A DNA stretch of 64,000 nt, taken from positions 124,001 through 188,000 of the forward strand of contig NIVC01001521.1 in the NCBI GenBank assembly GCA_002269645.1. Reading direction: 5' to 3'. Shown piece after piece: positions 1 to 64,000 of the stretch. The position numbers and the translations under genes are program-made. The notes beneath the pieces are model-generated. The model had not been told where the DNA came from. It worked only from the letters and a program-made list of their open reading frames with translations, and made no database searches. The first letter of the stretch is position 1, and the number at the start of each line of letters is the position of its first letter. Source of the stretch: Macrostomum lignano (taxonomy: Eukaryota).

Positions 1-3000
1 GGTGAGTTCAGTGTGTCTTTCGAGGTGAGTTCAGTGTGTCTTTCGAGGTGAGTTCAGTGTGTCTTTCGAGGTGAGTTCAGTGTGTCTTTCGAGGTGAGTT
101 CAGTGTGTCTTTCGAGGTGAGTTCAGTGTGTCTTTCGAGGTGAGTTCAGTGTGTCTTTCGAGGTGAGTTCAGTGTGTCTTTCGAGGTGAGTTCAGTGTGT
201 CTTTCGAGGTGAGTTCAGTGTGTCTTTCGAGGTGAGTTCAGTGTGTCTTTCGAGGTGAGTTCAGTGTGTCTTTCGAGGTGAGTTCAGTGTGTCTTTCGAG
301 GTGAGTTCAGTGTGTCTTTCGAGGTGAGTTCAGTGTGTCTTTCGAGGTGAGTTCAGTGTGTCTTTCGAGGTGAGTTCAGTGTGTCTTTCGAGGTGAGTTC
401 AGTGTGTCTTTCGAGGTGAGTTCAGTGTGTCTTTCGAGGTGAGTTCAGTGTGTCTTTCGAGGTGAGTTCAGTGTGTCTTTCGAGGTGAGTTCAGTGTGTC
501 TTTCGAGGTGAGTTCAGTGTGTCTTTCGAGGTGAGTTCAGTGTGTCTTTCGAGGTGAGTTCAGTGTGTCTTTCGAGGTGAGTTCAGTGTGTCTTTCGAGG
601 TGAGTTCAGTGTGTCTTTCGAGGTGAGTTCAGTGTGTCTTTCGAGGTGAGTTCAGTGTGTCTTTCGAGGTGAGTTCAGTGTGTCTTTCGAGGTGAGTTCA
701 GTGTGTCTTTCGAGGTGAGTTCAGTGTGTCTTTCGAGTGAGTTCAGTGTGTCTTTCGAGGTGAGTTCAGTGTGTCTTTCGAGGTGAGTTCAGTGTGTCTT
801 TCGAGGTGAGTTCAGTGTGTCTTTCGAGGTGAGTTCAGTGTGTCTTTCGAGTGAGTTCAGTGTGTCTTTCGAGGTGAGTTCAGTGTGTCTTTCGAGTGAG
901 TTCAGTGTGTCTTTCGAGGTGAGTTCAGTGTGTCTTTCGAGGTGAGTTCAGTGTGTCTTTCGAGGTGAGTTCAGTGTGTCTTTCGAGGTGAGTTCAGTGT
1001 GTCTTTCGAGGTGAGTTCAGTGTGTCTTTCGAGGTGAGTTCAGTGTGTCTTTCGAGGTGAGTTCAGTGTGTCTTTCGAGGTGAGTTCAGTGTGTCTTTCG
1101 AGGTGAGTTCAGTGTGTCTTTCGAGGTGAGTTCAGTGTGTCTTTCGAGGTGAGTTCAGTGTGTCTTTCGAGGTGAGTTCAGTGTGTCTTTCGAGGTGAGT
1201 TCAGTGTGTCTTTCGAGGTGAGTTCAGTGTGTCTTTCGAGGTGAGTTCAGTGTGTCTTTCGAGGTGAGTTCAGTGTGTCTTTCGAGGTGAGTTCAGTGTG
1301 TCTTTCGAGGTGAGTTCAGTGTGTCTTTCGAGGTGAGTTCAGTGTGTCTTTCGAGGTGAGTTCAGTGTGTCTTTCGAGGTGAGTTCAGTGTGTCTTTCGA
1401 GGTGAGTTCAGTGTGTCTTTCGAGGTGAGTTCAGTGTGTCTTTCGAGGTGAGTTCAGTGTGTCTTTCGAGGTGAGTTCAGTGTGTCTTTCGAGGTGAGTT
1501 CAGTGTGTCTTTCGAGGTGAGTTCAGTGTGTCTTTCGAGGTGAGTTCAGTGTGTCTTTCGAGGTGAGTTCAGTGTGTCTTTCGAGGTGAGTTCAGTGTGT
1601 CTTTCGAGGTGAGTTCAGTGTGTCTTTCGAGGTGAGTTCAGTGTGTCTTTCGAGGTGAGTTCAGTGTGTCTTTCGAGGTGAGTTCAGTGTGTCTTTCGAG
1701 GTGAGTTCAGTGTGTCTTTCGAGGTGAGTTCAGTGTGTCTTTCGAGGTGAGTTCAGTGTGTCTTTCGAGGTGAGTTCAGTGTGTCTTTCGAGGTGAGTTC
1801 AGTGTGTCTTTCGAGGTGAGTTCAGTGTGTCTTTCGAGGTGAGTTCAGTGTGTCTTTCGAGGTGAGTTCAGTGTGTCTTTCGAGGTGAGTTCAGTGTGTC
1901 TTTCGAGGTGAGTTCAGTGTGTCTTTCGAGTGAGTTCAGTGTGTCTTTCGAGGTGAGTTCAGTGTGTCTTTCGAGGTGAGTTCAGTGTGTCTTTCGAGGT
2001 GAGTTCAGTGTGTCTTTCGAGGTGAGTTCAGTGTGTCTTTCGAGTGAGTTCAGTGTGTCTTTCGAGGTGAGTTCAGTGTGTCTTTCGAGTGAGTTCAGTG
2101 TGTCTTTCGAGGTGAGTTCAGTGTGTCTTTCGAGGTGAGTTCAGTGTGTCTTTCGAGGTGAGTTCAGTGTGTCTTTCGAGGTGAGTTCAGTGTGTCTTTC
2201 GAGTGAGTTCAGTGTGTCTTTCGAGGTGAGTTCAGTGTGTCTTTCGATGTGAGTTTAGTGTGTCTTTCGAGGTGAGTTCAGTGTGTCTTTCGAGGTGAGT
2301 TCAGTGTGTCTTTCGAGGTGAGTTCAGTGTGTCTTTCGAGGTGAGTTCAGTGTGTCTTTCGAGGTGAGTTCAGTGTGTCTTTCGAGGTGAGTTCAGTGTG
2401 TCTTTCGAGGTGAGTTCAGTGTGTCTTTCGAGGTGAGTTCAGTGTGTCTTTCGAGGTGAGTTCAGTGTGTCTTTCGAGGTGAGTTCAGTGTGTCTTTCGA
2501 GGTGAGTTCAGTGTGTCTTTCGAGGTGAGTTCAGTGTGTCTTTCGAGGTGAGTTCAGTGTGTCTTTCGAGGTGAGTTCAGTGTGTCTTTCGAGGTGAGTT
2601 CAGTGTGTCTTTCGAGGTGAGTTCAGTGTGTCTTTCGAGGTGAGTTCAGTGTGTCTTTCGAGGTGAGTTCAGTGTGTCTTTCGAGGTGAGTTCAGTGTGT
2701 CTTTCGAGGTGAGTTCAGTGTGTCTTTCGAGGTGAGTTCAGTGTGTCTTTCGAGGTGAGTTCAGTGTGTCTTTCGAGGTGAGTTCAGTGTGTCTTTCGAG
2801 GTGAGTTCAGTGTCTTTCGAGGTGAGTTCAGTGTGTCTTTCGAGGTGAGTTCAGTGTGTCTTTCGAGGTGAGTTCAGTGTGTCTTTCGAGGTGAGTTCAG
2901 TGTGTCTTTCGAGGTGAGTTCAGTGTGTCTTTCGAGGTGAGTTCAGTGTGTCTTTCGAGGTGAGTTCAGTGTGTCTTTCGAGGTGAGTTCAGTGTGTCTT

Positions 3001-5880
3001 TCGAGGTGAGTTCAGTGTGTCTTTCGAGGTGAGTTCAGTGTCTTTCGAGGTGAGTTCAGTGTGTCTTTCGAGGTGAGTTCAGTGTGTCTTTCGAGGTGAG
3101 TTCAGTGTGTCTTTCGAGGTGAGTTCAGTGTGTCTTTCGAGTGAGTTCAGTGTGTCTTTCGAGGTGAGTTCAGTGTGTCTTTCGAGGTGAGTTCAGTGTG
3201 TCTTTCGAGGTGAGTTCAGTGTGTCTTTCGAGGTGAGTTCAGTGTGTCTTTCGAGTGAGTTCAGTGTGTCTTTCGAGGTGAGTTCAGTGTGTCTTTCGAG
3301 GTGAGTTCAGTGTGTCTTTCGAGGTGAGTTCAGTGTGTCTTTCGAGGTGAGTTCAGTGTCTTTCGAGGTGAGTTCAGTGTGTCTTTCGAGGTGAGTTCAG
3401 TGTGTCTTTCGAGGTGAGTTCAGTGTGTCTTTCGAGGTGAGTTCAGTGTGTCTTTCGAGGTGAGTTCAGTGTGTCTTTCGAGGTGAGTTCAGTGTGTCTT
3501 TCGAGGTGAGTTCAGTGTGTCTTTCGAGGTGAGTTCAGTGTGTCTTTCGAGGTGAGTTCAGTGTGTCTTTCGAGGTGAGTTCAGTGTGTCTTTCGAGGTG
3601 AGTTCAGTGTGTCTTTCGAGGTGAGTTCAGTGTGTCTTTCGAGGTGAGTTCAGTGTGTCTTTCGAGGTGAGTTCAGTGTCTTTCGAGGTGAGTTCAGTGT
3701 GTCTTTCGAGGTGAGTTCAGTGTGTCTTTCGAGGTGAGTTCAGTGTGTCTTTCGAGGTGAGTTCAGTGTGTCTTTCGAGGTGAGTTCAGTGTGTCTTTCG
3801 AGGTGAGTTCAGTGTGTCTTTCGAGGTGAGTTCAGTGTGTCTTTCGAGGTGAGTTCAGTGTGTCTTTCGAGGTGAGTTCAGTGTGTCTTTCGAGGTGAGT
3901 TCAGTGTCTTTCGAGGTGAGTTCAGTGTGTCTTTCGAGGTGAGTTCAGTGTGTCTTTCGAGGTGAGTTCAGTGTGTCTTTCGAGGTGAGTTCAGTGTGTC
4001 TTTCGAGGTGAGTTCAGTGTGTCTTTCGAGGTGAGTTCAGTGTGTCTTTCGAGGTGAGTTCAGTGTGTCTTTCGAGGTGAGTTCAGTGTGTCTTTCGAGG
4101 TGAGTTCAGTGTGTCTTTCGAGATGAGTTCAGTGTGTCTTTCGAGGTGAGTTCAGTGTGTCTTTCGAGATGAGTTCAGTGTGTCTTTCGAGGTGAGTTCA
4201 GTGTGTCTTTCGAGTGAGTTCAGTGTGTCTTTCGAGGTGAGTTCAGTGTGTCTTTCGAGTGAGTTCAGTGTGTCTTTCGAGATGAGTTCAGTGTGTCTTT
4301 CGAGGTGAGTTCAGTGTGTCTTTCGAGATGAGTTCAGTGTGTCTTTCGAGGTGAGTTCAGTGTGTCTTTCGAGGTGAGTTCAGTGTGTCTTTCGAGGTGA
4401 GTTCAGTGTGTCTTTCGAGGTGAGTTCAGTGTGTCTTTCGAGGTGAGTTCAGTGTGTCTTTCGAGGTGAGTTCAGTGTCTTTCGAGGTGAGTTCAGTGTG
4501 TCTTTCGAGGTGAGTTCAGTGTGTCTTTCGAGGTGAGTTCAGTGTGTCTTTCGAGGTGAGTTCAGTGTGTCTTTCGAGGTGAGTTCAGTGTGTCTTTCGA
4601 GGTGAGTTCAGTGTGTCTTTCGAGGTGAGTTCAGTGTGTCTTTCGAGGTGAGTTCAGTGTGTCTTTCGAGGTGAGTTCAGTGTGTCTTTCGAGGTGAGTT
4701 CAGTGTGTCTTTCGAGGTGAGTTCAGTGTGTCTTTCGAGGTGAGTTCAGTGTGTCTTTCGAGGTGAGTTCAGTGTGTCTTTCGAGGTGAGTTCAGTGTGT
4801 CTTTCGAGGTGAGTTCAGTGTCTTTCGGGTGAGTTCAGTGTGTCTTTCGAGGTGAGTTCAGTGTGTCTTTCGAGGTGAGTTCAGTGTGTCTTTCGAGGTG
4901 AGTTCAGTGTGTCTTTCGAGGTGAGTTCAGTGTGTCTTTCGAGGTGAGTTCAGTGTGTCTTTCGAGGTGAGTTCAGTGTGTCTTTCGAGGTGAGTTCAGT
5001 GTGTCTTTCGAGGTGAGTTCAGTGTGTCTTTCGAGGTGAGTTCAGTGTCTTTCGAGGTGAGTTCAGTGTGTCTTTCGAGGTGAGTTCAGTGTGTCTTTCG
5101 AGGTGAGTTCAGTGTGTCTTTCGAGGTGAGTTCAGTGTGTCTTTCGAGGTGAGTTCAGTGTGTCTTTCGAGGTGAGTTCAGTGTCTTTCGAGGTGAGTTC
5201 AGTGTGTCTTTCGAGGTGAGTTCAGTGTGTCTTTCGAGGTGAGTTCAGTGTGTCTTTCGAGGTGAGTTCAGTGTGTCTTTCGAGTGAGTTCAGTGTGTCT
5301 TTCGAGGTGAGTTCAGTGTGTCTTTCGAGGTGTTCAGTGTGTCTTTCGAGGTGAGTTCAGTGTGTCTTTCGAGGTGAGTTCAGTGTGTCTTTCGAGGTGA
5401 GTTCAGTGTGTCTTTCGAGGTGAGTTCAGTGTGTCTTTCGAGGTGAGTTCAGTGTGTCTTTCGAGGTGAGTTCAGTGTGTCTTTCGAGGTGAGTTCAGTG
5501 TGTCTTTCGAGGTGAGTTCAGTGTGTCTTTCGAGGTGAGTTCAGTGTGTCTTTCGAGGTGAGTTCAGTGTGTCTTTCGAGGTGAGTTCAGTGTGTCTTTC
5601 GAGTGAGTTCAGTGTGTCTTTCGAGGTGAGTTCAGTGTGTCTTTCGAGTGAGTCAGTGTGTCTTTCGAGGTGAGTTCAGTGTGTCTTTCGAGGTGAGTTC
5701 AGTGTGTCTTTCGAGGTGAGTTCAGTGTGTCTTTCGAGGTGAGTTCAGTGTGTCTTTCGAGGTGAGTTCAGTGTGTCTTTCGAGGTGAGTTCAGTGTCTT
5801 TCGAGGTGAGTTTGCAGTGTGTCTTTCGAGGTGAGTTCAGCGTGTCTTTCGAGCAGGTGTCTTTCGAGGTGAGTTCAGGT
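1..5880. repeat. 23-bp tandem satellite (GGTGAGTTCAGTGTGTCTTTCGA)n, ~255 copies, continues past window start
   Basis: Direct: near-perfect 23-nt period; variants are mostly loss of one G or of one TG. Confidence 0.99.
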
Positions 5881-6116
5881 GTCTCCCGAGTGGTTTGGTC
5901 TTCGTGTACGTCTCGAGACGGGTTTAGTTGTGCCTTGCAATGAATTTTATGCATATTTCGGGGCTGTCGATCGTGTCCGTGGCAGCGAGTTTCTCAGATG
6001 GTTTTAGCTCGGGACATTAAGTACTCGTCAGTGTGCATTAAGAGGAGCGACATGACTACACTTCTAAAGTATAGTATAGTAGCATCGAAAAAGTAATAAA
6101 ATATACCAGAACCCAC

Positions 6117-6306
6117 CTGCTTTTTCACAATTAGCAAAGCAAGGCTCCACATAGCTGAATCCAGGAACAGAAAAGGTCATCTTATAGCCACGGAGAATAG
6201 CAGGTGTGGTCTGTTTAACAACAACATTCTTTTTGTTTGCCAAATTGTCTGCATTCATGTTGCTACCATAACCAAAAAACCAGATAGACTTAGAACTGCC
6301 GGACAT
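6117..6306 (-). CDS. Gamma-glutamylcyclotransferase (GGCT/AIG2-like fold) protein, first coding exon; rest of gene not resolved in window
   Basis: MSGSSKSIWFFGYGSNM matches the GGCT YFxYGSN motif, followed by LRGYKMTF..PGFSYVEPCFA. Donor GCAG|GTGGGT at 6116 (phase 1). Acceptor TTGACAG lies 9 nt upstream of the ATG. Confidence 0.75.
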
Positions 6307-7569
6307 GCTTTTGGTCTGTCAATGCAAATTGCGAGTTATTTAAGAATTTGAAAAAGTACCTATTTAAACTGGAAAAACATAGTGGGACTCTTAAATCTAA
6401 AGATCTTTAGAACTTTCTTCTAGCATGCTGCCAGCTGTCTTGGTGACTTTACATTAGCTCACATTAATCTCGGAGTGAGTACAGTACATGTTGTCTCTTT
6501 CAGTGAGTTCAAGGTGTCTTAGTAAGTGCAGGGTGTCTTAGTGAATGCAGGGTGTCTATTCTAGTACAGTAAAATGAAGTCTGCAACTTTCCTTGATATT
6601 AAAATGTTTGTTAGCTATAACTTGATTTATTTAAAAATAATTCATAGCTAAAATGATAACAGGAAAATTAACTTTTGTATAACTTTATTATTATTGACAG
6701 TTTTTAAAAAGAAAAAAAAGTAGATCAAGTAGTATTTTATCAAAAATTATTTTTTTATATTTTGTTTTTGAAAGCACACCATAATAGAGGCACTACAAAG
6801 AAAAGTTAGAAGCATAAGATGGGGTTGTTAGCGAATACAGAAAAATTACATATATGTGGCTAAGGTAGAAACAAGTCACAATTTCAATTCAAAATTACAA
6901 ACCAAAAATTATAATGCAAGTAACATAGCATAGAAAATATCTGCTTAAATAATTAAAAAAGTACTTTTCAAACAATGGAAGAGGTCATTAGGTACAATAT
7001 TACAATATAACATTAGTATAAAAATGAGGCAAATTTATATAAAACAAAAATCTTGAGACTACAAAAGATTTCCAATCAAAGGTTACAAACATATTATAAC
7101 AATAGTTTCAAAACATAAAATTATTTTTTTTAAATTTGCTAAAATATGCTATGTAAATATAGTTTTACATATATAATCCTAAAATATTTCAACATTTGAA
7201 AACTAAATTAGATACAGTATCTAGAACATAATTAATAATAAAAATATACAAATATATTCATTATTACTACTAACAATATTATATATTCTAGTAAAAATGA
7301 AAACATACATATGCTATTTACTAAAATACCCAATCAGCCAGCTGTTGTCTAATTAAAATCCAATGAACCAAAATTTGCATATATAATAAGCCAAAAGATC
7401 ATTTATTTCATGCAAGTAACTTGCTGGTCATATAAAGTGCAAAAATGACCTAGCCAAAAAAAGAATCAATCTTGAATGTATCATATTATACTTATTTAAA
7501 TTTGATACAATTTACAATACAGCAAAAGGAAACGTTTGACATAAATCAGTTAATATTCATCATAAAGTA

Positions 7570-8412
7570 TTATAACTGCCGCAGATTGTCTGGGATTCCA
7601 GTTGCATGACCAGTCTTGAGAATTCGTTCCTTAGCAGACATTCCAGACACTTGACTCATGTTGTCAGCAAAGTTTTGATTTCGCTGTTGTGCCAAGATAT
7701 CCATGAACATTTCGTCTCGAAGCTGTTGAGAAACCTTTTGCTCCTGGCGAAGAGGATTTAAAGCTGCACCGGGCTCGAATTTTGGCGGAGAATGCATTCC
7801 TTGTTAAGTCTAGTTGAATTCTCGGCTCCATGTGATTCGACTCCATCAACAGGCAGCGCTGCTTGATCACAATTCCAGCGGCTTTTGCGCTCTTCATTAA
7901 TCATTTTTAGAAATTTCGATGAGCTTCGCTTTGGCCTCTCTTCTGTAGTGCTATCAATGATGACAGCATTTGGATCGGAAAGTCGCTGAGGTTCTAATTC
8001 TTTCTCTTTCGGGCGCTCCTCGTCCCAGATCGCGACGATAAATTGGACTTGGGCAAATCTCGCTGGGTTGGTGGTCTTGAAGGCGGCAATGAAAGAGGTA
8101 CGGGATCGCCCTCGGAAAAGGGTACCGTCAATAGGGTTCCAAGCTCGTGTGACGAAAGTATTCTTACATGGGAATCTCTAAGAGCAACAACATCGTTCTC
8201 TGCTTCTCCACAAACAAAGCGGTTAAGTTTCAGACAAACCTCAATACTCGCAGGAGCAATTTCCATTACCTTTTAACCAGCACCTTAAGTTACAGAAAAA
8301 CAGTTAATGACGAAGGCGTGATTCGCCTGAAGGCTGAAGCCTCCTCTTGTGTGTTCAGATTGAACTTTCTTGCAAGACGCGAAATTTGAATTTGGGATAG
8401 GTCGCTTGACAT
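7570..8412 (-). CDS. Putative small multi-exon gene of unknown function
   Basis: ATG at 8412 opens MSSDLSQIQISRLARKFNLNTQEEASAFR. An acceptor (GCTCTTAG, ~8180) opens a ~140-codon stop-free frame (RFPCKNTFVTRAWNPIDGTLFRG...). A further 75-aa frame lies at 7570-7797. The GC-richer island sits in AT-rich flanks, but I could not join the exons or recognise a family. Confidence 0.35.
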
Positions 8413-8799
8413 CAATCAATATATAATTTTGTCTTTTAGTGTTACACTCAAAAACAATTTTAAAAAGTTAAAAGTTAATTTTATGTATTATAAAACATTT
8501 TAATTCTAGCAGTAACATAGATGACCTGTAAATGTTGTTATAGCGACCTAATTTTTTATATACATTTTAAGTCCTTAAGTTTCAAAGAACGGCAAATTAA
8601 TTATTATATTATATTATATAATCAAATTAATAATTATATATATTTTTAATTGGGTTAGGACTGGAGTAGCGAATAGGCCCTACATGTTATGATGTTATTA
8701 TTGGATTAAAATAGTGAGTTGTTAATAATAGTCAATAAATTATGTTTCAAATATGTTATTTGTTTCAAATAAATGATTAGTAACAATGCTTATGGTTTT

Positions 8800-10370
8800 C
8801 TTCCTACTTGTACACTGCCAAAGTAGCCAAACCCATTAATTTTTCATTTTTGAAGTGATGTGGCCACAGCCTTCTGCTACAAGCATAGGGCCACATTCAC
8901 ATCTTAGGCACTGCTATCTGCTGCTAGTATCTGGAATAAGAACTGTTCTGCTGCCTCCATGCACTCTAATCAGCCTTCCTTAACACTGAGAAGTTGCATA
9001 ATATAGTACAATTGAGTCATCATAATGAGGCTTGAGGCTCATTAACATAGGAAACTAGGAAGCTTTCTAGCCTAGGGTTAGTTAGTGGAAGCCGCCAAAT
9101 TTGGCGATTGCATGGACTATTGTTGCCTAGCCTACCACGTACAATTGCTCAGTGTACACAAATCTAATTAGGCCTAGCTGGATTCCTCTCCTTGTGCACT
9201 TGCTAGACTTTCTCCTCTTCTGCTCTCTCATTCCTTTGCCATCTAAGCCTCTTCCCATATGTCATTCTTTTAGACTAAGGGTTTCATGGACCCTATGTCC
9301 TGAGCTGAACCCTCCCTTTGTGCAGCCTTGTGCGCATAAGCCCAAATTTGGCATGCTACTTTCACTAATGGCTTGAGGCAACTGTCGGCTACTCTCCTCC
9401 CATGTTTAATCAATATTTATTGTGCATCATTATCCACACTCTTTGGGCTGCCATTCCATAGTCAGTCCATAGAATGCCCAACCGCTCTATCCTCGGCATT
9501 CTATATCAATGCATGCAGGCCGTTCGTCTGAATTTCTTCTCAGACTCAACTAGTGAGGACTTGTCAAGAGATATCTCCAAGTTCTAGCACTCTAGCGCTA
9601 GTTAACAGTAAAGCAAAGCTCTTAAGCAGGTCTTGGTAGAGCAAAGCATTGCTAGAAGCAGATGCAAGCTTCTAAGCAGGTCTTGGTAGAGCATTGCTAG
9701 TGCTATAGCTCTGGTTTCCAGCTTACCCTATTGGCAGGAAATCAGTTGGCTAAAGCCATTCTGCTGATTGTCTATAATTCATGACATAGGTGCAAATAAT
9801 AATAATGAGAGTGATTGTGCAGTTGCAGCACATGTGCACAATTCTAAGAAATAGCTATTAGACTTAGTCAGTTGTGAGTCTGTTGCTGCTATAGGTGCAT
9901 AGACCTATTCCTTGCTGCCCATCTATGTAAGACATAGCTATTTAGTTAGTTGGAGTTAGAAGTCCTCTGAGAGCTAAACTCAGACACACTCAAGCGTGGA
10001 CATTTGTCAGTCCCAAGACTTCGCCGCTTAGGCCATTTGTTACTATTAAGTCCTATCATTTGGACATTAAAATCTCTGAGACTAGTTGTTCTAGCATTAT
10101 TTATTTGCATGGAACCTAATCAGACCCCTTCATTGCCAATCCTATAGTCCCCATGCTAGTGGCAGCACTCCCTTGATTTTAGAATTCTCCCCAGTCTCAG
10201 CCCCTATAAAAGTGTTTGCTAGGGTTAACCCGGACAACAGCAGTCCATCCCACCTCAAAAGCCAAAGAGTAAACCATTACACTGGTAATAGCAGTGCAAT
10301 TCCAAGATCTCTAGACCCAAATCCAAGCAACCCCCAATTCTTGCAACACTACAGAAGCAATGTCTAAATT
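8800..10370 (-). mobile_element. Possible highly decayed non-LTR retrotransposon remnant
   Basis: Only scattered motif remnants on the minus strand (RDFNVQ resembling endonuclease GDFN; GH...EWQP resembling the RTE C-terminus), many stops, and CpG-poor by eye. Confidence 0.25.
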
Positions 10371-11474
10371 TATAGAATCATAATCATATGCAGAGTCTAC
10401 ATATATATTTTATATATTATATATATGCATATTGAATTTTTATAACTAGTATTCAGCTTCACTACAAATATTAATTTCCAAATGTTACACAATAGCAGAT
10501 AAGGCATTTTGTCAATATTTAGTAGAGATTGCTATTTACTATTTGTTTCTAAATATTTTTTTTAAATTTGATTTAAGTAAAACTAATTGAAATATTTTGG
10601 TTTATCTAATTTGTATAAATTATTTGGTTTCACAAATTCAAATGATATATTTTTCAGATGAACTAAATAAACAAAATTCAAGTATTATTATAGTGCAAAG
10701 TGTAGTATACATTAAATGGTTTTATAGTTAATTACTATTGTTATTGTTTCCACTGTAAGAATTTGATTCCTACTACTTACCTACTAGAGTGAATGCTATG
10801 CAGCTAGTATTTTGTTTTAAATATCTAATACTAGTATAAATATATATATATATATGTATCTGCAGGTCAATTTAACCTATGTAAATTGTGTCAGACTATT
10901 GGTAGGTTGCAAAATTGACAATGTTTTCTGATATTTTTGACAAATTTTGACAACAGTATAGGTTTTTACAGAATCAAACTTCTTAGTCTTCCAATTTCCT
11001 CTAAAGCCCTATTAAATCTCAACATAACATGCTCAATTGTAATACCCTCAATTCCTCTGCCTTTCTCCAAAGCACAATTATCCCTAATTCTATAACTCAA
11101 CTCTCAACTTGTTTCAAATCTTTGTGTCACATTAAAATGACTAATTGGTATTTCAATTGACAATTGTCAACTTTCCTATTCCATTTTAAAGCAAATATTT
11201 GGTTGATTCAATTTGGAAGTTTTAATCTAAGATAAATTTTATGAGATTGTCAAATAACTTTGATCATGCTTAATATTTATTGTTTTAGTGTTTAACATTT
11301 GCATTTTAACTTTTGATAAAAATTTGGTCATTGTCAAATTATCTCTATCTAGTGATTTTTGTCATGAAATAGTATAATTATTAATTCAATATTCATATTT
11401 TTGACATTCTTGGTTTATTATTATTTTTTGACCTAATTCTAAAAAAATTATATAAAAAAACACATTCTGCTACT

Positions 11475-12933
11475 ATGATGACAACTTCAAGCACTGGTTG
11501 GATGCGCTATCCAAGTATGTCGGTACCTAATGTGACTATTTCAATGCGCCTGTTTCAAGCATTGAAAAATCCTGCAGAGGTGCACACTGCTGCTATTCAA
11601 GGTCACCTTGCTGGAGCTTTGGTGTCAACTAAATTAGTGAGCTTTTGCAGCAACTGTGCTTGTATTAGTGAGATTCTGAATAAGTCAAGGGTATTAGCAG
11701 CCTTCTAAATGACCCATGGGGTATTAGCGACCTTCTAAATGACCCTTGGGGTATTAGCGACCATCTAAATGACCCCTGGGGTATTAGCGACCTTCTAAAT
11801 GACCCCTGGGGGTATTAGCGACCTTCTAAATGACCCCTGGGTTATTAGCGACCTTCCAAATGACCCCTGGAGCATTAGCGACCTTCTAAATGACCCCTGG
11901 GGGTATTAGCGACCTTCTAAATGACCCCTGGGGTATTAGCGCCCTTCTAAATGACCCCTGGGGGTATTAGCGACCTTCTAAATGACCCCTGGGGTATTAG
12001 CGATCTTCTAAATGACCCCTGGGGTATTAGCGACTTTCTAAATGACCCCTGGGGTATTAGCGACCTTCTAAATGACCCCTGGGGTATTAGCGACCTTCTA
12101 AATGACCCCTGGGTTATTAGCGACCTTCCAAATGACCCCTGGGGTATTAGCGACCTTCTAAATGACCCCTGGGTTATTAGCGACCTTCCAAATGACCCCT
12201 GGGGTATTAGCGACCTTCTAAATGACCCCTGGGGTATTGGCGACCTTCTAAATGACCCCTGGGGTATTAGCGATCTTCTAAATGACCCCTGGGGTATTAG
12301 CGACCTTCTAAATGACCCCTGGGGGTATCTTTTGACCTTCTAAGTGACCCAAAACGGTATTAGCGACCTTCTAAATGACCCATGGGGTATTAGCGGTCTT
12401 CTAAATGACCTGTAGGGGTATTAGCGACCTTTTATGAATAAATAACCCATAGGGTATTAGCGACCTTCTAAATGACATAAATTTGTCATTGATCTCAGGT
12501 GTACGACAGCTTGCACCTGCTCACAGCCGCCAATCAAGCTTTGGCTCATCAATCGGAGTCTCGCATGGCAACTAAATCAATTCACACGGAACTGCTGTAC
12601 TGTCTATCGCCAACAAAAAATATCAGTCAATCTTTAGCCAAGTTCGGTATGAACTCCAGCACTGCCAGTGTAGTTGCTGTGCTGTTTCATCCCCAATCAG
12701 CTGATATCTCGTCCGCTAGCCTAGACGGATTAGAATCCAAGTTGACCAGTCAACTAGATTGCGAATCTAGCCATTCACTGTGGCCCGACACTAATCCCGA
12801 GTGCGATCTTGTCGAACTATTTGAACTGTACAAAGTCACACCGGAGGAGCAGGCCCTGTCAAAGGAATCTGGAGATTCGCTCAGTTACTGTTTTGTAACC
12901 AGAGTCGCTTGCAAAGATGTGGTTACCGTGTAG
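11475..12933 (+). CDS. TPRKB: EKC/KEOPS complex subunit TPRKB (CGI-121); join(11475..11636,12499..12933), ~198 aa
   Basis: Donor TTA|GTGAGC and acceptor TCTCAG|GTG, both phase 0. The product contains LLTAANQAL..RMATKSIHTELLYCLSPTKNISQSLAKFG, the CGI-121 signature. Confidence 0.92.
11690..12475. repeat. 30-bp minisatellite (GGGGTATTAGCGACCTTCTAAATGACCCCT)n filling the TPRKB intron
   Basis: Direct periodicity; gives the spurious (ISDLLNDPWG)n ORF. Confidence 0.97.
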
Positions 12934-13114
12934 GACTGCAATTTTAAGTGTTGCTCTCTTGTTTATATTACTATCAGTAGCTTAATTGCAAGTTTTTATT
13001 TGTTCAATTATTGTGTCAAAGTAAATTGTTGTTAACCTACCATTAGGTCTTTATTGCTTCTGTGAATTTTTTTGTGTTTGCTTGGTTATTTGTTAGTAAT
13101 CGATTTTCTAAGTA

Positions 13115-13840
13115 ATATATAAGTTCTGAGTAAACTGTGGACTCTAAGGATCAGTTCTGAGTAGACTGTGGACTCTAAGGGTCAGTTCTGAGTAGACTGG
13201 ACTCTAAGGATCAGTTCTGAGTAGACTGTGGACTCTAAGGATCAGTTCTGAGTAGACTGTGGACTCTAAGGACCAGTTCTGAGTAGACTGTGGACTCTAA
13301 GGGTCAGTTCTGAGTAGACTGTGGACTCTAAGGGTCAGTTCTGAGTAGACTGTGGACTCTAAGGATCAGTTCTGAGTAGACTGTGAACTCTAAGGGTCAG
13401 TTCTGAGTAGACTGGGGACTGTAAGGATCAGTTCTGAGTAGACTGGGGACTCTGAGGATCAGTTCTGAGTAGACTGGGGACTCTAAGGACCAGTTCTGAG
13501 TAGACTGGGGACTGTAAGGATCAGTTCTGAGTAGACTGTGGACTCTAAGGATCAGTTCTGAGTAGACTGTGGACTCTAAGGACCAGTTCTGAGTAGACTG
13601 TGGACTCTAAGGGTCAGTTCTGAGTAGACTGTGGACTCTAAGGGTCAGTTCTGAGTAGACTGTGGACTCTAAGGATCAGTTCTGAGTAGACTGTGAACTC
13701 TAAGGGTCAGTTCTGAGTAGACTGGGGACTGTAAGGATCAGTTCTGAGTAGACTGGGGACTCTGAGGATCAGTTCTGAGTAGACTGGGGACTCTAAGGAT
13801 CAGTTCTGAGTAGACTGGGGACTCTAAGGATCAGTTCTGG
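13115..13840. repeat. 31-bp minisatellite (GACTCTAAGGATCAGTTCTGAGTAGACTGTG)n between TPRKB and the next ORF
   Basis: Direct periodicity, ~23 copies. Confidence 0.97.
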
Positions 13841-13910
13841 ATAATCTAGATAGCCATGACAATATGATTTTTAGCTACACTTATTCCCTAATCCCTAATC
13901 TTCGCGCAAG

Positions 13911-14675
13911 GATTCCGAAGTGTCACAACTGTGGCAACGTCACTCGCGCCAACTTGTAGACTTGGCGCTGGACTACCGCGCCACAAGCGTCAGACTGCGC
14001 TCTTCGACTCGTCAGCTGAGACAAGATTTAAAACTAGCTCTGTCCAAAGCTGATGATGAGAATAAAAGCACAAGTGAAGCTGATAGTGATCATGAATCTT
14101 ATTCTTCATCGTCCAGTTCGAGTTCAAACGAGTCTTTATCGAATAATTTAGAATCACCGGATGAGGCTGAGATCAGCAGGCTGATTCGATCTCACTCCAG
14201 GTGTCTGTCAATTGTCAATCAGTTGAGAAATTTGTCAAGCACCGCTTTGACCTTGGCTGGTCGATGTGAGGCCACTTTGAGACTGGACCAAACTGCAGTA
14301 GCCTGCTGCCCTGCACTGCCTGGCGGCAGTCTGACTAGGAATCAGCTGATTGAAGCCGCCAACTTCGTTGCTAAGGCATTTGAAGCGGATAGCAACGAAA
14401 AATCTAATCAACTGACTGTCCTGTGTCACCATGGCAACCAAAAGGCTGGCCTACTGGCTTATCACTGTTTAACTTTTAATGTGTTTAAGAGAGTGCCTCC
14501 TGCCAGCGCAGAAACTGTTGGTGAATTGTGCTTGAGAGTTGCTTTCGATTTGTCTGCTGCTTTGAGCTGCATTGCCGCTGCTGCCGACTCTAAGAAACGA
14601 AGAACTTCTGCTTCTACCCCTGTTGGTGTTGATTTATCTGCCTGCGTTGCTGCTTTTAGAAGTCTATCGCAATGA
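13911..14675 (+). CDS. 254-codon methionine-free exon, tentatively CINP-like (CDK2-interacting protein family)
   Basis: Non-repetitive stop-free frame starting at a phase-0 acceptor (CCCTAATCTTCGCGCAAG|GAT). It has a helical N-terminus, a Ser/Asp/Glu linker and PALP...LIEAANFVAKAFEADSNEK...LCHHG...LLAY, which recalls the CINP C-terminal half. Coding status is well supported; the family call is from memory and weak. Confidence 0.7.
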   Translation, partial: DSEVSQLWQRHSRQLVDLALDYRATSVRLRSSTRQLRQDLKLALSKADDENKSTSEADSDHESYSSSSSSSSNESLSNNLESPDEAEISRLIRSHSRCLSIVNQLRNLSSTALTLAGRCEATLRLDQTAVACCPALPGGSLTRNQLIEAANFVAKAFEADSNEKSNQLTVLCHHGNQKAGLLAYHCLTFNVFKRVPPASAETVGELCLRVAFDLSAALSCIAAAADSKKRRTSASTPVGVDLSACVAAFRSLSQ

Positions 14676-14849
14676 GTTTGTGCATTGTACGAGCTCACAG
14701 TCTAGTTGAAAAGTTTACAAATATATTATTTGAAAATAGTTGGTATTATAGCCAATAGTCTTGCTGAAAGATTTACGAGTTTGTGATAATGATAGTGGCT
14801 ATCGTATAGTATGACCCCAAAAGTGTTGTATAACCGTTAGTACGTCGTA

Positions 14850-15480
14850 TGATCCCATGAACCTTAAAAATATCCTAGGACCTAAAGAATATCCTAAAAT
14901 ATCCCAGGAATATCCTAGGACCTAAAGAATATCCCATGACCCTAAAGAATATCCCATGACCCCAAAGAATATTCCATGACCCCAAAGAATATCCCATGAC
15001 CCTAAAGAATATCCCATGACCCTAAAGAATATCCCATGACCCTAAAGAATATCCCATGACCCCAAAGAATATTCCATGACCCCAAAGAATATCCCATGAC
15101 CCTAAAGAATATCCCATGACCCCAAAGAATATCCCAAGACCCCAAAGAATATCCCATGACCCTTAAGGATAGTTAATGACCCTAAAGAATATCCCAAGAC
15201 CCCAAAGAATATCCTATGACCCTAAAGAATATCTCAAGACCCCAAAGAATATCCCATGACCCTAAAGAATATCCCAAAACGCCAAAGAATATCCAATGAC
15301 CATAAAGAATATCCCATGACCCTAAAGTGTATCCCAAGACGCCAAAAAATATCCAATGACCATGAAGAATATTCCATTATGAGTCTACATTATACCCCAT
15401 GACCCTAAAGAACATTCCATGAACTTAAACAATTTTTTACCCTAAGATGTATCCTATGACCCTGAAGACCTTATAACCCC
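14850..15480. repeat. 20-bp minisatellite (ATCCCATGACCCTAAAGAAT)n, degenerate at edges
   Basis: Direct periodicity. Confidence 0.95.
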
Positions 15481-15528
15481 CTGGAAAAGTGATTGCAAAA
15501 GCAGAAATCATAAAGCATTCGCCAAAAA

Positions 15529-17721
15529 ATGATACTCCAGCCAGACTCGGAATCCAACTGCGCCATCAGTGATGAGGCTGCAATTTACAGCCTCCCAGGC
15601 GCTTCATCATCTTCACCGTCAGCTCCGACCGCAGTCGCATCTCCCCTGCGCCGTCTGGCGGTTGGCGCCGCTTGCGCGGCCGGCGCCCTAGGCATGGTGT
15701 TCGCGGCGGCGCCCTTTCTGACGCCGGCGCTGAGGCGCCACGCGCTGCCGTTTGTACCGGCCACCGACAGCCAGGTGGCCAATGTGTTCAGCTTGCTCAA
15801 GAAGAATAACAGAATTACTAAGGTGCCCAGCATGCCAGTGAGACTGGTTAGTGAGCGGCCATCTACACTCATTGAAATATCACTTTAAAAAAACTTTTTT
15901 AAATGTTTTTTTATCTTCTCAAATCACTGTTAGAATCACATCATAAAAAATCGCGCCATGAAGAGTGACACCATAAATAATCATACCTTGAAGAGTCACA
16001 CCATAAAGAATAACATCAGGAAGAATCACAACTTAAAGAATAACATCAGGAAGAATCACACCATGAAGAATCACAACATGAAGAATCACACCATGAAGAA
16101 TCACACCATGAAGAATCACACCATGAAGAATCACAACATGAAGAATCACACCATGAAGAATCACATCATGAAGAATCACATCATGAAGAATCACATCATT
16201 AAGAATCACACCATGAAGAATCACACCATGAAGAATCACACCATGAAGAATCACACCATGAAGAATCACACCATGAAGAATCACATCATGAAGAATCACA
16301 CCATGAAGAATCACACCATGAAGAATCACACCATGAAGAATCACACCATGAAGAATCACACCATGAAGAATCACACCATAAAGAGTCACACCATGAAGAA
16401 TCACACTATGAAGATTCACACCATAAGGAGTCACACCATGAAGAGTCACACCATGAAGAGTCACACCATAAAGAATCACACCATGAAGAATCACATCATA
16501 AAGAGTCACACTATGAAGAATCACACCATGAAGAATCACACCATAAAGAATCACACCATGAAGAATCACACCATGAAGAGTCACACCATGAAGAATCACA
16601 TCAGGAAGAATCACATCAGGAAGAATCACACCATGAAGAATCACATCAGGAAGAATCACATCATGAAGAATCACATCATGAAGAATCACATCATGAAGAA
16701 TCACAACATGAAGAATCACACCATGAAGAATCACACCATGAAGAGTCACACTATGAAGAATCACACCATGAAGAATCACATCATGAAGAATCACACCATG
16801 AAGAACCACACCATGAAGAATCACACCATGAAGAATCACACAATAAAGAATCACAACATGAAGAATCACACTATGAAGAATCACACCATGAAGAATCACA
16901 TCATGAAGAGTCACACCATGAAGAGTCACACCATGAAGAATCACATCATGAAGAGTCACACTATGAAGAATCACATCATGAAGAATCAGATCATGAAGAG
17001 TCACAGTATGAAGAATCACACCATGAAGAGTCACACTATGAATAATCACACCATGAAGAATCACACCATGAAGAATCACACAATAAAGAATCACACAATA
17101 AAGAATCACACCATGAGAAGTCACACCATGAAGAATCACACCATGAAGAATCACATCATGAAGAATCACACCATGAAGAATCACACCATGAAGAATCACA
17201 CCATGAAGAATCACACCATGAAGAATCAACCCATAAAGAATCACACCATGAAGAATCAAACCATGAAGAGTCACACCATGAAGAACCGCTTAACTCCCTC
17301 ACACCAGATAGACCTTGGCTCCGGAGACGGTCGCATTGTACGCGAAGCGGCACTCCGCCTGTACCAAGCCACTGGTGTCGAGCTCAACTGGCCCCTGGTG
17401 CTGTACAGTCGCCTCACCTGTTCCCGTCTCAACTGCATTCATCGTCCGAAATTCCTACGAACCGACCTGCTCCGCCACTCGCTGTCCACATACGATGTTG
17501 TGGTGATATTCGGGGTGAAGTCTTTAATGAAACCCTTGCAAGCCAAGCTGGCGGCTGAGTTGCATCCAGATGCCTGCGTGGTGGCTTGTCGGTACCGACT
17601 GCCCGACTGGAGACATGTCGACCAGATTATTGACGGGGTGGACTCCGTGTGGCTGTACCGGCCACCTGCGGCTGCTGCTGCTGCTGCCAGGACTGGCGGT
17701 GCTGCGAGAGCTTGGAGTTGA
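15529..17721 (+). CDS. FAM173: FAM173-family mitochondrial protein-lysine methyltransferase (ATPSCKMT/ANTKMT-like); join(15529..15846,17308..17721), ~243 aa
   Basis: N-terminal TM segment then PFLTPALRRHALPFVPATDSQVANV. Donor CTG|GTTAGT and acceptor ACACCAG|ATA give VRLIDLGSGDGRIV (SAM motif I), then GVELNWPLV, YDVVVIFGVKSLM, ACRYRLP.W. The paralog cannot be resolved. Confidence 0.92.
15955..17285. repeat. 15-bp minisatellite (AAGAATCACACCATG)n in the FAM173 intron, ~88 copies
   Basis: Direct periodicity with substitution variants. Confidence 0.98.
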
Positions 17722-17769
17722 TGCCGGATGCTGCATCCTACTTGTTATTTTGCTGCTGTTTTTTTGAGT

Positions 17770-18915
17770 TGCCTCTCTCCCTTCTCTTCCTGCCTCTCTC
17801 CCTGCCTCTCTCCCTGCCTCTCTCCCTGCCTCTCTCCCTGTCTCTCTCCCTGTCTCTCTCCCTGTCTCTCTCCCTGCCTCTCTCCCTGCATCTCTCCCTG
17901 CCTCTCTCCCTGCCTCTCTCCCTGCCTCTCCCTGCCTCTCTCCCTGCCTCTCTCCCTGCCTCTCTCCCTGCCTCTCTCCCTGTCTCTCTCTGCCTCTCTC
18001 CCTTCTCTCCCTGCCTCTCTCCCTGCCTCTCTCCCTGCCTCTCTCCCTGCCTCTCTCCCTGCCTCTCTCCCTGTCTCTCTCCCTGCCTCTCTCCCTGTCT
18101 CTCTCTGCCTCTCTCCCTTCTCTCCCTGCCTCTCTCCCTGTCTCTCTCTGCCTCTCTCCCTTCTCTCCCTGCCTCTCTCCCTGCCTCTCTCCCTGTCTCT
18201 CTCCCTGCCTCTCTCCCTTCTCTCCCTGCCTCTCTCCCTGCCTCTCTCCCTGCCTCTCTCCCTGTCTCTCTCTGCCTCTCTCCCTTCTCTCCCTGCCTCT
18301 CTCCCTGCCTCTCTCCCTGCCTCTCTCCCTGCCTCTCTCCCTGCCTCTCTCCCTGCCTCTCTCCCTGCCTCTCTCCCTGTCTCTCTCCCTGTCTCTCTCC
18401 CTGCCTCTCTCCCTGCCTCTCTCCCTGCCTCTCTCCCTGCCTCTCTCCCTGCCTCTCTCCCTGTCTCTCTCCCTGCCTCTCTCCCTGTCTCTCTCCCTGC
18501 CTCTCTCCCTGCATCTCTCCCTGCCTCTCTCCCTGCCTCTCTCCCTGCCTCTCCCTTCTCTCCCTGCCTCTCTCCCTGCCTCTCTCCCTGCCTCTCTCCC
18601 TGCCTCTCCCTGCCTCTCTCCCTTCTCTCCCTGCCTCTCTCCCTGCCTCTCTCCCTTCTCTCCCTGCCTCTCTCTGCTTCTCTCCCTGCCTCTCTCCCTT
18701 CTCTCCCTGCCTCTCTCCCTGCCTCTCTCCCTGCCTCTCCCTGCCTCTCTCCCTTCTCTCCCTGCCTCTCTCCCTGCCTCTCTCCCTTCTCTCCCTGCCT
18801 CTCTCTGCTTCTCCCCCTACCTCTCTCTGCCTCTCTCCCTGTCTCTCTTCTTGCCTCTCCCTGCCTCTCTCCCTGCCTATCTCCCTGCCTCTCTCCCTGC
18901 TTCTCTCCCTGCCTC
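17770..18915. repeat. Pyrimidine-rich 12-bp repeat (CTCTCTCCCTGC)n downstream of the FAM173 stop
   Basis: Direct periodicity. Confidence 0.97.
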
Positions 18916-19288
18916 AATCTGCAAAGCACAAAATTCTACCATATCCCAGAGCTACATGGGCTGCAATGTCCCGTTTTTCAACCGTTAAATTAAATTTTAT
19001 AACTTCTACAAGTCATTTGTGTCTGTTTGAAAAATCTTAGTGTTTTAAATAAAAAATTCGGTTCTGAATATTTTTACTTAATCTTTAGAAGTAGCCGTGT
19101 TACTTCCGTCATTCTGATAGTAATGAATTTATGTTAGCTATTTTCTTTTAAAGATTTAGGCAAGACATAGTTGTATACACGCTAGGGCAGGTACTTCAGT
19201 ACGCAACATCCTATTTTGGTGTATAGTGAATAAATATGTACTGAAAAAAATTTGAAGGAATTAGATAGAATGTATACTATGGAAATAG

Positions 19289-19324
19289 GGACAGACAGAC
19301 AGACAGACTGGCAGGCAGGCAGGC

Positions 19325-19361
<37 letters not shown>

Positions 19362-19420
19362 GGCAGGCAGACAGACAGACAGACAGACAGATAGACAGAT
19401 AGACAGACAGACAGACACTC

Positions 19421-19471
<51 letters not shown>

Positions 19472-19492
19472 TAGACAGACAGACAGACACTC

Positions 19493-19531
<39 letters not shown>

Positions 19532-19622
19532 AAGACATACAGATAGATACAAACAGACAGACAGACAGAGACAAACAGACAGACAGACAGATACAAACAG
19601 AGAGACAGGCAGACAGACAGAC
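19289..19622. repeat. (GACA)n microsatellite upstream of KXD1
   Basis: Direct. Confidence 0.98.
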
Positions 19623-19679
19623 ACTCAGGTGTACGGTTGAACTAGGTATCACTGCAGTGCAACATCCACTTCAGACTGA

Positions 19680-20201
19680 ATGACATCGAACTCCGGCAGC
19701 AGCAGCCATGATGGTGCCACAGCAGCAGCAGCAGCAGCAGCTGATGACAGCGATGGTCAGATGTCTCCTCAGCAGAGACAGCAGCAGCTGCGCCGGCAGA
19801 CATTAGTGAATCCCCAGAGACCGGAAGCTCTCACTGGCTCATTTCTATCCATGATTGACCGGCCCTCCCTGCACGTGATCACAGTGTCTCAGACTGAGAT
19901 GCTTGAGAGATTCGAGCGGGCCAATCATATGCTGTCAAATTTCAATGAACTCTCGCTGGGACGATTTCGCCAGCTGAGTGGGGAGTTCCGGCAGCACCAG
20001 CAGACTCTGGACGAGTTGCGGAAAGATCTTGAGCTGGTGTTTAAAAGGATTAATAATATTAAACGGCTGACTGAGAGAGCTTATCCTGAGCACTATGCTG
20101 CATCTGTGGCGGCTGTGGGCGAGCTGGTACCCCTGAGTCAGGCTGCCTCTGAGCATGATCTTGCTAGCAATACTACTACTCAGTCTGCTGCTAATCAGTA
20201 G
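19680..20201 (+). CDS. KXD1: KxDL motif-containing protein 1 (BORC/BLOC-1-related), single coding exon, 173 aa
   Basis: FLSMID...SQTEMLERFERANHMLSNFNELSLGRF...LDELRKDLELVFKRI...YPE matches the KXD1 pattern. Confidence 0.92.
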   Translation: MTSNSGSSSHDGATAAAAAAADDSDGQMSPQQRQQQLRRQTLVNPQRPEALTGSFLSMIDRPSLHVITVSQTEMLERFERANHMLSNFNELSLGRFRQLSGEFRQHQQTLDELRKDLELVFKRINNIKRLTERAYPEHYAASVAAVGELVPLSQAASEHDLASNTTTQSAANQ

Positions 20202-20239
20202 TAGCTAAATGAATTCTTCAAGTTTAGGTTCAAATAAGT

Positions 20240-20470
20240 AATGATAATAATAATAATTTATTATTAAGTCTGTCCTAATTTGCAACTGAAGGCTGCGTAC
20301 GGCTATTCAGTCCAAGGACTTGTAGGTCGCCACACACCCATAATTACCCCATTTTACAGCAGGGTGAACTGGAGAAATGCATGAGTTAAGTGTCTTGCTC
20401 AAGGACACAAATTATTGTTCCTAGTGGGTCGAGAATCGTAACCCCGACCTTTCAGTCGTGGTATTGGATC
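20240..20470 (-). mobile_element. tRNA-derived CORE-type SINE, 5'-degenerate copy
   Basis: The reverse complement carries GTGTCCTTGAGCAAGACACTTAACTC...CTGTAAAATGGGG and an (ATT)-rich tail; homologous to the copies at 21412 and 63675. Confidence 0.85.
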
Positions 20471-20658
20471 ATAATTTTACCTTTATTGTGGAAGATCAAC
20501 AAAGTTTTAATTACTAGTTACATAGCTACGAAATTGACCTAAACTTGAAGCAGTCTGTCACTACTATACTGTCTTTGATTCAGTTTTTTATCATTGAAAT
20601 TTATATTCTTAAATCGGGTAAATTCGCTTACTCACACCTTTCGTTTCAAACAATATAC

Positions 20659-20690
20659 CTGACGATGCACCTTGGTGTGCGAAACGCGTC
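20659..20690 (+). ncRNA. Minimal type-I hammerhead ribozyme motif of Penelope-like element type (helix I degenerate)
   Basis: CTGACGA-TGCACC-TT-GGTGTG-C-GAAAC-GC-GTC: catalytic boxes, a pairable helix II, palindromic helix III (ACGCGT) and a GUC triplet. Confidence 0.6.
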
Positions 20691-21411
20691 GAAAAAAACC
20701 AAATGTTGATTTTCGGATTTCTTTTTATTATATTCTTAATTGAAGACTAGCTTACAGTTGCGTAAATCTTCATTAACAAGACACCTCTAGTCCTGGGGTG
20801 TCCTGCAATGACTATCCAAGAGGTTAGATGGTCGCTCGCCCGGTAGCCCTTATTTATAGGTAGCGGACGTTCACAGATAAGGTTCTCCGCATTCTCAACA
20901 CCGGATGGACCGAATTGATCCACTTTAATTAAGCAACATTGTCACACAACCGGCAAGATGCAATACTCCCCATTCTCTGAGCAGGCACTCACACAGGAGT
21001 GCACAGCGGCCCAAACTTTATCTATCTTTAAGGCATGTACACTTCACTGTGCTTTTGGGGTTTGGTCCTTAAGGGTGTTAATTGCACGAGCAGAGCCAAG
21101 CTTAACATTTTAAGGAAAAAGGCCTCCGACTGCTTGCCTTCTCGGTGGTTACAGACCCTTATTGATTTAAAGTTGATTTCTTAGAATTTTATGATTTGTT
21201 GAAAAGAAGCATATGTTGTTGTAATTGTAACTATCAGTTAACAATGGCTCCCTTATGTTTGAAATAAAATTTCTTAGAATCCGTTATATTGTTATATGTT
21301 ATACTTGTATGTTATGTAAATATAAAATTCTGTTTTATTGTTTCGTTAACTTTTTGTTGTTTATATTTTCTTATTTTCTTATTTCTACTTTCAGTAGCAT
21401 TAAAAGAATAA

Positions 21412-21655
21412 GGGGGGTTGTAGCCTAGTGGTTAGAGCTTCGAACTTACGACTTGAATGTCGGGGGTTCAATTCTCGACCTCACCGAAACAACTAGTGTC
21501 CTTGAGCAAGACACTTAACTCTGCATTGCTTCAGTTCACTCAGCTGTAAAATGGGTGCCAGCATTAGCTGGAGTAATTTAGTGTGTGTAGTGACCCCCAG
21601 ACCTTGGACTAAACAGCCGTACGCTGCCTTCAGATATGGCTATGTCGGTTGCAGT
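21412..21655 (+). mobile_element. tRNA-derived CORE-type SINE
   Basis: A box TAGCCTAGTGG and B box GGTTCAATTC, then a MIR/CORE-like block TGTCCTTGAGCAAGACACTTAACTCTG...CAGCTGTAAAATGGG. Confidence 0.88.
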
Positions 21656-21737
21656 AAGATTTTTTCAAATAATTTATGTTTAAAATGTCTCTTTATTGCA
21701 AATTCTAGTTGTTCCAGCTGTTTTTTGTGACTCACAT

Positions 21738-22321
21738 ATGACTTCGGCAAAGCAGTTTGGTGAGTCAATACCTGTGAGCAGGGACTGGTACAGCGTGTTG
21801 GGCGTCTCATCGCAAGCCGATCAATCCAGTATCAGAGCCGCATGGAAAACTGCATGTCTCAAGTATCACCCAGATAAAAACCCAGATGCTGAGGAATTTC
21901 ATCTGATTAACATGGCCTATTCTGTGCTGCGAGATGCCAACTTGAGGCGAGTGTACGATGCAGCACTGATGCTGAGCAGGCGGGAACAGGTGAATGAGCA
22001 GCTCGAGGTTGTGTTGGGGTCTGTTTGCCTTTGAATGCTTGTGAATCAATTTATCTAAGCTGGGTGGTATTCAGGTGTCAAAGGGTGTCTGGGGTGCCTG
22101 TGTGAGGAATATTGGGGTGTCTTAAACAATTGCATCAACCCCTGGCAGGACCACCCTGTTCAAGAGGAGCTCACGGTGACCGAACTACTGGACAATCAGA
22201 TGGAAGAAGATTGCACAGCCGCTTGTCTGGATGCAGCTCACGGGACTCTGCTGAGCAGCTTTCAGTGCTTTTGGGACTGCCGCTGCGGGGACCGGGTGAG
22301 TTTTCGGGGATTGGGTCTGCT

Positions 22322-22369
<48 letters not shown>

Positions 22370-22709
22370 GGCAGACAGACGGACAGGCAGACAGACAGAC
22401 AGGCAGGCAGGCAGACAGACAGGCAGGCAGGCAGACAGACAGGCAGGCAGACAGACAGGCAGGCAGGCAGAAAGGCAGACAGACAGACAGGCAGGCAGGC
22501 AGGCAGAAAGGCAGACAGACAGACAGGCAGAAAGGCAGACAGACAGGCAGGCAGGCAGAAAGGCAGACAGACAGGCAGGCAGGCAGAAAGGCAGACAGAC
22601 AGACAGGCAGGCAGACAGACATGCAGAAAGACAGACAGACAGACAGTCAGAAAGGCAGACAGTCAGACAGGCAGGCAGAAATGCAGACAGAGAGACAGAC
22701 AGACAGACA

Positions 22710-22746
<37 letters not shown>

Positions 22747-22855
22747 ACAGACAGACAGACGACAGACAGACAGACAGACAGGAAGGCAGAAAGGCAGACA
22801 GAGAGACAGGAAGGCAGAAAGGCAGACAGACAGACAGGCAGGCAGAAATGCAGAC

Positions 22856-22921
<66 letters not shown>

Positions 22922-23210
22922 ACACACAGACAGGAAGGCAGAAAGGCAGACAGACAGACAGACAGACAGACAGACAGGAAGGCAGACAGACAGACAGGTA
23001 GGCAGAAAGGCAGACAACTCACAACAGCCACCCGCAATTGCACAGGTGGGTATTCACGCAGCCCAGCTGCTGTCCCGCTTGCCACTGCTGCAGTGCCAGA
23101 CCTGCTCCCTGTGTTTGCGAATATTGTACGACGAATCCGAGCCTCGAACTCGCGACCTCCTGGCCAGATTGGCTGCCGAAGCGGAGCCGATCCAGCAAGA
23201 AGCGGACTGA
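21738..23210 (+). CDS. DNAJC24: DnaJ homolog subfamily C member 24 (DPH4); join(21738..21989,22149..22295,23046..23210), ~187 aa
   Basis: J domain with YHPDK, then a CSL zinc finger (CRCG...CQTCSL) reconstituted across intron 2; all junctions GT-AG and phase 0. Confidence 0.92.
22322..23015. repeat. (GACA/GGCA)n compound microsatellite in DNAJC24 intron 2
   Basis: Direct. Confidence 0.98.
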
Positions 23211-23684
23211 GTTGCTTGGTTAAATAATGACTTGTCAATCAAGCCCAAGTCGCTTAAAAATGCGAGTTAAATATATTCACATACATGTATTGTACGGTTT
23301 TAATAGCATTTATAACCAAACTTGGTCAAAGAAGATTCTAAAACTTAAATTTATTTGGTTTTATATATATTTAACAAGCTGTTGAAACCCGCGGAATTTG
23401 AACCCGGGGAATTCCAATCCCCGGAACTATTTTTGCATGTATTCTGAAATCTGAGCTTATACTGAAACAAAAACTTGTTATAGTTAGTAGGATAGAGGTA
23501 AACAAAATGGAGTACATTCGCGTGAAATTAGGATTTGAAGCAAACATTGATCTTGTTGGCTGGGGTGCTTTTTACTTTAAATAGGCAGTTAATGTCTGTC
23601 TGACTCTAAAACATGTATTGGCAAACTCTGGCCTCTGCCTCTGACTCTCACTACGTCCCTTGGATTCTTTAAAACTTCTATCTT

Positions 23685-25285
23685 CTCTTCTGTTTCCTCT
23701 CTTCTCTCTCGTCCCTCGTCTCTCCTCTCTGCTCTCTCTCCTCTCCTCTCTGCTCTCTCTCCTCTCCTCTCTTCTCTCGTATCTTCCCTCATCTCTCTTC
23801 TCTTCTCTCGTATCTTCCCTCATCTCTCTTCTCTTCTCTCGTATCTTCCCTCATCTCTCTTCTCTTCTCTCGTATCTTCCCTCATTTCTCTTCTTTTTCA
23901 TCTCTCTTATCTCATCTCTTTTATCTTCTTTTCTCTTCTTTTCTCTTTCCTCTCCTCCCACTCTTCTCTCGTCTTTTCCTTCACCTCTCTTCTCTCTCGT
24001 CTTTATTTGCTCTCTGATCTCTCATTTCTCTTTTCTCTCTTCTCCTTTATCTCTTTTCATTTCTCTCTGCTTCCCCCCTCTCTCTCTGCTTCCCCCTCTC
24101 TCTCTGCTCCCCCCCTCTCTCTCTGCTTCCCCCTCTCTCTCTGCTTCCCCGTCTCTCTCTGCTTCCCCCTCTCTCTCTCTGCTTCCCCGTCTCTCTCTGC
24201 TTCCCCCTCTCTCTCTGCTTCCCCCCCTCTCTCTCTGCTTCCCCCCTCTCTCTCTGCTTCCCCCTCTCTCTCTGCTTCCCCCTCTCTCTCTGCTTCCCCC
24301 TCTCTCTCTGCTTCCCCCTCTCTCTCTGCTTCCCCCTCTCTCTCTGCTTCCCTCTCTCTCTCTGCTTCCCCCTCTCTCTCTGCTTCCCCCTCTCTCTCTG
24401 CTTCCCCCTCTCTCTCTCTGCTTCCCCCCTCTCTCTCTCTGCTTCCCCCTCTCTCTCTCTGCTTCCCCCTCTCTCTGCTTCCCCCTCTCTCTCTGCTTCC
24501 CCCCTCTCTCTCTGCTTCCCCAGATGCTTATAAATGCTTTCTTCTCCTCTCTACTCTCTCCCCTCCATTCTCCTCTTTTCTCTCCTCTCGCCTCACTCAC
24601 TTCTCTCTCCCTTTCGTCTCTGTAATCTCTTCTCTCTTATCTCTCCTCTGTTCTCTCTACTCTCCCATCTCTCGTCTGTTCATTTTCGTCTCTGCTCTCA
24701 GCTCATCCCCCCTCTTTCATCTGTCATCTTTACTGTCTTATATGTTCTCTCATTCTGTCCTCTGTACTCTTTTCTTTCACATTGTTTGTCTCCTCACTTT
24801 CCTTTCTCCTTTCTTCTCTTCTCTTCTCTTCCCTCTTCTATGTACTCTCTCCCTCTCTTGTCTCGTCTCTTCTCTCTCCACTCTCCTCTTTTATCTCTCA
24901 TCTCTCATTTCCCATCTCTCCTTACACCTCTCTCATCTGTACAACCTTATCTCTTCTCTCTTCCATTTACTCTCTCATCTCTCCTTTTTCCTCTTTACTA
25001 ACTCCTCTGTGCTCTTCTCTCTGCTCTCCTCTCATCTGCAGCTCTCTACTCTCTCCTCTCCACTCGCTACTCTACTCTCTACTCTCTCCTCTACTCGCTC
25101 CTCTACTATCTCCTCTCTACTCGCTCCTCTACTCTCTCCTCTCCACTCGCTACTCTACTGTCTACTCTCTCCTCTCATCGTCCACACCCTCTCATCTCTC
25201 CTATTATTTTTTCTCTTATTCCCTCTCTCACCTCTCCTCTCTTTTCGAATAGTCTATTCCTTCTTCTCTCGCCTCTCAACTGCCC
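23685..25285. repeat. CT-rich low-complexity tract including an ~18-bp unit (CTTCCCCCTCTCTCTCTG)n at ~24065-24520
   Basis: Direct. Confidence 0.95.
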
Positions 25286-25959
25286 CTCAGCCATAAGCTG
25301 GATTCTTTTCTGGCCTTTGAGGTAAAAGTCTGCCCATTCCTGCTTGGAAAGCCAGTTTGTGGGACGTAGTACTCTCATGGCTGTTCTCATGCTTTGATAG
25401 CAATCTACTAACCCCTTCGGGGGGGGGGGCGCCCAATAAGCAAAAGACGAAAATCCTTCAATGATAAACCGACGGATGTCCAGACTACCGGAAAAACAGC
25501 CACTTCTGCTGCAGCCGAAAACTTAAAACCGAGTTTATATGGCTAAAACTGCTGCTAGGATATAGGACTAGCAATCTAGTTCCCCCCTGGGGCGCCCAAT
25601 AAGCAAGAGAATAAGCTTATTTATAAGAAAGCTCATTTTCTTAAGAGCATATTTGAGTTTTGAAGTCACCTTTTTCGTGTAAATTGTTCCAAAAATGGAA
25701 TAAAAATTTGAGGCTTCTTACATGTTTTACCTGACGCAACTTTTATGTTTGACGTTGAATAAAAGGTTTAAATAAAAAACTTTACACTACTGAGATTCGA
25801 ATCCGGAATTCAGCCAGTCAGTTTTTTATCTAGCATTCTTACAATGCATTTTAAATCAGAAAGTCTGCTTGACCTTTGCATAAAAGCATGTTTTTCGAAT
25901 ATTCGATCCCTTTAGCATTGAGCAATTTCTTAGCCAAGACACGTGTACCGTCAAAAATT

Positions 25960-26800
25960 TTTTTGATCGAACGGTCTGCTCGAGAACTTTAGCTGGCTGC
26001 CAGGCCGCCGCATGAGGCCGGTAGTCCCTGGCCCAGGCCTCCGACCACGGCTCCTCCGGCAGCTCTCGCGCCCGCCGGTCGTGCTGTCGTTTCTGGGCCG
26101 ATTGCTCTCGCAGTACTCGATCCTGGGCTGACGGCCGCAGCAGATCCATTCGAGTCCGAAGCTGCTGCTTCAGGAAGAGCTCCGCTGGTGTCCGACCGGT
26201 CGTTGGGTGCGGGCTAGCTCGGTAGCCCAGCAGCCAGCTGCACAGGCAGATGTTGAGGTCCGGCTGACTGCTCTGTGGCGCCTCCATGGCCATCTTGAAC
26301 GACTTCACCAGCCGTTCCACCAGTCCGTGGGTCTTGGCGTGATATGGACTGCTTCTTGCATGGCGAATTCAATTTGCCTTGCAGACATCGCTAAACCCCA
26401 GGCTGATGAATGCTGGACCGTTGTCCGATACGAGTTCTTGATACGACGCCCCATTGTGCAAAAAACGCAGCTTACGGACCAGCTGGGCCGATTTGAGTCG
26501 CGTCCACTACGAGGAGAAACTGCAGGCGGCCTCGGACCGGTCCGGCAAAGTCAACGTGGATACGGTCCCAGGGCTGGTCTGGCCACACCCAGGGGTGCAG
26601 TGGAAGCCAGCACCGGATGCAGCTTAATGGATTGGCAGTCTTGGCAGCTGCTACAACCAACTCGATGTCAGCATCTATTCCTGGCCCCCAAACAAAAGCT
26701 CTGGCGACACTTTTCATCAGGGCCATGCCGAATTGTTCCGACAGCTCGCGCAGAACTCCAGATGCAGGAATACAACCGCAGCAAGGAAAAGGGCCGAGAG
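25960..26800 (-). mobile_element. Decayed Ty3/Gypsy LTR-retrotransposon pol fragment (integrase)
   Basis: Frameshifted pieces MKSVARAFVW.PGIDADIE, PW.WPDQPWDRIHVDFAGP, LVSDNGPAF, GLVERLVKSFK, YRASPHPTTGRTPAELF give the DDE integrase core. Confidence 0.9.
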
Positions 26801-28887
26801 CGGTGAGATGAGCTTGTTCTAGGTATAGTGAGACGCATTAGTATCACCAAACCGGCTTGGGCCGAGAAAAGGGGTGAGTAACAGAGAGGGAAGCCTCGCC
26901 CAGTCAAACTAGCTGGTTTTCAGACGGCTATCCAGGACAGCAGGTTCTATATGCTAGAGACAGCCAGTGTGCCGTGTTTCCTGCTACATCTGCCTCAGCC
27001 TGGCCGAAGACCTTTCCGTCACGTATGGAGCCAACGGACTGCCGCTAAAAGCAAGCATTTTCAGCGACCCACTGAAGCTTTGACTTTCAGCCAGCTTGTG
27101 AATCCCATGTCCAGAATTAAGAATTGGACTGAAGATTCCTGCAAGGCCGAGTCCTCACCCGAGAGCTGAGACCAAGCTGGTCTCCAGTCTGCTGGATGCG
27201 GTGCAAGACCTCTTGGAGGAAGCAGAAGGGCTGGCAAACAATCGGACTGTGAGCGATATGGATATGATGGGTTCCCTGGCATATGCTTCCAGTTTCAAAG
27301 TTTCTATGTCTGCTGTGGTCAAATGCAATTATATAAAATCAAAATGATGAAAAATAAGCTACTTTCACATAAATGTACAAGGGCCTACAGTGCTACACAT
27401 GTATGTCTCGTTTAATCATTCTCTTTGCTTAAAAACTCTTTGCACGTAATATTCTTTGAAAGGTTCTTTCAATATTCTAAGTTCCCATAATATACTCGTA
27501 ATATAGCAACATAATATCGTATCGAAATTTCTGCCAATTATCTATCATTGAATTTGTACAGATCCTTTGAGCCATTCTATAACGATTCGATGGCGATAAT
27601 TTGTTATAGAATCGTCATCGATTTTTTCAGTGGCTCAGGCTGCGGGGGTAGGGGGAGGGCGAGGGCTCAAACAAAGGGCCGGAGCACCCACCCCTATATA
27701 ACCAGCCAGAACTGCATGGTTGCCGGGGAGGCCGCCCCAAACAAGGCATAGAAAAACAAATGCAAGATTGGACTACCAGTCTCATGGACAAAATCGTTAA
27801 GAGAACACCTGCGCTACAGACATTCTCTGTCTCACTCAACAATGAACTGAAACGACAATGCGACTTAAGACTGCTGCGCTGGTTTCAGTCTATTGAGCAC
27901 GGATTGCTTCAGGAAATCAGAACTTTGTCAGTTGGCAGTCAAGCAAAACAGCCGATTCGACTGGTAGGCCAGGGTTTGAAAAGCATCTCAAAAAGCTGCC
28001 CAAGCTTTGGATGAATGGCAGAATTTTCAGCTTCATAAAAGATCTGCTGTCTGCTTAGCGCTGAATGCGACTCCGACACTGACATTCGTTCAAGAAAAAT
28101 TACCATAGAATTCTTAATTTTCTAAACGAAAGGCTTTATAAATATCAATAGATTTTTGTGCTGAAAAAATGAAACCGTAGTTTACCTTCTACTCAAGTAG
28201 TCCTTGAGAATTTCATAAACACACCATGAGGGATGGACCGGATGGTTAAGATAGTTGTGCGTTATAAGTATATTTGAAGTTAGGCACAAATTTTGTCAAC
28301 TTAGCTGTAGTTATTCATTTAGAAAGAAACTATGCGGGTATATGAGCACACAAAATTTGGTGCTGCATCCAGATCGAAAATTCTCATTGCAGACAACAAC
28401 ATTAATATAGTCATAGTCCAAGCACTAAAAAACGGTTTTAACAAGCGATAAGACAATACAACAAAAGATTATGTGGTTTCAACAAATTGTTTAATTTAGG
28501 AATTTAGGATATTAGGATATAGGATATTTAGGATATTAGCATAATTTAGGAATCACAATGGATATGCGGGCTGCAGGTTCCGATTAATTAACGTCAAAGG
28601 TGCACGCCTTCCCGGTTGCTGTGGTCAGTAGCTTGTTTGATTTTTAATCGTTCAAAGAGATTAATAATGAAGCGTCACTACAGGATTTACCTACGAAAGT
28701 TCAATCTAGCAGAAACAGGCGTCAAGTACTGAAAAAATCGAAGAGTTGTAACATTTTGATTCGAATAACATCAGAATAATATTAATTCATAACAATGTTT
28801 GAATAGTTGGTCGTTTAAATTGACAGTTTTTCCAAGTAATGTTGTTGGCAAACTTTTCTGTGCTAACTTATGAAGCTGTACTTAGTT

Positions 28888-29898
28888 TCAATCTCCGAAG
28901 AAAACTTTATTAATGGCTTCCTCTGGCAGATTCGTATTAGAAACGGCCACGGCTCTGACCACACCTTGAAGCATGTACTTGTTGTTGTACCGAAAGCCCA
29001 CATGGATGCAGGCTCCGGCTTGGTAGAAGCTTTTCGTCTGATCAAAGACGCCGGCAGTCGGTAGAAACTTTGCTCCATAGAAGAAGCGAGTCAGGTTCTG
29101 CTGCCTCCTGAATGAGACGCCAGCGATGAAGAACTCGTTCGGGTCCGCAGGCAGCACCGAGCCGGTCTGGAATCTGGCGAAGTAACCCGGGTTTAGGTAG
29201 AGGGCGTAACTCACTCCTACCATCGATGAGTACTCCTGCAGGTGGTCGAGCATGTTGCCGGATCCGATGCAGCTGCTCAGCTCCAGAAAGACAACTTCAC
29301 CTGGAGTTCTCTTCAGGTGCAGCACCCAGGTGTAGGTCTCCGTGAAGTCCAGACCTGTGGGGTCGTCCACCCACAGCCGAGACGAGACTCCGTCCATGCG
29401 AGCGCCCTCACTCGTCCAGGTCACATTGAGCGACTTCATGGGGTTCCTCTGTCCCTCGGAGCCGCACACCAGGTTCTCCAGCGCCGGTCCCCTGTCTCCG
29501 ACCCACACAGCGCTGAAGTGCTCGTTCGCAGCGATCGTGTCGTACTCCGAGTCCACCACGGTCTCGCAGGTGCTCTCAGCGGCCACTCCCGCAGTCTTTG
29601 TAGACGAGTTGATCGAGGTCAAGTTGAGCAGGCGGCACACCTCACCGAAGCGGAACAGCGCGCACGAGGCGTCTCGCTTGTTCCGCTGCACCACGCCGAC
29701 GCTGCCGAGACGGAACGACCGACTCGACATGAAACAGTTGAGCAGGGAGGCGGAGGGTCGCGGCATTTGCCACACCGATAGCGACAAGTTCAGGCAGTCG
29801 TTGTTGGCTACTCTGTGCTGTGCAGTTCTGTCTCCGTTCACACAGTCAAAGACCGAGAGCAAGGCGCACAGAACAGCGAGATGTAGGAGACTGGACAT
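28888..29898 (-). CDS. Secreted Cys-rich protein with probable C-terminal concanavalin-A/LamG-like domain, intronless, 336 aa
   Basis: Signal peptide MSSLLHLAVLCALLSVFDCVNG; N-terminal Cys spacing recalls a degenerate PAN/Apple module; the C-terminal GFRYNNKYMLQGVVRAVAVSNTNLPEEAINKVF resembles the LamG_3 terminal motif. Confidence 0.75.
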   Translation of the reverse strand: MSSLLHLAVLCALLSVFDCVNGDRTAQHRVANNDCLNLSLSVWQMPRPSASLLNCFMSSRSFRLGSVGVVQRNKRDASCALFRFGEVCRLLNLTSINSSTKTAGVAAESTCETVVDSEYDTIAANEHFSAVWVGDRGPALENLVCGSEGQRNPMKSLNVTWTSEGARMDGVSSRLWVDDPTGLDFTETYTWVLHLKRTPGEVVFLELSSCIGSGNMLDHLQEYSSMVGVSYALYLNPGYFARFQTGSVLPADPNEFFIAGVSFRRQQNLTRFFYGAKFLPTAGVFDQTKSFYQAGACIHVGFRYNNKYMLQGVVRAVAVSNTNLPEEAINKVFFGD

Positions 29899-30129
29899 TT
29901 TGTGACGTATTGCAAGCTTCTGTGAGTCAGTAGAAGAGAAGTCTGCCTGTATTGAGACCCTCATCATCGGATCGTACCGCAGTTTTGAGCTTTTGGCTGA
30001 AGGCGCCCTGATTGGCTTAAGTTTCTCATTGGCTTTTAGCAGCTTGTTAATTTTGACGGCATGTTTACCTTGACGCTACAATTGCTGTGGAGAGTTCCCG
30101 GAGTTCTGACTTTGAGGCGACGGTCATTT

Positions 30130-30351
30130 TAGTTCATAGAAAAGCAAGCAAATTGAGGTTTGAGGACGCCCCCACAGGTCTGGACTTCACGGCGTCCTAC
30201 ACCTGGGTGCTGCACCTGAAGAGAACTCGCAGGGCTCAGCGCTTCATCGAGCTGGATAATTGCGGATCATTGACTTACCTGACTTAGCCGCAAGGGTGTT
30301 CGTGAATGGACGCACCGAGAATGCGACGTGCAGTCTGCTGATCGATGACAC
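30130..30351 (+). pseudogene. Partial, inverted paralog of the 28888-29898 gene, cut by an RTE fragment
   Basis: KLRFEDAPTGLDFTASYTWVLHLKRT vs RLWVDDPTGLDFTETYTWVLHLKRT; the frame closes shortly after. Confidence 0.7.
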
Positions 30352-30866
30352 AGCGGATGGTGGCAACTTGCTCGGTAGTGGACCTGCCCGGGCGGAAGCC
30401 ACTTTGGAGGCTCAGCAGCAGCGGGTTGAGGCCGGGTAGGAGGCGGTTGCGCAGAATCGCATTCAGCAGCTTCGGCGTTGTGCATTCCAGCGCGATGCCC
30501 CGCTGGTTGTCCAGGCTGGTGGAGGCACCTTTCTCAGGGATGGAGACAGTCTTGAGATGCGTCATTGCTGAGGAGCTGAGGCGGTCTCGTTGCCTCCAAG
30601 GCTGCAGTGCTGGTACATGTACAACAGGCTGGTGATGATCGGGGTGAGCTCGGGCAGCTTCAGGACCCTGGGAGGGATGGCGTCCATCCCAGCGGCGGCA
30701 TCAGCTCGCATGGTCCTCAGTGCTCGGAGGCCTGCAAGACCCGCCAGCGCTCCGTGTCAATCATCTTCGTCGACTTTCGCAAGGCGTTTGACTCGGTGTC
30801 CAGGCCTGCGATCGCGTGGCTTCTATCTCAAAATGGCGTATCTGCTGCGCTGGTGAGCGCGGTGAT
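30352..30866. mobile_element. RTE-like non-LTR retrotransposon reverse-transcriptase fragment with 5' part inverted
   Basis: Minus 30726->30352 reads RALRTMRADAAAGMDAIP...KGASTSLDNQRGIALE...QSGFRPGRSTTEQVATIRCVI. Plus 30727->30866 continues EACKTRQRSVSIIFVDFRKAFDSV. Confidence 0.9.
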
Positions 30867-30985
30867 TTGGCGCTGCAGGCACTCTTTTGGCGCCGCAGGC
30901 ACTCCTTTTGGCGCCCCGGGCTCTCTTTTGGCACCGCAGACTCTCATTTTGATTTTGGCGCCAAAGGCACTGTTTTTGCGCCCTG
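30866..30985. repeat. Short degenerate TTTTGGCGCC-containing repeat
   Basis: About five loosely spaced copies directly after the RT fragment. Confidence 0.7.
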
Positions 30986-32234
30986 AAGAAAAATATATTA
31001 ATTACCACAACGGGTCACAAGTTGGAATGGGGGGACAAAGCATTGGCAAAGCATTAGCATTGCCAGACGCGACGCGACGCGCCTGGGTGCATGCAAAAAT
31101 CGAAGTCGAAGTCGAAGTCGCAAATGTAGCTACATAGCCTTCTATCATTGTGCACGAAAACAGAACAGAAATTCTCGCTCAAAGTAGTCTTAAACTTCTT
31201 GCAAAAGTAACTTAAAATTTTGCTGGCTTTTCTCTCCGCTTTCGATGATAGCTTGATGTTTGTTAACCTAAAATGCTTTGCATATAAAACGATTACTAAT
31301 CTCATTTGCAATAATATTCTACCGTCAACTTTGCGACTTCACTCTTACATGTATTCCCACACGTAGTACCAGAGGCCATACCAGAGAGCTATTTCGAGAC
31401 AGTGCATTATAACAAAAGCTTAATTTTATGATTTGGTGCTGAAAAATGCTAAATTGAAAAAAAAATTAATAATGAAAAAGTAATTACTTTAGTCAGCAAG
31501 TACTCATTTAGTATTGAGCTGTTCAGACTCTTGCCCTAAAATGGTTAAGGGGCGTTTCATAAGCTGAATTTAAACTTAATTTATCATATGTAAACTCGAA
31601 ACTTGCTTAAAATGTACTTAAAAGCAGTCGCGGAGGATCAAAGAGGATCAAAGAGGATCCTTAGAGGTATTTAACTAGACTTTTTCATTTCATAACCTTG
31701 GGTGACAGAGCAGCTCATTAGAGAACGCTTCTGAGTCTCGCGACCCTTCGAGACCGTCCTTTTCAAATGCAGCGATTGTAAAATTGCTTCACGCCAAAAA
31801 CACGTCTGATTCGGAAAAACGAAACAACTAAAACAAAAAAGGCAGATTTTCAAATATCAATTAACGGAAGATATGTTTGTGCCTGTTTACTTCATTATCA
31901 TTTGGCTCAATTTTATTAATAATATATAATGTAATTAATCCAAAAGCTAATTTTTATTTGTTACACTTAAACAGTTAATGAGCGATTATAATGTACCTTT
32001 TAGGCGCTATTTTTTTAAATTATACAGACAGACAGACAGACAGACACTAAGAACAATTTGCCAGTATTGTACATGCATGCTAATATTAGTAGTGATTGTG
32101 AAAGTTGTAGAAATACATGAAAGCATTGGTTTATACAGTAAATAAATATATCAAGATGCACTTTGATTCATTGATTCACGATTATATATCAATCTTTAAA
32201 GTTAAGTTTAAGATTTTTTGATAGGTCTTCGTGT

Positions 32235-32920
32235 GTCTAAGGGACGTGGATGTCTAGGGGAGGTATTGGATTTCTATAGGAGGTATTGGGTGTCTAGAGG
32301 AGGTATTGGGTGTCTAGAGGAGGTATTGGGTGTCTAGAGGAGGTATTGGGTGTCTAGGGGAGGTATTGGGTGTCTGAAAGAGGCATTGGGTGTCTGAAAG
32401 AGGTATTGGGTGTCTGAAGGAGGTATTGGGTGTCTGAAGGAGGTATTGGGTGTCTGAAGGAGGTATTGGGTGTCTGAAGGAGGTATTGGGTGTCTGAAGG
32501 ATTTATTGGGTGTCTGAAGGAGGTATTGGGTGTCTGAAAGAGGTATTGGGTGTCTGAAGGAGGTATTGGGTGTCTGAAGGAGGTATTGGGTGTCTGAAGG
32601 AGGTATTGGGTGTCTGAAAGAGGCATTGGGTGTCTGAAAGAGGTATTGGGTGTCTGAAGGAGGTATTGGGTGTCTGAAGGAGGTATTGGGTGTCTGAAGG
32701 AGGTATTGGGTGTCTGAAGGAGGTATTGGGTGTCTGAAGGAGGTATTGGGTGTCTGAAGGATTTATTGGGTGTCTGAAGGAGGTATTGGGTGTCTGAAAG
32801 AGGTATTGGGTGTCTGAAGGAGGTATTGGGTGTCTGAAGGAGGTATTGGGTGTCTGAAGGATTTATTGGGTGTCTGAAGGAGGTATTGGGTATCTGAAGG
32901 AGGTATTGGGTGTCTGGATT
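32235..32920. repeat. 20-bp minisatellite (GGAGGTATTGGGTGTCTGAA)n
   Basis: Direct periodicity. Confidence 0.97.
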
Positions 32921-33299
32921 ATTTAGGAGTCAAGGGGTGTCTTTTGAGTAAACATGTTGCATTAATTTTTTATTTAATTTATAATCTATGTACAGCCGTT
33001 GTTAAGCTAAACACTTTTCTGAGAAAATGTCACAAAATATTTGTTTAAATCATTTGATTTGGTTAAACAAAACATGTTTGTAAGGCATAGAAATATAAGC
33101 AAAAACAATACAAGAAGCTCCAAGTCTGTTCAACTGGAAGTGACAATCAAAACTGTATTCAGTCCTTGTCTTTAGATTGGCCTTTCGCGCTGGCTGGATA
33201 ACTGATTGAACTGAAATTTAAATTGAACATCAAATAAATTAGTTGCATGTAAGCTCGCATCATTGATTTAAGCGCATTATTAGCTACTTTCAGTAGAAC

Positions 33300-53446
<20,147 letters not shown>

Positions 53447-53694
53447 GAACTCCGGTGAGTGCAGAGTTTATACAGCAGTCGGGATAAGCAGGCCTGAGCC
53501 CCCAGAGGACTTGCCTGAGCTCAGTAAAAAAAGGGCAGACGGAAGCCCAGCAGCGGTGGACAAACACGCAGGAAGGCACGCGCGCACTGAGTGCTGCTTG
53601 CTCTCTTTGCGTTCTTTGCTTCTCTCCTCCTCTGCTCTCTCTCGGCTCTCTTTACTTTTTGAGCAATGCAAGCTGCGCTATAGAAACGGAAGTG

Positions 53695-53708
53695 GTTGCT
53701 ATGGCGAT
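53695..53708. promoter_or_regulatory. RFX X-box-like element GTTGCTATGGCGAT ~250 bp upstream of the large gene's ATG
   Basis: Close match to GTTGCYATGGCAAC; adjacent ETS-like CGGAAGT and a second half-site (reverse complement GTTTCTATAGCG). Confidence 0.5.
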
Positions 53709-54529
53709 GCGAGAGGTCCTATCAAGGAAGCTGGCCTGGACGGACGATTAAGAAAAGTAGGATAATTTGAAAAGCTTTAATGGAGATCTCTTCTCCTGAG
53801 AGAGAAATATATTAGTGACTGCCTGAGTACTAAATATGCTGTGTGAGTTGCATAGTCAGGCAGACGGTCTGACAGAGGGTTACACTCTGCATCAGATTAA
53901 TCAGCCAATCAGAATTCACACTAAAACACAGGGGAGACAGGGTGGGGTGAGGCGAGGGGTGAAGGCAGGCCAGAAATCTCCATCCGAAAAAAAGCACAAA
54001 CAGAAAATAAGTGGCAACCATTTTTCTAGGCGACGCGAAAGCATATTTTTCAATTCTGACAAAAAATAAACGGAGCTCGAGTGGAGAATAGAGTGAGTGA
54101 GGGAGTGAGGGAGAGATAAGGGCCTCGAGCTACTTGCTCGCAACTGACGGCATTAAATAAATGAATAGTTAGGTTAGACTAGGCGAGAGAGAGAGAGAGA
54201 GAGAGAGAGAGGCAGACGCTTGTGCTGAGAAAAATCTCGACAACGGTGGAGGAACCCAGGCTGAGCAGTCTACTCAGGGGCTGCTTTGCAGAATTGCTGT
54301 TTTTTTGCTGCATCAAGATCTGCGGAAAACACCGCCAAGGCGCACTCTATTAGAGAGCCATTGCTCTGCTCTCTAACACTCGAAATCTACCTGTAGAACA
54401 ATTATTGCAGCGCTGGAGGCACTGTGGCCTTTGTGAAGACATTGCCACTCTGCCCTTTGAGTGTACCGTCTGCTTGCATGCGTGTGTGACAGTGCACTGC
54501 TGCACTGTGAGGCTGGTTTCACATCTGTC

Positions 54530-55275
<746 letters not shown>

Positions 55276-55889
55276 AGTCCATTCTGTTAAAGCAGAAGTC
55301 ACCGCTCATTATCGCATTAAACTCCCCCATTATATTTGACGTTTAATTCATAGAGCGGCCTGACAATTGATTGATAAATAGCGATGAGGTGAGCAGAAAC
55401 AATCGAAATAATGCAAATGGTTCTCTGCACAGCATCTGCAGCAACAGCTGTTCCTGATGGTGCCTGTTAAAACTGACTGCGACTTCATGGGAAAAAAAGT
55501 GCAAGAGCAGCAATCAATTTAAACAGTTTTTTCAGAGTTCACATGAATTCTATCAAAATCTACTAGAAGCCTACTTGACAAAATGATAAAATTATAAATC
55601 TGTGCGTGTAATATTATTGAAATTTCTAAACTGTGTAAGATAACGAGTGCTATGAATGTTTTGAGTTAATTTCTGGTTGCGATTAAAATAGTTGCATTTT
55701 ACATTAATTACGTCTCTCAGTAGTGTGTCTGGAGCAGGAACAACAGATCAACAACAGTACAATTACTTAGTGCTGTGAAGTATCACATTTCATTGCTTAT
55801 GCATGCAAGTACAACGTTCTATATATCATAGTTTATTCATTTTAAGCCATAGTTGTACTCCTTCAAATATTCATAGCTGGCTACATTTG

Positions 55890-56093
55890 TCAGTCAGTCA
55901 GTCACCCACTCACTCAAGTCAGTCAGTCAGTCAGTCAGTCAGTCAGTCAGTCAGTCAGTCAGTCAGTCAGTCAGTCAGTCAGTCAGTCAGTCAGTCAGTC
56001 ACTCAGTCAGTCAGTCAGTCAGTCAGTCAGTCAGTCAGTCAGTCAGTCAGTCAGTCAGTCAGTCAGTCAGTCAGTCAGTCATCAGTCAGTCAG

Positions 56094-56100
<7 letters not shown>
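55890..56100. repeat. (CAGT)n microsatellite beginning at the GPCR stop codon
   Basis: Direct. Confidence 0.97.
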
Positions 56101-63528
<7,428 letters not shown>

Positions 63529-63674
63529 CTGAGAGAGGGACAGAGAGAGAGTGAGAGGAAGATCCTCATTACTGACCTTACAGTTGACCCGTCCATTGAT
63601 TTCTCACATTGATCCACTGCTTCCCATGCACTCTTGTCTCTTGTCTAACTCTTGCTTCTACTGTTGAAAGACAC

Positions 63675-63965
63675 GGGGTGTAGCCTAGTGGTTAAAGCGG
63701 ATCGGGCTTCGCGACTTCAAGGTCGGGGGTTCGATTCTCGACATACTCGTAACAATTTGTGTCCTTGAGCAAGTCACTTAATTAACTCTGCATTGCTTCA
63801 GTCTAACCAGCTGTAAAATGGGTGCCAAAATTAGCTGTGGTAATTGAGGGTGTGGGTGGCAACCCCCCCACCCAGTCCTTGGACCTAGCTGTGGCTGAGC
63901 TGTCGGTTGCACATCTGCCCATTTAAGGCAGGCGTTGTAAATTATTCTTAATTACTAATTATTTA
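63675..63965 (+). mobile_element. tRNA-derived CORE-type SINE with AT-rich tail
   Basis: A box TAGCCTAGTGG, B box GGTTCGATTC, CORE-like block, same family as 21412. Confidence 0.88.
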
Positions 63966-64000
63966 TTACCGTTGATCTTGAAAAAAGCATATATAAGGTT

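What the first reader, a model, noticed from the sequence alone, without database searches (positions are those of the whole stretch)
13840..14675. A 254-codon gene with no methionine and no available ATG exon: candidate for a start codon donated by a spliced leader
Seen: the frame contains no ATG codon. It begins in phase 0 at an acceptor (branch-like CCCTAAT, ...GCGCAAG|GAT TCC GAA GTG) and has an in-frame TAA just upstream. From the TPRKB stop (12933) to 13850 I find no ATG. The two ATGs at ~13856-13864 do not read into this frame and have no GT donor after them. Established: flatworm spliced leaders end in AUG, which can act as the initiator Met (shown in Schistosoma). Inference: SL-AUG joined at 13911 gives MDSEVSQLWQRH..., so the gene could not be translated without trans-splicing. 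A second unusual option also fits: the TPRKB exon-1 donor (11636) is phase 0, so skipping to 13911 would make an in-frame chimera sharing TPRKB's first exon.
Basis: partly seen in the sequence, partly recalled or inferred. Interest (0 to 1): 0.82.

Follow-up and report, generated by a model that had tools for sequence, protein, structure and literature searches.

The report
Flatworm gene needing spliced-leader start codon
A small, species-restricted gene of the flatworm Macrostomum lignano has no ATG of its own and almost certainly gets its start codon from the ATG that ends the spliced leader, which is a clean new example of a mechanism shown in schistosomes in 2006.

Summary
An open frame runs from 13899 to the TGA at 14673-14675 with no ATG codon. 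No + strand ATG lies between 12917 and 13856. The ATGs at 13856 and 13864 are out of frame, and no GT donor follows them.

The window is Macrostomum lignano (GCA_002269645.1, contig NIVC01001521.1). Its single 35-nt spliced leader ends in ATG. GenBank annotates this ORF as a 5'-partial protein of 254 aa that starts at 13911, directly after an AG. In both other genomic copies the gene is named g2 of a transcriptional unit whose g1 is CGI-121/TPRKB. By the genome paper's naming, that makes it a downstream cistron cut out at a trans-splice signal.

All three copies show the same ATG-less layout with no indel. The frame is under purifying selection (pN/pS 0.09-0.42, against 0.45 to above 4 in the other frames). 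Spliced leader plus exon gives MDSEVSQ..., 255 codons; every other AUG in that mRNA opens 32 codons or fewer.

No reads were available, so the junction itself is inferred. The mechanism is already known from Schistosoma (Cheng et al. 2006), so this is a new member of a known kind, of modest interest. The in-frame chimera with TPRKB exon 1 is possible but has no support.

The parts
11475..11636 (+). CGI-121/TPRKB exon 1: 54 codons from ATG 11475, with a phase-0 donor (GTGAGC from 11637). GenBank starts the CDS at 11472 as 'partial' (199 aa) only because the frame is open one codon upstream of the ATG.
11689..12476 (.). 30-nt tandem repeat (about 26 copies) that fills the TPRKB intron
12499..12933 (+). 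CGI-121/TPRKB exon 2, including the TAG stop at 12931-12933. This is the first cistron of the transcriptional unit.
   Evidence: Pfam PF08617, E = 7.3e-24
12934..13910 (+). Intercistronic region (TPRKB 3' UTR plus the outron of the next gene), 977 nt. It holds no ATG until 13856. One AGTAAA (a possible poly(A) signal variant) lies at 13020.
13122..13839 (.). 31-nt tandem repeat (23 copies, no ATG in the unit) that inflates the intercistronic distance. Without it the distance is 259 nt.
   Evidence: operon rule of under 1 kb after subtracting repeats, PMC8629364
13856..13866 (+). The two out-of-frame ATGs (13856 in frame 2, 13864 in frame 1). No GT follows them before 13910. If trans-splicing occurs at 13911 they are removed with the outron.
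13872..13874 (+). In-frame TAG whose AG is also a better-looking alternative acceptor (TTTTTAG|CTA). Using it would give spliced-leader AUG plus 7 codons, then the TAA at 13896 (MLHLFPNP*), so it is non-productive in this copy.
13896..13898 (+). In-frame TAA that closes the frame 12 nt upstream of the exon. It reads TTA in copy L001.
13880..13910 (+). Pyrimidine-rich tract with two CTAAT branch-like motifs and the acceptor AG at 13909-13910 (GCGCAAG|). It is identical in all three genomic copies except for the A/T difference at 13897.
13911..14675 (+). Single coding exon of the orphan gene: 254 codons plus TGA, with no ATG. With the spliced leader attached the product is MDSEVSQLWQRH... (255 aa). 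It is predicted all-helical, with an acidic Ser-rich linker at about residues 45-85.

Best explanation
The ORF 13911-14675 is a real protein-coding gene of Macrostomum lignano. It is the second cistron of an operon whose first gene is CGI-121/TPRKB. The proposed mechanism runs as follows:
- The polycistronic precursor is cut by spliced-leader (SL) trans-splicing at the acceptor AAG|GAT (13910|13911).
- The 35-nt SL ends in ...UUGCAUG, so its last three bases become codon 1, in phase with GAU UCC GAA.
- The mature mRNA therefore reads cap, 32 nt, AUG GAU UCC..., and encodes a 255-aa protein, MDSEVSQ....
- The gene has no genomic AUG in frame, either upstream or internal, so AUG-initiated translation of this protein depends on trans-splicing.

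Shown here: the ATG-less layout, its identity in three genomic copies, the coding constraint, the operon-type annotation, and the SL sequence (from the literature).

Inferred: the exact junction and the use of the SL AUG by ribosomes.
For: 1. Organism and spliced leader. The three proteins of the cluster are M. lignano 'hypothetical protein ..., partial'. The M. lignano spliced leader ends in ATG (PMC8629364; PMC5173321).

2. Annotated 5' end.
- The RNA-seq-guided annotation starts the 5'-partial CDS at 13911, the first base after an AG.
- In copy L001 the frame stays open 36 nt further upstream, yet the CDS starts at the same base. The start is therefore set by the transcript's 5' end and not by a stop codon.
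- In this window the TAA at 13896 means a 5'-partial ORF could only be called if the transcript begins between 13897 and 13911.

3. Operon.
- In L001, TPRKB is Mlig025748g1, this gene is g2 and KxDL is g4. In L002, TPRKB is Mlig014127g1 and this gene is g2.
- The genome paper defines .g1 and .g2 as genes cut out of one transcriptional unit at spliced-leader and poly(A) signals (PMC5730564).
- The repeat-adjusted intercistronic distance is 259 nt, below the 1-kb operon criterion.

4. The same logic holds for a neighbour. The DnaJ/CSL gene's 5'-partial CDS (21720) begins at the first full codon after CAG| at 21715-21717.

5. Coding.
- Of 17 substitutions among the three copies, 11 are synonymous third-position changes (p = 0.008).
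- pN/pS is 0.09-0.42 in this frame, against 0.45 to above 4 in the other frames.
- The only indel is 9 nt and in frame, whereas the 3' flank has 2-nt and 7-nt indels.

6. No alternative AUG.
- In the modelled spliced-leader mRNA the leader's AUG (nt 33-35) is the first AUG and opens 255 codons.
- Every other AUG opens 32 codons or fewer.

7. No frameshift artefact. Three contigs agree base for base between 13864 and 13911.

8. Precedent. [quoted passage not shown] 2006, as summarised in PMC9851317; also PMC12582326, and PMC5832876).
Against: - No spliced-leader-containing read or cDNA was available. The junction rests on an annotation whose 5' ends are not always exact. In copy L002 the CDS of this gene starts 6 nt later, and L002's KxDL starts 9 nt inside its CDS. 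The neighbouring 238-aa gene starts 3 nt after a CAG.
- The acceptor GCGCAAG does not match the enriched trans-acceptor motif [T/C]TNCAG. That motif is, however, present at only 9,551 of 21,754 sites. A better-looking TTTTTAG lies 36 nt upstream and would be non-productive here.
- The protein has no homologue outside M. lignano and no confident fold (pLDDT 53). Its reality as a protein rests on the substitution pattern among three close copies (17 substitutions).
- Translation from the spliced-leader AUG has not been shown in M. lignano in any paper I could read.
Confidence: 0.75

Rival explanations
1. Cis-spliced chimera. The phase-0 donor of TPRKB exon 1 (after 11636) skips exon 2 and joins the acceptor at 13911. 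The result is a 308-aa fusion that starts at the TPRKB ATG.
For: The donor and acceptor phases match, and the fusion is open to the same TGA. In parasitic flatworms trans- and cis-splicing often share acceptors (PMC12582326).
Against: - Matching phase has a 1-in-3 chance of arising by accident.
- The annotation gives two separate genes (g1, g2) in all three copies.
- No protein model containing this ORF fused to anything exists among about 15 billion proteins.
- The event would have to skip the TPRKB poly(A) site and about 2.3 kb.
Confidence: 0.05
2. Non-AUG initiation. The mRNA, trans-spliced elsewhere or unspliced, starts translation at a near-cognate codon such as GTG 13920 or CTG 13929.
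For: GTG lies at codon 4. Near-cognate starts are used in other organisms that have spliced leaders (PMC9851317).
Against: - If the spliced leader is attached at 13911, a scanning ribosome meets an in-frame AUG first.
- Unspliced precursor RNA carries the out-of-frame ATGs at 13856 and 13864 just upstream.
- There is no positive evidence for this reading.
Confidence: 0.06
3. Assembly error. A 1-nt deletion in the assembly hides the fact that ATG 13864 is the real in-frame start.
For: The genome is a long-read assembly. ATG 13864 is open in frame 1 up to and beyond 13911.
Against: - Three independently assembled contigs are identical in length between 13864 and 13911.
- To avoid the frame-0 stops TAG 13872 and TAA 13896, the missing base would have to lie within the 12 nt 13899-13910. 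That stretch has no homopolymer longer than 2.
Confidence: 0.02
4. Not a protein-coding gene. The ORF is a chance open frame in a non-coding or pseudogenic part of the operon transcript.
For: It is an orphan, with no domain, no confident structure and no start codon.
Against: - No shuffle of the window gives an open frame of 258 codons (0 of 100).
- There is a frame-specific excess of synonymous changes, and the only indel is in frame.
- The frame is kept open in all three copies.
Confidence: 0.05
5. An unannotated upstream 5' exon elsewhere, not TPRKB exon 1, supplies an ATG by cis-splicing to 13911.
For: The acceptor could in principle serve cis-splicing.
Against: - No ATG exists in the 920 nt upstream on this strand outside TPRKB.
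- The annotation has the gene as a single exon in three copies.
Confidence: 0.04

Closest known systems
[quoted passage not shown]
   Same: The flatworm spliced leader ends in AUG. The acceptor is in phase with the ORF. There is no genomic AUG, so the leader supplies codon 1.
   Different: The host is a free-living macrostomorph, not a parasitic trematode. The gene is a lineage-restricted orphan and a downstream operon cistron. Use of the AUG is inferred here, not shown experimentally.
slORFs: ORFs created by start codons inside spliced leaders (slORFfinder, PMC9851317)
   Same: The ORF exists only after the spliced leader is joined at a defined trans-splice site.
   Different: Most slORFs described there, in nematodes, Oikopleura and trypanosomes, use near-cognate NUG codons and often overlap annotated ORFs in other frames. 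Here a canonical AUG heads the only long conserved ORF of the mRNA.
Spliced-leader-resolved operons of M. lignano (Wudarski et al. 2017, PMC5730564; Ustyantsev and Berezikov 2021, PMC8629364)
   Same: The genes lie on the same strand in one annotated transcriptional unit. The repeat-adjusted spacing is under 1 kb, and a tandem repeat inflates the intercistronic spacer, as those authors describe.
   Different: In the text and the supplementary files available to me, those papers do not mention the spliced-leader ATG acting as a start codon. The acceptor here deviates from their [T/C]TNCAG motif.

Membership tests
Flatworm mRNAs initiated at the spliced-leader AUG | The host's spliced leader ends in AUG | tested here: met
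   The organism is identified as M. lignano. Its spliced leader reads ...CAATTTATTGCATG in two papers.
Flatworm mRNAs initiated at the spliced-leader AUG | The mRNA is trans-spliced to the spliced leader at an acceptor directly 5' of the ORF | tested here: inconclusive
   The support is indirect only. The 5'-partial CDS starts at AG|13911 in two of three copies. The gene is named g2 of a transcriptional unit, and such units are cut at spliced-leader signals. No reads were seen, and the L002 annotation is offset by 6 nt.
Flatworm mRNAs initiated at the spliced-leader AUG | The spliced-leader AUG is in phase with the ORF at that acceptor | tested here: met
   Spliced leader plus 13911 onward translates to 255 aa, MDSEVSQ....
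Flatworm mRNAs initiated at the spliced-leader AUG | No in-frame genomic AUG is available to start the conserved ORF | tested here: met
   There is no ATG in 258 codons. An in-frame stop lies at 13896. The upstream ATGs are out of frame and have no donor. The same holds in L001 and L002.
Flatworm mRNAs initiated at the spliced-leader AUG | The ORF is really coding | tested here: met
   pN/pS is 0.09-0.42 in this frame only; 11 of 17 substitutions fall at third positions (p = 0.008); the only indel is 9 nt and in frame. The sample is small.
Flatworm mRNAs initiated at the spliced-leader AUG | Translation is shown to start at the spliced-leader AUG | not testable with these tools
   This needs ribosome profiling, N-terminal proteomics or a reporter.
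Downstream cistron of an M. lignano operon | Same strand as the upstream gene, repeat-adjusted distance under 1 kb, and a trans-spliced downstream gene | tested here: met
   The distance is 977 nt minus 718 nt of tandem repeat, which leaves 259 nt. The g1/g2 naming is shown, and the criterion is. The trans-splicing part is inferred, as above.
   85.1 bits against a cut-off of 25, E = 7.3e-24. UniRef names cluster members 'EKC/KEOPS complex subunit CGI121'.

The most novel reading that the evidence does not exclude
The gene is a young, lineage-restricted ORF that became protein-coding inside an operon spacer because trans-splicing hands any in-phase acceptor a cap and an AUG at once. On this reading the spliced-leader AUG lowers the barrier to de novo gene birth, and the translation of this protein is gated entirely by trans-splicing. 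The orphan status, the operon position, the purifying selection across three copies and the complete lack of Met codons are all compatible with this. None of them demonstrates it.
Probability: 0.15. Interest if true: 0.6.

Novelty: new member of a known kind. Interest (0 to 1): 0.3.

Why it matters
- All known flatworm spliced leaders keep a 3'-terminal AUG, and why they do so is still debated. Genes that cannot be translated without that AUG are the clearest argument that it is functional.
- This is a clean case: a single exon, no Met codon at all, and three concordant genomic copies. The host is an early-branching free-living flatworm in which stable transgenesis exists. An ATG-less reporter behind this outron could test spliced-leader-AUG initiation directly in vivo.
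- There is also a practical point for annotation. Such genes are deposited as 'partial' (as here) or missed entirely by ab initio predictors, since no UniProt model contains this ORF. Gene sets for flatworms should add the spliced-leader AUG when calling ORFs on trans-spliced transcripts.

Tried and rejected
- Homology. The word-indexed search and the exhaustive HMMER search of 1.84 billion representatives found only the gene itself. The one other hit, P0004 (E = 4e-12), is a translated tandem repeat whose score is the sum of 15 copies of one weak match, so I rejected it as spurious.
- Function. Pfam gave only GSCFA at E = 0.064, below its cut-off. PDB sequence search gave only coiled-coil noise with E above 1. 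AlphaFold2 from the single sequence gave pLDDT 53 and an all-helical model, too poor to justify a fold search, so none was run.
- Direct transcript evidence. The protein cluster holds no run-assembly (Logan) member beginning MDSEV.... The supplementary tables of PMC5816591, PMC8629364 and PMC5730564 do not list Mlig008015, Mlig025748 or Mlig014127.
- Papers not held. Cheng et al. 2006 and Wasik et al. 2015 could not be read, so they are cited second-hand.
- Spliced-leader RNA gene in the window: none within 3 mismatches. Rfam found only a marginal tRNA-like hit.
- The bacterial promoter and terminator scan is irrelevant to a eukaryote and gave nothing.
- The third gene of the unit could not serve as a second test of annotated 5' ends, because its gene models differ between the copies.

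Full report
**1. The observation**

I read the region and listed every ATG.
- The frame that ends at TGA 14673-14675 opens at 13899, just after an in-frame TAA at 13896-13898. It contains 258 sense codons, and none is ATG.
- On the + strand there is no ATG between 12917 (inside the upstream gene) and 13856.
- ATG 13856 is in frame 2 and reads ATG ACA ATA TGA. ATG 13864 is in frame 1 and ends after about 31 codons.
- No GT lies between 13856 and 13910, so neither ATG can be part of a cis-spliced mini-exon.
- AG dinucleotides end at 13874 and 13910.
- The upstream gene is CGI-121/TPRKB (Pfam PF08617, E = 7e-24). Its exons are 11475-11636 and 12499-12933, and its exon-1 donor is phase 0.

An open frame of this length never appears in 100 shuffles of the window. 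From base composition, about 1.4% of such ORFs would lack ATG. Only the stated start of 13840 is loose.

**2. Where the window comes from**

The protein search found only the ORF itself. Its 90% cluster holds three NCBI entries, all named 'hypothetical protein BOX15_Mlig..., partial [Macrostomum lignano]'.

The window is GCA_002269645.1, contig NIVC01001521.1, positions 124001-188000. Two further genomic copies lie on other contigs (L001 and L002). This fits the known partial genome duplication of the sequenced line (PMC8629364).

**3. The spliced leader (SL)**

M. lignano has a single 35-nt SL, CGGTCTCTTACTGCGAAGACTCAATTTATTGCATG (PMC8629364). The same 3' end is given independently in PMC5173321. 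It ends in ATG, as do nearly all reported flatworm spliced leaders (PMC12582326).

**4. Evidence that the gene is trans-spliced at 13911**

The GenBank annotation comes from a pipeline described in PMC5730564. That pipeline assembles transcriptional units from RNA-seq and cuts them into genes at peaks of SL-trimmed reads and at poly(A) signals. It then calls ORFs with TransDecoder.

- Naming. The legend of Supplementary Fig. 5a in that paper shows that MligN.g1 and MligN.g2 are successive genes cut out of one unit. In L001, TPRKB is Mlig025748g1, this gene is g2 and the KxDL gene is g4. In L002, TPRKB is Mlig014127g1 and this gene is g2. In the window, TPRKB is Mlig008015g1. The gene is therefore annotated as the second cistron of a polycistronic unit.
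- CDS start. The annotated CDS is 5'-partial and begins at 13911, the base after the AG. In the window the TAA at 13896 means such a call is possible only if the transcript starts between 13897 and 13911. In L001 the TAA is TTA and the frame is open 36 nt further upstream, yet the CDS starts at the same base. The start therefore reflects the transcript's 5' end.
- A neighbour behaves the same way. The 5'-partial CDS of the DnaJ/CSL gene (21720) begins at the first full codon after a consensus CAG| at 21715-21717.
- Spacing. The intercistronic distance is 977 nt, of which 718 nt is a 31-nt tandem repeat. The 259 nt that remain are well under the repeat-adjusted 1-kb operon criterion.

The weak points are these:
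- I saw no reads.
- The L002 annotation starts this gene 6 nt later, and it also starts KxDL 9 nt inside its CDS. Annotated 5' ends are therefore not always exact.
- The acceptor GCGCAAG does not fit the enriched [T/C]TNCAG motif. That motif occurs at fewer than half of the trans-splice sites.
- A better-looking TTTTTAG| at 13874 would give spliced-leader AUG plus seven codons and then a stop (MLHLFPNP*).

**5. Is it a real coding gene?**

Among the three copies there are 17 substitutions. Eleven are synonymous third-position changes (binomial p = 0.008). Nei-Gojobori pN/pS is 0.18, 0.42 and 0.09 for the three pairs in this frame. The two pairs involving L001 give 2.0-4.1 in the other two frames; the window-L002 pair has too few differences to tell the frames apart (0.45 in frame 1, undefined in frame 2). 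The only indel in the ORF is 9 nt and in frame, whereas the 3' flank has indels of 2 and 7 nt.

The opposite strand has only short ORFs. The protein is an orphan:
- nothing outside M. lignano in either large search;
- the single extra hit is a translated tandem repeat;
- no Pfam domain and no PDB relative;
- a low-confidence, all-helical model with an acidic Ser-rich linker.

Its function is unknown. The finding concerns how it is expressed.

**6. Mechanism**

Joining the SL to 13911 gives an mRNA whose first AUG is the SL's own, at nt 33-35. That AUG is in phase and opens 255 codons (MDSEVSQLWQRH...). Every other AUG in the mRNA opens 32 codons or fewer. AUG-initiated synthesis of the conserved ORF is therefore possible only after trans-splicing at this acceptor.

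This matches what was established for Schistosoma mansoni. There the SL AUG is in frame in 28% of trans-spliced transcripts, and more than 40 cDNAs need it (Cheng et al. 2006, as summarised in PMC9851317).

**7. Rivals**

- Assembly frameshift. Three contigs agree base for base from 13864 to 13911. To avoid the frame-0 stops, the missing base would have to fall in the 12 nt 13899-13910, which contain no homopolymer run longer than 2. This is very unlikely.
- Chimera of TPRKB exon 1 with this ORF. It is in frame (308 aa), but matching phase is a 1-in-3 coincidence. All copies are annotated as separate genes, and no fused model exists in the protein collections.
- Non-AUG start at GTG 13920. It is not excluded, but it is unnecessary once the SL is attached.
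- Non-coding ORF. The substitution pattern argues against it.

**8. Novelty**

The kind is known. The example is new in two senses. It is deposited only as a 'partial' hypothetical protein. The M. lignano papers I could read do not mention the SL ATG as a start codon.

It is a convenient test case, because M. lignano is transgenic-tractable. I rate it a new member of a known kind, with interest 0.3 and confidence 0.75 in the SL-AUG mechanism.

Noticed in passing
window 11472-23210 (+): Five co-oriented called genes lie in a row: CGI-121/TPRKB, the orphan, a 238-aa protein, KxDL (PF10241) and DnaJ plus Zn_ribbon_CSL (DPH4-like). In copy L001 the first four are named g1-g4 of one transcriptional unit, so this is probably a long operon. 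No further gene is called up to about 30.2 kb.
   Followed up: partly
window 21715-21741: The 5'-partial CDS of the DnaJ/CSL gene starts 2 nt after a consensus TTCCAG| acceptor. A spliced leader joined there would put its AUG out of frame, creating an 8-codon upstream ORF whose TGA overlaps the genomic ATG at 21738. The same leader AUG would therefore act as a start in one cistron and as an upstream-ORF start in another.
   Followed up: partly
window 15529-15547: The 238-aa gene has sub-threshold SAM-methyltransferase hits in its last exon. It is annotated from 15544, yet an in-frame genomic ATG lies at 15529 and tandem acceptors CCAG|CCAG| lie at 15537-15544. A spliced leader joined at 15540|15541 would also be in frame (MPDSES...). 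This may be a second case where the leader AUG replaces a genomic one. The annotated start fits neither acceptor exactly.
   Followed up: partly
window 15932-17285: A 15-nt tandem repeat (90 copies) inside that gene's intron produces a spurious 587-aa ORF of HTMKN-like repeats. The gene models for this locus differ widely between the three genomic copies (238, 477 and 412 aa).
   Followed up: no
L002 about 11120-11140, against window 19665-19680: The likely trans-splice acceptor of KxDL (CTTCAG|ACTGAATG in the window and in L001) reads CTTCTG in copy L002. There the annotated CDS starts 9 nt inside the ORF. Either that copy has lost its acceptor or its annotation is ragged.
   Followed up: no
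window 1-5853 and throughout: The window starts with a 23-nt tandem repeat of 256 copies with a strong GC skew of about +0.45. It also holds about 30 further large tandem arrays with periods of 3-36 nt. These include arrays that fill the TPRKB intron and the intercistronic spacers.
   Followed up: no
window 21414-21483 (+): A marginal tRNA-like sequence (Rfam RF00005, 30.2 bits against a cut-off of 29) lies about 230 nt upstream of the DnaJ gene's acceptor. ARAGORN does not call it. It may be a tRNA-derived element or a pseudogene.
   Followed up: partly
window 11472: TPRKB is deposited as 'partial' (199 aa, beginning TMM...) only because the frame is open one codon upstream of its ATG at the transcript's 5' end. 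In this annotation, 'partial' often marks an ORF that is open to the 5' end, not a truncated gene.
   Followed up: yes
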